Assembly (NCBI GenBank): GCA_043815245.1
Contig: JBDRJD010000008.1
Span: forward strand, 163 to 64,162
Length of the DNA stretch: 64,000 nucleotides
Reading direction: 5' to 3'
From: an archaeon
Lineage (GTDB): Archaea; Nanobdellota; Nanobdellia; Pacearchaeales; GW2011-AR1
Shown piece after piece: positions 1-64,000 of this stretch (positions are counted from its first letter, which is position 1; every line of letters starts with the position of its first letter). The position numbers and the translations under genes were made by a program. The notes below the pieces were generated by a model, which was not told the origin of the DNA, did not search any database, and saw nothing but the letters and a program-made list of their open reading frames with translations.

Positions 1-1234
1 CAGGGTAAAACGCCTCTAAAAATAAATCAGCCAGCTTATCAGGGCCAGGAGCATCAAAGACAAATTCATAGCCTGAAGGATCTGAAACACAACCCTCATC
101 AGCAAGACTCCGTACCCTAACTCCTGGGGTCATTAAACTATAAACATCTCCGCTAACCCTCTCCCCAACACAATATTTATCAAAGTCTTCTGTTCCTAAT
201 TCACCTGCCGCAATTCCACAAGCACCTACATCAGACTCTAAACAATTCGTAGCTCCTAAAACAGGACTATCACAACAAACATCTCTTATATTATACTCAT
301 TAGTCTCTCCAGGATGTCCCAACCCATACAAATGTCCAAGTTCATGTGCCATTACCTCTTCATCTAAAACAGATAATCCATACACATACCTCCCCCTATC
401 CATTGCAGCCCCTTCAACAAACTCTCCATCTAAGTTTAAAGCTTCAGGGATAACTCCAATTACCTTGTCAACTTTTTTTAAAGTGCTTACATCATCACTC
501 ACTGGAAGTTTAATACCAGTCTGCCTAAAATAATACTCAAGGTTATCAAGCATGCAGTTAATCTCATCAGTCGGATTATTACAAACACCAGAATCAGTAA
601 ACAAAGTTTTATTAAACACCACCACCCCCATTAACCTTCCTGAATCAGTATATCCACTCTCTCCTAAAAATAAATCCAATCTAGAAGCTACATCATCATA
701 ATTAAAGTCACTGCCATAATCTAAGTAATAAGGAACAAAATAATACACATCTGTTGCAGTTTTCAAAGAGTTTGAAGAGTTCATAAGACTACTCCCAATT
801 CTTTTTTTAGTAGCTCCAACAGTAAGAAACAAAGACCCCCCACACTTAACCTCCCTCGCATCAGTAGTATTAGATCTAGGCAGTGCAAGATCCTTAAAAG
901 TGTAGTTACAAAGAATATTATCCAATCCCCCTGAAACATCACAATCAACCATCTTTCCAAATCCATATACTCTCCCTTCATTTTTATCAAGAAGCTGAAA
1001 ACTCGCCCTCAACTTATCTCCCCTTGAAGCATTATAACTCGCCTGATATTCCTCCTTAATTCTAAACTCACCTCCGCACTCTAAATCAACTGGGGTGGGA
1101 ATTATTCCATCATTAGGAAACCTAGCTATTCTTTTATTTTCAAAATAAGAATCAGCAACACTTATCTTAAAATCAGCACTAACTAAAGGTAAAACTAACA
1201 TTACTATTAAAACACAAATTAATAATTTTCTCAT
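1..1234 (-). CDS. Secreted zinc metalloprotease (HExxHxxGxxH, metzincin-like); C-terminus lies outside the window
   Basis: ATG at 1234-1232, one nt after the TAA (1238-1236) of the giant upstream gene. My hand translation stays open to position 1; the ORF track omits it because it runs off the edge. Signal peptide MRKLLICVLIVMLVLPLVSA. Motif VMAHELGHLYGLGHPGE is encoded near 300-350, in frame with the ATG. Confidence 0.75.
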   Translation of the reverse strand, partial: MRKLLICVLIVMLVLPLVSADFKISVADSYFENKRIARFPNDGIIPTPVDLECGGEFRIKEEYQASYNASRGDKLRASFQLLDKNEGRVYGFGKMVDCDVSGGLDNILCNYTFKDLALPRSNTTDAREVKCGGSLFLTVGATKKRIGSSLMNSSNSLKTATDVYYFVPYYLDYGSDFNYDDVASRLDLFLGESGYTDSGRLMGVVVFNKTLFTDSGVCNNPTDEINCMLDNLEYYFRQTGIKLPVSDDVSTLKKVDKVIGVIPEALNLDGEFVEGAAMDRGRYVYGLSVLDEEVMAHELGHLYGLGHPGETNEYNIRDVCCDSPVLGATNCLESDVGACGIAAGELGTEDFDKYCVGERVSGDVYSLMTPGVRVRSLADEGCVSDPSGYEFVFDAPGPDKLADLFLEAFYP

Positions 1235-1235
1235 T

Positions 1236-4200
1236 TTATGTTGACTCAAAAATATCTGGAGGGCGGATTACAGTCATACAATCAGACACCGCATCAACAA
1301 GCACCTTACTATTACCATCATCAACAAGCACTCCCTGATAACCATAATTATAATTCCCCTTACCCAAAGATGCAATTCTGCTTCCAGAATCATCATACTT
1401 CATTGCAGTTTCAGAAACTAAGTCTCCCGGCCCGCCCACAGGATCTCCATATTTCTCAATTTTCGATAATCGATTAGCACTGTCATAATTGCTATTATAA
1501 ACATCTAAAGAATCATCTAAAAGCATAGAGTGAACTCTATTAAAATCATCATATCCAAAACTCATATGATTCATCCAAGACACAGAAAGATCCTCATTAT
1601 ATCCCATATCTACTCTCTGACTTGGAGCTATCTCGCCTGCATCCCAATCCTGAACCCCTCTTAAATTATCAAGCATTCCTAAACTGTTAGTTTCCACTTC
1701 AAGGCGGTTCCAAGTATTATCTCCAAGTATATTGTCATACTCTATTTCACTTAATTCATTATTCCTATCATAGAAATAAGAAACTTTCCCATTCCAGGGT
1801 CCAGATAAGTCTACACTAGATGGTATACTCCCTGGGAGATACTGGTAACCCATTTTTAAATCCGCGCTAGAAGGATCACTACTCATAATTGTAAGTTCAT
1901 TTAATCTGCTTAAATCATCATACTTATAAGTCTCCCTTAAATTTCCGCCAACATAATGCTCATCTAATCTCCCTTCATGGTCATACCAAAACCCTTCATC
2001 CCCACACGGAGTTAAAACAGCTACCAAAAACCCATAATCATCATAAATCCAACTAGTTTCATAAGAAACACCCTCAAGAACATTCTGCCCAGCTAAATCT
2101 CTAACATCATAAGTAGCTACTGCATCAGTAAGCCTGCCATAATTATCATAATTTGTAAATGTTATAGATTTAACAACCCCATTAGAAGAAATCTCTTTAA
2201 GCAAACTTCCATCATAAGTAAAAGAAGTTCTTAAAGCACCTCCACCTGCAGGTCTCTGATAAACATCAGGATAACTAAGCATTCCAAACTCTTCATCAAA
2301 TAAAGTATCGCCTAAATCAAAGGGGATATTTGTAATGGAAGCAGTAATCCTTCCTAATGGATCATTATATTCTGCCTGACTAGTAATAAGAGGTGGTTCT
2401 AAGCAGACCACTGGAGGTTCAGCAGAAGGATTTTCTTGACATCCGAATTCGGTCAAATAACTTGTAAGAAGATTATCATGATTATCATAACTATAAACTT
2501 CTGTATTAAGGAAGTTTCCATATATACTATTATCTACTTGTCTCAACCTACCAAACGAATCAAATCTAAGTTTGCTGCTTGTCTGAGTTGAATCTATAAT
2601 TTCAATATTTCCTTCATTATCAAAAACAGTTTGTGTCCAATACTTAATTCCGTCACTGCCCTCCGCATATTCAATCTTGGTATTGCCGTCAATGAAAGTG
2701 GAGTAATCTGTTGATTTGTCTCCACCAGGAATATTATCAACTACTAAACTCCACAAAGCTCCATCCTCATTCAATCCATAAGAGTAGTCTAAATTAACTA
2801 AATAAGGGGAGGTAGATACAAGCTGGTGCACCTGACTACCATCAGAAACCGCATCATAAGCCGGAATTCCAGGAGTTACATTATAATTTTTAAGAGAAAA
2901 ATCACCATAATACGCATAATGCTCAGTAGTACCATCAGGATATTTAATTCCAAGTGGATGTCCTAAAGCAGAACTAAATTTTCTAGTAATTCTTCCATTA
3001 TCATTTATCTTGTATAGGTTTCCAAAAGAATCATACGAATAAGTAACAGTGTAATCCACTCCATCTTTAATCGGAGTCTTAACTATTTTAGTATAAAAAA
3101 GATCTGGATAAATATACTCCCTTTTAGTTTTTCCATCTGGTCCAATAATCTTTGTCGCCCTCCCCCACCCATCCCTTTCTACAGTCCATTTATTACCGCG
3201 ATCATCAGTATACGCTTTTAAAGTCCCGTCAGGATGATACTCCTGATAAGTACCATACACCATATTCTCCGCACCAGTAACATAAACTCCATCTGCATCA
3301 TAAGTATAAGTAAGTCCAACTCCCCCAGGAGAAATTGTACCTTCTAAATTTCCCACAGCATCAAAATCAATATCAGTCAACTTATCAGGACTAGCATAAA
3401 GAGTTCTATCTTTTTCAATTATAGAATCAATGTAACCTCTTGCAGTATCCCAACCATACATACTTTCAGATAAAGCCAAACCCTCACTATTTCTCACTTG
3501 TTCTGAAAGTACCATTCCATAAATATTACTACCTAGATTATTTGTATAAGTTCTGACTATCTCTCTATCGTCTTCAGATATAGAAGTATCTCCATGCATC
3601 ATTGTATTAGTAGGATACCCATAATCATCTCTCCCAGTAACTTCTGAAAAATAGGTGATAGTGCCTGCATCTCTAATTGTAGTTTTTACTTCATCAAGCG
3701 CAATCATATTTACCTCATCAGGCCAACTATCTTTATGAATAATTTCATATGTATATTCAACATCAACATCAACTTCACCATACTCAGAGGGAATTGTTTT
3801 AAATTTTATCAAACCTTCAAGCTCACCTGCATATTCATTATATATCTCATACTCTGACTCTGGAGTTTCATGCATATACCAGCCGCCTTCAAACTCTGAG
3901 GAATAATAAGACCTCGCATCATAACTAGTTCTCACACTAACATAATTTTCACCATCAAGTATTTCTTTATAATGGATACTCCCAAGCTGTGCAGTTTGGT
4001 CAGTACGTGGAGAATAACCACTCTTTGAAAGTTGTAATGAGAAATATCCACTACCATTTCTGTACAGAAGCCCACCAATACGCTCAGCTAAAGAAAAATC
4101 ATTGTAACTAAACGAACCCGCACATATACCAAATCTTTTTGCTCCTCCATAATACCACACATCACTACATGCCGGCCTCCAAGTATGCAATAGCTTATAA

Positions 4201-6695
4201 GAATCTCCTTCAGAATTAGTTATAGTTATATTTTGTAAAAAATTAAACTGGTAAGCCAATGCACCCCACTCATTACCTGAGGCCGGTACATACTGGAAAC
4301 CATATGTCCTATACAAAGAACCATCAGGGTTATAAGCAGTAATGTTTATAACCTTTTTTAATCTATTAGTTCCATTATAACCTACAGTCAAATTCTTTGT
4401 ATCATATTCAAAATCAAATACTCTTCCAGCTGAATCAACTATATTATGAATATAAGATATCTCAATATCATTTCTACTAGCTCCTAAATTATACTCATCA
4501 ACGTCATATCCAAACAGAATATCATTTCCATTAACATCTTCGATTCTAGTCAAATCCCACTTATACTTAACATCTCTACAAAAAGTTAGCTCATTTTCAT
4601 AATAATACTTAGTTCCATCTGCATAAGTTATCACCCATCCATTATCATTTTTTTCAATTTTTTCATTATTATGATTTTTTAAATAATACCTTCCCCCGCT
4701 TTCATATAATCTTTCACTATCTCCATTAAATACAAGCGAATAATTAAGCTTATTTTCATCATAACCGTCTAAAAAGTCTTCCCAATACACTCTTTCAGAA
4801 AGAGAATCTTGGTTTAAAGCAATATAACTATGGGATATATCAAACATATTATCTCCAAGATGGGAATGGTATTTATCATCAAGCCCACTCCTAAAATAAA
4901 CAGATAAATCAAAATCTAATCCTCCCTTCCCCTCAAATGAACCTAAAAGAAAGTTTTTTCTTATCTCATTAGTATAAACATTAAACCCATCTCTGACAGG
5001 CCCCTTACTTTCATTAAAATTAGGCCCATATAAATTATAAAAAAGTGCGCACTGCACAGGATAACCTTCCTCGCTACAATCTAATACCCAAAATGCTGGT
5101 TTTCTACTATAATCGATATCATCTGAATTTGGCCAAAAAACCTTGTCAGAATTATAATAGATTCTATTCAGATCACTACTCCAGAATATTGGTGTCTGGT
5201 AAGAACTTCCATTTGTAACCTGCTGCCTATTACCTCCTCCTGAGTCCATAGTCCATATATGATATTGATAATCAGCAAGAACCGTCCTATCATTAGTTTC
5301 AGGAGCATCTTCTTTTGACGCATACGCAATCATTCCCCCCCCAGGACTGTGTTTAAAAGACTGAAAATCAATACGGTGTCTGTTAGGAAAAACATTTTCA
5401 ACAATAAATTCATAACCGATATCATTTATCAAAGCATATCCTGCAAGATCTTCTTCATTAACTCCCGCACTACTATCAAATACATACCCATAAATCGCTC
5501 CCCCTGCATCTACAACAGAACTATGATGAATGTGCTCCCTATAATCATCAAAAGTATACTGGCCCGCATTTCCTCCTGAATCAAGAGTCCATACTACATC
5601 ACCATATGTTGGCCACAAAAATCTTTCTCCACACACAATATAATCTTCTCCTTCTACAGCTCCAGGTGGAAGAAGATGCTGTGGGGGAATAGTCCTATAT
5701 AACTGGGAGGAAGTTACTAAAGTAAAAGCACCACCAGGACCATAATTAACACTCATCCACATAGAAGGCCCTATACACGGAGGAACCCATCCTTCAACCT
5801 CAGGTCTAGGCCGTCTTATAACATCATTATTAAGAAACTCATAACTAGTATCATTTGCATCACACTCATCAGGATTGCTACCGCCCCCACAATCTAAAAC
5901 CATATAATAATGACTTGCCTCATCATAATATAACACATCTGTACCTATAAATCCCCTAGCATAAGTCTCACATGAATGCATTGAACTCTCACAATATTTA
6001 AGTCTTCTTAAATTAGTTCCATCTGCATTCATTATCCACAGATCAGTTGCAGGATGTCTCCCCTCACCACGCACCCTTCCAGAAAAGGCAATCTGCCTTC
6101 CATCAGAACTCAATTGCCTGTGATGAGTCCACACATTTATAAAAAAGTCTTCGAAAAACGGACCATATCTTTCAGTTATTGTCTCATTTACTTCAACAGG
6201 TCTGTAATAAATTCCTCTACGAATAGGAGTCTTATCAATTCCATTAACTGCTAAACAAGACCCCTCCATGTCACTAGAACCCGACACCACCCCCACATCA
6301 TCTGCCCCTACAGAAACTTCATCTTCCCACCCTGGATAAATATCACTTTCATTATACATCTCCTCAAGAAGCTCCCCACCCCAGCCCACCACACCTTCAT
6401 AATTCTCTTCAACAACCTCCTCCTCCTCCGCCTCCTCTTGATAAATATCATCATCATACTCTCCAAACCCATTCAACCAATCAGCATAATCTTGTGAATC
6501 GTCCACCCCCACCACCCCCTCTCCTGAATCATCAGCTATCTGCCTTCCAGTAATCTTGGCAACATTTTCCTTTACTAAACTTAAACTTAAATTAAAAATC
6601 TGATATTTATAAAATACAAAAGAAAACAAAATAATTGCTAATAAGAGTACAATAGCCACTACTAATCGTGCATTAGTCCCCTTCCTCTTTTTCAT
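1236..6695 (-). CDS. Giant membrane-anchored surface protein with PD40/TolB-like propeller repeats and a long YD (RHS-type) repeat region
   Basis: 1819-aa ORF. Signal anchor ARLVVAIVLLLAIILFSFVFY, then an acidic E/D linker. PD40-like units (SSDGRQIAFSGR..DLWIMNADGTNLRRL; HIWTMDSGGGNRQQVTNG). More than 12 YD units (YTYDADG, YSYDSFGNLYKINDNGRITRKF, FDSFGRLRQVDN, NYDNYGRLTDAV, YKYDDLSRLNELT, NYDSANRLSKIEKYG). Confidence 0.8.
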   Translation of the reverse strand: MKKRKGTNARLVVAIVLLLAIILFSFVFYKYQIFNLSLSLVKENVAKITGRQIADDSGEGVVGVDDSQDYADWLNGFGEYDDDIYQEEAEEEEVVEENYEGVVGWGGELLEEMYNESDIYPGWEDEVSVGADDVGVVSGSSDMEGSCLAVNGIDKTPIRRGIYYRPVEVNETITERYGPFFEDFFINVWTHHRQLSSDGRQIAFSGRVRGEGRHPATDLWIMNADGTNLRRLKYCESSMHSCETYARGFIGTDVLYYDEASHYYMVLDCGGGSNPDECDANDTSYEFLNNDVIRRPRPEVEGWVPPCIGPSMWMSVNYGPGGAFTLVTSSQLYRTIPPQHLLPPGAVEGEDYIVCGERFLWPTYGDVVWTLDSGGNAGQYTFDDYREHIHHSSVVDAGGAIYGYVFDSSAGVNEEDLAGYALINDIGYEFIVENVFPNRHRIDFQSFKHSPGGGMIAYASKEDAPETNDRTVLADYQYHIWTMDSGGGNRQQVTNGSSYQTPIFWSSDLNRIYYNSDKVFWPNSDDIDYSRKPAFWVLDCSEEGYPVQCALFYNLYGPNFNESKGPVRDGFNVYTNEIRKNFLLGSFEGKGGLDFDLSVYFRSGLDDKYHSHLGDNMFDISHSYIALNQDSLSERVYWEDFLDGYDENKLNYSLVFNGDSERLYESGGRYYLKNHNNEKIEKNDNGWVITYADGTKYYYENELTFCRDVKYKWDLTRIEDVNGNDILFGYDVDEYNLGASRNDIEISYIHNIVDSAGRVFDFEYDTKNLTVGYNGTNRLKKVINITAYNPDGSLYRTYGFQYVPASGNEWGALAYQFNFLQNITITNSEGDSYKLLHTWRPACSDVWYYGGAKRFGICAGSFSYNDFSLAERIGGLLYRNGSGYFSLQLSKSGYSPRTDQTAQLGSIHYKEILDGENYVSVRTSYDARSYYSSEFEGGWYMHETPESEYEIYNEYAGELEGLIKFKTIPSEYGEVDVDVEYTYEIIHKDSWPDEVNMIALDEVKTTIRDAGTITYFSEVTGRDDYGYPTNTMMHGDTSISEDDREIVRTYTNNLGSNIYGMVLSEQVRNSEGLALSESMYGWDTARGYIDSIIEKDRTLYASPDKLTDIDFDAVGNLEGTISPGGVGLTYTYDADGVYVTGAENMVYGTYQEYHPDGTLKAYTDDRGNKWTVERDGWGRATKIIGPDGKTKREYIYPDLFYTKIVKTPIKDGVDYTVTYSYDSFGNLYKINDNGRITRKFSSALGHPLGIKYPDGTTEHYAYYGDFSLKNYNVTPGIPAYDAVSDGSQVHQLVSTSPYLVNLDYSYGLNEDGALWSLVVDNIPGGDKSTDYSTFIDGNTKIEYAEGSDGIKYWTQTVFDNEGNIEIIDSTQTSSKLRFDSFGRLRQVDNSIYGNFLNTEVYSYDNHDNLLTSYLTEFGCQENPSAEPPVVCLEPPLITSQAEYNDPLGRITASITNIPFDLGDTLFDEEFGMLSYPDVYQRPAGGGALRTSFTYDGSLLKEISSNGVVKSITFTNYDNYGRLTDAVATYDVRDLAGQNVLEGVSYETSWIYDDYGFLVAVLTPCGDEGFWYDHEGRLDEHYVGGNLRETYKYDDLSRLNELTIMSSDPSSADLKMGYQYLPGSIPSSVDLSGPWNGKVSYFYDRNNELSEIEYDNILGDNTWNRLEVETNSLGMLDNLRGVQDWDAGEIAPSQRVDMGYNEDLSVSWMNHMSFGYDDFNRVHSMLLDDSLDVYNSNYDSANRLSKIEKYGDPVGGPGDLVSETAMKYDDSGSRIASLGKGNYNYGYQGVLVDDGNSKVLVDAVSDCMTVIRPPDIFEST

Positions 6696-6792
6696 TAAAG
6701 AAACACTGTTTTTACAACTTAAATAGTTTTCTCAGACATAGAAAGCTTTAAAAAGGAAAGACACTACTTAATAGTAACAAAACTAAAGGGAA

Positions 6793-7188
6793 ATGAAAAT
6801 GGATGGGATAGGATTTTATAAAGTATTAATAAACCCAAAAGCAGAATTTGATCAGCAAGAGCTATGGAAAGAAGGGATTTATACAAGCTTAAGAGAAGAA
6901 TATGATCTACCTGTAGGAGCTATATTTTACTTTAGGGGTTTATTTGGAAAACTAGCAGATACTACACAAAGAGAAACAGATCCAGAAAAAATAGAAAAAA
7001 GATACATAGAAGCAATACTTGAACCTCTAAGAGAAGGAGAAAAAGAAAAAAGACTTGGACCGACAGATTTTCAAAGATGCTTAGAAAGACTGGATATTAG
7101 AGGTTTAACAAAACTTTTAAAATCTGAAGAAAGCGCTTTCTTTAAGCCGGAAATAAAAACAGATTTAGAAAACCTAGCCTCACTTTAA
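6793..7188 (+). CDS. Hypothetical cytosolic protein (131 aa)
   Basis: ORF with ATG start and no recognisable motif. Its 3' end overlaps the 3' end of the convergent 7180-8598 gene by 9 nt. Confidence 0.45.
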   Translation: MKMDGIGFYKVLINPKAEFDQQELWKEGIYTSLREEYDLPVGAIFYFRGLFGKLADTTQRETDPEKIEKRYIEAILEPLREGEKEKRLGPTDFQRCLERLDIRGLTKLLKSEESAFFKPEIKTDLENLASL

Positions 7189-8598
7189 TTCACCATAACG
7201 TCTAATTTCTCCTATCCAATCAGAAAAACTAGGATGCATTTCTTTTGACCAAATAACAGCTTCTCTTGCATTTGGCAAATAACTTGTTGCTTCTAAATAC
7301 TCAGCTTCAATAAAAGCCCGATTTGCAGGAGTATCTCCCCCTAAAAATTCAAGTGCTTTAGGATAATCTGGAGACAATTGATACTGTGACCAAGCCCGAG
7401 CATAAGTATTCCCACTTCTCTGAGTACTTGCATGCATATAATCAAAGATATTTTCAATAACTATAGTCTCTCTTTGAAGAAGTGTAAAATCTTCTGCATT
7501 ATCAATAAGCCACCTAGGAAGATGGTGAGCCTCATAGTTAGAATGTACACTATGGAAGACCTTAGCAGGATAACCATTGCCTTGCAAAACCATTCTAGTC
7601 TGTGGATTTTGCTGAAACATCCATTTAGTAAATTTCTCTGCCTGATCAAATCCCTGATTTGACTTAGCAAGATCATGGCCCAAAACAAAACTAGGATCAA
7701 TACCCCCTTGATTAAATCTCATATTCAAAGCTAAATCTACCTCAATAATATGAAGCCTCATATTCTGGGGAATGTCCCCTGCATGCTGGCCAATAAACTT
7801 ATTAGGTAGTCTTCCAGTTCTAGTAGCAATCGCATCAACTACTTCACTATAATGTCTACCAGAAACTCCTGCAGGAGTAGCCAATCCTCCCACTGCAAAA
7901 AACATTGTAGCTAGATCTCCACTTGCTAAATCAACTATATCTATTTGGTTTGAGGGGTCGCTAAGAATTGCATATGAAGTCGCAGCCCAAATCTCGGGGT
8001 GATAAGCTAAATAAGCCATACCTGAAACCGACTGATAAGCCATATAACTTCCACCAAGTATCATTAAACCTCCAGCAGTTCCAACTCCAGCCCCATAAGC
8101 AGCGTTATTAACAAATCTTTGATAACCTGCAGGATCTCTTATAGCCTCTTTTTGAGCTCCAGCAAAAGTACCCCCCCAAACAGACCCATGCCCAGTGCTA
8201 CCTGCCCACGCAATTCCAATATTAGACAAATCTGTCAGAACTGTTTCTAAAGGATCCATAACATAAGTGACTTCAACCTGGTTTTCATAACCCTCAGAAT
8301 CTAAGTACTCTTTAGCAGCTTCCTGCTGCTCCCTTGGAGAAATAAGAAACTTCTTTCCCTGAACAATTCCAGAAGGCACTCCCGCATGCAGGGCATTAAG
8401 AGTTATATCTGAATCAGGTATTTCTAGAAAAATGCATTTTCCATCAAAACAAGAATGAAGTGGACCACAATCTTCCCTTTGAGTAGCTACAGTGCAAGTT
8501 TTCTCTACAATATAAACATCCTCTCTTACTTGCTCAGCGCAAACTAAACTAGTAAGAATTAAAACTAATAAAAATGCACAAATTCCTCTTTTTATCAT
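7180..8598 (-). CDS. Secreted protein of unknown function with a Gly/Ala-rich hydrophobic central region
   Basis: 472-aa ORF. Signal peptide MIKRGICAFLLVLILTSLVCA, a Cys-containing N-domain, and a G/A-rich stretch (AYGAGVGTAGGLMILGGSYMAY..FFAVGGLATPAGVSG). The roughly 230-aa C-terminal domain has no motif I recognise. Confidence 0.6.
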   Translation of the reverse strand: MIKRGICAFLLVLILTSLVCAEQVREDVYIVEKTCTVATQREDCGPLHSCFDGKCIFLEIPDSDITLNALHAGVPSGIVQGKKFLISPREQQEAAKEYLDSEGYENQVEVTYVMDPLETVLTDLSNIGIAWAGSTGHGSVWGGTFAGAQKEAIRDPAGYQRFVNNAAYGAGVGTAGGLMILGGSYMAYQSVSGMAYLAYHPEIWAATSYAILSDPSNQIDIVDLASGDLATMFFAVGGLATPAGVSGRHYSEVVDAIATRTGRLPNKFIGQHAGDIPQNMRLHIIEVDLALNMRFNQGGIDPSFVLGHDLAKSNQGFDQAEKFTKWMFQQNPQTRMVLQGNGYPAKVFHSVHSNYEAHHLPRWLIDNAEDFTLLQRETIVIENIFDYMHASTQRSGNTYARAWSQYQLSPDYPKALEFLGGDTPANRAFIEAEYLEATSYLPNAREAVIWSKEMHPSFSDWIGEIRRYGELK

Positions 8599-8638
8599 TT
8601 ATCTCACCTATACTTTATACTTTATATATATTATTAAC

Positions 8639-9064
8639 TTAATCCTTAATCCTAACAATCTCTCCCTCAAAATCTAACTCAATAAACTTCTTCACCTCTC
8701 CACTCCTGTAATCCTCACACTGATTTTCAGGAAAGTCATCAAAATCACTTCTAGGAACATGCACAATATCCACAGCATAGTCACTTACCACTCCTAAACA
8801 CTGACTAGAAAAATTCATCCCTTCTGCCTTTTTCTTATCATATAAACTAAATGCAAGCTCAATCGCCGCCTGTTGACGCACTACTTTCAAAGACTTAGAA
8901 ATAGGATATCCGTGCTTAACATAAATTCCTCTTTCATCTTTAATCCATGAATCTTCAGAAGGTATCTTAAGCAAAATAAAAATCACAAATCCTCCAATCA
9001 AAGCAATAACTAAAATAATAAAAGTAATTGTAAAAAGCCCTCTTTTAATCTTCAAGCCTCTCAT
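8639..9064 (-). CDS. Membrane-anchored hypothetical protein
   Basis: The track ORF starts at an alternative TTG (9079). I prefer the ATG at 9064-9062, which is preceded by GGAG. One TM helix (LFTITFIILVIALIGGFVIFILL). The start overlaps the gatD 3' end by 20 nt. Confidence 0.5.
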   Translation of the reverse strand: MRGLKIKRGLFTITFIILVIALIGGFVIFILLKIPSEDSWIKDERGIYVKHGYPISKSLKVVRQQAAIELAFSLYDKKKAEGMNFSSQCLGVVSDYAVDIVHVPRSDFDDFPENQCEDYRSGEVKKFIELDFEGEIVRIKD

Positions 9065-10304
9065 TAATTTCTCCTGCAAAATTTTTAAGCATCATTTCCT
9101 TAACTCGTCCTCTCCAAGAAGAATGTCCCAACACCCATCCCAATTTCACTAATGCAGTCTCTGCAAGCATATCCTCTAAAAAAATAATTCCAGTCTTCAT
9201 TAGCTTTCTTCCGGGAGAATAAACTAACGGGTCTAATCTACCATAAACAGTCTGGGCAGCTGCAACAATTATTAAGCCATTATCAATTGCCTTCTTAATA
9301 CTGGGCAATAAATTTTTCCTAGCTTCATCAATTGCTAAATGACCTAAAGCAGCTACCTCAATTACAACTGCTTCATATCTCTGTCCTAAAAAATCAAAGA
9401 TTTCAGGGTCCATCCCAGGATAAAACTTAATCAAAGCAACTTTATCATTAAAACTAGTATCTAACTTGACCTTCTTACTACCCCTTACATTATGCTTAGA
9501 AAGTATCTCAATTTTATCAGGAAAAATCTTAGCAATTGGTTTTGTATTAATTGCTTTAAAAGCATCTCTTCTTGAAGTATGCATTTTCCTCACCTTACTG
9601 CCCTTTAAAGCATAGCAAAAATCATCATTTATGCTTCCATGACCTACAAGCATTACTTCTGCAATATCAGAAATTGCAGCCCTCGCAGCACACTGCAAAT
9701 TCAGACTTGCATCTGAACTTCCTCTATCTGAACTCCTCTGAGCATATGTTAATACAACAGGTTTATTCAAATCTTGTAAAAAGAAGCTTAAAGCAGCTGA
9801 AGTGTAATGTAAAAAATCAGTGCCATGAGTAATTATGACTCCAGCAACATTTTTATCATTTAGGCTTTCTGCAGCATTTTTTGCAATCTCCTGCCAGTCC
9901 TTAAAATCCATATTCTCACTAGCTTTCATAAACGGAACTTTTATCTTTCGGATATTAACAAGCTCAAGAAGTTCAGGATAAAACTTTAATAGCTCCTCGG
10001 GAGAAGTCAGCCATTTCACTCCCCCAGTTTCAGGGTCAATCCTCGAAGAAATAGTCCCGCCAGTCATAATAATATCAATAGAAGGAAGCTTTTTATTTTC
10101 CTTTAACTTTATTTTTTTATCTTGCTTCTTTAACTCCTTAATCAATTCAGTTTCAGTTATATCTTCTTTTTTAATCCCAATATTATATCCAGAATCAAGC
10201 TTAACTAAAATTATCCCAGTTTCATGACTTTCAAGTAAAATCCCTTCAATATCCTCTTTTACAGTTGAAATTCTAACTCTATCTCCAGCTTTTGGTTCAG
10301 CCAT
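9045..10304 (-). CDS. gatD: Glutamyl-tRNA(Gln) amidotransferase subunit D
   Basis: 419 aa. GatD-type N-terminal domain (GDRVRI..GILLE..IILVKLDSGYNIGI) followed by an asparaginase-type domain with IIMTGGTISSRIDPETGGV. Confidence 0.85.
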   Translation of the reverse strand: MAEPKAGDRVRISTVKEDIEGILLESHETGIILVKLDSGYNIGIKKEDITETELIKELKKQDKKIKLKENKKLPSIDIIMTGGTISSRIDPETGGVKWLTSPEELLKFYPELLELVNIRKIKVPFMKASENMDFKDWQEIAKNAAESLNDKNVAGVIITHGTDFLHYTSAALSFFLQDLNKPVVLTYAQRSSDRGSSDASLNLQCAARAAISDIAEVMLVGHGSINDDFCYALKGSKVRKMHTSRRDAFKAINTKPIAKIFPDKIEILSKHNVRGSKKVKLDTSFNDKVALIKFYPGMDPEIFDFLGQRYEAVVIEVAALGHLAIDEARKNLLPSIKKAIDNGLIIVAAAQTVYGRLDPLVYSPGRKLMKTGIIFLEDMLAETALVKLGWVLGHSSWRGRVKEMMLKNFAGEINERLED

Positions 10305-10490
10305 AATAAAAATAAGAAAGAAGTGTATAAAAAACTATTTAATATACTTCACAGGTTCTTCATGCCGCACTCTTGAACCATCTTTTTTAGAAGAAGTCCA
10401 GTAGACAATATTTTTGCACATATCCAATCATGTAATTACAGTAATATCAGAGTTTAAAAGATTAATTAGAGCAGAGTAAGTGTTTTTAAT

Positions 10491-10967
10491 TTATTCTACA
10501 TGAAACTCTTCAGGAAGATTATCTGTATATTCTCTAGCTTCTTTTTCGCCTTTTTTAGTAACAAGATAACTTACTGTTTCACAATTTTCATCTACTTTCC
10601 AATAAGATTCTGTCCTTTGATCATTTTCATCACGAACATATTCTAGAACATCTCCAGCATCCTTATTGTAATTTTCTAATGAATGGACACCTTTATATTT
10701 ACCTTGTTTATCAAAGATAACAACATCTCCAATTCCAACATTTTTGCCTCTTACTGAACCTTTTATAATAGTTCTATAAATATGATCGCAACTCCGAGTT
10801 TCATCTTGTATTTTCCCTCTTACTTCTTCTGTTTTAATTTTTTTAGGTCTATCACAGCCATATGTTGGTCCTAGAATCATTGGAAGTGTAGTAAAACCTA
10901 TAATAGCCCACTTTCCAGCTGACACTAGTCCTTCTAGCGCACTTCTTGTTTTGCTTTTTCTTGTCAT
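10491..10967 (-). CDS. Membrane-anchored/lipoprotein-like hypothetical protein
   Basis: 158-aa ORF. The ATG lies one nt after the stop of the upstream metalloprotease gene (TAA-T-ATG). Hydrophobic N-terminus ending ..LGPTYGC. Confidence 0.5.
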   Translation of the reverse strand: MTRKSKTRSALEGLVSAGKWAIIGFTTLPMILGPTYGCDRPKKIKTEEVRGKIQDETRSCDHIYRTIIKGSVRGKNVGIGDVVIFDKQGKYKGVHSLENYNKDAGDVLEYVRDENDQRTESYWKVDENCETVSYLVTKKGEKEAREYTDNLPEEFHVE

Positions 10968-10968
10968 A

Positions 10969-12564
10969 TTATATCATTGTTGTTGCATCTAATAAACCTT
11001 GGTAATCTCTGCTTTCAATCCAGATATCTCCTTGATTAGCAATAACATCTCCACTCATAATACAAAAATATTTTTCTCTTGGAAATACACCAAGTAATTC
11101 TCTTGTATACCCTCTATCTTCATCTATATTTATACGTGCTCCATCTTCTCCTAAACGCACATTCCACCCATTATCTGCTTGCAAACCAAATGGAGGATAA
11201 AGATTATATTCCTCTACTGCCAATCTTAACCCTAATAAATGTCCTGTTTCATGTAGTACTGCTGAAGATCCACATTGTTCTGAAGGATCAACTAAGATAA
11301 CATTTCTAAATGCATGTAACTGAAATCGCCCATATCCACAAGAGATTTCTCTGTTTAAAAGCCAACCAGGTGGAACAACTCCTATGTAATAATCAGCAGG
11401 AGTTTTATCATTCTTAACTTCTTTTTCTAGCTCTATTATTAATTCAGTAGCAAGTCCCTCTTCTGTTCCAGCAAAATTATCCCTACTTTTTTCTTTTGGA
11501 AATTCTTCTGTTCCCCACATATTACCATCAGGAAGAGAATTTGAAGTTACTGGAAAAATATCCAGCATCATCTGATATGCCTCTGAAACATAACCAGAAT
11601 AAACCGCCTTTCCCTCTGGATAAAAATATCTATCCCAATCTCTTTCTGCAGGAGGATGCTCGTTTCCCCACTTGTCTTTAATTCTAATAGGAATATATTC
11701 TATTTTCAGTACATCTCTATCTTCACCATACGAAAAATGTTGCTGCCTTACCTGGAGACCTGTGCCTTGATGTAGATTATTTTCCTCGTCTCCTTCTTCA
11801 AGTAAGTTGTCTGGATCTACAATTGATTTAAATTCATAAATTCCAGCAGGAAGATTAATTCCAAAAAAATTAACAGTATCTTTACCTTGCTTAATTTCAC
11901 TATCTGTATATTCTGCTTTTATATCTGCATTTACAATATCTTCATAGATTAGATTACCAGATTCATAAATCTCAAGTTTAACATCAACATTTTCTTCCTC
12001 TTTACCAGCTAAAATAACTTTAACTCTGGCCATCCCTTCTTTATCCTCAAGCCACCCCCCGTAATTTACAACCTGAACAGGAATTGTTTCTTCAATTGAC
12101 AGATCCTTTTCAGCTGCTAATACAGCGTCAAAATAAGCCATACCCCCATCAGAATGATCAATTAACTTGCATCTAAGTCTATTTGAACCTTCTTGAGTAT
12201 ACTCCTTAGAGATAGTCCTCTTATGAGGGTTCATAGTTTCCGCACATCCTTCATGATAATAACCAAAAATATACTCTCCATTCATCCAACACTCTATATC
12301 ATTATCAATTGCAAAAATTAAAACTAAATCAGCCGGATAATCTAAATCAAAATCATTGTTAATATAAATAGTAGTGCCAGGTGTCCAAAAAGTAGCATAA
12401 GGTTTTAAATTAGTACAAAAAGAACAACACGCACTTGAAGAAGCAACTGGTAGAGCCTTATTCCAAGTCCCAATTTCTTCTTTATCAGTATTAATAGCCA
12501 TCACCCCGGGCAGTATCAGTAAAACCGCAGCTAAAAATAAAAAAACTGCTTTTTCCCCAGTCAT
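10969..12564 (-). CDS. Secreted CARDB-domain zinc metalloprotease (HExxH)
   Basis: 531 aa. Signal peptide AVFLFLAAVLLILPGVMA. CARDB-like segment ending SIVDPDNLLEEGDEENN. Zinc motif SSAVLHETGHLLGL..VEEY in the C-terminal third. Confidence 0.7.
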   Translation of the reverse strand: MTGEKAVFLFLAAVLLILPGVMAINTDKEEIGTWNKALPVASSSACCSFCTNLKPYATFWTPGTTIYINNDFDLDYPADLVLIFAIDNDIECWMNGEYIFGYYHEGCAETMNPHKRTISKEYTQEGSNRLRCKLIDHSDGGMAYFDAVLAAEKDLSIEETIPVQVVNYGGWLEDKEGMARVKVILAGKEEENVDVKLEIYESGNLIYEDIVNADIKAEYTDSEIKQGKDTVNFFGINLPAGIYEFKSIVDPDNLLEEGDEENNLHQGTGLQVRQQHFSYGEDRDVLKIEYIPIRIKDKWGNEHPPAERDWDRYFYPEGKAVYSGYVSEAYQMMLDIFPVTSNSLPDGNMWGTEEFPKEKSRDNFAGTEEGLATELIIELEKEVKNDKTPADYYIGVVPPGWLLNREISCGYGRFQLHAFRNVILVDPSEQCGSSAVLHETGHLLGLRLAVEEYNLYPPFGLQADNGWNVRLGEDGARINIDEDRGYTRELLGVFPREKYFCIMSGDVIANQGDIWIESRDYQGLLDATTMI

Positions 12565-12639
12565 CTGAAGTTAAATCGGCTGGAGGATATATACTTTACA
12601 CACTAACAATATATACTGTATAGAGAATAAGGTTATTAA

Positions 12640-12921
12640 CTAAATTCCTCTTTCCAAGGCTCTAATTGCCGTTTCTACATCTGGAAAAAACTCAACTCTC
12701 CCAGCAGCAATATCTGCATCTGCAACTCTTTCTCCAAAATCATAACCCCTAGAGTCTAAAGGCTTAATCTGAATGCCCCAAAAACCTTCAGATGCCTCTT
12801 CCCCCCTGCTTCCGATTCCACGTACAGCTCCTTCCTGACAAGCATTCCTAAGGTTACAAGTTAATCTAACAGTACAAGAATTATAATCCGGAAGCACGTA
12901 AGCGGGACATATAGCTATCAT
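12640..12921 (-). CDS. Hypothetical small protein
   Basis: The track start is an alternative TTG; the ATG is at 12921. A TTTAAA box is centred about 26 nt upstream. No recognisable motif. Confidence 0.4.
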   Translation of the reverse strand: MIAICPAYVLPDYNSCTVRLTCNLRNACQEGAVRGIGSRGEEASEGFWGIQIKPLDSRGYDFGERVADADIAAGRVEFFPDVETAIRALERGI

Positions 12922-12944
12922 CAAAATCAGATAAATTAGAAATA

Positions 12945-12960
12945 TTTAAACCTTGCGATT
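12945..12960. repeat. 16-nt direct repeat, copy 1 (tttaaaccttgcgatt)
   Basis: Exact match to 14650-14665. Both copies are preceded by agaaat a few nt upstream. This copy overlaps the stop codon of the LOG-like gene. Confidence 0.8.
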
Positions 12961-13674
12961 TTTTAAAACTGCTTTTAAAGCAATTATCATATCAGTATGC
13001 CCATCTACCGCTTTTATTAATTCCCTATCAACTTCCTCAAAATTTATCCCAAACTTTGCCAGTTTAGCTTTTTCTTTTTCTGGAAGTTTTCCTTGTTTTA
13101 TTAAAGTTAAATCCCTAGCCCCACCACCACTATACCACAATGAGATGACCGGTGTGCCTTGCTTCATAGCCTGATAAGATTCATCTAAAGTTCCAAATCC
13201 ACCATTAACTGCAACTAAAACATCTGCCACTCTTCCAACATACTCTCTTCTCTCAGTCATATCTTTCCCAGCCCTCACAACCTCAAGTTCATTTCCACAT
13301 TTCTTAGCAATATCAAAATACTCTTTTGGAGGCTGATACTCAGTCAAAACAGGACCAGTTAAAAAATCAGATACGCTTGCCTTCTGAGCAACTAATTCCG
13401 GAACTAAAACAAAAAACTTATCAGCATTAAAGGATTTTAAAAATCTTTTTTCTAAAAAAGCAGCAACTCCATCATACACATCTACCCCCACCCCTTCAAC
13501 ACCACCAGTAAAAATGACTCCAGGGTTCCATCTTAAGTATTTTCTTAAACTAGAGCCCACTAACATACCAGTTGCCTTCCTATATTCCGGACTAGGGCGA
13601 GTCGCGCCTATAACTCCAATTAAAGGCTCTCCTTGTTCTGCTCTTATTTTTTGAACTAAACCGTTTTCTACCAT
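12946..13674 (-). CDS. LOG/SLOG-type Rossmann-fold nucleotide-binding protein (TIGR00725-like)
   Basis: I prefer the ATG at 13674 (MVENG..), one nt after the TAA of the upstream gene. N-terminal IGVIGATR.. glycine-rich strand. LOG-type motif VAVNGGFGTLDE (compare PGGxGTxxE). Confidence 0.6.
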   Translation of the reverse strand: MVENGLVQKIRAEQGEPLIGVIGATRPSPEYRKATGMLVGSSLRKYLRWNPGVIFTGGVEGVGVDVYDGVAAFLEKRFLKSFNADKFFVLVPELVAQKASVSDFLTGPVLTEYQPPKEYFDIAKKCGNELEVVRAGKDMTERREYVGRVADVLVAVNGGFGTLDESYQAMKQGTPVISLWYSGGGARDLTLIKQGKLPEKEKAKLAKFGINFEEVDRELIKAVDGHTDMIIALKAVLKNRKV

Positions 13675-13675
13675 T

Positions 13676-14611
13676 TTATCCCTCCGGAAGAGTATACATC
13701 TGAAATTTTCTTGCATTTACTTTACAAGTAAGGCTACTTCTATTATTCCCCGTATTATTAATTGAAACTCCAGCAATTTCAGCCGGTCCAAACTCCTTAG
13801 CTCTCCTCATTACTTTCCCTAAAGACGTCCCAGTACAAACATAATCTTCAACACATAACAAATTTAATCCTTCCAAATCTTGCTTAAACCTGTCTACATG
13901 CGCCTCAACTATTCTTGGCGCATCATCCCCCCGCCTATAAGATCTTCTTATAAAACCAAACTCAACTCCCAAAATTCCAGCAAGAGGCATAACGATTTCA
14001 GCACTACCACAAGCACACCCCATTATAAAGTCTGGCATTTCCATTTTACCATCCAAAGCATAATCCACTACCTGCCGCATAAATAAAACAATGTGAGAAG
14101 GGTAGATATGATTATAATCCACATTTTTAAACTTAGGTCTAAACCCTACATCATGTAAATTATCCATCTCTTCTCCTAATTCTTTTGCGCCCTCTCTTAA
14201 AATCTCCACATTAGGCTCTCCTAAATAACACCCAGTAAGAAACTCTCTACCAATTTCACAAACCTTATCTAAAGCTCTAACAGCAACGTCTGCCTGCCCA
14301 TCATGAAAATCTCTCCTAATTAAAGCATCATACAATGGCTGAAATCCAAAATACAAAATGTTCCTAGCTTTATCTGGGTCCCTCACAGAACTAGCAGCTG
14401 TGGCCCATTGAGAAAAAGTACCAAAGTGAACATCCCCCACAGTATAACTATCCGCCTCACTTAAGTCCACCTCATCTAATCTTTTCCTAACTTCTTCAAT
14501 CCCCCCTAATGGAATTACCCTACTTGGAGAAGTTCCACTATTTTCCAATACTTCAGTACCTTTTAATGAGCCACTCTCTCCCAGATAGCTTCTTAGTCTA
14601 TCAAGAACCAT
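13676..14611 (-). CDS. Phosphoribosyltransferase-domain protein with an unknown ~170-aa N-terminal domain
   Basis: 311 aa. C-terminal type-I PRT PRPP-binding signature LLCVEDYVCTGTSLGKV. The N-terminal domain is unrecognised. Confidence 0.6.
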   Translation of the reverse strand: MVLDRLRSYLGESGSLKGTEVLENSGTSPSRVIPLGGIEEVRKRLDEVDLSEADSYTVGDVHFGTFSQWATAASSVRDPDKARNILYFGFQPLYDALIRRDFHDGQADVAVRALDKVCEIGREFLTGCYLGEPNVEILREGAKELGEEMDNLHDVGFRPKFKNVDYNHIYPSHIVLFMRQVVDYALDGKMEMPDFIMGCACGSAEIVMPLAGILGVEFGFIRRSYRRGDDAPRIVEAHVDRFKQDLEGLNLLCVEDYVCTGTSLGKVMRRAKEFGPAEIAGVSINNTGNNRSSLTCKVNARKFQMYTLPEG

Positions 14612-14649
14612 TTTGCTGGACCTGTTTAAAAAGGTAAAAAGAAATGGTT

Positions 14650-14665
14650 TTTAAACCTTGCGATT
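14650..14665. repeat. 16-nt direct repeat, copy 2 (tttaaaccttgcgatt)
   Basis: Exact match to 12945-12960. It lies in the 52-nt spacer between the propeller gene stop (14664) and the PRTase start (14611). Confidence 0.8.
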
Positions 14666-16919
14666 AGTAGTATCTAGGGAAAACATTTGTTCCAGCAGGA
14701 AGCTCTACACTTGAAATCTCATCTAAATCATCTAAGTCATTAGCCATAATCATTGCATTTGAAAAAGTATATAACACATCATCCATATACAAACTTCTCT
14801 GTACATTTTTATCTCCGTAAAAGTAATATCCACTTTTCTCAAATATCTCCTGATCAGTATAATGCGTTACTCTTCCTTTTAATTCAAATCCATCTTCTAA
14901 ATTAAGATTGTACACATAAGCTCCTTGATATACATACCCTCCATATTGGTTGTCAGCGGTTTTTTCTCCTTTAATTTCAGCTAGTAAAATAGGGAGCACT
15001 AAGAGCTCCTTTTCCCTGTCAAATAAAAATGCCTTATGATCATATAACGCATCTGAATCAGTTCCTCTATCTCCAATTACAACCTTATGCAACTCTGCCG
15101 GATTTTCTACATCTGAAACATCAAATAGGGCCATCTTCACACCTTGATACCACGCAAAATCCAACTGCCTCCTATCCTTTAAATCCTCCCCAGCATCAAC
15201 CGCTTCCTTACCAATTCCTATAATATGGTTCTCATCATACGGGTGCAAATAATCTGAATATCCTGGAATTTTTAGCTTTCCTAACACTCTTGGATCTTCA
15301 GGATCTCCCAAGTCAATCACAAAAAGCGGATCAACTTTCTTAAAAGTCACAACATACCCTCTCTCGCCCATAAATCTCACTGAGAAAATTTTTTCTCCAG
15401 GAGCAAGATCTTCTAACTCTCCAATTAATTCCAAATCTTCATCTAACACATAGACATTATTTTTTGAAATACCCTCCTCACGCCCCCATAAACTACCAGA
15501 AGTGGTGGCAATCCTAAAATTCTCATCGTACTCATCCATTGAAAACTGATTAAGAATATGTCCTTTTACTTCTCCAGAAGCAACATAATTTATCTCATCT
15601 TTATCAATAGATATCTTATGAATTATAGTAGACTCTTCATCCATATTCAGAGCATCTTCATACCAGCTAGCATACTGCGTATAAGTAGTGTATATATTAT
15701 CTTTAGAAACATAAATATTCTGAGTCATTCCATTTAACACTGCTTTTTCATTAGTATTCCCATTATTTACATTTACACTGAGAATAATAGTATACTGGAA
15801 GTTGTAATCCTTAATATCAGTATAATAAATCTCAGTTGGTTCAATTATGTCTACTTCTCCGTTCTTTTCAACTGAAGGCAGAACCGGTTCTTCTGAAACA
15901 TACTGATTAGCAATAACATAAACATAATTTCCAATCATTCTAGAATCAAAGTAATCTCCTGTAACCGACACCTGGTCTTCTAACTCCGGATCTTCTCTAT
16001 CTGAAATATCATATATGCTAACTAAAGTCCTGGACTCCCGATAGTAAGGGGGGACCACACAACCTATAGCCATACACCTTTCTGCAGGGTAAGGTACAGC
16101 AGTATAATCAATTGAAAACACGATTAATTTATCATCATTTATAAATATCTCTCTAACAGCACTGTCATTAAATTCAATTTCTGACAATATCTCCATGTCA
16201 TCAGCAGGATAAGCATTAATTATTATCACCTTACTTCCAGACACAACATAAATATACTTTCCATCATTCTTGATAATATCCGGTTCATCTACTCCTTCCA
16301 CTTGGATATTTGTAGTTGAATACTCTGAGGCTGAACTTGAATCTACAGCCTTAGCAGCCCCTGCACCAGCAGCAGCTGAAAAAGTTTCCTCCATAATTCC
16401 ATAGCCTCTTGAACTTAAAGTATTATCTTCTATATATTTTTTCATTTCAGCTAAAGAAGTGAACACATTAAGGTTATCAATTTCCTCTATTGGCTCGGTT
16501 GGACCCACAATGGGTAATTGGTCTTGAGGAACCCATAAAGCTAATAAAATGATTATAACAGCGGCCATTGCAGCTATTAAAGGAAGAATTGCTTTTAGAG
16601 AGGTCATACTTGGCCTAGTAGACCTAGGAGAGATAACTATATGCTTTTTAGCCAGCTTGTATAAATCAATTTTCTTCCCTTTTCTACTCCAGAAAAAGTT
16701 CTTTGCTTTTTCTACCAAACCAGAATCAAGCAATTTTTTAAGATTATATTCAACAGTATTAATTGGGATTCCTAATGCTTCAGAAATTTCCTTTTCACTC
16801 TTTTCCGTATTGTCTGCAAGGTAATCTAAAATCTTCTTGCAAGTCTTATTGCCGATGACTTCCGCTATCTTCTTACTTCTTTCATCATCCATCCCCATAA
16901 GGATAAATTTGTCGTCCAT
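14664..16919 (-). CDS. ArsR-type wHTH, TM helix and extracytoplasmic beta-propeller fusion protein (COG4880/Beta_propel-like)
   Basis: 751 aa. wHTH KKILDYLADNTEKSEKEISEALGIPINTVEYNLKKLLDSGLV. TM helix ILPLIAAMAAVIIILLALWV. Propeller-family signature STTNIQVEGVDEPDIIKNDGKYIYVVSG. Confidence 0.7.
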   Translation of the reverse strand: MDDKFILMGMDDERSKKIAEVIGNKTCKKILDYLADNTEKSEKEISEALGIPINTVEYNLKKLLDSGLVEKAKNFFWSRKGKKIDLYKLAKKHIVISPRSTRPSMTSLKAILPLIAAMAAVIIILLALWVPQDQLPIVGPTEPIEEIDNLNVFTSLAEMKKYIEDNTLSSRGYGIMEETFSAAAGAGAAKAVDSSSASEYSTTNIQVEGVDEPDIIKNDGKYIYVVSGSKVIIINAYPADDMEILSEIEFNDSAVREIFINDDKLIVFSIDYTAVPYPAERCMAIGCVVPPYYRESRTLVSIYDISDREDPELEDQVSVTGDYFDSRMIGNYVYVIANQYVSEEPVLPSVEKNGEVDIIEPTEIYYTDIKDYNFQYTIILSVNVNNGNTNEKAVLNGMTQNIYVSKDNIYTTYTQYASWYEDALNMDEESTIIHKISIDKDEINYVASGEVKGHILNQFSMDEYDENFRIATTSGSLWGREEGISKNNVYVLDEDLELIGELEDLAPGEKIFSVRFMGERGYVVTFKKVDPLFVIDLGDPEDPRVLGKLKIPGYSDYLHPYDENHIIGIGKEAVDAGEDLKDRRQLDFAWYQGVKMALFDVSDVENPAELHKVVIGDRGTDSDALYDHKAFLFDREKELLVLPILLAEIKGEKTADNQYGGYVYQGAYVYNLNLEDGFELKGRVTHYTDQEIFEKSGYYFYGDKNVQRSLYMDDVLYTFSNAMIMANDLDDLDEISSVELPAGTNVFPRYY

Positions 16920-16977
16920 ATTTTGTCTAAGAAAACCCCCTTTATAAACAACTCGAAGAGTTCAAGGCTGTTTGAAG

Positions 16978-17529
16978 TCAACCTCCACAAAGAGTTCTAC
17001 AATTAGTACAATCACCAGTATTAAAATTACTCCACGCACCATTACTCTGGCACCTTGCGTTTACAGTCGTAGCAGCACAATGACATACTGTTCCCACTTG
17101 ACATTCTGCTCCAGTAGTATAAGTAAGACTCCCCCAAGTACAAACTGCAGCAGAAGGTATACTCACACAAACAGGGTTTCCACCTGAACTTAAATCAAAA
17201 GACCTAATTGCCTGTCCACTTGCACAATCTTTAGTAGCGTCAGTTAAACTTAACGTCACATCTCCACTAGTCCCTCCTCCCGCCAAACCATTTCCGGCAG
17301 CTACTCCAGTAATATCTCCAGTAGCTCCACTTCCTCCACTAAGCTCACCTGCATCAATTGCATCTTGCAATGATTTAAGATTCCCCCCTATATTCACCTC
17401 CACCTGATCGCTCGCATGAAAAGGTTCATTATAATTAAGAGCGTAAACAGCCATTGAAATAGAAACTAGAAAAAGCAGACTAAGCAGGGTATACAAAACT
17501 TTGTTTGAAAGTTTTATTTGAATCACCAT
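16978..17529 (-). CDS. Small secreted Cys-rich protein, paralog 1 of a 3-member family with a conserved pilin-like leader
   Basis: 183 aa. Leader MVIQIKLSNKVLYTLLSLLFLVSISMAVYA is shared with 39579-40073 and 46220-46612. Contains GDITGVAAGNGLAGGGTSGDVTLSL and 10 Cys in the C-terminal part. Confidence 0.65.
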   Translation of the reverse strand: MVIQIKLSNKVLYTLLSLLFLVSISMAVYALNYNEPFHASDQVEVNIGGNLKSLQDAIDAGELSGGSGATGDITGVAAGNGLAGGGTSGDVTLSLTDATKDCASGQAIRSFDLSSGGNPVCVSIPSAAVCTWGSLTYTTGAECQVGTVCHCAATTVNARCQSNGAWSNFNTGDCTNCRTLCGG

Positions 17530-17608
17530 CTTTAATAGTTTATAATAACCCCTACTATTCTTAAAGCTTTCTAATAAAGCTTAAAAACAAAGCATTACTA
17601 ACTAGATT

Positions 17609-18988
17609 ATGGAAGACATAAAAATAGGTTTAGAAGTTCACGGTTACTTGCAAACAAAAGAAAAGCTATTTTGTAGATGCAAGGCTTCTCGCCATTTAAA
17701 AAAAGCGGCAGTAAAGCACAATACTTATGTCTGCCCCATCTGCACCGGACAACCAGGAAGCAAACCCCTGGCTCCAAATACAGAAGCAATAAAAAAAATA
17801 ATTCAAATTGCCTTGATGCTGAATTGTAAAATTAATTCACAAGTTAAATGGCAGCGTAAACACTATGACTGGCCAGACCTTCCAAAAGGTTACCAGGACA
17901 CAATTTCGGGTAGCTACTCAGTTCCTGTTGGAGAAAGAGGAAACTTTGGAAAAGTAGGGATTATTCAGACACATTTAGAAGAAGATCCGGCAGCATGGAA
18001 TCCTGAAACAGGCTGTATTGATTACAATAGGAGCGGTCTTCCATTAGTAGAGATAGTCACCTCTCCAGATTTTAAATCGGCGGAACAAGTTGAAGCCTGG
18101 CTAAAAAAATTAGTCCTCACTCTTTCATATATAAAAGCCTTGGATAAAAACGCGGGAATAAAAGTAGATGTAAATATTTCAATAGGAGAAAAAGCGGGGG
18201 GGAAACGCGTAGAAGTAAAAAACATGTCCAGTACAGTTAATATAAAAAAGGCCATTGAATACGAGATTTCCAGACAAAGAAAAGAAAAAACATCAAGAGA
18301 AACGCGCAGATTTGACGATCGCTCAGGAAAAACATCTAAGATGCGTGAAAAGGAAGAGGCAGCAGACTATCGATTCATCCCAGACCCTGACCTCCCAATT
18401 TTAAAGATATCCTCAAAAAGAGTATCTGGAATAAAATCAAAGCTCCCAGAAACACCAGTTGAAAAACTGCAAAAGCTAATAAAAAAACATAAAATAGATA
18501 AAAAATCAGCTGAGATACTATATGCTAATTTTGAATTAGTAGAGTTTTTTGAAAAAGTTGTAGAAAAAGTCCAGCCCAGATTCGCTCTTGATTGGGTAAC
18601 AATCGAACTCCTAAGAGTACTAAATTATAATAAAGCTTTTTTAGAAGATACAGAAATAAAAGCAGAGCATTTTATTGAGTTATTAGAAGCGGTTAAGCAA
18701 GGGAAACTAACAGAACTAAAAGCAAAAAGAATACTGAATGAATTTTTTCCAAAAAGTTTTTCTATTAAAAATAAACTAAAATCAGAATCTAGAATAACTT
18801 CAGAAAAGGAAATTGAGAGAATCTGCTTATCAGTTATAAATAAAAATAAGGATGTAGTTCAAGATTTCAGAGAAGGTAAAAAGGAAGCTTTTAATTTTTT
18901 AATTGGAGAAATAATGAAAGCTTCCAATAGAAGAGCAGATTTTCAGATTGCAAGGAAAGTTTTAGAAAGACTTTTAAAAACTAACTAG
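17609..18988 (+). CDS. gatB: GatB/GatE-family aminoacyl-tRNA amidotransferase subunit, GatB-like in length and motifs
   Basis: 459 aa. IGLEVHGYLQTKEKLFCRC, CPICTGQPGSKP, RKHYDWPDLPKGYQDT (GatB-style rather than the GatE DGSNTSGFQRT), HLEEDPA, DYRFIPDPDLP, and a YqeY-like tail. Confidence 0.75.
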   Translation: MEDIKIGLEVHGYLQTKEKLFCRCKASRHLKKAAVKHNTYVCPICTGQPGSKPLAPNTEAIKKIIQIALMLNCKINSQVKWQRKHYDWPDLPKGYQDTISGSYSVPVGERGNFGKVGIIQTHLEEDPAAWNPETGCIDYNRSGLPLVEIVTSPDFKSAEQVEAWLKKLVLTLSYIKALDKNAGIKVDVNISIGEKAGGKRVEVKNMSSTVNIKKAIEYEISRQRKEKTSRETRRFDDRSGKTSKMREKEEAADYRFIPDPDLPILKISSKRVSGIKSKLPETPVEKLQKLIKKHKIDKKSAEILYANFELVEFFEKVVEKVQPRFALDWVTIELLRVLNYNKAFLEDTEIKAEHFIELLEAVKQGKLTELKAKRILNEFFPKSFSIKNKLKSESRITSEKEIERICLSVINKNKDVVQDFREGKKEAFNFLIGEIMKASNRRADFQIARKVLERLLKTN

Positions 18989-20381
18989 CTAAATGTCCTG
19001 GCCTTGGTTTAGTAATTTTCATTTCAAAAAACCTTAACACATGGGAAGGAGATAACAGAGTTATTCCCCTCTTTATATCCCCCATATCAAACCCTAAAGT
19101 ATCTTTCCTAACTTCTTTAATTTTAGAAACCATGATTAAATAAACTAATAATCTTAAAATTCCTGAGAGGATTATTATCAAAACAAGCGGACTAAAATTA
19201 AAGCTCAAATCAAAACTGGAAATCAATCCACCAATATTGGCCCCAACAAAAATGCCGATAGCATTAAGGATGTTGAAATAAGCAACACACAAAGCCATTC
19301 TTTGCCTTGAAACGGCGTTATAAATAAAATTACTCATTGAAAGATTAAAGCCGGCCCAAGCAAAACCAGAAAATGCTTCAATTAAAACTATATAAACTAC
19401 AAGAAAAACAAAGTTTTTAAAAAAAACTGATCCAGCCCATAAAAAAGGCACTAAAGAAATCAAAACTCCTGTGATTTTTATTGATTTGATATTTCCATAA
19501 ATATCTGCAAATTTACCCCAAGCAGGCATGAATAATAATGAGAAAAGAGCATGGCAAACAATAGTCAGTGTAAAAATAAAATAACTGAATTTTAGCTCAT
19601 TCAGCATATAAACTGCAAAAAAAGGCGATGCAACTGAAACGGCAAAGGTCATTAAGGCAACAAAAAGGGCAAATTTTCCAAAGTTGTTCTTAGGCATTTT
19701 TCTTAAAAACTGAAAAAAGCTGAAATAATATCCCTTCTCTGGTTTTAACTCTGGCTCATATTTCCTTGTAAACAAATAAGCAGATATACTCCTTCCAACA
19801 AAAGCCAGTCCAAATAAGATAACAAATCCAATAAACAGATTTGTTTTTTCAAAATACTCTAAAATTAATCCTGCAACCAACATAGAAACTAAAGCCACAG
19901 CCCCTAAAATTTTATTTCTCCTGCCAAAGTATTCAGCTGATTTGGCATTAACCAAGTCTCTCATCCAAGAAGACCATGCAGGTCCGGAAAAAGCCCCAAA
20001 TAAAACAAGAAGGGTGTAAAAAACGACTAGTAAAGGAACAACAATTGCTGAGCTTACATCCCAAACAAAATACAATCCTCCTAAAAAAATTAAAAAAAGC
20101 CACATTATCGCCTGTAATAGAACTCCATAAAAAACTATTTTTTTTCTTGGAAGTTTTTCCAGTGCCCTAGCTGAATAAAATTGCGATAAATTCCCAAACA
20201 ACGAAGGGATAGAAGCTAAGAGTCCGATATGAAAATTGCTTGCCTTTAAGGCAAGCGCAAAGGGGGTGATATACCTCAATCCAAATCCATCACTAACACT
20301 ATATGCACATCCTTCCTTAATACTTAATTTTCTAGATCTCTCCTTAAGTAAGTCCTCTTTTTCTTTAGCCGTCTCATTCAT
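18981..20381 (-). CDS. MFS transporter
   Basis: 466 aa, about 12 predicted TM helices with a typical MFS layout. No substrate call is possible. Confidence 0.65.
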   Translation of the reverse strand: MNETAKEKEDLLKERSRKLSIKEGCAYSVSDGFGLRYITPFALALKASNFHIGLLASIPSLFGNLSQFYSARALEKLPRKKIVFYGVLLQAIMWLFLIFLGGLYFVWDVSSAIVVPLLVVFYTLLVLFGAFSGPAWSSWMRDLVNAKSAEYFGRRNKILGAVALVSMLVAGLILEYFEKTNLFIGFVILFGLAFVGRSISAYLFTRKYEPELKPEKGYYFSFFQFLRKMPKNNFGKFALFVALMTFAVSVASPFFAVYMLNELKFSYFIFTLTIVCHALFSLLFMPAWGKFADIYGNIKSIKITGVLISLVPFLWAGSVFFKNFVFLVVYIVLIEAFSGFAWAGFNLSMSNFIYNAVSRQRMALCVAYFNILNAIGIFVGANIGGLISSFDLSFNFSPLVLIIILSGILRLLVYLIMVSKIKEVRKDTLGFDMGDIKRGITLLSPSHVLRFFEMKITKPRPGHLAS

Positions 20382-20449
20382 TTTTAACCTTAATCATAAA
20401 ACCTCTTTAGAAATTCCTAGTTTTTAAGCTTAACGAATGTTAAAAAACT

Positions 20450-21571
20450 CTAAAAAAACCTTAATAGTTCATAAAAGATTCCCAAAGTAAATACTAATGT
20501 AATTAAAACTATGACGACCCAGCTCATATGAACCGTAAATTCCGGCTCCCTATTACCCTTTTCCCTTGCCTTCTTAAGCATAAACATTACAGCAATGACT
20601 TCTATTCCCCCACCCACAGCCCCAGCCAATCCAAGAATCCTTGTAAAAGTAAGCAACTTAAACACAGTTAATAAAACAAACAGCACCATGGGGGTAAGCG
20701 AGGCCAACAACCATGACTTAAATTTGCTAAGATTCAGGTCATACCAAAACATATCTCTTATAGCAAAAGATAAAACAAGAAAAGCAGTAAACATTGTTAA
20801 AATTCCTAAAAATACAAATACCTTTCCCAAAGCTAGAGTAGCAACTTCAGGTACTTGCGCAAAGCTTCCAGTAACAACCAGAGCAAATAAAAGATAGATA
20901 ATAATGGGTAACAGACTACTAATGGTAATAACTTTTTTCATATACTTCTCTTTGCCCCTTAATAACATCCCTACTTCAGGAAGTGCAGCAGTTCCTAAAA
21001 AAGAAAATAAGATAACTCCAAAGGGAACAAACCAATCAAGTTTATCTCCCGAGATAGTAGCAAGTTTTGCAATATCCACACTAGGCGCATAATAAAGAAA
21101 TATCACTGAAAAGGTAATCAAAACGACAATCAATGCAATTGGCTCAAATCTCTTCATAGCCTTGATACCAGAATGAGTGAGGCCCGAAAGCACAAACCAA
21201 AAGATTATTCCAAACAACAATGTATGCTCTGTACTCCCAAAAAACAAAAAACTCAAACTTCTTCCCTCTCCAATCATATAAGCAAGCAAGGAAGAGTATA
21301 TTCCAAAAATCATTGCGAACATAATCACATATTTTCCTTTTTTTCCAAGATACTTCTCAGCATAACCCACTAATTCATGATTCCCCTTGGTCCTTAATAT
21401 TACCTCCCCCCAATAAAGCCTAGAAAGATACATTAGCAGTCCAAGAACTACAATATAAACAAAGGCAATTGGAAACCCCGCTTTCCAGCTAACATAAGGA
21501 ATCCCTAAAAATCCAGCACCTATAATTGTACCAGTTAAAGTTGCAATTGCAGCAAATACTTTTTTATTCAT
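20450..21571 (-). CDS. Amino acid permease (Aa_trans/Trp-Tyr permease-like)
   Basis: 373 aa, polytopic. N-terminal LTGTIIGAGFLGIPY motif typical of this transporter family. Confidence 0.6.
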   Translation of the reverse strand: MNKKVFAAIATLTGTIIGAGFLGIPYVSWKAGFPIAFVYIVVLGLLMYLSRLYWGEVILRTKGNHELVGYAEKYLGKKGKYVIMFAMIFGIYSSLLAYMIGEGRSLSFLFFGSTEHTLLFGIIFWFVLSGLTHSGIKAMKRFEPIALIVVLITFSVIFLYYAPSVDIAKLATISGDKLDWFVPFGVILFSFLGTAALPEVGMLLRGKEKYMKKVITISSLLPIIIYLLFALVVTGSFAQVPEVATLALGKVFVFLGILTMFTAFLVLSFAIRDMFWYDLNLSKFKSWLLASLTPMVLFVLLTVFKLLTFTRILGLAGAVGGGIEVIAVMFMLKKAREKGNREPEFTVHMSWVVIVLITLVFTLGIFYELLRFF

Positions 21572-21604
21572 ATTCTCCTCTTTTTTTACTTTGTGAAAAG
21601 TTTA

Positions 21605-21676
21605 CGGGCCTACTAGGAATCGAACCTAGAGCTACAGGGCCGAAACCTGTTATTTTATCCGTTAAACTATAGGCCC
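21605..21676 (-). tRNA. tRNA-Arg (anticodon UCG)
   Basis: The reverse complement folds as a cloverleaf: acceptor GGGCCTA/TAGGCCC, anticodon stem ACAGG/CCTGT with loop TTTCGGC, T-arm CTAGG-TTCGATT-CCTAG. No encoded CCA. Confidence 0.85.
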
Positions 21677-21737
21677 AATATTAAGAAAAAACAAACATAT
21701 TTAAAATATGCGTATTATATAATCTTGAGGTGAAAAA

Positions 21738-22571
21738 ATGAAACGTCATGTTTTATCGCTCTATACGCTTATAATAATCCTTATGGCTAGCCAGGTCTTT
21801 ATTATGACCACTTTTATAATTAGGACGGAACAGCTAGAAAACAGGATAAATGACTCTTACCACCAGATAGAAATACAAATCGATTCAAATCAAAAAGAAA
21901 CTCAAGGAAAATTTAATGAGCTCACTTCAAGTTTAATTGACACGCAAGACCTGCTGACAGAAGAATTAAGTGTTTTAAAAGCAAAAACATCAGCCGACTT
22001 TTCAGGAATTGCTGAAATAGCAGTCCATTCAGTAGTCACAGTTCGTACAGACGTTTCTCAAGGCACAGGATTCCTCCTAACAGATGATGGATATATTGTA
22101 ACAAACGCGCATGTTCTATCCGGTGCTTCATTTGCAAACATACTAACCTACAGCAAAGAATCAATAAACGCAGATTTAATTGGATATGACCTAACAATGG
22201 ATGTAGCCGTATTAAAAATATCCGGCAGCTATGATCCTCTTGAAATTGCAGACTCAGATAAAGTAAAAATAGGCGAAAAAGTAATTGCAATCGGGAATCC
22301 CCTAGGTCTTTCTTTTTCAGTTTCAGAAGGCATTGTCTCAGGAGTAGACAGAGAAGGTATTAACGATCTTCCTTACTATATCCAAACTGATGTTGCACTA
22401 AACCCTGGAAACTCTGGAGGTCCATTAATTAACACTCGGGGAGAGGTCATAGGCATAAACAATTTCAAAATATCTGGCGGAGAGAATCTAGGATTTGCCT
22501 TAGAGTCAAACCAAATGGTAAATGCAATAAATGAAATCGGATTCGAAGAAATAGGCCACGCCATAATATAA
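21738..22571 (+). CDS. HtrA-like trypsin-fold serine protease, membrane-anchored, no PDZ domain
   Basis: 277 aa. N-terminal TM helix. GTGFLLTDDGYIVTNAHV (catalytic His region) and GNSGGPLIN (catalytic Ser). GAGGTGA lies upstream of the ATG. Confidence 0.75.
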   Translation: MKRHVLSLYTLIIILMASQVFIMTTFIIRTEQLENRINDSYHQIEIQIDSNQKETQGKFNELTSSLIDTQDLLTEELSVLKAKTSADFSGIAEIAVHSVVTVRTDVSQGTGFLLTDDGYIVTNAHVLSGASFANILTYSKESINADLIGYDLTMDVAVLKISGSYDPLEIADSDKVKIGEKVIAIGNPLGLSFSVSEGIVSGVDREGINDLPYYIQTDVALNPGNSGGPLINTRGEVIGINNFKISGGENLGFALESNQMVNAINEIGFEEIGHAII

Positions 22572-22618
22572 CTTACACAACATAAATGCTTTTATACATC
22601 TAGGGCTTTTTATGAAAA

Positions 22619-23533
22619 ATGAGGTTATTCCATGTTGTTGAATCTCAGCAATTTGATAAAGAAACTATTCAAACACTGTTTAGTATTGCAGATTCCTTTC
22701 TTTCTAAAAAACCTTCGCCGATTTTAGCAGGAAAAATTATGTGTTCACTATTCTACGAACCGTCAACGAGAACAAGGTTTAGCTTTGAATCAGCAATGAA
22801 ACTATTAGGTGGCCAAGTAATCTCTACAGAAGCTGCCGGAATGTTTTCTTCAGTAGTAAAGGGGGAAAGTTTAAACGATACAATAAGAGTTATAGATGAT
22901 TACTGCGATGTAATTGTACTAAGGCACAAAGAAGAAGACGCATCTGAAATAGCTTCAAAGATATCAAAAGTTCCCGTGATAAATGCAGGTAGCGGAACAG
23001 GGCAACATCCAACACAATCTCTTCTTGACTTGTATACAATAAAAAAAGAGCTAGGAAGAGTTGATAATCTAAAGGTAGCGGTAGTGGGAGACTTGGCCTA
23101 CGGAAGAACTGTCCGTTCACTAGCGTACATGCTTGGAAAATTTGAAAACAACGAGATATTCTTTATATCTCCTGAAAATCTGAGAATGAAAGAAGATTTA
23201 AAAGAATACTTAAAAAGAAACGATACAAAATTCCACGAGTTGTCAAGTTTCGAGCATATTCTACCCGAAATAGATGTTATCTACATGACAAGGATCCAAA
23301 AAGAAAGAATGTCTGTAGAAGATTATGAACAAGCAAAAGGAAAGCTCATAGTCACTCAAAAAGAACTTGACAAAATGAAATCCTCGGCTAGACTAATGCA
23401 TCCACTGCCGAAAATAAATGAAGTCCAGCTCTCAATTGAAACAGAAGAAAATAATCCTAAAGTAGCTTACTTCAGACAAGCCCAAAACGGCTTACTCATA
23501 AGAATGGCTTTGTTGAAAATGATTCTTGAATAA
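22619..23533 (+). CDS. pyrB: Aspartate carbamoyltransferase catalytic chain
   Basis: 304 aa. EPSTRTRFSFE, GQHPTQSLLD and HPLP motifs. No pyrI is adjacent. Confidence 0.9.
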   Translation: MRLFHVVESQQFDKETIQTLFSIADSFLSKKPSPILAGKIMCSLFYEPSTRTRFSFESAMKLLGGQVISTEAAGMFSSVVKGESLNDTIRVIDDYCDVIVLRHKEEDASEIASKISKVPVINAGSGTGQHPTQSLLDLYTIKKELGRVDNLKVAVVGDLAYGRTVRSLAYMLGKFENNEIFFISPENLRMKEDLKEYLKRNDTKFHELSSFEHILPEIDVIYMTRIQKERMSVEDYEQAKGKLIVTQKELDKMKSSARLMHPLPKINEVQLSIETEENNPKVAYFRQAQNGLLIRMALLKMILE

Positions 23534-23564
23534 ACTTTAAATAACACCAAATACTAGTCATTAC

Positions 23565-25001
23565 ATGAGTGAAAAAGAAGGACTTACTGTAAAAAAAGAA
23601 AATGACTTTTCAGAGTGGTACCAGCAGCTCATTCTTAAATCCGAACTAGCGGACTATACGGGAGTATCAGGAGCAATTGTCTTTCGTCCAAGATCCTATG
23701 CAATCTGGGAAAAAACACAAAAAACAATTGATGAAGAATTTAAAAAAATAGGTATTCAGAACGTATATTTTCCCCTTTTTATTCCAGAATCTCTCCTCGC
23801 AAGAGAGAAAACCCATGTAGCAGGCTTCACCCCAGAAGTAGCATGGGTTACAGAGGCTGGCAAGACTCCACTAAAAGAAAGGCTTGCTGTCCGTCCAACT
23901 TCAGAAGCAATAATGTATGACTCATATTCAAGATGGATCCGATCTTGGCGGGACCTTCCGCTAAGGTTAAACCAGTGGAACAATGTAGTGAGATGGGAAT
24001 TTAAGCATCCAGTCCCATTTTTTAGAACCAGAGAATTTTTATGGAACGAAGGCCATCATGCATACTCCAATCCAAAAGATTTAGAAAAAGACAAAAACGC
24101 AATACTCAAAATCTATTCTGATTTCCTTAAGAATTATATGGCTCTCCCAGGATTAATAGGTAAGAAAACTCAAAAAGAAAAATTTGCTGGAGCCCTAGAT
24201 ACTTATACAATTGAACTAATGCTACCAAATGGAAAAGCAATACAGGGCCCAGATTACCATGATGATGGGCAGAATTTTGCAAAAGCCTACGGAATAAAGT
24301 TCTTAGATGAAAAAGGAAAAGAATCATTTGTTTGGCAATCCACTTATGCAATTACAACAAGAATGCTTGGGGTAATGTTTGCAATACATTCTGATAATAA
24401 AGGATTGGTAATCCCTCCTAAATTGGCTGAAAATAAAATAGTAGTAATCCCGATTTACAAATCAGATTCTAAGAAAAAAGTTTTAAGTGAAGCCAAAAAA
24501 CTAATTAAACAGCTAGAAGAATTTTTCCCATTACTAGATGAAAGAGAAGATTATAGTGTGGGTTGGAAATTTAACGAATGGGAGTTAAAAGGAATCCCTT
24601 TAAGAATTGAACTCGGCCCAAGGGATCTTAAGACAAAATCAGTTTCTATTGTGAAAAGAACCGGCCAAAAATCAGCGGTAAAAATATCAGAACTTAAAAA
24701 GAAAGTTCCAAAGCTACTGCAAGAAATCCACAACGAGCTTTACAAAAATGCGGAAAAATTATTAAAAACAAGTATTACGAAGGCAGATTCAATGGATGAA
24801 CTAAAAAAAGCAATTAAAGATAAAAAAATTGCACTAGCTCCCCTTTGCAGTAATCCAGAATGCGAAGACTGGATTAAAGCAAAAACAGTTGGAGCAAAAA
24901 CACTAAACATCCCTCTCACTCAACCTAGCTTAAATGGAAAAAAGTGCATTTACTGTAAAAAACAAGCCGCATATTTAATCCACATTGGTAAGAGCTACTA
25001 A
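23565..25001 (+). CDS. proS: Prolyl-tRNA synthetase (archaeal/eukaryal type)
   Basis: 478 aa. Class II core (FRPRSYAIWE, RPTSEAIMY, RWEFKHPVPFFRTREFLWNEGH) and a C-terminal Cys-containing domain (CSNPECEDW..CIYCKK). Confidence 0.9.
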   Translation: MSEKEGLTVKKENDFSEWYQQLILKSELADYTGVSGAIVFRPRSYAIWEKTQKTIDEEFKKIGIQNVYFPLFIPESLLAREKTHVAGFTPEVAWVTEAGKTPLKERLAVRPTSEAIMYDSYSRWIRSWRDLPLRLNQWNNVVRWEFKHPVPFFRTREFLWNEGHHAYSNPKDLEKDKNAILKIYSDFLKNYMALPGLIGKKTQKEKFAGALDTYTIELMLPNGKAIQGPDYHDDGQNFAKAYGIKFLDEKGKESFVWQSTYAITTRMLGVMFAIHSDNKGLVIPPKLAENKIVVIPIYKSDSKKKVLSEAKKLIKQLEEFFPLLDEREDYSVGWKFNEWELKGIPLRIELGPRDLKTKSVSIVKRTGQKSAVKISELKKKVPKLLQEIHNELYKNAEKLLKTSITKADSMDELKKAIKDKKIALAPLCSNPECEDWIKAKTVGAKTLNIPLTQPSLNGKKCIYCKKQAAYLIHIGKSY

Positions 25002-25561
25002 ACCCTGCCAATTTTGTTAATTCTTTTTAGCCTAAGAGAAATCAAAAGCCCTAAAATAGAAAAAACAAGCATAACTGTAAATAGTGCCTTAAATCCAAAG
25101 TAAAAAGCAAGAGCTCCTCCTGCAAGAGCTGCAAAAGCGGTCACAAAGCTCCTCATGCTTGCATAAAGCCCCCACTCAGATACAAACTTACCTTTATCTA
25201 AGAATTTACTATATAATCCATCATATACCGGACTGTTAAATGCCTCAGCGGCCCCTACAATGGCTTGAACTAAAAATAAATGGTACTTACTTGTAACAAA
25301 AAAATAACCTATTGCTCCGAAACAAAAGAGTACATAACTGAAAATCAATAATTTCTCCTTGTGTTTCTGATGGTTTTCCCACCTACTTACAAAATAAATA
25401 AATACCCCCATGAAAAATAAGTAAACAGCATAAGTTATTCCCGCATCAAGTACATCTCCTCCAATTTCTTCAACAAAAATAGCATAAATAGGTATTAACA
25501 ACCCAAATGCAAATAGGACGAAACCGTCTGCAGCTAGCAATACTCTCAACCCTTTTTTCAT
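24998..25561 (-). CDS. Stand-alone 6-TM MFS-like half transporter
   Basis: 187 aa with six hydrophobic segments that resemble one MFS half. No partner half is adjacent. Confidence 0.45.
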   Translation of the reverse strand: MKKGLRVLLAADGFVLFAFGLLIPIYAIFVEEIGGDVLDAGITYAVYLFFMGVFIYFVSRWENHQKHKEKLLIFSYVLFCFGAIGYFFVTSKYHLFLVQAIVGAAEAFNSPVYDGLYSKFLDKGKFVSEWGLYASMRSFVTAFAALAGGALAFYFGFKALFTVMLVFSILGLLISLRLKRINKIGRV

Positions 25562-25581
25562 AATCTAACGAGATAAAGAAA

Positions 25582-26481
25582 TTATTTAAAACTTCCTGCA
25601 ACTATCAGTGGGAGAGCAATAGTAGCATCACAGTAAACATTCACAAATCTCGCTTTTTCTTTCATCTTCCCCCAAGAAACTCCTTCCTTTAAAGGAGCCC
25701 CACCACTCCCCCCGCTTTCTACCCTATCCAATCCCAATTGAATCCCATATGAAGCAGGAGAAGAAAACTGCATTGCTTGTTGAATAAAATTTTTAGGAAC
25801 TCCCCCATTAATATAAAAAACTCCTTTTTTCTTACTAGTCCAAGCAAAATCAATAATCTCCTTCATATCTTCAAATGCATCAATCTCTATTTTCTTACCC
25901 TGAGCTTTCCTGCCCCAAATCATTAATCCAATTCCGCAATCAGCCAATGCTGGGCAAAATATTGGGATTTTATTTTCATAGCACTTTCTCAAAATAGAAT
26001 CTTTAGTTTTAATCAAGCTTCCTAGCTTCCATAAAAATTCTTTAATAGTCTTGTTATCTTTAAGACCATCCCAATTTTTATCAAAAAATTTCTCTAAATC
26101 CTGATAAACTTCATCTTTCATATAAACATTATAAATTCTGTTGATTCCTTCCTTATTTAACTTAAAGTCCTCTTCATTTTCATTTCCAATATAATGTTTA
26201 TTTCCTAAAGCCTCAATTAAATCATGCGTTAAATTAGCACCATTGGTTACAAACACAGAAGTGTAATCTAAAATATCTAAGATCACCTCCTTCATTCCTC
26301 CAGGCACCATCGCCCCAGATAAACCTAAAAAAATCTTACACTCTTTATCTTTAATCATCTCCCTTAAAATTTCAGCAGCTTCACTTAGCTTTTTCGCCTG
26401 AAATCCAATTTCTCCCATTTCTTTAACTAATTCAGAAACTTTCATTTCTTTTTTAACTTTTAAATGCTTTATAGGTTTCAT
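25582..26481 (-). CDS. dys: Deoxyhypusine synthase
   Basis: 299 aa. LGLSGAMVPGGMKEVILDIL..VFVTNGANLTHDLIEALG and GGVPKNFIQQ match the DHS family pattern. Confidence 0.8.
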   Translation of the reverse strand: MKPIKHLKVKKEMKVSELVKEMGEIGFQAKKLSEAAEILREMIKDKECKIFLGLSGAMVPGGMKEVILDILDYTSVFVTNGANLTHDLIEALGNKHYIGNENEEDFKLNKEGINRIYNVYMKDEVYQDLEKFFDKNWDGLKDNKTIKEFLWKLGSLIKTKDSILRKCYENKIPIFCPALADCGIGLMIWGRKAQGKKIEIDAFEDMKEIIDFAWTSKKKGVFYINGGVPKNFIQQAMQFSSPASYGIQLGLDRVESGGSGGAPLKEGVSWGKMKEKARFVNVYCDATIALPLIVAGSFK

Positions 26482-27509
26482 TTTGCTAACCTCTCCAAAT
26501 TTTCCTTAAATTTTGGAAGATCCTCAACTTGCATCTGCGCACCAGTAGCATGCAAGTGCCCACCCCCAGTAGCGCCTTCTATCCCCTTAATAGCTTCATC
26601 AGTAAGAGTTCTCACATCCATACTACCTCTTAAAGAGATATTAGCCTTAACCCCCTTAATATAAACAACTACTACTACCTTATCCGGATGCCTGTAAATT
26701 AATTCATTTGAAACATCTGCAGATAAACTCAGCTCTCCACCATACTGAAAATATAAAAGATTACCCTTTTTAACAAACGACTCAGCCTTCTGAATCAGCT
26801 TCTGATACTTGCTATCTACTTGATTAAATCTAAAAAGCATTTGGTGGGCTTTTTTCTCATCTAAAATGTCATATGGAGACTTAATAGAAGAAAGATATTT
26901 AATCATAGTTACAACATGACTAGTCCTATCTTTAAGAGCAAAACTAAATATCCTGGTCAGCTTACCAAGCTCAGTTGTATAAACCCCTTGAAAAGCAGTC
27001 TGCACACTTCTCCAGAGCTCAGGATACTCCATCCTTATATCTTCAGAAAAATCCGGCAAGAACCCGTCAGCAATACACCCACATAAAGCTATCCATTTAT
27101 CTTCTTTTTTTTGGCTTACTTGATAGCAGAGGAAAGTTGTTGGTACATTATTACCTCGGGCCCTAGTGGGGTTATAATAATAGATATCCTTGGATACCTC
27201 TCCAATATCATGATGATCAATCCAAACTAAGGGGATATTCAATTTTTTAGCTTCTTCAACAAAGCTATCTGCAATTATTGGCTTGTCTAGCACAAAGATA
27301 TAATCTGGCTTCAACTCCTGAACTTTTCTAAAGTAGCTTACATTCAAATCAGGAAAAGATCTTATTGCAACTCCCTTACCTCTTTGAATGAATCTCCTAA
27401 GTAGTAAAAAGCTACATAACCCATCTGCATCATTATCAAAAAAGAAAAGTGGATTCTGAGCCTTATTTAAGTGCTCTCTTATCTCTTCAATTTCTCCCTT
27501 AGTTAACAT
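26478..27509 (-). CDS. DHH/DHHA1 phosphoesterase (RecJ-like)
   Basis: 343 aa. FFDNDADGLCS (motif I), VWIDHHD (DHH), GGGHLHATGAQM (DHHA1 GGGH). 4-nt overlap with dys. Confidence 0.75.
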   Translation of the reverse strand: MLTKGEIEEIREHLNKAQNPLFFFDNDADGLCSFLLLRRFIQRGKGVAIRSFPDLNVSYFRKVQELKPDYIFVLDKPIIADSFVEEAKKLNIPLVWIDHHDIGEVSKDIYYYNPTRARGNNVPTTFLCYQVSQKKEDKWIALCGCIADGFLPDFSEDIRMEYPELWRSVQTAFQGVYTTELGKLTRIFSFALKDRTSHVVTMIKYLSSIKSPYDILDEKKAHQMLFRFNQVDSKYQKLIQKAESFVKKGNLLYFQYGGELSLSADVSNELIYRHPDKVVVVVYIKGVKANISLRGSMDVRTLTDEAIKGIEGATGGGHLHATGAQMQVEDLPKFKENLERLAK

Positions 27510-27540
27510 TTTAAATACAAGAAAAAAGCGTTTTTAAACC

Positions 27541-27771
27541 TCACGTAACACTTCTTTTCTGATTTTTTGCCTGCTTTTTATAAACTATCCCAACACCTAT
27601 AGCCACTGCTACAATTAACATCCCCGCACCAATTACCCAACCACTATAGCCCCCACCCCCTTCTTGAAATAATTCCCCAATTACCTGCCCAGTATAAGGA
27701 TCTGACGTAATAAAAACCAGCCCAGCTAGTGCAATTCCTAAAAAAATCAGAGCTACTGCAATTCTATGCAT
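27541..27771 (-). CDS. Small membrane protein
   Basis: 76 aa with two hydrophobic helices and a basic C-terminal tail. Confidence 0.4.
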   Translation of the reverse strand: MHRIAVALIFLGIALAGLVFITSDPYTGQVIGELFQEGGGGYSGWVIGAGMLIVAVAIGVGIVYKKQAKNQKRSVT

Positions 27772-27877
27772 TTTTCACCTTTTCTGTTATACCTCTAAAC
27801 AAACTCAAGAGTATATATTCCTTATCATTATATTGCACTAGCATAAAATATATAAATCAAAATCCTCTGTTTCCGGT

Positions 27878-28093
27878 ATGAACAAGTGGTTAGAACTTTT
27901 AATCGGACTGATACTTGTAATAGGAATGATCCTAATAGGATACTACGCTAGGCTACAAAGCTGGGCAGTCTGGGGAATATCGCTTGACTTCTTAGGACCA
28001 GCCTGGATAACCCTTAAAGGGGGGATATTCTGGTTTATAATAGGAATAGGCGCACTTTTTATCTTACTAGGGATTTCTGACTTACGGGAGTAA
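27878..28093 (+). CDS. Small membrane protein
   Basis: 71 aa with two or three hydrophobic helices. Confidence 0.4.
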   Translation: MNKWLELLIGLILVIGMILIGYYARLQSWAVWGISLDFLGPAWITLKGGIFWFIIGIGALFILLGISDLRE

Positions 28094-28164
28094 ATTTTTA
28101 TTTTTATTATCTTTTATTATTTAGTATTTTTATAAAATGGGGGGTACTCAATTTGATTTCTGAC

Positions 28165-29370
28165 ATGTGTGGCAAGTGCAAAGGCAGAGGCTACTGTGGG
28201 AAAGCCTGCCCAATTCTAAAGAAATTCAAGGGATTTCTTCCAAAACCCAAGCTCCACTTTTCTGGAAGTTCACCTCCAGAAATCTTTGTAGGAAGGTTTG
28301 GATATCCTCAAATTAACACGGGAATCTTGTCCCCCCAATTCCACGGACAAACAGAGATGTATAGCATGCCAGAAATCTGGGTAGAAAAAAACCTTCAAAT
28401 AAAAGAAATACTAGAGAACAGAGGAAGCTTAGTATACGGAAGATTCAAGAGTAATATCAAAGATTCAAGAAGTCCAAGTAAGCATCTTTCAGTAATGCAA
28501 GAAGTATCTCTTACAAGCAAGGCAGTCTCCACAGAGTTTTTCCTCAAAAAAAAGCCAACCTATAATATTGATTTTGACAAACACGTGCCAATAATTGGAA
28601 ATCCAGCACCAATTGACAAAGTAAGGCTTGAAGAAAATCCTAAAGTCGAGAGAAAAGTAGATTACCTCACTTCTGACCTGCATGTGAAATCTACAATAGC
28701 TATTTCTGAATTATACAAAAGCCAAATACCTGTTAGCAATATAATCAAAATCCTCTCAGCTGGAATGCTAGGAACTGCCTCAAGAAGGAAACTGGTGCCT
28801 ACACGCTGGAGCATTACAGCCACAGACGACACAATTTCAAAACTATTGCTTGACAGAATCCGCTACTACCAAGAAATATCTGAAATTCTCCTGTTTCATG
28901 CAGAATACGTTGGAAACCACTATGAATTCTTACTTCTTCCAGATAAGTTCGCATTTGAAGTTATAGAAGCAAAAATTCCAGGAAGCGTCTGGAATCCAGT
29001 AGGCCAACTTTATCTAGCCCAAGATCATGAAGGTTTTTCTGAAAGAAAAACCTATGCAGATAATGTAACAGGAGCTTATTACTCAAATAGGTTAGCTCTG
29101 TGTGAATATCTTGAAAGCATAAAAAGGCAAGCTTCATGTTTAGTAATGAGAGAATGTCGCCCAGAATATTACGCTCCGCTAGGCACAGGAATTTTAAGAG
29201 AAGCTTCAAGAAAAGCGTTTTCCACTAAACCAGAAAAGTTTTCAAGTATACAATCTGCGCTTGAAGCATCTCAAAAAAGAATGCGCCTACCTATTAAAGT
29301 TTTCAAAAATAAGTCTTGGCTATTAGAAGAATACGGAAAGCAAACTCGCTTAACTCATTTTTTTAACTAG
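28165..29370 (+). CDS. Nre-family (NreA-like) DNA repair protein
   Basis: The track start at 28153 is TTG; I prefer the ATG at 28165. N-terminal Cys cluster CGKCKGRGYCGKACP followed by PPEIFVGRFGYPQINTGILSP, typical of the archaeal Nre N-terminal domain. Confidence 0.65.
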   Translation: MCGKCKGRGYCGKACPILKKFKGFLPKPKLHFSGSSPPEIFVGRFGYPQINTGILSPQFHGQTEMYSMPEIWVEKNLQIKEILENRGSLVYGRFKSNIKDSRSPSKHLSVMQEVSLTSKAVSTEFFLKKKPTYNIDFDKHVPIIGNPAPIDKVRLEENPKVERKVDYLTSDLHVKSTIAISELYKSQIPVSNIIKILSAGMLGTASRRKLVPTRWSITATDDTISKLLLDRIRYYQEISEILLFHAEYVGNHYEFLLLPDKFAFEVIEAKIPGSVWNPVGQLYLAQDHEGFSERKTYADNVTGAYYSNRLALCEYLESIKRQASCLVMRECRPEYYAPLGTGILREASRKAFSTKPEKFSSIQSALEASQKRMRLPIKVFKNKSWLLEEYGKQTRLTHFFN

Positions 29371-29758
29371 CTTTTATTTTACCTTGTAAAGTTCCTTCTC
29401 CAGTAAAAATCTGAATATCATAATCTAACTCACTTTTTAATACACAGGTAAAAACTAATCCTTCAGAAACATTTCCCGGGAGGATTTCCAAAGGAGCAAC
29501 TTCATAAACCTTAGCTCCACATCCATCCACATCTATTTTGTTAATCTCAATTGACTGCTCACCAGTATTCTCTAATTTAAAACCCAGCCCCGAAGATGAA
29601 AAACTATAACTCTGACAAAATAAAGGTTCTTCTACTCTACAACCTTCATCAAAATTAAACACAACATAAGAAGTTAATCTATCTCTAAAAAAAATAGAGA
29701 ATACAACTAGTATCACCAAAATAATTATAATTATTAGAGCAATCTTCCACTTTTTCAT
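29363..29758 (-). CDS. Membrane-anchored hypothetical protein
   Basis: 131 aa. N-terminal TM helix (IALIIIIILVILVVFSIFF) and a beta-rich ectodomain without a known motif. Confidence 0.45.
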   Translation of the reverse strand: MKKWKIALIIIIILVILVVFSIFFRDRLTSYVVFNFDEGCRVEEPLFCQSYSFSSSGLGFKLENTGEQSIEINKIDVDGCGAKVYEVAPLEILPGNVSEGLVFTCVLKSELDYDIQIFTGEGTLQGKIKAS

Positions 29759-29788
29759 TTTTAAGATAAGAAAAACAAATTTATAAAT

Positions 29789-31522
29789 TTATTGAACTTT
29801 CTCCCAAGGATGCCTACAAGTAAACTCCCCAGCTTCACTTATACAACTACCACAAACAGAAGCCGCACACCTAATCATCCTTTCCCTAGAGGAATAAATA
29901 TGTGATCCTGAAACACGCTTTTCAATTGCTTCAACAGCATCAAGCATCCCCCTAGGTCCACAGTTAAAAAAATAACTTCCCGGCATTAACTTTCCACTTT
30001 TATAAGCATCTTCCAATAAGTGTCCAACATTTCCTGCAGTACCAACATCACCCGCTTCACTAATAACCTTCAGACTCTCTGGTGAGGGTGTATAATCAGT
30101 AAACATGCTAATAAATGGTCTAATATTTGAAAAATTCTTTGCTCCAAGATACACTTGTAAAGCATAGTTAGCATCTTCACCCCCTGTATCCTTTGCAATT
30201 AAAGGCAAGCTCGCCACCCCGCAACCACCCCCTACTAAAACAACAGAAGAATGATTAGGAATCCTAATCCCCCCTCTAGCCAAAGAATCATGAAAAACAA
30301 TCGGATCTCCATAAGGTCCTCTAAAATAAAAACTATCTCCTTCTTCAAGCTTATTAAACTCTCCAGTAAAATGTCCTCTGCTCATTACAGCAATAGTCAA
30401 TGGCCTACCAACAACAGAAAACGGCTTCTCACTCAATCCAGGTATCATGGCCATGATATACTGACCCGCATGTGCAGTAGGATGAAGAACTCTAGTTTCA
30501 AAAATATTAAAATCATCCCCTGCAGGAGTTTTCTTTGTAATTTCAGCTGTCCTATACTTCATATTATGGTTTCTCGCTATTTCTTCTAAAAAAATCTCAG
30601 CATTCTGGTAATTATCCGGATCTAAATCATTTTCAATAGTTTCGAGAAATCCTGAAACCGCTCTACTATCCATTCCCCTAAACACACTTCCCATAAATTG
30701 CAGATTAGCTCCAGCTTCTTTTATTTCTCTAATATCTTGCGCTGAAGAAATACCTCCCCCTCCAATAATAAATGCTTCAGGAACTCTTTGCTTTATCTGT
30801 CTCACAGAATTCAAAGCTAGTGGAAAAATACCTCTTCCACTTAATCCTCCAACCTTATTATATAAAACTGGCTTTCCATCAACACTAAAATACCCTGGCC
30901 CCGCTGTATTTATTGCAGTGATTCCGTAAGCTCCTGCATTTATAGCAGCTTCAGCAACATCAGCAATATTCGGAATCGGCCCTAACTTTGCAAAAACCAG
31001 CTTATCAGTTTCTTCAACAACAGCTTTAGTAATAGCCCCCACTAACTCAGGATCTTGCCCAATAGCAAGCCCCACTTTTTTAGAGTGCGGACAAGAATAA
31101 TTTAACTCAATACCATCTCCTATTTCTTTTAACTCCCTAACAACCTTAACAAACTCTTCAATATCTCGACCAAAAACAGAAATCATTAAAAATTTATCAT
31201 CTGGAATAACAATGCCTTCTAAAGTCTGCCTCATCCCTGAAGCTCCAGGGTTACTCAATCCTACAGCATTCATATAACTTCCTGGTGCATATTGAAGAAA
31301 AATAGATTCTCTATTTGCATGTCTCATTGAATCGAAATTAAGAACTTCCGCCCCTTCAGGAATGTATTTTCCATCCCAGTTCGTGCTCTTTATAACTACC
31401 ATTCCTAATTGAGAAAGTCCTAAAGCAAATCTTATTCCAGCTTCTGTAGTTGCTATGACACCAGAAGGAAGAGCTAACTGATTTACTTCCTTCCCACCTA
31501 CTAAAACTTTCTCAAGCGTCAT
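29789..31522 (-). CDS. pyrD: Dihydroorotate dehydrogenase (class 1B-like catalytic domain) fused to a PyrK-like FAD/NAD/2Fe-2S electron-transfer domain
   Basis: 577 aa. N-terminal domain with GLSNPG, ELNYSCPH (active-site Cys) and IGGGGISS. C-terminal domain with KPFSV (FAD), VVLVGGGCGVASL (NAD) and a terminal Cys cluster CAASVCGSCISEAGEFTC. Confidence 0.8.
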   Translation of the reverse strand: MTLEKVLVGGKEVNQLALPSGVIATTEAGIRFALGLSQLGMVVIKSTNWDGKYIPEGAEVLNFDSMRHANRESIFLQYAPGSYMNAVGLSNPGASGMRQTLEGIVIPDDKFLMISVFGRDIEEFVKVVRELKEIGDGIELNYSCPHSKKVGLAIGQDPELVGAITKAVVEETDKLVFAKLGPIPNIADVAEAAINAGAYGITAINTAGPGYFSVDGKPVLYNKVGGLSGRGIFPLALNSVRQIKQRVPEAFIIGGGGISSAQDIREIKEAGANLQFMGSVFRGMDSRAVSGFLETIENDLDPDNYQNAEIFLEEIARNHNMKYRTAEITKKTPAGDDFNIFETRVLHPTAHAGQYIMAMIPGLSEKPFSVVGRPLTIAVMSRGHFTGEFNKLEEGDSFYFRGPYGDPIVFHDSLARGGIRIPNHSSVVLVGGGCGVASLPLIAKDTGGEDANYALQVYLGAKNFSNIRPFISMFTDYTPSPESLKVISEAGDVGTAGNVGHLLEDAYKSGKLMPGSYFFNCGPRGMLDAVEAIEKRVSGSHIYSSRERMIRCAASVCGSCISEAGEFTCRHPWEKVQ

Positions 31523-32591
31523 CTTTTTTTAAAAATTTATACGGATTAAATGTATACCTTTCAACATGCTTTCCAATCTTTCCTCTTAATCCTAGTTTAG
31601 CTTCAATCTGGGTTCCATAAATTTTATTAACATTATAAAAAGTCATCTTATCCAGATCTGCTTGCAAAGCTCCTCTACCTCTTAGCATCATAATAATCTC
31701 TGGCCACGCTGCAAATTGAGGCAATCCAGACATGTGGCTAAATACTTTCTCATCCAAAGTATGCGGTGCATGATCAGATTCAAGTGTATCTATCATTCCC
31801 CGCAAAAAACATCCTAATAATTCATCTCTTGTTGTTGGAGGTCTAATCGGAGGATTCACCTTCAAGTATACTCCTCCCAAAGTATACATTTGCTCTGTAC
31901 TTAAAATTAAATGTGCAGGATTCACTCCACAGCTTATTTTTAAGTTTCCTCTTTCACCATCTACTAACTCCGCCCCAGTCGGCGTAGTAACATGCGCAAT
32001 ATGCAACCTTCCTTCATATCCTGCTCGTTTAGCAAAATCAATTTGATCATAAATTGACTCAGTCTCAGCTTGTTCTGGCTGAGCATCATTATGGGTCCAC
32101 GGCATAACTGCAGTAAACTTTCTTCTTTCAATAAATGCTTCTTTTTCACAATGCACTACTAATGGCCCCTTGTATCCCGCATCAGTTAAAACTTCATAAA
32201 CTCGTTTCTGATCATCTTCATCAACTATAGCTAGATCGCCAGTAGACCTTCCTGCAAACATTTTCAAACCTACCACCCCCCTTTCACCTTCAAAAGTTCC
32301 AGGATTAAACTCATCATACATCTGCACAGCCCCTACTATCTGTCCAGGATCAGAAGTCACTCCAACAAACAGCCCATAAAAAGTCCCATTCTGATGTTTT
32401 TCTTGAGCCTGCCTTGCTAGCTCCAGTCTATGCTTAACTCTCTCTCTTGTAGTAGTTTCAGGTTTGTTATTTGGCATATCAAAAAGTCCTATCACTCCGC
32501 AATCAGGAGCAATTCCAATCATATGCTCAATTGTTTCCCCTTTTCCGGCCCACCCTTCATCCCTACAATGTACATGACTGTCAATAATCAT
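31512..32591 (-). CDS. pyrC: Dihydroorotase-like amidohydrolase
   Basis: 359 aa. IIDSHVHC (HxH), GLKMFAG (candidate carboxylated Lys), VVHCE, HIAHVTT, SDHAPH. 11-nt overlap with the pyrD fusion. Confidence 0.75.
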   Translation of the reverse strand: MIIDSHVHCRDEGWAGKGETIEHMIGIAPDCGVIGLFDMPNNKPETTTRERVKHRLELARQAQEKHQNGTFYGLFVGVTSDPGQIVGAVQMYDEFNPGTFEGERGVVGLKMFAGRSTGDLAIVDEDDQKRVYEVLTDAGYKGPLVVHCEKEAFIERRKFTAVMPWTHNDAQPEQAETESIYDQIDFAKRAGYEGRLHIAHVTTPTGAELVDGERGNLKISCGVNPAHLILSTEQMYTLGGVYLKVNPPIRPPTTRDELLGCFLRGMIDTLESDHAPHTLDEKVFSHMSGLPQFAAWPEIIMMLRGRGALQADLDKMTFYNVNKIYGTQIEAKLGLRGKIGKHVERYTFNPYKFLKKDDA

Positions 32592-32699
32592 AAATCTTCA
32601 TAAAACCAAAAATATATAAATCTACTGCAGAATTCTTTACCACTTCATTTAGATGAACAATATTTATATATAAACTGATTATAAGTATACTCAAGAAAA

Positions 32700-33692
32700 A
32701 TGGGGTATGATGAACAGGTTGCTGGAGCAGCATTAAGAATTAAGGCGATAGACGTGCGCCCAGACAATCCGTTTACATGGGCTTCAGGGTTTAGGATGCC
32801 CATTTATAATGATAATAGAATGCATCTTCGCTACCCAGATAACAGAACACTCATAACTTCAGCTTTTATGGGCGCTGTTGAAGCAAATAGCATCCCAATA
32901 GATTTTATTACAGGGACTTCAACAGCAGGAATTGCACCTGCAGCAGGACTAGCTCAAAGACTAAACCTCCCCATGGGTATAATAGAGGGGGACGGAGATA
33001 GCGCCTTGCTCCATCAGTTTTCTCCGGCAAGAATCGAAAAAATGATGTACAAAGTGGGGGGGATTGATGGGGAAAAATATGATTTAGTTGTTTCAACATG
33101 CCCTGCATCAATCATTCCAGGAGTCTGGTATGCCAACCATCACAATCTTCCTCTTGCATACGTAAGAGAAAAAGTGAAAGGTCATGGAAAAGAACAACAG
33201 ATTGAGGGCATTGTTGAAAAAGGCGATCACGTCCTATTACTTGATTTCCATAATAAATATACTTATATTGAGGAAGCTATAAAAGCAATAAGAAATGCTG
33301 GAGCAGTAGATAAAAAAGTGTTATCAGAAGATATTCTTGACACTTATGAAACACCACAAATTAAAGGTAAAAGAATATTACATGTTGAAGACCTTGTAAG
33401 TACAGGAGGTAGCTGTATAGACGAGATTAAAGCATGGAGGAGAAATGGTGCACTGGTCAGTGATTGTGTGGCCATATTCTCTTATGATTTTCCAGAAACT
33501 CTTAATCATTTTGCAGAGATGGGGATTAATCTACACCCCACACTAACTTACGCAGTACTGCTAGAAACAGCCGTAAAGACGGAATATATAACCCAAGAAC
33601 AGCAGGCAATGTTGGCAAGTTGGAGTGAAGATCCATTTAATTGGGGAGCTCTTCATGGTTTTCCAAAAGTAGAAAAGCAAAAGAAAAAATAA
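32700..33692 (+). CDS. pyrE: Orotate phosphoribosyltransferase with a large internal insertion/partial duplication
   Basis: 330 aa. FTWASGFRMPIYND hood region and an intact PRPP loop ILHVEDLVSTGGS. A second degenerate copy (LPLAYVREKVKGHGKEQQIEG..GDHVLLLDFHNKYT) lies between them. Confidence 0.75.
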   Translation: MGYDEQVAGAALRIKAIDVRPDNPFTWASGFRMPIYNDNRMHLRYPDNRTLITSAFMGAVEANSIPIDFITGTSTAGIAPAAGLAQRLNLPMGIIEGDGDSALLHQFSPARIEKMMYKVGGIDGEKYDLVVSTCPASIIPGVWYANHHNLPLAYVREKVKGHGKEQQIEGIVEKGDHVLLLDFHNKYTYIEEAIKAIRNAGAVDKKVLSEDILDTYETPQIKGKRILHVEDLVSTGGSCIDEIKAWRRNGALVSDCVAIFSYDFPETLNHFAEMGINLHPTLTYAVLLETAVKTEYITQEQQAMLASWSEDPFNWGALHGFPKVEKQKKK

Positions 33693-33698
33693 TTTATA

Positions 33699-34574
33699 AT
33701 GACCGAAACTAAATTTCAAACACAGTGGCAAGAAGCAGTTAGCAAGAAGAACAGTGTTCTCTGTGCAGGGCTTGATCCTGCAGAATTTGCAATGGGCCGG
33801 GGAGACAAAGGCTTGCCCGAAGGAGTTGACAAAGGTAAATGGGCAATTAGCTACATTGAAGCAGTTGCCCCATACTGTGCAGCAGTAAAACCTAATTTCA
33901 GATATTGGGAAGCAGATGGTGACGTAACAGTGCTTAAGGATATTTACACCATGGCTCATGAACTTGGAATGGTGTTAATAGATGACGCAAAACTAGCTGA
34001 CATTGGCTCTACAAATGAAGCAGGAGTTTTTTACTCAGCTCAAAGAGCAGATGCAGTAACATTTGTGCCTTTTCCGGGAAATATGCAAGAAGCTGCAGAA
34101 CAAGGAAAAAAATGGGGGATTGGTGTAATTCCAATGTGCTTAATGAGTAATCCAGAATACGCAGCAGAAAAAAACAAGCTAGTAGAAGGAGGAGAGGACA
34201 GTTTTCAGAGACCAGACTTAATCCGATTAGGAGACAGATCATACGTAAGACAATATGTACAACTCGCACAAAGTGCAGGATTCCATGGATTAGACGCATT
34301 AGTAATCGGAGCACCAAGTGCAAAAAACCACATACAGGAACGCGAAATCGAAACAGTGAGGAGATATGTTGGGGATAGCATGCTAGTTTTACTTCCCGGA
34401 GTAGGTGCACAAGGAGGAGAAGCAGATGCAATCTGGAAATATTTTGACAAAGATAATGTAATTGTGAACAACGGTAGAGCAATGATGTTTCCAAATGGCG
34501 CAGAATCTACACCAAAACAGCAAGCTGCTGCAGCTCAACAATATAAGGGCATGCTTAACACTCTCAGAGCATAA
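33699..34574 (+). CDS. pyrF: Orotidine-5'-phosphate decarboxylase (long/type 2)
   Basis: 291 aa. LCAGLDP and DDAKLADIGSTN (DxKxxDIxxT) motifs. Confidence 0.8.
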   Translation: MTETKFQTQWQEAVSKKNSVLCAGLDPAEFAMGRGDKGLPEGVDKGKWAISYIEAVAPYCAAVKPNFRYWEADGDVTVLKDIYTMAHELGMVLIDDAKLADIGSTNEAGVFYSAQRADAVTFVPFPGNMQEAAEQGKKWGIGVIPMCLMSNPEYAAEKNKLVEGGEDSFQRPDLIRLGDRSYVRQYVQLAQSAGFHGLDALVIGAPSAKNHIQEREIETVRRYVGDSMLVLLPGVGAQGGEADAIWKYFDKDNVIVNNGRAMMFPNGAESTPKQQAAAAQQYKGMLNTLRA

Positions 34575-34576
34575 GA

Positions 34577-35155
34577 CTAACTAGCAAGCACAATCAGCAG
34601 CGCTTCAATAACCCCTGCAAGAATTAAAAACGGAATTATGACAAGTAAAAATACCTTCAAACAGTTTTCAAAAATATACTTGAAACCTTTATTTTTCTTT
34701 ATCTTATCTTTTATAAAAATATAAACTCCCATCCTCAGCCCAAGCGCCAAAGCTAAAAACAAAGCTGGAATCTCAAAAATGCCATGAGGAACAAGCTGCA
34801 ATAACGGCAAAAATCCAGCCTCACTAACAACAGAATTACTCACAAAACCTAAAACATATCCATTAAAAAAACTCAAAATTAAAGGAAAAATTCCAAGAAC
34901 AATTCCAAAAAGCATCCCAAAAAAGCTCACAGTAATATTATTCTGGATAATAAAAACAGCTAACTGCAAAAAGTTCATTCCTTCTGTCTGAGAGACTACT
35001 TGCTGAATAAACTGCTGTATTGTCTCTACAAAAAAAATAGGAAAAAGAAACCCGAACAAAGCCGATAAAAAAAACAAACCAACAACTAAATAAATATAAT
35101 TCCTAGACTCTTTAATAAATTCCCAGCTTTCTTTATATAAATCCAATAAACCCAT
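34577..35155 (-). CDS. SpoIIM/DUF95-like integral membrane protein
   Basis: 192 aa, 5-6 TM helices. VPHGIFEIPALFLALALG motif characteristic of the family. Confidence 0.6.
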   Translation of the reverse strand: MGLLDLYKESWEFIKESRNYIYLVVGLFFLSALFGFLFPIFFVETIQQFIQQVVSQTEGMNFLQLAVFIIQNNITVSFFGMLFGIVLGIFPLILSFFNGYVLGFVSNSVVSEAGFLPLLQLVPHGIFEIPALFLALALGLRMGVYIFIKDKIKKNKGFKYIFENCLKVFLLVIIPFLILAGVIEALLIVLAS

Positions 35156-35185
35156 TTTATTATAAGCAAAGGTATTCTTTTAAAC

Positions 35186-35881
35186 CTAGCGAAACATTTT
35201 ACTCAACATTAAAACCTTTTTCCTGTACCTCTTCCTTAAATAAGCCCCATAAACTAACCCCGCTAAGAAACCTCCCAAGTGAGCCGTGTTCCCAATAGGA
35301 AAACCAGAAGCAGCAGAAGCCACCCAAGTAACAATCAACACAAGAGGAACCATTACATAACCTGGAAGTGAGAAAAAAGGTAAGAAAATTATCATAAATC
35401 TAATCTTAGGTAACAAAACAACAAAAAGTCCTGCAATTGCGAATATCGCTCCAGAAGCTCCGACTGCAGAACTATCAATACTCCCGAAAATTCTAGCTCC
35501 CAGATCAACCCCGCCAAAAGCTCCTGCCAGAACAACAAATAACAATCCTGCAACAATTCCTGAAATCAAATAAAAAGCTAAAAATCTTCTCCTACCAATT
35601 ATTTTCTCGCAAAGCCCACCTAAAGAAAATAGGACAAACATATTAATAAGCAAATGGGCAATGCCCCCATGCATAAACATGCTAGTAACCAAGGTCCAAA
35701 GGTACTTTCCTTGTAAAGTCAGTTCCGGACTTAAAGCAATATACTTAATCTTATCAGGAGTAAAAAAACCAGTTAAAACTACAACTAAAAAAAATAGAAC
35801 ATTTATGATAATTAACCATAAAGTTACACTCAAATTATTAAAAAAAGCAGGAGACACCCTCCTCTTATGCCTTCGATTCAT
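35186..35881 (-). CDS. Rhomboid-family intramembrane serine protease
   Basis: 231 aa. MHGGIAHLLINM, catalytic GASGAIFAIAG (GxSG) and HLGGFLAGLVYG (His). Confidence 0.85.
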   Translation of the reverse strand: MNRRHKRRVSPAFFNNLSVTLWLIIINVLFFLVVVLTGFFTPDKIKYIALSPELTLQGKYLWTLVTSMFMHGGIAHLLINMFVLFSLGGLCEKIIGRRRFLAFYLISGIVAGLLFVVLAGAFGGVDLGARIFGSIDSSAVGASGAIFAIAGLFVVLLPKIRFMIIFLPFFSLPGYVMVPLVLIVTWVASAASGFPIGNTAHLGGFLAGLVYGAYLRKRYRKKVLMLSKMFR

Positions 35882-35897
35882 TGTATCTCTTTAATTT

Positions 35898-36605
35898 TCA
35901 TTGTTTCTTTTTCTTCTTAGCTTTTTTCTTAGCCTTTACAACCTTCTTCTTAACCTTCTTCACCTTTTTTGCAACCTTCTTTACAGTTTTAGCTCTTAAA
36001 GCTTTCCTAGCTTTCTGTTTAGCCTTCTTAATCTTCAGCGCCTCTCTAGCAAGCCTCTTGTCTTCCTTTTCTCTAATCTTATCAATCTCTACATCAATCT
36101 TGCCTACTTCAGAATCAATCTTAGAAATCCTGGCCTTTAACTCACTTATAACTTTCGGGGCTTCGCTAAGCTCATAAATATTACCACACTCTCTACAAGT
36201 AAAACTATTATTAAGAGCAGTTTCCTCACTTATCTCCACAGTGCAAGTCTTACATAAATAAAAGTTTTTAGTCTGCCTACTCTTTAGCACATTAAGTAAG
36301 TGCCCTTTTTCATCTTCAAGATTCTTCTTAGCTAATTCAAGTGATTTAAGAGTACTAAGAGTCCAAAAATAAGTGTACCAACCTTTCCTTTTATCCTTCT
36401 TCCTAATAAAAGAGACTAAACCATAGTCAGAGAGCCTATAAAGTATATTCCTAGTCTGATTTATAGTCAACCCTAGCCTCTTAGCAATTAAAAACTCATT
36501 AACATTAGACCTTCCAAAAAGCAAATCCACCACTTCCTCAGACTGCTTAGTTATGATCTTACTCAACAATTTTTTGATAATATCCTTAAGAACCTTGTCT
36601 TTCAT
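35898..36605 (-). CDS. tfe: Transcription factor E (TFIIE-alpha homolog) with a coiled-coil and Lys-rich C-terminal tail
   Basis: 235 aa. wHTH (NEFLIAKRLGLTINQTRNILYRLSDYGLVSF..KGWYTYFW), zinc ribbon CKTC..x16..CREC, then a K-rich tail (..KKVKKVKKKVVKAKKKAKKKKKQ). Confidence 0.8.
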   Translation of the reverse strand: MKDKVLKDIIKKLLSKIITKQSEEVVDLLFGRSNVNEFLIAKRLGLTINQTRNILYRLSDYGLVSFIRKKDKRKGWYTYFWTLSTLKSLELAKKNLEDEKGHLLNVLKSRQTKNFYLCKTCTVEISEETALNNSFTCRECGNIYELSEAPKVISELKARISKIDSEVGKIDVEIDKIREKEDKRLAREALKIKKAKQKARKALRAKTVKKVAKKVKKVKKKVVKAKKKAKKKKKQ

Positions 36606-36710
36606 TATATTCTACAAATCCACTAGCATAAATACTTTTCGTTTTTTTCAGTAACTACTATATAATTTATACAAAGCTATTTATAGTAATTTTAAAATTA
36701 TAATTTTATT

Positions 36711-37286
36711 ATGGCGCTATTTAAAAAGAATAAAAAGGAGGCCTTCCCTGAAAGATCTGATATCCCTTCTCTTCCAGAATTGCCTCCATTGCCAGAGTCT
36801 TCTGAGCTTTCTCCAAGGTTTGCTGGAAATGATCTAAGTTCTCTACCTAGTTTCCCTGGATCTTCGTCTGGTGATAGGATGAGCCAGGAAGTTGTAAAAG
36901 AAGCTGTTAAAGAACCATTTAAAATTCCTGAAAGGAAGATGTTGCCTCCTTCTGGGTTAAAAGAGGGTAAGTTAACTTTTGAGATGGCACCAATAGAGGC
37001 ACCTTCCTTACCTGCTCCTCCTGTTATGCCTATAAGATCTTATTCCCCACCCATTACCCCTAGAAGAGATGAGCCTATTTTTATAAGAATTGATAAATTT
37101 GAAGAAGCCGTAGAAACATTTGAGATAGTAAAAAATAAACTTTCAGAAATTGAGTCTTCTCTAAAAGAATTAAAAAACATAAAAGACAAAGAAGAAAAAG
37201 AACTTGATAACTGGGAAGCAGAAATAGAAAAGATAAAACTAAAGATAGATAACGTAGATAAGAGGGTCTTTAACAAGTTAGATTAA
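36711..37286 (+). CDS. Pro/Ser-rich plus coiled-coil hypothetical protein
   Basis: 191 aa. Low-complexity P/S-rich N-half. The C-half PIFIRIDKFEEAVETFEIVKNKL.. is a heptad-like coiled coil. Confidence 0.5.
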   Translation: MALFKKNKKEAFPERSDIPSLPELPPLPESSELSPRFAGNDLSSLPSFPGSSSGDRMSQEVVKEAVKEPFKIPERKMLPPSGLKEGKLTFEMAPIEAPSLPAPPVMPIRSYSPPITPRRDEPIFIRIDKFEEAVETFEIVKNKLSEIESSLKELKNIKDKEEKELDNWEAEIEKIKLKIDNVDKRVFNKLD

Positions 37287-37287
37287 A

Positions 37288-37626
37288 ATGGTTGATTCTC
37301 CAGTACATGTAAAACTTGATCATTCAGAAGCGGTAGCTGCAAAGCGAGAGTTATTGGGGGCTGAAATGGACCTTCTCCAACTTGTTCAAAGAATATCAAA
37401 CTACAGAGAAATGCGCCTCTACGAGTTAAAAAGAAAAGAAAAACTAAGACTCGCTGTAAAAAAAGCTCATTTTGAATTAAGCGCCCTTCTTAGAAAAATG
37501 CCACACGTATCAGGTAAAAAGGAATTTGTAAGAAAAGAAAAAGAAATAATCGAAGAGGGTGTAAAAAGAAGAGATATACAAGACAAACTAGCTGAAATAA
37601 GAAGAGAGCTTGAAAAATTAGGTTAA
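37288..37626 (+). CDS. Coiled-coil hypothetical protein, distant paralog of the C-half of the upstream gene
   Basis: 112 aa. PVHVKLDHSEAVAAKRELL.. parallels PIFIRIDKFEEAVETFEIV.. The start lies 1 nt after the upstream stop. Confidence 0.5.
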   Translation: MVDSPVHVKLDHSEAVAAKRELLGAEMDLLQLVQRISNYREMRLYELKRKEKLRLAVKKAHFELSALLRKMPHVSGKKEFVRKEKEIIEEGVKRRDIQDKLAEIRRELEKLG

Positions 37627-37656
37627 ATTTAAAAACATTAATCTTTTTCTGTATCA

Positions 37657-39558
37657 ATGGGAAAGTGGACTAGAAAAAAACTAATTAAAGAGTACCTTGA
37701 ATTCTTTAAAAGCAAGAACCATAAAGAGATTCCTAACTCAAGTTTAATTCCAAAAGATGATCCTACAACACTGTTCATAGGTTCAGGGGTAGAAACAATT
37801 ATCCCAAACGTTTTAGGAACACCACATCCCCTAGGGAAAAGGTTAACAAATGTTCAAAAAAGCATTAGGACGGGGGACATAGACGAAGTAGGAGACACCT
37901 CCCACCACACCTTCTTTGAAATGTTGGGAAATTGGTCTTTAGGAGATTATTGGAAAGAAGAAGCCATCAAAATGACTTTTGAATTTGTTACAAAGATCTT
38001 AAAAGTTCCTAAAGAAAGACTAGCTGCAACGTGCTTTGCAGGAGATAAAGATGCTCCAAAAGATACTGAATCAGAGGCAGTTTACTTAGAGTTAAAATTT
38101 CCTAAAGAAAGAATTGCTTTCTTACCAAAAAAAGATAACTTCTGGGGACCAGCAGGGACTACAGGTCCTTGCGGACCAAATACTGAAATGTTTTATTGGC
38201 TGCCAAATAATATTCCTGCACCAAAAAAGTTTGATCCAAAAGATAGCAAATGGCTTGAAATTGGTAACAACGTGCTAATGCAATATTACAAAGATGAAAA
38301 GGGGCATTATAAAGAACAAACTCAAAAAACCATTGATTTTGGGGGAGGAGTTGAAAGAATAATTGCGACATTAAACGGACTTGACGATAACTTCGAAGCA
38401 GATATGTGGCAACCAATTATAAGGCAAATTGAAAAGCTGTCTAAGAAAAGTTATAAAGGTAATGAAAGGTCAATGAGGATAATTGCAGACCACATAAAGG
38501 CATCTGTAATGATTCTTGCTGATGGAATGACTCCGGGCAACGCAGAGCAAGGCTATGTCTTAAGAAGGTTGATTAGAAGGGCAATTAGATATGGAAAAGA
38601 GCTTGGAATGTCAGGGAATTTTACTTCAAAAGTTGCCGGGCCTGTATTCACCATTTATGATGATTACACCCACCTAGCTAAAAACAAAAAGAAAGTTTTA
38701 GATGAGTTAGAAAAAGAAGAGAAGAAATTTGGGGAAGCTTTAGAAAAAGGATTAAATGTGACAAAAAAATTGTTTCAACAAAAAACACCTGTTGAGAAAA
38801 ATAAGTTTTTAAAATTAATGCAAAGAAAAGATAAAAATGAAATATTTAACCAAACATTTAGAAATAAGAGGAAAAAAGTCGATTACTCTATTAAAGAGAT
38901 TGACCTAATTGAAAAAGAAATAAACTCTGCAACCATAACTGGAAATGAAGCGTTCCTTTTATACCAATCATTTGGTTTTCCAATAGAAATGATCACAGAG
39001 CTTGCAAGAGAAAAAAGATTATTTGTAGATATAGAAGACTTTGAAAATGAGCTTGAAAAGCATCAAGAACTTTCGAGAACCTCTTCAGTTGGAAGATTCA
39101 AATCAGGACTAGCAGATAACTCAGAAGCTACAACTAAACTTCACACAGCAGCCCACTTGCTACTAGCAGCTTTAATTAAAGTACTCAAAGACCCAAAGAT
39201 ATTTCAAAAAGGTTCAAATATAACTCCAGAAAGATTACGTTTAGATTTTGCATTCGATAGAAAACTAACTGAAGCTGAACTTAAAGATGTAGAAGAACTT
39301 GTAAACAAGCAAATTAAGAAAAATATTTCTGTAAAAAGAGAAGAGATGACAGTAGAACAAGCAAAAAAAGCAGGCGCTCAAGGAGTATTTGAGCATAAAT
39401 ACGGAGAAAAAGTTTCTGTTTATTCAGTAGGAGATTTCAGTAAGGAGATTTGTGCAGGTCCACACGTTAAAAATACATCTGAACTCGGTAAGTTTAAAAT
39501 TAGAAAACAAGAGTCAGTTGCAGCCGGCATAAGAAGAATAAAGGCCGTATTAGAATGA
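37657..39558 (+). CDS. alaS: Alanyl-tRNA synthetase, bacterial-like and short (no C-Ala domain)
   Basis: 633 aa. FFKSKNHKEIPNSSLIPKDDPTTLF, HHTFFEMLGNWSLGDYWK, GPCGPNTEMFY, and editing-site HTAAHLL and CAGPH motifs. Confidence 0.85.
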   Translation: MGKWTRKKLIKEYLEFFKSKNHKEIPNSSLIPKDDPTTLFIGSGVETIIPNVLGTPHPLGKRLTNVQKSIRTGDIDEVGDTSHHTFFEMLGNWSLGDYWKEEAIKMTFEFVTKILKVPKERLAATCFAGDKDAPKDTESEAVYLELKFPKERIAFLPKKDNFWGPAGTTGPCGPNTEMFYWLPNNIPAPKKFDPKDSKWLEIGNNVLMQYYKDEKGHYKEQTQKTIDFGGGVERIIATLNGLDDNFEADMWQPIIRQIEKLSKKSYKGNERSMRIIADHIKASVMILADGMTPGNAEQGYVLRRLIRRAIRYGKELGMSGNFTSKVAGPVFTIYDDYTHLAKNKKKVLDELEKEEKKFGEALEKGLNVTKKLFQQKTPVEKNKFLKLMQRKDKNEIFNQTFRNKRKKVDYSIKEIDLIEKEINSATITGNEAFLLYQSFGFPIEMITELAREKRLFVDIEDFENELEKHQELSRTSSVGRFKSGLADNSEATTKLHTAAHLLLAALIKVLKDPKIFQKGSNITPERLRLDFAFDRKLTEAELKDVEELVNKQIKKNISVKREEMTVEQAKKAGAQGVFEHKYGEKVSVYSVGDFSKEICAGPHVKNTSELGKFKIRKQESVAAGIRRIKAVLE

Positions 39559-39578
39559 GATTGTTCTCTAAATTTAAT

Positions 39579-40073
39579 TTAAGCCCACTCATCACACCTT
39601 AAGCATACATGTCTACAACCTTCGGCCCCAATTTCTGCTACAATAACCATGCAAGCAAGTCTATTAATATCTTGGTCCATAAATCTATGATTTGGCCTGC
39701 CACAGTTAGACATCCCCCAACTTCCACCTTCAGCGGTGGATGTTAAAAGTTCAAATGAAATTTTATTACACTCTCTATCTTCATATCCTGAAGGATTATT
39801 CCAAGCAGAATAGTTGGTATAACTTCTACCCATTATCTTGGTATCCCCAAAATCACCATCATTAATTGCAGATTGTAGTGATTTTTCCGTGGTGCCAACC
39901 ATAACATTAAGTTCGTCTGCACTATGTCCCATCACAGAGGCATCTCCACCACTAAATCCCGCATTATAAGCATAAACATTTGTAAAACCAATTAAAAGAA
40001 CAGCCAAAGTTAAAAGAGTATAAACCCCTTTATTTGAAATACTAAATTGAATTACCACTTTTCTTAATACCAA
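39579..40073 (-). CDS. Small secreted Cys-rich protein, paralog 2 of the conserved-leader family
   Basis: The track start is TTG at 40073. A GTG at 40058 gives MVIQFSISNKGVYTLLTLAVLLIGFTNVYA, colinear with paralog 1. It shares MGHSADELNV and KSLQSAINDGDF motifs with the family. Confidence 0.6.
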   Translation of the reverse strand: MVLRKVVIQFSISNKGVYTLLTLAVLLIGFTNVYAYNAGFSGGDASVMGHSADELNVMVGTTEKSLQSAINDGDFGDTKIMGRSYTNYSAWNNPSGYEDRECNKISFELLTSTAEGGSWGMSNCGRPNHRFMDQDINRLACMVIVAEIGAEGCRHVCLRCDEWA

Positions 40074-40157
40074 TTAGAACTTACAGCTTTTATATCTTAC
40101 TATAACTTTTTAAACAAAGAATTGTAACTAGTAGTAATTAATTAGGTGGAGGTTAAA

Positions 40158-40295
40158 ATGGCAGAAGATTGTTGTATTTTTCCAAGATGCATAAAGTGTG
40201 ACAAAGGTTATTTAGTACCTTTTTCATTTAAAGAAGATGTCTTTGAAAAATGGAAATGCACAGAATGTGGATTCACAGTAGATAAGAGGAGTTAA
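40158..40295 (+). CDS. 45-aa zinc-ribbon miniprotein (not in the ORF track)
   Basis: MAEDCCIFPRCIKCDKGYLVPFSFKEDVFEKWKCTECGFTVDKRS. CxxC..x19..CxxC. GGTGGAGG Shine-Dalgarno-like sequence 6-13 nt upstream of the ATG. Confidence 0.55.
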   Translation: MAEDCCIFPRCIKCDKGYLVPFSFKEDVFEKWKCTECGFTVDKRS

Positions 40296-40314
40296 TCTTC
40301 CTCTTTTCTTTTCC

Positions 40315-42762
40315 CTACTCAATGAAGATAGCAGGCTTCCCAGGCTTAGCCTTTTTTGCTTTATTCTCAGGGTCATATTTATTCTTATCAGATACAGAAT
40401 AAACAGTGATTCCTTCAAGATCCTTATAAAATTCAATTTCTTTTGGAAGAACATACACATAAGTCTTACTTTCTTGTTTGTTCAGTATCCTCTTAATATT
40501 ATTAATGTCCTGTCTTAGTTTATCTACAGCTTCTTCTTGTTTGTCAAATTTTTCTTCAATCTTCTTCTCATCAAATTTAGGCCAGCACTCACTTGAAAGT
40601 AACTTTTTATTTCCCAACTTGTTCCATAGCTCTTCAGTAATATGCGGGCAAAAGAGATGAAGCAATTTCAAGAATCCTGCCAAAATGTCTTTACTCTCCT
40701 TTTCACTTAAGGAATCAAACAACTCTCTTATCTTAATTATTGCAAAATTATATCTAAAAATTTCAATATCCTCAGTCACTTCTTTAACAGTTTTATTAAA
40801 CTTACTCTCAATCCTCTCACTAGATTTCCCAATTTTAACTGTGTCAAAATAACTTATAACCTTATTAATAAATCTCATGCTTCCCTGAATCCCCTTATCG
40901 CTCCACCCAATGTCTTTATCGGGAGATGCAATCGACATTAAAAACAGCCTAGCAGTATCAATGCCATACTTTTTACTAATCTCTTCAGGTAACACCACAT
41001 TACCTCTGCTCTTAGACATAACATAACCATCGCTTCCATGTAACATCCCCTGATTAAACAACCTAGTAAAAGGTTCATTAAATTTCACATATCCCAAGTC
41101 TCTCAAAGCCTTTGTAAAAAACCTTGCATAAAGCAAATGCATACACGCATGTTCCGCCCCGCCAATATACTGATCAACAGGCAGCCAATAACCAATTTTC
41201 TTTTTGTCAAGAGGCTCCTTAGTATTTTTATTGTCAGCGTATCTCATGTAATACCAACTTGAGTCAAAGAAGGTATCCATTGTATCTGTCTCTCTCCTCG
41301 CCCCACCCTTACAATTAGGACATTTCACATTAACAAATTCCTCATTAGTAGCAAGCGGATTTCCTTTGCCAAACTTAACTTTTTCTGGCAGTTTTACAGG
41401 GAGATCTTTCTCAGGAACAGGCACAACTCCACATTTAGCACAATAAATAATGGGTATGGGAGTTCCCCAGTATCTCTGCCTTGAAACCAACCAGTCTTTC
41501 AACTTGTAGTTAACCGTTTTTTTACCATGTCCAATTTCCACAGTATAATCTGCTACTGCCTCTTTAGCCTTAGCCGCATCCATCCCACTAAACTTCCCCG
41601 CATTTACCATTGTTCCAACAGATAGGTCTGTATAAGCCTGGTTCATCTTCTTAGGATCCAACTTTTTCCCGGGGGGATTAATTACCGGATAAAATCCCAA
41701 ATCATACTTTTTAGCAAATTCAAAATCTCTCTGATCATGTGTAGGCGTGCACTTTACAATTCCAGTACCATAATCCATAATTGCAAAGTTAGCAATAAAC
41801 AAAGGCATCTTCCTATCATTTAAATGATTTTTTACATACCTTCCTATAAAAAATCCTTCTTTCTGTTTATCTGTATTTGTAGGGTCCTCAATCCTAAATC
41901 TTTTGCACTTTTCAATAAATTTCTTTGCGTCTTTTTCATATTTTGTCCCCTTAACTAGCTCTAAAACAATAGGATGCTCAGGTGCAATAACCATAAAAGA
42001 CGCACCATAGGTAGTATGGGGCATAGTAGTAAATGAAGAAAGTTTCATATTCATTCCTTCCACTTCCCACTCTTCAATAACTCCTTCACTTTTACCTATC
42101 CAGTTTTTCTGCATAATCTTAATTCTATCCGGCCACTCTAGCTTATCTGTATACTCCAAAAGCTCATCAGCATACTCTGTAGTTTTTATAAACCACTGTT
42201 CTAAATCTTTAATTTCAACTTCAGTGTCGGCATGTCTCCAACACCTTCCATTGTGTACCTGCTCATTTGCAAGCACAGTATCACATTTCTTACAAAAGTT
42301 TACTGGCGCCTTTTTCCTATACACTAGACCCTTTTCTAAAAATTTTAAAAAGAACATCTGATTCCATTTATAATAATTAAGGTCGTGGCTCATTAGCATC
42401 TTATCCCAATCATAACTCAATCCTAGCCTCTTCTGCTGTTGTATAAAACTTTTTATAGCTTTCTCAGTATAAGTCTTAGGATTTTCCTTAGCCTGAATAG
42501 CAGCATTTTCAGCAGGCAATCCAAAAGAATCATACCCCATAGGGTACAATACGGAAAACCCATTCATTCTCTTAAACCTAGCATAAATATCTCCCACAGT
42601 ATAATTAAAAGCATGACCCATATGCAAACCACTCCCTGAAGGATAAGGGTACATCTCAAGAACATAAAACTTCTTACCCCCCTCTTTAGACTTGAAAACC
42701 TTGCTGGTTTCCCATTTATCCTGCCATTTTTTCTCTATCCTAGCAAAATCCACTTTTTCCAT
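40315..42762 (-). CDS. leuS: Leucyl-tRNA synthetase, bacterial type
   Basis: 815 aa. YPYPSGSGLHMGH (HIGH), GYDSFGLPAENAA, VLANEQV..GRCWRH, VMSKSRGNVV (KMSKS). Colinear with bacterial LeuRS from the N-terminus. Confidence 0.9.
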   Translation of the reverse strand: MEKVDFARIEKKWQDKWETSKVFKSKEGGKKFYVLEMYPYPSGSGLHMGHAFNYTVGDIYARFKRMNGFSVLYPMGYDSFGLPAENAAIQAKENPKTYTEKAIKSFIQQQKRLGLSYDWDKMLMSHDLNYYKWNQMFFLKFLEKGLVYRKKAPVNFCKKCDTVLANEQVHNGRCWRHADTEVEIKDLEQWFIKTTEYADELLEYTDKLEWPDRIKIMQKNWIGKSEGVIEEWEVEGMNMKLSSFTTMPHTTYGASFMVIAPEHPIVLELVKGTKYEKDAKKFIEKCKRFRIEDPTNTDKQKEGFFIGRYVKNHLNDRKMPLFIANFAIMDYGTGIVKCTPTHDQRDFEFAKKYDLGFYPVINPPGKKLDPKKMNQAYTDLSVGTMVNAGKFSGMDAAKAKEAVADYTVEIGHGKKTVNYKLKDWLVSRQRYWGTPIPIIYCAKCGVVPVPEKDLPVKLPEKVKFGKGNPLATNEEFVNVKCPNCKGGARRETDTMDTFFDSSWYYMRYADNKNTKEPLDKKKIGYWLPVDQYIGGAEHACMHLLYARFFTKALRDLGYVKFNEPFTRLFNQGMLHGSDGYVMSKSRGNVVLPEEISKKYGIDTARLFLMSIASPDKDIGWSDKGIQGSMRFINKVISYFDTVKIGKSSERIESKFNKTVKEVTEDIEIFRYNFAIIKIRELFDSLSEKESKDILAGFLKLLHLFCPHITEELWNKLGNKKLLSSECWPKFDEKKIEEKFDKQEEAVDKLRQDINNIKRILNKQESKTYVYVLPKEIEFYKDLEGITVYSVSDKNKYDPENKAKKAKPGKPAIFIE

Positions 42763-42789
42763 TTTATTAAGTACAAATTTCAGTTTAAA

Positions 42790-43068
42790 TTACTTACTAT
42801 CATTACTAGGCAAATAATTCTCTAGTCCCTGACTCTTTCTAGCCCTATATGCCTCTAAGTCCTCCCCAACTACTGCGTCCATTTCAATTGTGTACTCCCC
42901 ATTAATACTCTCCAAAAAGTAAGCAAGGCCCTTAATACTTTTTCTTTTTCCTTCTTCAAAGAAAAAGCCAGATTTTTCAGGCACTTCCTTACGCACCTCA
43001 TACCAGATAGTAGCTACTCCCCTTTCCTTTCTTCTCCCCCTTAACTTTACAATTTGTATTCTTTCCAT
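42790..43068 (-). CDS. Hypothetical protein (92 aa)
   Basis: ATG preceded by AAGGGGAG. No recognisable motif. Confidence 0.45.
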   Translation of the reverse strand: MERIQIVKLRGRRKERGVATIWYEVRKEVPEKSGFFFEEGKRKSIKGLAYFLESINGEYTIEMDAVVGEDLEAYRARKSQGLENYLPSNDSK

Positions 43069-43262
43069 TCTTCTCCCCTTGTAGCGCTAACTTAATGATA
43101 AGAAACACATATCAATTGAATAGATAAAAATTGAAATGTGTTAGTTTATAACACAGGAAGAACTACAGGTAAAACCACTAAAGTCAGGTTCAAATTGCTT
43201 TTAGCCTTAGCAGTTAACATATCAACAAGACTTACTCGGACTTTAAAAATCTTTCCCCGAGA

Positions 43263-44105
43263 TTACTTTCCAAAAAAGTATTTTTTAACAAACTCAAAGT
43301 AAAATATTCTCAAATAAGCAACAAAGAACAACCAAAAAACATAGGCCACCACTATCAACGTGTAGGAAGAATAAGATTTAGTTACAATGGTATAATAAAG
43401 ATTTGTCAATAAATCAGACAGAGATTGGCTAGAAAAAATCTTAAACATAGCAAAAACTAGTAGCACATAAGCTAGAACAATCACTCCAAAATAAATCAAA
43501 ATAATCAAAAACCTGTGTACTTTCACAGCATTCAATATACCTTTTTTCAAACTATCCCTCAACTTGTTCGTAATAATCAAACTGACAACAGAAAAGTAAT
43601 ATATATTTAACATAAAAATAAAGATAACTAAGTAGATGCCCCCCCTAAGATCGATACCATTGTATACTAAAGAAGTAATAACCGGTAAGGAGATAATTAA
43701 AAATGCTAAGAACAATATCCTTAGCACAAGGAACCTAGTTCTAAAAAAAGATTTAAATTTTTTCTGGGAAATCACTTGCCACATCACTCCCTTAAAAAAA
43801 CCTCTGAATAAAAATAACAATAATCCCGTTAGGCTAGCAGTTAAAGCTGCAGCTAACAACAACTTATTAACAAAATCTGAAGCATCTTCAAACTGAAAAA
43901 GGCCAGCTAAACCCCCAGCCCCCCCAATAAAGTTTAGTAGCTTAGAAAGAATAATAATAAAAACTGTAACCATCAATAAGGCTGTAAAAGCGGAGCTTAA
44001 AGCATTTAAAAAAAGAGATTTCCAATATCTCTTATCCAGCTTTGTCTTTGAAAAAGCTACCTTAAAAGACTTTAGCTGGTTACTCCTTTTCACCTTCTTT
44101 TTCAT
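43263..44105 (-). CDS. Polytopic membrane protein, unknown function
   Basis: 280 aa, about 6 hydrophobic helices, basic N-terminus. Confidence 0.5.
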   Translation of the reverse strand: MKKKVKRSNQLKSFKVAFSKTKLDKRYWKSLFLNALSSAFTALLMVTVFIIILSKLLNFIGGAGGLAGLFQFEDASDFVNKLLLAAALTASLTGLLLFLFRGFFKGVMWQVISQKKFKSFFRTRFLVLRILFLAFLIISLPVITSLVYNGIDLRGGIYLVIFIFMLNIYYFSVVSLIITNKLRDSLKKGILNAVKVHRFLIILIYFGVIVLAYVLLVFAMFKIFSSQSLSDLLTNLYYTIVTKSYSSYTLIVVAYVFWLFFVAYLRIFYFEFVKKYFFGK

Positions 44106-44155
44106 ACTCTTATATAAACCCTCATATTTAAAAATATGCTCCTCTTCAAATATGC

Positions 44156-44674
44156 ATGGAAAAAATTAAAGCTACACTCAAGGGAAGTACAATTTCCAGT
44201 AATAAAAAAGAAGCTCAACAACTCTGCAGCAAATCCTGTTTTGGAGAGCCTAAAAGTGGAAAGGTATACTATTCCTTAGTCGAAGCCTTATTTTTACTTG
44301 AAAATAAAAAACTCGAGCTTACAGAAAAAAGCAAAAAAGTCACATTTGAAAAACTGATGCAAATAAGTGAAAAAAGTGATAAAAAAATTAGGATTAAGTA
44401 CTCGGTGTTTAGAGACATGCGTAAAAAAGGCTACATTGTAAAAACAGCTTTAAAGTTCGGAGCCGAATACAGAGTATACGGCAAAGGTTGTAGACCGGGA
44501 AAGGGCCACGCTAAGTGGATTCTCTATCCAGTATCAGAATCAATTAGACTCACTTGGCACGATTTTTCAGCTAAAAGTCGAGTAGCTCACTCTACACGAA
44601 AAAACCTACTAATCGCGGTAGTAGACGAAGAACTTGATATTACATACTATGAAATATCCTGGATGAAGCCATAA
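44156..44674 (+). CDS. endA: tRNA-splicing endonuclease (short, homotetramer-type)
   Basis: 172 aa. C-terminal catalytic domain FGAEYRVYGKG..GHAKWILYPV with conserved Tyr/His/Lys positions. Confidence 0.75.
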   Translation: MEKIKATLKGSTISSNKKEAQQLCSKSCFGEPKSGKVYYSLVEALFLLENKKLELTEKSKKVTFEKLMQISEKSDKKIRIKYSVFRDMRKKGYIVKTALKFGAEYRVYGKGCRPGKGHAKWILYPVSESIRLTWHDFSAKSRVAHSTRKNLLIAVVDEELDITYYEISWMKP

Positions 44675-44705
44675 AATTTATAATGTCCTTATTCTTGGTC
44701 TTAAA

Positions 44706-45599
44706 ATGTCAGAAGAACTACAAGGTAAAAAAATTCCTGAGATCAAAAATCAGATAAAAAGTATAATACGGTTAAGGGGGCCTTCTCTACCAGTGCATAT
44801 TTCACGTGAAGTTGGAGTAAGCATGTTATTTTCCGGGGCTTTTCTTTCTGAATTACTCTCTGAAAAAGCTCTTAAAATAAGCTGTATGAGGGTCGGTGGA
44901 TCGCCCCTTTACTTCCAACCAGGTCAAGAACCAATGTTAGAAGGGTTCCATACCTACCTTCCAAAAAAAGAAAAAGAAGCATTCCTCCTGCTTAAAGAGA
45001 AAAGCATATTGAAAGACACTAAATTAGAACCAGCCATAAGAGTGGCCCTAAGAAGCATTAAAGATTTTGCAGTACCAACTAAAAAAGACAATGAGATATT
45101 CTGGAGATACTTCTTACTAAGCGAAAACGAAGCTAGAGAAAAAATAATCTCCACATTTCAAAAAAAGCAGTTAGAAATAGTTCCGAAGCAAGAGATTGAG
45201 GAAGTTAAGCCTTTGAAGATACAAGATGCAGGCAAAGAACTGAATATTTTCGACAAACCAAAGAAAAAAACCAGGAGAAAAAAGCAGGTTCAAAAACAAG
45301 ATAATAAATTCTTTGACAAAGTTAAGTCACACCTAGCCAAAAACTCAATTCAGATGATAGATTTAGAAGATTTCAGTAATAATAAGATAATCCTACGCGT
45401 AAGCAATAAAGGAAAAGAAGAACTTTTAATAGCCTACAATAAAAAGAGAATAAACGACTTTGATCTTATAAACGCGCACAAAAAGGCAAAAAATCTACAT
45501 CTTCCTTACTCAGTTGTCTCTCTAGGCGAACCCTTAAAAAAGTTAGATAGCTTAATCGAGGCAATAAAAGCGCTTTCAGACATAAACAAAATAGAATAA
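44706..45599 (+). CDS. Hypothetical protein with a possible N-terminal winged-helix and a basic middle region
   Basis: 297 aa. The N-terminal ~120 aa look wHTH-like (LPVHISREVGVSMLFSGAFLSELL). KKKTRRKKQVQK basic patch. No confident family assignment. Confidence 0.45.
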   Translation: MSEELQGKKIPEIKNQIKSIIRLRGPSLPVHISREVGVSMLFSGAFLSELLSEKALKISCMRVGGSPLYFQPGQEPMLEGFHTYLPKKEKEAFLLLKEKSILKDTKLEPAIRVALRSIKDFAVPTKKDNEIFWRYFLLSENEAREKIISTFQKKQLEIVPKQEIEEVKPLKIQDAGKELNIFDKPKKKTRRKKQVQKQDNKFFDKVKSHLAKNSIQMIDLEDFSNNKIILRVSNKGKEELLIAYNKKRINDFDLINAHKKAKNLHLPYSVVSLGEPLKKLDSLIEAIKALSDINKIE

Positions 45600-45633
45600 A
45601 AAACTTTAAATAGGCCGATATCCAGCTAACAAA

Positions 45634-45840
45634 ATGGGACGCATCAAATCAACCCTTATAAAAAGAACATCTAACCAACTGTTAGATGATGATAAAGAAG
45701 AGTTCAGTACAAGTTTTGAAGATAATAAGAAAATGCTAGGCGACACTATGCCAAGTAAAAGCATTAGAAACAAAATAGCTGGGTACATTGGAAGGTTGAA
45801 AAAAATGCAAGCTAAAGAAGCAGTTAATGCTAAGCAGTAG
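45634..45840 (+). CDS. rps17e: Ribosomal protein eS17 (S17e)
   Basis: 68 aa. N-terminus MGRIKSTLIKRTSNQLL is typical of S17e. Confidence 0.8.
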   Translation: MGRIKSTLIKRTSNQLLDDDKEEFSTSFEDNKKMLGDTMPSKSIRNKIAGYIGRLKKMQAKEAVNAKQ

Positions 45841-45870
45841 CTTAAATTACTTAAATAACGTGGAGGAAAA

Positions 45871-46182
45871 ATGGCAGAAGAAAAGCAAAAACAAGTAAAG
45901 TCAGATGACAACGTTGTCTTCATAGGGAACAAGCCTTTTATGAACTATGTCACAGGTGTAGTGATGCAATTTACAACAAAAGGCAGCAAAGAAGTGGTTG
46001 TAAAAGCTAGGGGCAAGTTTATCTCAAGAGCAGTTGATGTCGCAGAAGTTGCAAGTAAGAGATTTCTAAAAGAACACAACATAGGAGTAAAGGATATAAA
46101 AATTGATTCCGAAGAGTTTGAAAACAAAGAAGGCAGAAAAGTCAACGTTTCAACATTAGAAATTACTCTTGCAAAGAAGTAA
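45871..46182 (+). CDS. albA: Alba DNA/RNA-binding protein
   Basis: 103 aa. NVVFIGNKPFMNYVTGVVMQF..VVVKARGKFISRAVDVAEV matches the Alba fold pattern. Confidence 0.85.
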   Translation: MAEEKQKQVKSDDNVVFIGNKPFMNYVTGVVMQFTTKGSKEVVVKARGKFISRAVDVAEVASKRFLKEHNIGVKDIKIDSEEFENKEGRKVNVSTLEITLAKK

Positions 46183-46187
46183 GGTCT

Positions 46188-46212
46188 CTTTTTATTTTTC
46201 TTTTTTCTTTTT
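46188..46212 (+). terminator. Oligo-T tract downstream of albA (archaeal-type terminator candidate)
   Basis: ctctttttatttttcttttttcttttt lies immediately after the albA stop, between convergent genes. Confidence 0.4.
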
Positions 46213-46219
46213 AATTACC

Positions 46220-46612
46220 TTAGTATGAACAGGTTATTAGGACCATCTGTCTTTGCCCCCCACAACTATCCTCTGAAACCATAAAACTAGCAGTCCTATA
46301 AACTTCATTTGGATGGCTACCGGGACAACTGGTTAGGCCATATATGCCTGCTCCACCACAATGAGTATATCCCACTACAATAGTCTCTCCACTACTTTCA
46401 GCTACTGTTAAAATATTACCCAAAGTTGTATCCAAATCAGCATCATTAGAAGTAGTCGGGTCAGTTACAGTAATCTCACCCCCTGTATGGCCCATTACAT
46501 TAGGCTGACTCCCTCCAAAAGCATAAACTACAAGCGCTCCTGAGATTAAAAAAAGCAAAGCTAGTAAAGTATATAGGGCTTTATTTGAAAAAACTATCTT
46601 CACCTCTTTCAT
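46220..46612 (-). CDS. Small secreted Cys-rich protein, paralog 3 of the conserved-leader family
   Basis: 130 aa. Leader MKEVKIVFSNKALYTLLALLFLISGALVVYA, then NVMGHTGGEITV. 5 Cys. Confidence 0.6.
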   Translation of the reverse strand: MKEVKIVFSNKALYTLLALLFLISGALVVYAFGGSQPNVMGHTGGEITVTDPTTSNDADLDTTLGNILTVAESSGETIVVGYTHCGGAGIYGLTSCPGSHPNEVYRTASFMVSEDSCGGQRQMVLITCSY

Positions 46613-46658
46613 ATTAAAAATTGGATTCTTATCCTTTTATATCTTTTGATTAATAAAC

Positions 46659-46666
46659 TTTTAAAA
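46659..46666 (+). promoter_or_regulatory. TATA box for tRNA-Met/Ile2
   Basis: ttttaaaa centred about 26 nt upstream of the tRNA 5' end (46688). Confidence 0.5.
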
Positions 46667-46687
46667 GGCTTATTTCCTGCTATTCTT

Positions 46688-46760
46688 GGCTCTGTAGCTC
46701 AGCGGTTAGAGCGCTGCTCTCATAAGGCAGAAGTCGAGAGTTCAACTCTCTCCAGAGCCA
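46688..46760 (+). tRNA. tRNA with CAU anticodon (elongator Met or Ile2)
   Basis: GGCTCTG-TA-GCTC-AGCGGTTA-GAGC-G-CTGCT-CTCATAA-GGCAG-AAGTC-GAGAG-TTCAACT-CTCTC-CAGAGCC-A. No initiator-type GGG/CCC anticodon stem. No encoded CCA. Confidence 0.85.
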
Positions 46761-46794
46761 TAAAACTTAAAAACTAATTTCATAAATAAGAAAT

Positions 46795-47043
46795 ATGGGA
46801 TTTTGGGAGTTTACAGGAAAAAATGATAATTACATGGCAGTTAGGGAGATGAGTAGATTAGAACCTAGAGACAAATATTATTATGGAGTTAGGATTACAA
46901 ATAATATAAGAACTACTTATTATGTTATTGATTTAGATTCTTTAAAAATAAATGGTGCCCATCCTGATGGATTAACTGGAGAATTAGAGTTTAAGATTAG
47001 GGCTGAGAAAGCCCCCCCCTACACAAAAAGCAAAAATAATTAG
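46795..47043 (+). CDS. Hypothetical protein (82 aa)
   Basis: ATG ORF with no recognisable motif. Confidence 0.35.
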   Translation: MGFWEFTGKNDNYMAVREMSRLEPRDKYYYGVRITNNIRTTYYVIDLDSLKINGAHPDGLTGELEFKIRAEKAPPYTKSKNN

Positions 47044-47106
47044 AAAAGAAGCTAAGAGGTTAGTTTTAATAAAATTAAGGGATAGAAAAGCAGAAAGATC
47101 AGCTAA

Positions 47107-47916
47107 TTAACGTTTAATATCTCTCCAGCTTTTCTTAGTCTTCTTTAATTTTGCAAGTGAAGGCTGCAAATCCTCAAAAGTAGGCCTTTCCTTTTGATAG
47201 AAAATTCCTAAAGGAATTTTTTCCACCTTATTGTAATCAAATTCTTCCGCTTTCTTCATAGCTTCTTGCAAGTCAGTCTTATCGTGGTCCTTCATCATAT
47301 AAGTTTTCTCCTTATAACCAGGATCAGGATGAAAAATCAGACAAGGCTGAATAACTTCAATGAATGCAAACCCTTTATGTTTTAATGCCTCTTCTACTAC
47401 CTCTTGAACTTGTTTTACATCTGCAAATACTCTTGCTACAAATGAAGCTCCTACAGAAAGCATTAACTTAACGGGATTTAAAGACTCAAGCTTCACTCCT
47501 AAAGGGGTAGTTTTATCTATAAATCCTTTTTCAGTAACCGGCGTAGGCTGTCCAACTGTAAGGGCAAATACCTGATTATTATGAACTATATACTTAAAAT
47601 CAGAGTTATACCTAGCAGCATGAACTAAATGCGCAATTCCTTCTGCATACGCATCTCCATCACCACTAAAGCCCACTACATTCAGATTAGGATTTCCCAC
47701 TTTTAATCCAAGGCAAACCGGCAAGACTCTTCCATGCAAGCTATTCAATCCGGGAAGATTAAGGTAGTCATAGATTTTAGCATGGCATCCAATTCCAGAT
47801 ACAATTGCAGTATCTCCTTTTTGCTTTTGAAGCACGTTCTTAACTCCAGCTAAAATCTGAAAATTCCAGCAGCCAGGACACCAAGTCGGCTTTACATTTG
47901 TATTTAAATTTTTCAT
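47107..47916 (-). CDS. 2-oxoacid:ferredoxin oxidoreductase beta subunit (TPP-binding)
   Basis: 269 aa. WCPGCWNFQIL and GFSGDGDAYAEGIAH motifs. Confidence 0.85.
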   Translation of the reverse strand: MKNLNTNVKPTWCPGCWNFQILAGVKNVLQKQKGDTAIVSGIGCHAKIYDYLNLPGLNSLHGRVLPVCLGLKVGNPNLNVVGFSGDGDAYAEGIAHLVHAARYNSDFKYIVHNNQVFALTVGQPTPVTEKGFIDKTTPLGVKLESLNPVKLMLSVGASFVARVFADVKQVQEVVEEALKHKGFAFIEVIQPCLIFHPDPGYKEKTYMMKDHDKTDLQEAMKKAEEFDYNKVEKIPLGIFYQKERPTFEDLQPSLAKLKKTKKSWRDIKR

Positions 47917-48326
47917 ATTTTAGCTCCTCTTTTTACAAACCAGGTGTTTGTATCCTTTCTGAAACCTGCTCTTTTGTAAAGTTTATCTGCTCGTTTATTT
48001 AAAGACCCAATATACCACTTCACCTCAGGATACTCCCTTACACATCTCCTCACTAACTCCTTACCAATTCCTTTGCTTTGAAAATCTTTTTTTACAGCAA
48101 GACTAAATATTGCACCATTTCTTATTTTATCAGTTAGTCCAAGAACAGCACCCACTAATTCTTTCCCACTCCACGCAGATATAACTACTGTTGAATTCTG
48201 GTGTTTCTTTGAAAGCGACTTCCCTTTATCTTTTATATCTTTTTTCTCAATCCATCCAACTGATTTATACAACTCGAAAAGTTGACCTGGATTAATCCTA
48301 CTCGTATTCTTATACGTTATTTTCAT
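47913..48326 (-). CDS. GNAT-family N-acetyltransferase
   Basis: 137 aa. Acetyl-CoA motif FQSKGIGKELV. 4-nt overlaps with both flanking oxidoreductase genes. Confidence 0.7.
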   Translation of the reverse strand: MKITYKNTSRINPGQLFELYKSVGWIEKKDIKDKGKSLSKKHQNSTVVISAWSGKELVGAVLGLTDKIRNGAIFSLAVKKDFQSKGIGKELVRRCVREYPEVKWYIGSLNKRADKLYKRAGFRKDTNTWFVKRGAKI

Positions 48327-49807
48327 ATTAACTTCTTAATCTCCTCCTTTAATTCGTCAGCTAAGAATGGTCTTGAATCATATCTTAGTATTTTCTGATC
48401 AATACTAATTCCAGTTTTTTCAGCTATTACTTCTCCTAACTGGCCCGTCGCATTATTCTCAATTAAAATCACATTCTTACCTTTCAACAATCTTGAAATG
48501 TCTGGAAAAGGTTCAATATAAAGAATCTGTAAAAAACCTGCATTCACCCCATTAAGAGCATCCAAAATAGCCCCCTTTGTACTCCCCCACCCCACTACAA
48601 GATTCTTACTAGTTTTTCTTCCATGCAACTTATACATTTGAAACTTCTTAGCTTCTTTAATTATTTCTTTTCGAGTTTTTAGTCTCCTCTCTACACTCTT
48701 TTTAATTCCTTCAGCATCGTCTGTAGCAATTCCTTGTACATTATGCTCATAACTATTATACTTTTGGAGCCTAGTCAGTTTTACAGATTTAGTGATTTTT
48801 GGTTTTTCTAAAAAAGTAAAGGAACTTTCAGCAAGATGCTTATCACTTATCACGATTGTAGGAATTTTAAATTTCTGGGAAAAATAAAATGCTTCACTTA
48901 CTTTTTCCTGACACTCAACAGGATCTCCAGGCGCGAGTAAGACTCTATTAAACTCTCCGTGCCCTGAATGTCTAGCCATTTGCAAATCCCCTTGCATAGT
49001 ATAAGTTGGCACCCCTGAACCAGGACCTGGCCTTTGAGCAAGATATAAAACTAAAGGTACTTCAGCCATTCCAGCCATACTAACAGCTTCAGTCATTAAA
49101 TCAAAACCCCCTCCTGAACTCCCAGCCATAGCCTTGGCCCCTGTAATTGCACTCCCTATTGTAGCATTTACAACTGAAATCTCGTTTTCAAGCTCAATAG
49201 TAAGAAAATTATCTTTTTCCTGACAAGAAGCAAGTTCATTTAACAAAGGAGTTGCAGGAGTCATAGGATAAGCATAATAAACATCTAATCCAGATTTTAC
49301 CGCCCCTTCAGCAATCCCCTTACTTCCAGACATAAAACTCTTTGATTTTTTACTAGCGGCCATAGCCCCACACAACTTACATTCCTTGCCTTCTGAATAC
49401 CCTTTCTTCGCCAGAATTATATTCTCCTTATACCTTTTCTTTAACTTTTTAAGTTCAGAATCAAGAACATCAAAACTTAACCCGATAGCTTTAAACAATC
49501 TACCAGCAAAATACATATTCTCCCCACCATTCCTAATAATCATCCCGCCTTTTTTTAACTCATTTTTATGAATTTTCTCAGTTTGCTCATCTAAAGCCAC
49601 TATTAAATCAATCTTACTGTCATTACTAAAAACCACTTCATCTGAAAAAGTCACAACATTAAAGTTATGCCCACCTCTAATCAAACTCTGATAATCTCTA
49701 GAATAAAATACATTATACCCCTCACTAACTAACGCTCTGCTTAAAACCTCTGCCAGTATATTCGGCCCCTGCCCCGCCTTCCCACCAACTAAAATATTTA
49801 ACCTCAT
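48323..49807 (-). CDS. 2-oxoacid:ferredoxin oxidoreductase gamma-alpha fusion subunit
   Basis: 494 aa. Gamma-type N-terminus MRLNILVGGKAGQGPNILAEVL, then an alpha domain GIAEGAVKSGLDVYYAYPMTPATPLL. Confidence 0.8.
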   Translation of the reverse strand: MRLNILVGGKAGQGPNILAEVLSRALVSEGYNVFYSRDYQSLIRGGHNFNVVTFSDEVVFSNDSKIDLIVALDEQTEKIHKNELKKGGMIIRNGGENMYFAGRLFKAIGLSFDVLDSELKKLKKRYKENIILAKKGYSEGKECKLCGAMAASKKSKSFMSGSKGIAEGAVKSGLDVYYAYPMTPATPLLNELASCQEKDNFLTIELENEISVVNATIGSAITGAKAMAGSSGGGFDLMTEAVSMAGMAEVPLVLYLAQRPGPGSGVPTYTMQGDLQMARHSGHGEFNRVLLAPGDPVECQEKVSEAFYFSQKFKIPTIVISDKHLAESSFTFLEKPKITKSVKLTRLQKYNSYEHNVQGIATDDAEGIKKSVERRLKTRKEIIKEAKKFQMYKLHGRKTSKNLVVGWGSTKGAILDALNGVNAGFLQILYIEPFPDISRLLKGKNVILIENNATGQLGEVIAEKTGISIDQKILRYDSRPFLADELKEEIKKLI

Positions 49808-49855
49808 TTTCTAAGTTATAATCAAAGAAACAAAAAGGGATATATAAATATTTGT

Positions 49856-50713
49856 CTAAATTCTTAATAAGATAACCCCAATAACAGACAATAAAACCAA
49901 ACTAAATTGCTTTAAACTAAGCTCCTCCTTATACACAATTCTCGCCAAAATTACAGTAACTACAACAAAATTTGGATGAATTGCAGCCACTAAAGACAGG
50001 GGTCCTTTTTCTAAGGCAGATAAAAATGAAAAAAATCCGGCAAAATTAACAACTCCAATCAAAAGACCCATTTTAATAGAATCCCTTTTAGGAGCTTTTT
50101 TAGCATTTCTCCTCTCAACCACTTCATAAGAAACAAAAGAGATTAATATTAAAAGAATATACGAAACAAGAATAAAAAAACCTGTTTCTGAGTTTAAAGA
50201 CGCAAACTTATTCGAAATTACAACAGTTGCGCCAAACGGTATAGAAAGAAAAGCAAACAAAAAGCCTTTTTTGCTTTTCGAATAGTCTTTTTGCTTTTTA
50301 GATTGGCCGTGTATTAAAGTCACTGCAATAATAATCAAAGCAACACCAAGAATCTGATAAAACTCTAAAACTTCTTTAAAAAATACTAATGCAAAAAAAA
50401 TCACAAGAATCACTTCACTTGAAGTGATTGGAAAAACTTTGTTTGTAGGAAGATACTGCAGGGCTTTCATCTGGATTATCGTTTTAGAGTAAAACGCAAT
50501 TGCAAAAATAAGCCCGATAATAAAAGTTATCAAAAGATTTGTAAAAGTTATGCCTTCAAATAAAAATAAGATAAGAGCAAAAAATGCTACAGTGATCATG
50601 AAACTTAAAGTCACAACAAACTTATCACAACCTTTTTTCATAGCTCCCTTATACAAGAAGCTCTGGATTCCAAACATTACTGTTGCAAATATAGAAAAAA
50701 TAAACCACTCCAT
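49856..50713 (-). CDS. EamA/DMT-family transporter
   Basis: 285 aa, 10 TM helices in a two-repeat layout. Confidence 0.6.
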   Translation of the reverse strand: MEWFIFSIFATVMFGIQSFLYKGAMKKGCDKFVVTLSFMITVAFFALILFLFEGITFTNLLITFIIGLIFAIAFYSKTIIQMKALQYLPTNKVFPITSSEVILVIFFALVFFKEVLEFYQILGVALIIIAVTLIHGQSKKQKDYSKSKKGFLFAFLSIPFGATVVISNKFASLNSETGFFILVSYILLILISFVSYEVVERRNAKKAPKRDSIKMGLLIGVVNFAGFFSFLSALEKGPLSLVAAIHPNFVVVTVILARIVYKEELSLKQFSLVLLSVIGVILLRI

Positions 50714-50714
50714 T

Positions 50715-52640
50715 TCAGCCAGCCTTTATGATCCTCTTGATTTTATCAACACTTTCAGGATTAACTAAAGTAGTCACATTTCCTGCATCTTCTCCCTTAA
50801 GTAAAGCCTTCAAAATTCTTCTCATTGTTTTTCCAGATCTAGTCTTAGGCAAATCATCCACGTAGTAAATTTTATGGGGACGAGCTATCGGCCCTATTTC
50901 CTTCATAATCAGGCCAGTTATTCCCTTATCATCTACTTTTCCCTTAGCTTTAACAAACACTACCGGGACCTCTCCCTTCAACTTATCAGGCATTCCAACA
51001 ACAGCAGCTTCTGAGACATTCTTATGCCGAATAACAGCATCTTCCATCTCCCCTGTAGAAATCCTATGTCCGGCAACTTTCATTACATCATCAGTCCTCC
51101 CTAAAATCCTAAAATACTTTCCATCAAAAACAGCAGCATCTCCTGTAACATAATACTTCCTCATACCTTTTACCCCTTCTAAAGTCCAATATTTTTCCTT
51201 ATACTTTTTCTTATCTCCCCAAACCCCCCTTAACATCCCTGGTGCAAATGGAGGTAATTGAACTAAATAACCTTCCCCTTTTTTCTTAATCTTTCCAGTA
51301 TTCTCATCAATAACAGCATGCCTTGTCCCTGGAAAACTCTTACAAGCATAAGCCGGAATAAAAGGACCTATTCCAGGAAGAGAATTAATTAAAGTAGCTC
51401 CTGTTTCAGTCTGCCACCAAGTATCTATCACAGGACAGTTTTTACTTCCAATTTTATCAAAATACCAACTCCATGTAGAATTATCAATTGGCTCCCCTAC
51501 GCTGCCTAAAATTCTTAAGCTTGAAAGATTATACTTTTTAGGCCACCCATTCCCCCATAGCTTAAACATCCTGATTGCAGTTGGTGCAGTGTAAAACACA
51601 CTAACTTTTTCCTTCTCAACAGTTTCCCAACAAATGCCTTCATGCGGAAAATTAATCATCCCCTCAAATATCAGAGTTGTAGCACCATTTAACAAAGGCC
51701 CATAAACAATATAAGTATGTCCTGTGACCCACCCAACATCCGCAGTGCACCACATTACATCATCGTCATGTAAATTAAAATTGTACTTACAAGTAAGATA
51801 AGCCTGAGTCGCATAGCCCCCTGTTTCATGTATAATTCCTTTTGGCTTTCCAGTAGTTCCGCTTGTATAAAGAAGGAATAAAGGCTGCTCCGAAGAAAAA
51901 GCCTCTGCCTTGTTCTCAGAATTAACTTTTTTTATTTCTTCATGATACCAAGATTCTCCTTTCTGTAACTTATCTCCACTATCTACTCTCCTAACTACAA
52001 TTATTTCTTTCACAGAAGTATCTTTTCTTGCTATTCTTGCTTTTTCAAGTAAATTTTCTTTCTTTCCTTTTCTAAAATAACCGTCACTAGTAACTAACAG
52101 CTTAGCCTTGCCATCTTGCAATCTCGCTTTTAGTGCTTCTGCACTAAAAGCTGAAAAAACAACAGAATGAATTGCACCAATCCTTGCACAAGCCAGCATA
52201 AAATATGCCGCTTCTGGAATCATAGGCAAGTAAATCCCAACTACATCTCCTTTTTGTACACCTTTTTTTTGCAGTAAATTAGCAGTTTTGCAAACATGCT
52301 TATGTAACTCCTTATAGCTTATTCTCAGTGTTTTATTGCCTATAGGCTCTGGCTTCCAGATAATAGCAGTTTTATCCCCCTTCCCTTCGTTTACATGTCT
52401 ATCAACAGCATTATAACATAAATTAATTTTTCCATTTAAAAACCACTTGAAAAACGGGAGCCTTTCTTCATAAGCTTTTGTCCACTTTTTCTCCCAAACA
52501 AGATTTTCAGCTGCTTTTTCCCAAAACTTAATTGGATTTTTTTCAGCTTCCTTGTATATTTCTTCATCAGAAACCCAGGCTTCTTTTTTCAGTTCTTCTG
52601 AAGGCCAGTAAAATTTATCCTTTTTAATTATTTTTTTCAT
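50715..52640 (-). CDS. acs: Acetyl-CoA synthetase (AMP-forming)
   Basis: 641 aa. LLYTSGTTGKPKG AMP-binding motif, WWQTETG, and C-terminal PKTRSGKTMRR. Confidence 0.9.
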   Translation of the reverse strand: MKKIIKKDKFYWPSEELKKEAWVSDEEIYKEAEKNPIKFWEKAAENLVWEKKWTKAYEERLPFFKWFLNGKINLCYNAVDRHVNEGKGDKTAIIWKPEPIGNKTLRISYKELHKHVCKTANLLQKKGVQKGDVVGIYLPMIPEAAYFMLACARIGAIHSVVFSAFSAEALKARLQDGKAKLLVTSDGYFRKGKKENLLEKARIARKDTSVKEIIVVRRVDSGDKLQKGESWYHEEIKKVNSENKAEAFSSEQPLFLLYTSGTTGKPKGIIHETGGYATQAYLTCKYNFNLHDDDVMWCTADVGWVTGHTYIVYGPLLNGATTLIFEGMINFPHEGICWETVEKEKVSVFYTAPTAIRMFKLWGNGWPKKYNLSSLRILGSVGEPIDNSTWSWYFDKIGSKNCPVIDTWWQTETGATLINSLPGIGPFIPAYACKSFPGTRHAVIDENTGKIKKKGEGYLVQLPPFAPGMLRGVWGDKKKYKEKYWTLEGVKGMRKYYVTGDAAVFDGKYFRILGRTDDVMKVAGHRISTGEMEDAVIRHKNVSEAAVVGMPDKLKGEVPVVFVKAKGKVDDKGITGLIMKEIGPIARPHKIYYVDDLPKTRSGKTMRRILKALLKGEDAGNVTTLVNPESVDKIKRIIKAG

Positions 52641-53479
52641 TGTTTTAATCTCTCCAGTTCCTTCACAACTTTTTCATCACAATTGTACTCTCCGAGCTTG
52701 TGCGTTCCAGTGAGCTTGGTTAAAATGCTCCCATGAAAATCACTACCCGAAGTCAATATTAAATTATATTTTTTAGCCATTTTCCTTATTTCCTTAACAA
52801 ACTCTTTTGTCCTTCCCACATTATTCTCCTCACCATTCTCAACTTCAACTCCTTTCAAGCCCGCTTTTATCCATCTCCTAATATTTTTTTCAGTAAACCC
52901 TCGCTTAAACAACCACGGATGCGCCAATACAGGCACCCCCCCACACTCTTTTACCAACCTTATACCGTCAATCACCTTTAAATGCTTTTTCCCTCCAACC
53001 TTGACTTTCATGTTTGCAATTATCTCCTTTGATTCTTCTAAAGAAATCTTTTCCTTCCTAATTAAAAACATGAACAAATGAGCAGTATTATAATTCCCTT
53101 TTGAATGTGGAAAGTCTTTTTCTAGCTTGGAATAAGAAATATTAAAACCCATTTTTTTAAGCAGATATACCCTTTTCTTCAACTTTTTATTTTCACAAAA
53201 AGCACATTTTCTCAACTCTGCTTTTAACTTCTTATTTTTATAGTCAATAAAATATCCCAACACTTCTGTTCCTTTCACAATAACTTCAACAGCGGGAATT
53301 ACTCTCACCCCTATTTTCTTACCCTCTTTAACAGCTTCCTCAACACCATTTACAGAAGCATGATCTGTCAGAGCTAAATTTTTTATGCCTTTCTTCTTAG
53401 CCAGCCTAACTAACTCAGCTGGAGAATAATCTCCATCAGAATAATAACTGTGAGTGTGTAAGTCAGCATTTTTGGCCAT
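52637..53479 (-). CDS. PHP-domain phosphoesterase
   Basis: 280 aa. ADLHTHSYYSDG and LALTDHASVNG metal-binding motifs. 4-nt overlap with acs. Confidence 0.75.
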   Translation of the reverse strand: MAKNADLHTHSYYSDGDYSPAELVRLAKKKGIKNLALTDHASVNGVEEAVKEGKKIGVRVIPAVEVIVKGTEVLGYFIDYKNKKLKAELRKCAFCENKKLKKRVYLLKKMGFNISYSKLEKDFPHSKGNYNTAHLFMFLIRKEKISLEESKEIIANMKVKVGGKKHLKVIDGIRLVKECGGVPVLAHPWLFKRGFTEKNIRRWIKAGLKGVEVENGEENNVGRTKEFVKEIRKMAKKYNLILTSGSDFHGSILTKLTGTHKLGEYNCDEKVVKELERLKQ

Positions 53480-53494
53480 CTTTTTTTAAAAACC

Positions 53495-55450
53495 TTATTG
53501 CAACAATAAAGCTAATAATAAAGCTACTACACTAATCAGCTTTATAAGTATATTCAAAGCAGGTCCAGAAGTATCTTTTAAAGGATCACCAACAGTATCT
53601 CCTACAACAGCTGCCTTATGCGCTTCACTCCCCTTCCCACCTAAATTTCCTGCTTCAATGTATTTCTTTGCATTATCTAAAGCCCCTCCAGCATTAGCCA
53701 TAAATAAAGCTAATAAGAAACCAGAAGCAATAGTTCCAGCAAGCAATCCGCCAACAGCCTCTGCTCCAAGTAAGTAATAAATCACAATCGGAGCTAAAAT
53801 TGCAATTGCAACAGGAAGAATCATCTCTCTCAGCGAAGCATGAGTAGTAATTGCAATAACTCTATCATAATTTGGCTTTTTCTTTCCTGATCTAATAGCC
53901 TTATCTTTAAACTGGCTTCTTACCTCATCTATAATTCCAGAAGCAGCTTTTCTAACTGCTTTCATAGTAAACGCAGAAAATACAAATGGCAGTAAAGCTC
54001 CAATAAACAAAGCCACCATCACACTTGTATTCAGCAAATTAATTGATTCAATTTCTGCAACTTGAGAATAACTTGCAAATAATGCTAATGCTGTTAGTGC
54101 TGCTGAACCTATAGCAAAACCCTTTCCAATTGCAGCAGTAGTATTGCCTACTTCATCTAGTGCCTCAGCTCTTTCCCTTACCTTCTTACCTAAACCAGCC
54201 ATCTCAGCAATACCTGCAGCATTATCAGCTACAGGCCCATAAGTATCTGCTGCCAGTGTAACTCCTAAAAGGGATAACATCCCAACAGCAGCTATGCTAA
54301 CTCCATATAACCCTGCAAAAAAATACGCAAAATATATTGCTAGACAAACTATCACTACAGGGATGATACTAGAAAGCATCCCAATTGCTAATCCTTGAGT
54401 AACATTAGAAGCTGCTCCTGTCTGGCTTGCAAGAGCAATTGATCTGGTAGGTTTTAATTTTGCAGAAGTATAATACTCAGTGCTCCACCCAATTACAATT
54501 CCTGCAACCATCCCGATTACAACAACATAAAAATACTCTAAGTGCCCTATATAGTAACTAATTGCAAAGACCGCTATTGCCATTAAAATAGCAGCAGCAT
54601 AAATCGGCTTATTTAAGGCAGAGTATACATTTTTAACCCCTCCTAAAAAGAATGTTCCAATAATGCTTGCAAGTATTCCGACAGCAGCAATTATTAAAGG
54701 AAAAGTCAGGCTTATACCTCCAACTTCTGGCACTATTATTGCTCCTAAAACCATTGCAGCAATAATACTCTCAACATAACTTTCAAATAAATCAGCACCC
54801 ATTCCTGCAACATCTCCAACATTATCCCCAACATTATCTGCAATTGTAGCAGGATTCCTCGGATCATCCTCTGGGATTCCAGCCTCTACCTTTCCCACAA
54901 TATCAGCGCCAGTATCAGCAGCCTTAGTGTAAATCCCCCCTCCAACTCTAGCAAATAAAGCAATTGCGCTTGCCCCAAAACCAAAACCATAAATTATTTC
55001 CGGATCTTGAAAAATTATATATAACACAGAAACTCCAAACAACCCAAAACCCACCACAGACATTGCCATGACTATTCCTGATGAATAAGCTACTTTTAAT
55101 CCTGATTTCAGATCTCTTTTAACAGCATTAGCAGTCCTAGCATTTGCAGAAGTAGCTACCCTCATACCAAGGTTTCCAGCTAAAGCTGAAAAAATACTTC
55201 CTATAATAAAAGAAACAGCTATCCTCCAGTTTATAAAAGCTAACAAGACTGTAACTATCACCACAAAAACAGAAATAACCTGATACTCTTTTCTTAAAAA
55301 TGTTCTAGCTCCTTTTGCAATTAAATCAGAAATTTCCTGTGTCTTTTTATCTCCTTTTTTCTCTTTTTTGATTTTACCATAAGTATATAGTGCAAAAAGT
55401 ACAGCTATTAAAGAAACTGCAACTACTCCATATAAAAGTGGCTCTACCAT
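53495..55450 (-). CDS. hppA: Membrane-bound ion-translocating pyrophosphatase
   Basis: 651 aa, polytopic. [39 protein letters not shown] and [17 protein letters not shown] motifs. Confidence 0.9.
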
Positions 55451-55451
55451 T

Positions 55452-55808
55452 TTAAATTGTCTTGAACTTTACTTTGTCTCCTTTTTTCCTCGGAACTAAA
55501 TGAATATGGCTGTGAAAAACTAGCTGCCCTGCAGCTTCCCCATTATTAACTACAATATTAAACCCCTCAAACCCCTCCTTTAATTTCATCTCAGCTACTT
55601 TTTTAATATCAGCTAGTAGTTCCCCTCCCAAAGCAGAAGGCAAGTCCATCATATTAGTAAAATGCTTTTTTGGAACAATTAAAGTGTGCCCGGGCCCAGT
55701 AGGATTAATATCTAAAAAACACATAAAATTCTCGCTTTCATACTCCAACTCTTTTTCAATATCTTTGTTTGCAATCTTGCAGAATATACATTCCTTTCCC
55801 TCTGTCAT
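55452..55808 (-). CDS. HIT-family nucleotide hydrolase/transferase
   Basis: 118 aa. Histidine triad FHSHIHLVP. The stop lies 1 nt from the hppA start. Confidence 0.8.
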   Translation of the reverse strand: MTEGKECIFCKIANKDIEKELEYESENFMCFLDINPTGPGHTLIVPKKHFTNMMDLPSALGGELLADIKKVAEMKLKEGFEGFNIVVNNGEAAGQLVFHSHIHLVPRKKGDKVKFKTI

Positions 55809-55830
55809 GAAAAATAGTAATATTAGCGAT

Positions 55831-55838
55831 ATTTAAAC
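55831..55838 (-). promoter_or_regulatory. TATA box (GTTTAAAT on the minus strand) for the HIT/hppA transcription unit
   Basis: Centred about 26 nt upstream of the HIT ATG (55808). Same spacing as at least six other genes in the window. Confidence 0.45.
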
Positions 55839-55842
55839 TTTT

Positions 55843-56310
55843 TTATACACAAACTAGGGGCTCTACAGTAAATATAGGTAAGATTTCCTCAGAATCTTCT
55901 CCACCTTCTATTTCATAAATGTCAAAAACAATCAATTTTTTATAACCAATCAAGTCCCGGGAAATAGCAAATGCATGCAAATCATACTGCTTGCCAGGAA
56001 TAATTTCAGGAATATGCTTGCTAGAATCCCTTGAAAGCTCTCCTTTTATCGCCTCACCAAATAAGTCAGTAATATCAAACTCTCTTTTAGGATGGAAATT
56101 CTCAAAATAAATATTATCAAGAGAGATTGCACTAAAAGGAGTTTCTGATAAAAAAGAGTAATTTCTCTTTAAATCTGCAATACCCTCTACCTCCCACCAC
56201 CTTATTGCATTAGCAACTTCCCAATCTTCGCACCCAAGAACTTTGGCCATATAAACATCGTCTACTCTTCTCCCCGCTTCATAATCAAACTCCCCAGTTA
56301 TATCTCTCAT
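55843..56310 (-). CDS. Hypothetical protein, last gene of a four-gene operon
   Basis: 155 aa. ATGA overlap with the upstream AsnB-like gene. No recognisable motif. Confidence 0.5.
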   Translation of the reverse strand: MRDITGEFDYEAGRRVDDVYMAKVLGCEDWEVANAIRWWEVEGIADLKRNYSFLSETPFSAISLDNIYFENFHPKREFDITDLFGEAIKGELSRDSSKHIPEIIPGKQYDLHAFAISRDLIGYKKLIVFDIYEIEGGEDSEEILPIFTVEPLVCV

Positions 56311-57125
56311 TTTATATCATCAAACGCAGAAACCAGTCCATATTTTCTTCGTTCTATTATTTCCTTAATAACTCCATTTCTTTCTGCTATTTCATAAATT
56401 GGCTTTTTTCTATTTTCTTCATCAACTAATTCATCAATTCTAAACGCACTTGCAGCTTCCATAACTCTTTGAGAACCATAAGGTAAGTAAACTTTTATGC
56501 CAAAATGCGAGCTCATCTTATCTGATATTCCAAGATGATTTTCAATTAATCTTCCCATATCTTGTTTTAATTTTTCTCTACTTACTTCAGGATCCGAAGA
56601 TCTATGGCTATAATATCCCCCCATTAACTCATCAATAACATCGCAACATATCACCTTATCTGTACCTTCAGACAAAATTTTCATTAACATATAATAATTA
56701 TCAGGCCTATCCATATTAGCTCTTAGTATTTCATTTGAAGATCTTATATCTTCTTTAATGACTTCAGTAAAATGTAAAGTATGCCCTAAATTAATATGTC
56801 TTTCTTTTAGTTCTCCAAAAAATCTCTTAGCATAAACCATATCTGGATGTTCTTCATTTATTGCAAGTGTATGGGCTACCACTAAATCGGAAGTTCTAAT
56901 TTCTCCTAATAATCTAACTAAAATCAAAGAAGAATCAACTCCTCCTGAAAAAGCTAAATGAACTTCTCTTTCTTCTTTTAAAATTTCTCTGCAAATCTCA
57001 TTTACAGAACTATTAATTGCTCTTTCTAATGAATCAATTTTACTCTTATAACTTTTTTCAGAAACATTTGCTTCAAACTGATAATTCCTTATTCTCTCAA
57101 ATAATTCATCCTTTCCTACTATCAT
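56307..57125 (-). CDS. Asparagine-synthetase-like PP-loop ATP pyrophosphatase without a glutaminase domain
   Basis: 272 aa. PP-loop VHLAFSGGVDSSLI. AsnB C-domain-like CCDVIDELMGGYYSH and KVYLPYGSQRVMEAA. Confidence 0.65.
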   Translation of the reverse strand: MIVGKDELFERIRNYQFEANVSEKSYKSKIDSLERAINSSVNEICREILKEEREVHLAFSGGVDSSLILVRLLGEIRTSDLVVAHTLAINEEHPDMVYAKRFFGELKERHINLGHTLHFTEVIKEDIRSSNEILRANMDRPDNYYMLMKILSEGTDKVICCDVIDELMGGYYSHRSSDPEVSREKLKQDMGRLIENHLGISDKMSSHFGIKVYLPYGSQRVMEAASAFRIDELVDEENRKKPIYEIAERNGVIKEIIERRKYGLVSAFDDIK

Positions 57126-57372
57126 TCCTAGCTCCTATCACCCCACTTTCAACATGCCATCCTCCTTCCAGACACTCCTCGCTAAATTCTACTTTAACTT
57201 CCTTCTTCTCAAAGTCGTGTCCAATAGCTTCCTTCTTATCAATTTTATGCTTCCCACACTTACAGTGTTCAATCGAATACTGTGCATCTTCATGATCTCC
57301 ACCACAGTGATGAACTTTATGTCCTTCATTTTCATGATGCACATGATGAAACAATTCTAGTATCTCTCCCAT
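57106..57372 (-). CDS. His/Cys-rich miniprotein (putative metal-binding)
   Basis: I prefer the ATG at 57372 (88 aa), 1 nt after the upstream TGA. It has 12 His and 4 Cys (FHHVHHENEGHKVHHCGGDHED..EHCKCGKH). Confidence 0.5.
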   Translation of the reverse strand: MGEILELFHHVHHENEGHKVHHCGGDHEDAQYSIEHCKCGKHKIDKKEAIGHDFEKKEVKVEFSEECLEGGWHVESGVIGARNDSRKG

Positions 57373-57373
57373 T

Positions 57374-57994
57374 TCAATTTCCTTTTGAAATATAATGCTC
57401 AAACGCTTTTATAACTGCTGCATGAATATTATCTGCCAGCGCTTCATACTCTTCGTAAGTTGGGAAAAAATCATACTCTATCTTACTCCCATTTACTGAA
57501 AAATCAGATAAATTTGCTATCTCTGGTTCAAACCTCGACCCTTTGTAAATTTCCTGAACAGCTTCAACATTCCTATCATTCATTGCAAGAATCAAACCAG
57601 AGTCTGGCCTCACAACCATTTGCTTCATAGGCTCACTCAGCGCCTTTAAACTCTTAGCACCTAAAACCCTCTTTACACACCCCCATTCATACTCAAAAGC
57701 CTGCTCAATGGCTAATAAAGAAGCTTTATCATTTTCAGCTTTTACAGCTTCAATTAGCTTACTATCTAAAGCCTGAGTACTTACTCCTCTATCAAGGTAA
57801 GGTAATAAAAATTCTCTAGCTGCTTGGGGATCTTTCATTGACTTCTGCGCATCTAAAGCTCTAGAACCACTTGAACTTAGCCTTACTCCTACAAGCTGCT
57901 TATATCTTACTTTTACATCCCCTCCAATAGCTTCAGCTATAATGCTCCTGCAAACATTAGCTGAACAAGCAAACTCAACATCTGTGATAACCAT
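57374..57994 (-). CDS. Low-molecular-weight phosphotyrosine phosphatase/ArsC-fold protein
   Basis: 206 aa. N-terminal C-X5-R-S P-loop FACSANVCRSIIAEAI. Confidence 0.6.
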   Translation of the reverse strand: MVITDVEFACSANVCRSIIAEAIGGDVKVRYKQLVGVRLSSSGSRALDAQKSMKDPQAAREFLLPYLDRGVSTQALDSKLIEAVKAENDKASLLAIEQAFEYEWGCVKRVLGAKSLKALSEPMKQMVVRPDSGLILAMNDRNVEAVQEIYKGSRFEPEIANLSDFSVNGSKIEYDFFPTYEEYEALADNIHAAVIKAFEHYISKGN

Positions 57995-58028
57995 ACTCGT
58001 GACATAAATTATACGTATTTAAAGCTTA

Positions 58029-58700
58029 TTATGGAGTAAAAGAATTCAAAATAAACCTCATTATCTGGCCGTTAAAACCTGCAAAAATAGGTATTACTAA
58101 ATTATCATCTAATTTTCTGACTGAAGATTCTACAAGAGTTGAAGTTATTGCCATTACTCCTCCTACCGCAAATCCCACTACTAAAAGTCCAATAATCAAG
58201 TCAACTACAAATTGTGCCAGTACACCTTCTAAAGCCACATGGTTTGTAATCCACGTTCTGCCAAATCTCCTTCCAATTAAAGCAGCAGCTAAATCTCCAA
58301 AAGTAGTCATTAAGATGGCAGCAATTGCAACATCCAAATCAAACACTGCAAGAACAATAATTGTAGAAATTAAGAAAAATACATTACCCGCAATTGTCTC
58401 TTTTTCTTTTTCTCTATAAGCTAAATGTAGCAGGGGTATTTTCTTTCCAAGCTCAATCCTAATAAACTCTACTTCTAAAAATATAATCAATAAAAAGACT
58501 AAACTCGTCAACGCCCAAGTCTTGCCATAAGCAGATGAAAGATACCAAAATAAAAGTATGAAAAACAGCGAAAGCAAATGAATCATCTTTCTCCCTGCTT
58601 CTCTAGCTAAACTCCATTCTTTTTTGTTTTTTGGAGCCCTGCTAGGCTTCACCCTATTATAATGCGGTACTTTAACCTTCTCTACCCTCTTTTTTGACAT
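58029..58700 (-). CDS. Dolichol/polyprenol kinase-like (CdsA-superfamily) membrane protein
   Basis: 223 aa, polytopic. REAGRKMIHLL and TTFGDLAAALIGRRFGR motifs. Confidence 0.55.
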   Translation of the reverse strand: MSKKRVEKVKVPHYNRVKPSRAPKNKKEWSLAREAGRKMIHLLSLFFILLFWYLSSAYGKTWALTSLVFLLIIFLEVEFIRIELGKKIPLLHLAYREKEKETIAGNVFFLISTIIVLAVFDLDVAIAAILMTTFGDLAAALIGRRFGRTWITNHVALEGVLAQFVVDLIIGLLVVGFAVGGVMAITSTLVESSVRKLDDNLVIPIFAGFNGQIMRFILNSFTP

Positions 58701-58746
58701 ATTATAAATACGCTTTCCTCTTTTTTAAAGCTTAGTTTTGTATTAG

Positions 58747-58817
58747 TGGACCCATCGGGAATCGAACCCGAGTCTCATCGCTGCCAGCGATGTATCATAC
58801 CACTGGACCATGGGCCC
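58747..58817 (-). tRNA. tRNA-Ala (anticodon GGC)
   Basis: Reverse complement GGGCCCA..CATCG-CTGGCAG-CGATG..TCGGG-TTCGATT-CCCGA-TGGGTCC-A. The G3:U70 identity pair is present. No encoded CCA. Confidence 0.85.
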
Positions 58818-58841
58818 TAACTAAACCCTAGAATTAAAAGA

Positions 58842-58850
58842 ATTTAAACC
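58842..58850 (-). promoter_or_regulatory. TATA box (GGTTTAAAT on the minus strand) for tRNA-Ala
   Basis: Centred about 28 nt upstream of the tRNA 5' end (58817). Confidence 0.45.
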
Positions 58851-59081
58851 TTACTTCTTGTCCTTGTTTTTAACAACAAAATAATAGATTAAAGCCCCTA
58901 ATAAGTGTAAAAACACCACTATTATAACCCAGGCAATCTTCTCTCCATCTGTCTTAAACTTCCTAGTGGCCGCATCAACAATCATCCAAATCCAAAAGGC
59001 AGTCACTAGCACAACTAAACCTAAAATAAGCATAACTAACAAGATTATTGCAGGAAGGATAAGAAAAGCCCCACTTACCAT
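58851..59081 (-). CDS. PLD_nuc_N-like small membrane protein
   Basis: 76 aa, two TM helices. WIWMIVDAATRKF..KIAWVIIVVFLHLLGALIYYF pattern. Confidence 0.55.
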   Translation of the reverse strand: MVSGAFLILPAIILLVMLILGLVVLVTAFWIWMIVDAATRKFKTDGEKIAWVIIVVFLHLLGALIYYFVVKNKDKK

Positions 59082-59123
59082 GCCTACCCAAAGACTTATT
59101 TATTTAAAAAACTTCCTAGACCC

Positions 59124-59837
59124 ATGGAAATTCTAGATCTATTCAAGAAAAAGGTGGAAAAGCAAATTGATTTTTCAGTAGCAAAGCATATTGATGGAAA
59201 CTATGATGATTTTAAAAATCGCTTAAAAAAAGATAGCTTAATAGTTTTAATTACAGGGAAGAGAGGTTCAGGAAAAACAGCTCTTGGCTTTAAATTTTTA
59301 GAACTAGTTTCAGGAAAAAGAAAAGCTTATTACCTTGGAAAAGCAAAACTTCCAAGGTTCATTAAAAAAGTTGACGATATAAAAGAAGTAAGAAATGACT
59401 CGGTAGTTTTAGTAGACGAAGCAGCAATAACTTACTCTGCGAGAAGCTCAATGAAAAAGTCAAATAAAATTCTATCAGAATTAATGACAATTGCGAGGCA
59501 TAAGGGCCTTTCCTTAATTATAATCACTCAAAGTTGTATGCCTCTAAAAACAAAAATAATAACTGAAAAAGGAGTTCAATCGCTAGGAAAATTAAAAATG
59601 GGCGATAAGGTTCTTTCATATAATATCAAGAAAAGAAGACTAGAATTTAAAAAAGTTTTTGCCATATCTCCAATAAAAAAGCAAAGGGTGATAGAAATTC
59701 AAACGCAAGATGGAAAAATAATTAAATGCTCTCCTGAACATAAATTAATTGTTAAAAAAGAAGAGAAGTTAATTAAGAAAAAAGCCAAAGACCTCACAGA
59801 AAAAGATATATTATTCAAACCATTAAATACTGAATAA
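59124..59837 (+). CDS. N-terminal half of a fractured P-loop NTPase (Zot-like) fused to a split-intein N-fragment
   Basis: 237 aa. Extein residues 1-137 carry Walker A GKRGSGKT, Walker B VVLVDEA and ARHKGLSLIIITQS. From Cys138 (59535) the sequence reads CMPLKTKIITEKG..GDKVLSYN..IKCSPEHKLIV (intein blocks A/B), then TAA. Confidence 0.8.
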   Translation: MEILDLFKKKVEKQIDFSVAKHIDGNYDDFKNRLKKDSLIVLITGKRGSGKTALGFKFLELVSGKRKAYYLGKAKLPRFIKKVDDIKEVRNDSVVLVDEAAITYSARSSMKKSNKILSELMTIARHKGLSLIIITQSCMPLKTKIITEKGVQSLGKLKMGDKVLSYNIKKRRLEFKKVFAISPIKKQRVIEIQTQDGKIIKCSPEHKLIVKKEEKLIKKKAKDLTEKDILFKPLNTE

Positions 59838-61343
59838 ATTTAATCTTTACCATTTTTATATTCTAAAACACAGTTTCTAGAGCAAAATTTAGCCCTGCCC
59901 CTCTTTACATCAGCAGGATTTGGATAAAAAACCTCTTTACAATTTAAACATAATTTTTTATTTTTTTCATTAGTGAAGTCCGTCTGACATTTGTTAGAAC
60001 AAAATTTTCTGATTCTATATCTAGGTACAATAAATTTATTATTACAATTTTTACAATTTAAAGTGACTCTATGATAATTATTTTTGCAATTCAGATCACA
60101 AAATTGTTGAGTTAGGGCTCTTGAAGATATTGTTAGAAATTTTTGCCCACAGGATTTACATATTTTAGTTATAATTATTCTTCTTTTAGATTTTTTTATT
60201 GGAACTTTTTCTTTAGATATATTAACTAATTCAGGATTTTTATTGATAATATTTTTTATTAAACCTTCAGAATTATTATTTATTTGAGTTTCATTAAAAA
60301 CAAAAACATTATATCCTTTCTTTTTTAAATACTTAATTTTTATTTTGTCTTTATTACAAGATCTGGGAAACAATTTAGGATTATGCCAAAAATCTCCATT
60401 GCATTCAATAATAATATTAGGGGGAATAAAAAAATCAACAAAATAATTTCTTTTTCCAGATGCATTTTTAATAGGTTTTTCTTGCTCAAAATAAATGTTA
60501 TATTTTTCCAATAAATCTCTTATCTTAGATTCAATTAATGTTTCATTTTTAGATTTTTTAGAACATTCTTGACTGCAATACTGTTGAATTTCTTTAAAAT
60601 ATCTTGCTCTAATAAATTCTTTGTTACACCAGGCGCATTTGAGTTTGACCAATCCTCCTCCTTTAATTCTTTCTTCAACAGTTTTATTAGGAAAATTATC
60701 TCTACAAATTCTTGAGCAAAATATGCCTTCTCCTCTAACAAGTTTAGCTTGTTCAACATAAAAATCATTTTCACAAGTAGGGCAAATTTTATAAGAACCT
60801 CTCAAATTTTTTCCAATATAAGATTTATTTCTACATTCAATTGAACAATATTTGGCGGGATTTTTTTTAGAAGTCCAAAACCACTTTTGACATTTTGGAC
60901 ATTTAACTTTCTTATTATATTTATTTCTTATATAAATTCTAGTGCATTCACTTGAGCAAGTTGGTGCTTTGATTTTTTCTTGATAAGGCCATATATTATA
61001 ATTCTTACTGCAAATAGTACACTGCTTCTTCAGCACATTATTCTTTCGATTCATATGACATTTTCTACTGCAAAAAGTTCCCCCCCATTTTAATCTACTT
61101 TCTAAAATAAAGAATTCTTTTTTACAAGTAGGACATATTTGTTTAACTCTCTTTTTCATTTTGATACACAAACAGAAAGTCAGAAACATATATAAACTTT
61201 TCTTTTTTATTATAATTATGAAAAAACAAAATTTTGTTAGAATTAAGAATATAAAGAGATTGATTAAAAAAGAGTCTATGATAGACATCACTATAGAAGA
61301 TAATGAAAACTTTATCTTATCAAATGGCATATGCGTTAGTAAT
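59535..61343 (+). mobile_element. Split intein plus antisense endonuclease gene (selfish insertion inside the NTPase gene)
   Basis: Bounded by intein residue Cys+1 (59535) and the terminal Asn codon (61341-61343). It contains the endonuclease ORF on the opposite strand. Confidence 0.7.
59840..61159 (-). CDS. Free-standing homing-endonuclease candidate: Vsr/DUF559-like nuclease core flanked by 5+3 zinc-ribbon repeats
   Basis: I prefer the ATG at 61159 (MKKRVKQICPTCKKEF..), giving 439 aa. Eight CxxC..x10-16..CSxxC units. Core YFVDFFIPPNIIIECNGDFWHN..KKKGYNVFVFNETQI resembles the Vsr pattern (..FVdGCFWHgH..GW.V..vWEce). Confidence 0.7.
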   Translation of the reverse strand: MKKRVKQICPTCKKEFFILESRLKWGGTFCSRKCHMNRKNNVLKKQCTICSKNYNIWPYQEKIKAPTCSSECTRIYIRNKYNKKVKCPKCQKWFWTSKKNPAKYCSIECRNKSYIGKNLRGSYKICPTCENDFYVEQAKLVRGEGIFCSRICRDNFPNKTVEERIKGGGLVKLKCAWCNKEFIRARYFKEIQQYCSQECSKKSKNETLIESKIRDLLEKYNIYFEQEKPIKNASGKRNYFVDFFIPPNIIIECNGDFWHNPKLFPRSCNKDKIKIKYLKKKGYNVFVFNETQINNNSEGLIKNIINKNPELVNISKEKVPIKKSKRRIIITKICKSCGQKFLTISSRALTQQFCDLNCKNNYHRVTLNCKNCNNKFIVPRYRIRKFCSNKCQTDFTNEKNKKLCLNCKEVFYPNPADVKRGRAKFCSRNCVLEYKNGKD

Positions 61344-61604
61344 TCTGCAATGATAGATCTTAATGTAATGCGTCTAGCAGACACAATTATCTTTAAAGAG
61401 CCTTCTTTACTTCAAAGCAGGTTTGAAAGAAAAGCCTTAGTTGACTTATTTAAAAAAGCAGATGAAAATTTTAATAAAATTCCAAAAAAAGACAATAAGA
61501 AAAAATACTTCTATGTCTTAGATGACGAATTTGAAGGCCTACTTTCTTCAACGCTTCCTAGCTTTTGGAGTGATAAGATTTCCAAGAGTTTTGCTAAGTA
61601 TTAG
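61218..61604 (+). CDS. Split-intein C-fragment fused to the C-terminal half of the fractured P-loop NTPase
   Basis: ATG at 61218. 42 aa MKKQNFVRIKNIKRLIKKESMIDITIEDNENFILSNGICVSN, then +1 Ser (61344) and an 86-aa extein SAMIDLNVMRLADTIIFKEP... The track start at 61161 is an alternative-codon extension. Confidence 0.75.
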   Translation: MKKQNFVRIKNIKRLIKKESMIDITIEDNENFILSNGICVSNSAMIDLNVMRLADTIIFKEPSLLQSRFERKALVDLFKKADENFNKIPKKDNKKKYFYVLDDEFEGLLSSTLPSFWSDKISKSFAKY

Positions 61605-62246
61605 TTAAATCTCTTTTTCTTCACCAATTTTGAAAATCTCAACTTTAACAGGGCATTTTTTGCTAAATTCTTCGGGATTAGAGTTTATTACCGGAAAAGT
61701 GCCATAGTGTATGGGAACCACTTTTTTTGGAGAAATAAATTCTACAGCCCTTATAGCATCTTTAATGCCCAGAGTATATCGGTCTCCAATGGGTAGAATT
61801 GCAACATCAATATTTTCTTCTCCAATTAATTTCATATCTGAAAATAACCCTGTATCTCCTGCATGATAAATTGTTTTTTCTTTTTTCAAAATAAATCCTG
61901 CTGCAACCCCTAAGTTTGCTGAATGGAATGATGGAACCATTTTAATTTTCCAGGCTCCAACTACTATTTCGCCTCCAAGATTCATTCCTTCAGAATCTAG
62001 TCCTTTTGAAGCTGCTAGTTCTGCAATTTCGTGAATAGCTACAATTATTGCGCCATTTTTTCTCGCAATCTCAAAAGCATCTCCTAAATGGTCTTGATGG
62101 TCATGAGTAATACAAACAATCTTGCAATTTATATCTTCGAGTTCAATATTGCTTGTTGGATTCCCAGAAATAAAAGGATGAATTACTAGATCGTCGATAA
62201 TAAACCCTGAATGTCCTAAATATTTTGCTTTCATTAAAAGACTCAA
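61605..62246 (-). CDS. Metallo-beta-lactamase-fold hydrolase (UPF0173-like)
   Basis: 213 aa. CITHDHQDHLGD (HxHxDH) motif. Confidence 0.75.
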   Translation of the reverse strand: MSLLMKAKYLGHSGFIIDDLVIHPFISGNPTSNIELEDINCKIVCITHDHQDHLGDAFEIARKNGAIIVAIHEIAELAASKGLDSEGMNLGGEIVVGAWKIKMVPSFHSANLGVAAGFILKKEKTIYHAGDTGLFSDMKLIGEENIDVAILPIGDRYTLGIKDAIRAVEFISPKKVVPIHYGTFPVINSNPEEFSKKCPVKVEIFKIGEEKEI

Positions 62247-62288
62247 ACATAGTAACTTTTAAATATTATTATTAATTCTAAATTATTA

Positions 62289-63035
62289 ATGGAAAGCTTG
62301 CTTAAAAAATTAGGGTTAAACGCCTATGAAAGCCAGGCGTACCTAACTTTAATAAAATATAAAACTCTCGCAGCTAAAGATATTGCAAAACTCTCTAAAG
62401 TTCCCCCTACCGCAATCTATCCTAATTTAAAATCCTTAGAAAATAAAAATCTTATTTCACTTGTAACCAAAGATCCATTAACTTACAAGATAATAGATCC
62501 TAAAATAGGCCTTAAAAGTTTTAAAGAGTCAATAAAAAAATATTTAGATAGCACAGAAGAAGAAATTCTTAAGGAATTTAAGGACATTAAGTCTCCAAGT
62601 TTAGAAGAAGAGGAAGATTTTCTTAATATCCTAAAAGGATGGAAACAATCAGCTGAACTAGTAAAAAATCTTATTAGTCATTCAAGCAAAGAATTTCTTT
62701 TAATAAGTGGGATGACTGAAAAAACAGCTTATGTAATCCTCAATTCTGTAAAAAAAGCTCTAAAAAGAAAAGTGGATGTTAAGTTCATTATCAATCAAAA
62801 ACCAGATAAAAATAAAGGAATTTTAAAGGAGTTTACAGATTTAGGTGCGCATATTAAGTATTATCCTATGAAAAACTTTGCTTTAGAAGTCAGAGATTCA
62901 AAAGAATCAGTAATTGTTCTTAGAAATCCTAAACTTAAAGATAGAGTAGTAGTTCATATGATTAATCCTGACTTGGCAAAAGCCCATAGAGATTATTTTT
63001 ATACTATATGGAAAAAATCTAAACCCTTAACCTAA
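62289..63035 (+). CDS. TrmB-family transcriptional regulator
   Basis: 248 aa. N-terminal LGLNAYESQAYLTLIKYKTLAAKDIAKLSKVPPTAIYPNLKSLENKNLI wHTH. Confidence 0.75.
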   Translation: MESLLKKLGLNAYESQAYLTLIKYKTLAAKDIAKLSKVPPTAIYPNLKSLENKNLISLVTKDPLTYKIIDPKIGLKSFKESIKKYLDSTEEEILKEFKDIKSPSLEEEEDFLNILKGWKQSAELVKNLISHSSKEFLLISGMTEKTAYVILNSVKKALKRKVDVKFIINQKPDKNKGILKEFTDLGAHIKYYPMKNFALEVRDSKESVIVLRNPKLKDRVVVHMINPDLAKAHRDYFYTIWKKSKPLT

Positions 63036-63593
63036 AACCTCTTCTAATAACTCTGGGAATTCAATTTTTTCATTTGGTTTCTTTTGAATAAAATGTCCTC
63101 TTTCCTTCAGCTCAATTAGCTTGCCTCTCAAAACCTTATGATATAATTTAGCTGCCCTCTGAATTGCGGCCCAATCATTAGTTGAATTAAAAATAGTGAT
63201 TTTGTTTTTCGCAATGTCCTTGTCGATTTCAAAGTTATAAAAATTTTTGTAATATTCATTATCGTCATCGTCAAACTTTGCAGGAGCAACTAATATCAAT
63301 TTCTTAACTTTCTTCTTAGTTTCTCCCAACCATCTAACTAAAAAAGTTGCTCCAAGTGAATGCCCAATTAAAATTGTGTTTTTATTAACTTCTAACTTTT
63401 CAAATTCTTTTCTCCAATCTTCGTAAACAGGAAGCCAATTTTTGGGCATTAAAGGATTATCTGTTTTTATACCACTTTCTTCTAATTCTCGTTTTAACCA
63501 AGGAATCCAACTTCTTTCATTTTGCTGGGGGAAACCTTTAGAAATCTTTTTTTTATCATACAAGCTCGCGCCATGCACAATAATACAATTCAT
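63027..63593 (-). CDS. Alpha/beta serine hydrolase (YdeN/RBBP9-like)
   Basis: 188 aa. Nucleophile elbow LIGHSLGA. Small single-domain hydrolase layout. Confidence 0.65.
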   Translation of the reverse strand: MNCIIVHGASLYDKKKISKGFPQQNERSWIPWLKRELEESGIKTDNPLMPKNWLPVYEDWRKEFEKLEVNKNTILIGHSLGATFLVRWLGETKKKVKKLILVAPAKFDDDDNEYYKNFYNFEIDKDIAKNKITIFNSTNDWAAIQRAAKLYHKVLRGKLIELKERGHFIQKKPNEKIEFPELLEEVLG

Positions 63594-64000
63594 CCCACTT
63601 TCCTCCCCGCCACCCCAAACTCAACCTCCTTATTCAACAGCTTACTCAAAGTGTCTCTTAAATCCTTAATCTTAACTCTAATCTGCTTTTCGCTATCTCT
63701 ATCTCTAATAGTAACATCTTTCTTTTCAATAGAATCATAATCAACTGTAACTGCATACGGAGTTCCTGCAGTTGCACTTCTCAAATATCTCCTACCATAC
63801 TTCCAGTTAAGTCATAGTCAATAACAAAGTATTTCTCAAGCTCACCTTTCACTTCCTTGGCAACTTTCAAAAGTTCTGGCTTTTTCATTAGCGGAAAGAT
63901 AGAAACATCAACAGGAGCCATATGATAAGGCACCTTAAACATAGTTTTTCCTTCTCCTTCTTCTTTTTTATCATAAAAAATATCAATCAGGGCATAAGTG
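63590..64000 (-). CDS. glyS: Glycyl-tRNA synthetase, C-terminal part (5' end outside the window), with an apparent 1-nt frameshift near 63796-63798
   Basis: Upstream frame: YALIDIFY..MAPVDVSIFPLMKK..YFVIDYDLTGS then MVGDI-stop. The other frame continues GRRYLRSATAGTPYAVTVDYDS..VTIRDRDSEKQIRVKI, the GlyRS anticodon-binding domain. Confidence 0.75.

Follow-up and report, generated by a model that had tools for sequence, protein, structure and literature searches.

The EDxHD family of homing endonucleases is represented by I-Bth0305I (Taylor et al. 2011, PMC3239194, PDB 3r3p), which lies in a phage group I intron and carries N-terminal NUMOD/helix-turn-helix modules and a C-terminal core. The endonuclease described here, encoded in a 64,000-nucleotide stretch of DNA (hereafter the window), has the same nuclease fold and catalytic residues; both enzymes are encoded inside a self-splicing element of a conserved gene and both are bipartite, with a DNA-binding region (putative in the present case) and a Vsr-like catalytic domain. 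However, unlike I-Bth0305I, the window endonuclease has eight FCS-type zinc fingers placed on both sides of its core, and it resides in an intein on an archaeal chromosome.

A second closely related system is the fractured gene (Dassa et al. 2009, PMC2677866), in which an intein is the point where a host gene is split into two neighboring ORFs that keep their original order, a free-standing Vsr-like endonuclease gene stands between the halves and the cassette seems to carry control elements of its own; the window locus is alike in these respects. In all of the published loci (26/26) the three ORFs share a strand; these loci come mostly from phages, concern enzymes of DNA synthesis or repair and show hairpins and phage late promoters ahead of their endonuclease genes (PMC2677866). 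In the window and its orthologous loci, in contrast, the endonuclease gene is antisense (7/7 loci), the host gene is a DPANN archaeal NTPase gene and an archaeal-type TATA box common to two divergent genes would serve as control element. Because the same-strand feature, which is descriptive and not definitional, is absent, the locus is filed as a variant of the fractured-gene arrangement. Furthermore, inteins of actinobacteriophages contain VSR-like endonuclease genes on the strand opposite to the intein (bioRxiv 10.1101/2025.01.02.630785), which is likewise the case here, but those inteins keep an unbroken frame (full intein), their endonucleases have a helical extension with zinc fingers not being mentioned, and the hosts are phages. 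The sequence-only reading did not recognise the architecture as a described homing-endonuclease type, and this has to be corrected, since the EDxHD family (PMC3239194), the fractured genes (PMC2677866) and the antisense Vsr-like intein endonucleases (10.1101/2025.01.02.630785) are published.

The zinc units share the signature C-x2-C...(F/Y)-C-S-x2-C with the treble-clef fingers of the FCS/MYM/TRASH type (PF06467; PHC1 2l8e, L3MBTL2 2w0t, YacG and eL24), but they have a shorter spacer, form tandem arrays with as many as 13 members, are fused to mobile-element nucleases and give weak matches. In outline they also resemble engineered zinc-finger nucleases (C2H2 fingers and FokI), where tandem small zinc modules tether a nuclease probably needing dimerisation, although both the finger fold and the nuclease are unrelated and no recognition code is known for the window fingers. 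New features are the zinc-finger array on both sides of the core, the location on an archaeal chromosome and the antisense order of genes around a single common TATA box. We hold with good confidence that the window encodes a free-standing EDxHD homing endonuclease whose gene was inserted antisense in a mini-intein of a Zot-like NTPase gene, making a fractured gene, and whose fingers would hold the DNA while the core cleaves.

Organization of the Locus

The features of the locus are as follows (positions are those of the window).

59124 to 59534, plus strand: N-extein, aa 1-137 of a Zot-like P-loop NTPase (Pfam Zot and nSTAND3 matches), ending ...IIITQS
59535 to 59837, plus strand: N-terminal half of the split intein, 100 aa, with CMPLKTKIIT and CSPEHKL, to FKPLNTE; stop TAA at 59835-59837
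59840 to 61159, minus strand: free-standing gene of the predicted homing endonuclease, 439 aa and stop; 5 zinc units, Vsr-like core, 3 zinc units
59870 to 60160, minus strand: C-terminal array, zinc units 6-8 (60086-60160, 59987-60055, 59870-59950)
60230 to 60547, minus strand: Vsr-like (EDxHD) nuclease core, aa 205-310 (phmmer, Foldseek and core profile)
Key residues of the core, minus strand: E210 at 60530-60532, D242 at 60434-60436, E252 at 60404-60406, F257-W258-H259 at 60383-60391, D271 at 60347-60349
60563 to 61135, minus strand: N-terminal array, zinc units 1-5 (61058-61135, 60944-61021, 60833-60901, 60704-60784, 60563-60637)
61160 to 61217, no strand: divergent intergenic region, 58 bp, with a single near-palindromic TATA box at 61189-61196 (TTTATATA, minus strand)
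61218 to 61343, plus strand: C-terminal half of the split intein, 42 aa, from MKKQNFVRIK to NENFILSNGICVSN
61344 to 61604, plus strand: C-extein, 86 aa and stop, opening SAMIDLNV; aligns with intein-less alleles directly after ...TQ(N/S)
Extein junction of the window, exteins joined (slash): ...ATCACTCAAAGT / TCTGCAATG...

One host gene is thus present as two neighboring ORFs whose order and orientation are unchanged, each with a split-intein half, and the endonuclease gene lies antisense between these halves at the intein break point in the window and in six orthologous loci; the arrangement was seen in all six orthologue loci fetched, with differing gene neighbours. This supports the earlier proposal that the protein is the intein-associated homing endonuclease of the NTPase gene. 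The N-extein contains a Walker A motif (GKRGSGKT) and a Walker B motif (VVLVDEA) and is 71-76% identical to intein-less alleles. The host is a DPANN archaeon chromosome, DPANN-like being judged from the source names of homologues.

The N-terminal intein half matches Pfam Intein_splicing (E 6.4e-12) and TIGR01445 intein_Nterm (32.1 bits, cut-off 24.5), and the C-terminal half, which is conserved in the six orthologous loci, matches TIGR01443 intein_Cterm (26.7 bits, cut-off 15.6) and Pfam Intein_splicing (E 4e-4). The unbroken mini-intein allele P0287 is colinear with both halves across the break point. Splicing motifs are present, namely C138, CSPEH (a TxxH-type block B) and ...VSN/S (the slash marks the junction), but the C-terminal half ends in VSN or VCN and lacks the usual penultimate His, so splicing competence is an assumption.

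The TATA box stands 29 nt upstream of the endonuclease ATG; the C-terminal half-gene, read on the opposite strand, has its ATG 21 nt downstream of the box. A (T/C)TTATATA-like box occurs 19-29 nt upstream of the endonuclease ATG in 7/7 loci, and in all loci this single box is common to the endonuclease gene and the C-terminal half-gene. From what is generally known of archaeal promoters, it would act as a promoter. At the other end, in four loci, the endonuclease gene and the N-terminal half-gene run into each other at their 3' ends, with an overlap of 12-23 nt.

The endonuclease ORF runs on the minus strand from ATG 61159 to a stop TAA at 59840-59842. This ATG is favored as the start because an equivalent M..KKRVK opens all 10 orthologues, and it is also backed by the position of the TATA box; for the same two reasons a longer ORF from GTG 61384 was dropped. 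The GC content of the gene is 25.6%, that of the window 35.4%. The orthologues (n = 10) are 54-64% identical to the window endonuclease, the reading frame is intact in 11/11 proteins including that of the window, and pN/pS is 0.30 with saturated synonymous sites; pN/pS is given since this saturation leaves dN/dS proper beyond estimation. The endonuclease gene is under purifying selection, and conservation of the ORF as coding sequence in related genomes, on which the sequence-only reading had made its proposal depend, was found. Outside the orthologues, tblastn against GenBank phages gave one weak and uninformative match (Microcystis phage MaeS), a search of GTDB genomes by this one protein returned only a distant Zixibacteria match, and a scan of a viral contig collection with the orthologue alignment found no relative.

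Nuclease Core

The core, at aa ~205-310, includes YFVDFFIPPNIIIECNGDFWHNP, the segment already quoted from the letters as Vsr/DUF559-like. That description holds: Pfam DUF559 (PF04480) matches aa 237-306 with 24.3 bits (cut-off 20.6), and a profile of the core matches, in the PDB, 3r3p (2.4e-15), 3hrl (6e-10) and E. coli Vsr 1cw0 (3.7e-7), so that, as regards PD-(D/E)xK/Vsr-like similarity, the core is Vsr-like. In addition, the best PDB match by phmmer is 3r3p (E 1.3e-4), with D242 on D196 and H259 on H213, and the top Foldseek match is 3r3p_B (probability 1.0, target-normalised TM 0.69). Residues E210, D242, E252, H259 and D271 align with E170, D196, the acidic E206, H213 and D222 of I-Bth0305I, whose catalytic roles are described in PMC3239194. 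E210, D242, E252 and H259 are invariant in the 11 orthologues, and E210, D242 and H259 also over 32 diverse relatives; D271, the last EDxHD residue, is N in 2/11 orthologues and is not invariant in the wider family. The Pfam Vsr model (PF03852) gives no match to the window protein, and only one of the Vsr zinc ligands has a counterpart in the core (C253). The core belongs to the EDxHD homing-endonuclease family.

Zinc Units

The pattern C..C.{8,20}C...C finds exactly eight units in the protein (aa 9-34, 47-72, 87-109, 126-152, 175-199, 334-358, 369-391 and 404-430), in agreement with the eight C-x2-C...C-x3-C units, five before and three after the core, that had been read off the sequence as quoted there; the finer description of their second half as (F/Y)CS is true of most units, but unit 2 has TCS and unit 6 FCD. 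The units hold 32 of the 34 cysteines of the protein, whereas among 2000 residue shuffles 1700 gave no unit, 285 one and 15 two. The motif is absent from every other real ORF of the window.

The 32 zinc-ligand cysteines are invariant (32/32) across the 11 orthologues, and the same unit is 54-81% identical between orthologues, compared with 27-50% between different units. The N-terminal array is strongly basic (aa 1-204 hold 49 K+R and 15 D+E) and is the most constrained part of the protein (pN/pS 0.24). In 100 sampled units the cysteines are invariant (100/100) and the serine is found in at least 90%. The spacer between the second and third cysteines is 13-18 residues, that of TRASH fingers 19-22.

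The suggested resemblance to FCS/TRASH fingers is borne out, since the Pfam model that the units match most often is zf-FCS (at E <= 0.01 it is matched by 26 of 100 units taken singly) and the PHC1 FCS finger (2l8e) is their sole full-length sequence match in the PDB. The window protein itself scores 17.2 bits against zf-FCS (PF06467), below the gathering cut-off of 22.4 bits, and therefore the units are termed FCS-like; the relatives P0208 (45 bits) and P0151 (32.3 bits) exceed this cut-off. Unit 8 modelled alone by AlphaFold2 (pLDDT 91.6) is a beta-hairpin followed by helices, and the top fold matches of the unit model are YacG, eL24 and the L3MBTL2 FCS finger (2w0t), with query-normalised TM of 0.51-0.63 but E > 0.4. 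Membership in C2H2 was rejected, as its E of 1.7e-10 is a sum of many partial matches to the CxxCGKxF knuckle, a likeness confined to the first half of the unit. The predicted structure of the whole endonuclease has a pTM of 0.42, which indicates that the units are like beads on a string, without fixed geometry. The array probably serves DNA recognition. FCS/MYM/TRASH fingers elsewhere are known to bind RNA, protein or metal, and are not known to bind DNA in a sequence-specific manner (PMC4047054, PMC4999995).

Alleles of the NTPase Gene

More than 100 intein-less alleles of the NTPase gene and one unbroken mini-intein allele were found, and empty, mini-intein and fractured alleles coexist in related DPANN genomes. 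An example of an intein-less allele is L010 1501-2175, and the mini-intein allele is at L008 3001-4098. In an extein tree of 124 leaves the intein-bearing alleles are scattered among empty ones over the whole tree, and the window allele, like three of the other five fractured alleles that were compared (L004, L006 and L014), has an intein-less allele as its closest relative by extein. Identity to the other loci is higher for the intein and endonuclease (58-64%) than for the extein (52-58%). Among the fractured loci the exteins are 52-84% identical, and the arrangement is strictly conserved. At the empty-allele extein junction no clear palindrome was found, the best having 6-7 of 10 positions, which is not informative. 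GAATTC lies across the extein junction in two of three empty alleles.

Proposed Mechanism and Alternatives

In the preferred explanation, an endonuclease gene would have entered the mini-intein antisense, at the usual point of endonuclease insertion, and split intein and host gene into two ORFs, one of the N-extein with the 100-aa N-intein and the other of the 42-aa C-intein with the C-extein. One TATA box would drive transcription in both directions, of the endonuclease gene on one side and of the C-terminal half-gene on the other, giving leaderless or near-leaderless mRNAs, and protein trans-splicing would rejoin both host fragments, so that the insertion would be cheap for the host. The endonuclease may then bind an element-less allele, either intein-less or with an unbroken mini-intein, the two basic FCS/TRASH-type arrays (five N-terminal and three C-terminal units) gripping the DNA on either side of the cut. 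The Vsr-like core would cut with D242 as Mg2+ ligand and H259 as general base, F257 and W258 adjoining as in Vsr; by analogy with I-Bth0305I the enzyme is probably dimeric. Recombinational repair would finally copy the element into the cut allele.

In the weighing of this explanation, the fusion of zinc units to Vsr-like, HNH and LAGLIDADG nucleases was counted for the fingers being the nucleic-acid-binding module of mobile nucleases, as were P0015, P0013 and the PHROG matches described below. Mobility was argued from the many intein-less alleles, the extein tree, the higher identity of intein and endonuclease and the low GC content of the endonuclease gene, and functionality from pN/pS, the invariant cysteines and the separate identity of each unit. 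Counted against were the variability of D271, the known roles of FCS-type fingers, the absence of a clear palindrome for an I-Bth0305I-like dimer, the absence of a viral-contig relative and the C-intein without penultimate His.

A tentative alternative, less likely than not to be right but a serious one, is that the protein is a homing endonuclease whose zinc units do not read sequence, being a basic non-specific DNA clamp or binding RNA or protein, for example in dimerisation, with specificity residing in the core. It overlaps with the preferred explanation except on the role of the fingers. Characterised FCS fingers are known to bind nucleic acid without sequence specificity, or proteins (PMC4047054), and the strong basicity of the arrays and the beads-on-a-string prediction at pTM 0.42 are in line with this; moreover, the specificity of I-Bth0305I is highest in the 14 bp centered on the cleavage site (PMC3239194). 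However, every unit retains a sequence of its own from one orthologue to the next and is under stronger constraint than the core, which is unexpected for a generic clamp, and the number and sequence of units vary widely among family members in different host genes.

It is improbable that the element is domesticated or "stuck", that is, that homing was lost and the cassette kept for the promoter of the C-terminal half-gene, for antisense or convergent regulation of the NTPase gene or for a host DNA-repair or defence nuclease activity. Such a history would suit the purifying selection and strict arrangement across loci with exteins only 52-84% identical, the TATA box common with the C-terminal half-gene in all loci and the 12-23 nt overlap of the 3' ends in four loci, but service as a promoter would put no constraint on the sequence of the protein, its catalytic residues or the 32 cysteines. 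Furthermore, the element is sporadic among intein-less alleles and less diverged than its host gene, which is more in keeping with transfer than with an ancient fixation. Prolonged conservation under purifying selection, seen in several lineages, could also be a sign of domestication.

A cellular Vsr-type mismatch-repair nickase or restriction-like defence nuclease, standing by chance beside the NTPase gene, is very improbable and by genomic context already close to refuted: one source names the orthologue P0003 "very-short-patch-repair endonuclease" and the core matches Vsr at 3.7e-7, but the gene sits exactly at the intein break point in 7/7 loci with otherwise different neighbors, the window protein gives no match to the Pfam Vsr model, its nearest relative of solved structure is a homing endonuclease and not Vsr, and the context is an intein without an adjacent methyltransferase partner and not a dcm-vsr pair. 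Equally improbable is a decaying, inactive remnant at the end stage of the homing cycle, which the N in place of the usual D at position 254 (ECNG instead of ECDG) might suggest, since active I-Bth0305I also has N at the equivalent position, all 11 orthologues have an intact frame, the catalytic residues do not vary and pN/pS is 0.30.

Zinc Arrays in Other Mobile Nucleases

A profile of the zinc unit matches about 11,800 protein clusters (50% identity). Arrays hold 1-13 units and are joined to Vsr-like, HNH or LAGLIDADG nucleases. P0015, for example, consists of NUMOD3 repeats, one zinc unit and the core, the endonuclease P0013 (five units and the core) is encoded within a fractured dUTPase gene, on the same strand as the latter, and PHROG families annotated as HNH endonucleases match the zinc units. 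The number and sequence of units differ widely between family members in different host genes. The architecture of zinc array and nuclease is not unique to this protein; the combination is abundant in sequence databases, though no paper describing it was found. A literature search on homing endonucleases with FCS, TRASH or zinc-ribbon terms gave no description of the arrays, its coverage being incomplete and such absence no proof.

A bolder proposal, to which we give only a small chance, is that FCS-type fingers are a natural, modular, sequence-reading array of thousands of mobile nucleases (Vsr-like, HNH and LAGLIDADG) in archaea, bacteria, phages and giant viruses, each unit reading a few bp and two-sided arrays such as the 5+3 array lying astride the cut. 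If this is true, these proteins are in effect natural zinc-finger nucleases, and should the fingers read sequence, nature would offer in them a new scaffold for DNA targeting; since fractured genes and introns reveal the target of each enzyme, a recognition code would be derivable by pairing arrays with inferred targets. The authors of the I-Bth0305I study proposed the fusion of its nuclease domain to zinc-finger arrays, and a comparable fusion has apparently been made by nature.

The locus points to a large protein class in which FCS-like zinc fingers in tandem are combined with nucleases of three unrelated folds, and for which no published description was found. In addition, the common TATA box suggests how an antisense insertion can keep the downstream gene half expressed, and the locus extends the fractured-gene model of split-intein origin to archaeal chromosomes. 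Because related DPANN genomes still contain the NTPase gene in its empty, mini-intein and fractured states, each step of this model is directly comparable.

Arrangement of the Locus

The endonuclease gene is located between two plus-strand halves of a gene for a Zot-like P-loop NTPase and fills the gap between them on the opposite strand. The features are as follows.

Features of the fractured NTPase gene (window positions)
59124-59837, plus strand: N-terminal 137 aa of the NTPase, then the in-frame N-terminal half of the intein (Intein_splicing, 6.4e-12; TIGR01445 above cut-off)
59840-61159, minus strand: endonuclease of 439 aa, ATG at 61159, stop at 59840-59842
61189-61196: near-palindromic TATA box, about the middle of the divergent spacer 61160-61217
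61218-61604, plus strand: C-terminal half of the intein, then the remainder of the NTPase (TIGR01443 above cut-off)

The locus is a "fractured gene" in the sense of Dassa et al. 2009 (PMC2677866), in which an intein is split and a free-standing endonuclease gene separates the two parts. Half of the loci of Dassa et al. carried a Vsr-like endonuclease, new at that time, and the three ORFs were on the same strand in 26 of 26 published loci (PMC2677866), whereas the endonuclease gene of the window is antisense. Antisense Vsr-like endonucleases were reported within phage inteins in a 2025 preprint (10.1101/2025.01.02.630785), but those inteins are unbroken.

ATG 61159 is taken as the start because all ten orthologues begin at the equivalent methionine and a TATA box lies upstream; GTG 61384, which gives a longer ORF, was rejected as the start of a gene. 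The endonuclease gene converges on the N-terminal half-gene, and their 3' ends are 2 nt apart in the window and overlap by 12-23 nt in four orthologous loci (L001, L004, L006 and L015); such convergent transcription could couple the expression of both. The C-inteins of the window (61332-61343) and of the orthologous loci end in VSN or VCN, without the usual penultimate histidine, and the residue preceding the intein is N in the empty (intein-less) alleles and S in the window and L006. A small ORF (57106-57402, minus strand) encodes a His-rich peptide (…HHVHHENEGHKVHHCGGDHED…) without a Pfam match, and may be a metal-binding protein or not a gene.

The Nuclease Core

About 105 residues, including the YFVDFFIPPNIIIECNGDFWHNP stretch, separate the fifth and sixth zinc units. 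The core matches Pfam DUF559 (24.3 bits, cut-off 20.6), and the closest solved structure by sequence is 3r3p (E 1.3e-4), from the catalytic domain of I-Bth0305I, a homing endonuclease (PMC3239194). With a profile built from 32 diverse cores the match to 3r3p improved to 2.4e-15; next came the DUF559 structure 3hrl (6e-10) and E. coli Vsr (3.7e-7 and 7.8e-7). In addition, a Foldseek search of the PDB with the AlphaFold2 model of the endonuclease (mean pLDDT 79.9, pTM 0.42) gave 3r3p_B as the top match (probability 1.0, target-normalised TM 0.69).

D242 and H259 align with D196A and H213A, the two residues mutated in the 3r3p crystal, and E210, E252 and D271 with E170, E206 and D222 of I-Bth0305I; the name "EDxHD" derives from E170, D196, E206, H213 and D222 (PMC3239194). 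E210, D242, E252, F257, W258 and H259 do not vary among the 11 orthologues; of these, E210, D242 and H259 stay unchanged throughout the wider family as well. D271 is replaced by N in two orthologues. Residue 254 is N in the window protein versus D in most relatives, and is likewise N in the active I-Bth0305I. Agreement in profile, predicted fold and catalytic residues places the core in the published Vsr-like/EDxHD homing-endonuclease family (PMC3239194) rather than in a new type. The earlier interpretation of the protein is upheld as to its Vsr/DUF559-like fold, the kind of finger and its part in homing, and fails in the claim of an undescribed type of homing endonuclease.

Zinc Units and Their Distribution

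A regular expression found exactly eight C-x2-C-x(13-18)-C-x3-C units, five N-terminal of the core (aa 9-34, 47-72, 87-109, 126-152 and 175-199) and three C-terminal of it (aa 334-358, 369-391 and 404-430), which contain 32 of the 34 cysteines. When the residues were shuffled, 85% of trials gave no unit and the maximum was two, so the array noticed from the sequence is real.

A profile made from 100 units had a single full-length match in the PDB, the FCS finger of PHC1 (2l8e, E 0.012). In single-unit Pfam scans zf-FCS was the top match (26 of 100 units), and fewer units matched YacG, zf-FCS_1, zf-FLZ, DUF2256, MYND and HIT; apart from zf-FCS_1, all figure in published lists of TRASH-family fingers (PMC4047054, PMC4999995). 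The window protein scores 17.2 bits for zf-FCS, under the cut-off of 22.4, which its relatives P0208 and P0151 exceed. The model of a single unit is confident (pLDDT 91.6) and comes closest in fold to YacG, archaeal eL24 and the L3MBTL2 FCS finger (query-normalised TM 0.51-0.63), with non-significant E-values for so small a domain. High C2H2 scores were discounted as summed partial matches to a CxxCGKxF knuckle. Taken together, the PHC1 match and the Pfam scans make "FCS/TRASH-like treble-clef finger" a fair label, with the treble-clef fold as a prediction, in line with the resemblance first suspected.

The orthologue profile matched 11,811 clusters (50% identity) at E <= 1e-3 and 2,181 at E <= 1e-10. 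In most of the best 150 of the 11,811, a Vsr-like core forms the C-terminal part and 1-11 units precede it; the unit number varies among homologues. By HMM classification of these 150, two-sided arrays are rare (P0138, 5+core+6; P0151, 4+core+2); P0208 has no core by HMM, and its sequence has four units on either side of a Vsr-like EIFGEHWH stretch. The Vsr-like core is absent from a quarter of the 150, and the coreless relatives checked include P0140 (six units, HNH, five units), P0196 and P0249 (with HNH) and P0223 (five units, LAGLIDADG_3, two units). Furthermore, PHROG families labelled "HNH endonuclease" match the units, the model has 162 matches at E <= 1e-3 among predicted viral structures, which come from tailed phages and giant viruses, and in P0015 one unit and the core stand alongside NUMOD3 repeats. 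P0013 (285 aa, five units and a Vsr-like core) is encoded within a dUTPase gene fractured by a split intein (L017, 2286-4141), on the same strand as the dUTPase halves and with a 29-nt overlap with the downstream half; this is the classic layout of Dassa et al., here with the zinc-finger type of endonuclease.

Since the units are fused to Vsr-like, HNH and LAGLIDADG nucleases, the finger is an accessory module that occurs promiscuously in mobile nucleases, across several homing-endonuclease classes, and takes the position held by NUMOD modules in I-Bth0305I. A literature search found no published description of it. The window's orthologue group stands apart by its two-sided layout, fixed at 5+3.

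Orthologues and Allele States

The ORF is kept as coding sequence in ten full-length orthologues of 439-499 aa (54-64% identity), which come from metagenomes and archaeal genomes assembled from them. All ten have the 5+core+3 build, and the antisense arrangement within the NTPase gene was found in 6/6 loci fetched, whose neighbours vary (ribosomal proteins, SAM synthetase, TsaD, DEAD helicase). P0009 (499 aa) has an additional C-terminal tail of ~55 aa (…KKGIATKKYLRKNTNLTLSILEKRLKTLVDEDIIFKKSRGVYSLN), not seen in the other ten, which resembles a small domain of winged-helix type.

Intein-less homologues of the spliced NTPase (219-260 aa) number more than 100, and their sources name them Nanoarchaeota, Pacearchaeota and Woesearchaeota. 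Moreover, P0287 (365 aa, Aenigmarchaeota GCA_016783545.1, L008/L009 3001-4098) has an unbroken mini-intein of ~140 aa at the same site without an endonuclease gene, colinear with the window halves over the break point (KPISL-KEKF versus KPLNTE|MKKQNF) and presumed to be the precursor state. Therefore, empty, mini-intein and fractured alleles coexist, as predicted by the Dassa model. The Aenigmarchaeota genome is intein-rich; from 6927-7098 on, L008 also carries the gene for a topoisomerase VI B subunit of 1612 aa, into which two inteins are inserted, one with LAGLIDADG.

Signs of Mobility and Selection

Judged by the exteins, an intein-less allele is the closest relative of the window (75.6%) and of three of five other fractured alleles compared (L004, 75.5%; L006, 75.9%; L014, 61%), and in a neighbour-joining tree the intein-bearing alleles share a last common ancestor that takes in all 124 leaves. 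Comparison of the window with three other fractured loci gives identities of 52-58% in the exteins, 60-63% in the intein and 58-64% in the endonuclease; the element has diverged less than its host gene. The GC content (endonuclease gene 25.6%, two NTPase/intein ORFs 28-29%, 64-kb window 35.4%) is compositional evidence for a foreign origin. The tree, identity and GC patterns favour repeated transfer rather than a single ancient acquisition, with multiple losses as a less likely alternative.

The endonuclease is under purifying selection, with pN 0.23 and pS ~0.78, at which synonymous differences are saturated.

Ratio pN/pS by region of the endonuclease
N-terminal zinc array: 0.24 (most constrained)
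Nuclease core: 0.32
C-terminal zinc array: 0.36
Linker, aa 311-330: 0.66

Shared TATA Box and Proposed Mechanism

A TTTATATA box lies 19-29 nt upstream of the endonuclease ATG in 7/7 loci, a spacing which suits leaderless archaeal mRNAs. On the other strand, six of the seven loci have it at 21-28 nt from the start codon of the C-terminal half-gene, the exception being L015, with a spacer of 30 nt and a called start that is probably extended. In the window and in the equivalent spacers of L001, L004, L006, L014 and L016 (50-58 bp) the box sits about midway, some 19-29 nt from either start codon. The box looks like a bidirectional promoter for two leaderless genes, and because it is near both divergent ATGs, the cassette may supply the promoter needed by the severed C-terminal half-gene.

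The data show to which family the enzyme belongs, how the locus is arranged and conserved, that selection acts on the protein, and which allele states exist. In the proposed mechanism, the endonuclease would be transcribed from this box and would cut an allele without the element, intein-less or mini-intein, with the basic finger arrays (net K+R minus D+E of +34 N-terminal and +23 C-terminal) presumably gripping DNA on either side of the core; trans-splicing would rejoin the two NTPase fragments. Units share 54-81% identity with their counterparts in orthologues but only 27-50% with other units, which is compatible with position-specific roles and falls short of proving sequence reading. No strong palindrome was seen at the empty-allele junction. 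The insertion point is in the middle of GAATTC (CAGAAT|TC) in two of three intein-less alleles (L010, L012 and L013).

An EDxHD enzyme in a fractured gene is of a kind already known; new are the two-sided array of FCS-like fingers, the location on the chromosome of a DPANN archaeon and the antisense placement of the endonuclease gene around a TATA box that is shared.
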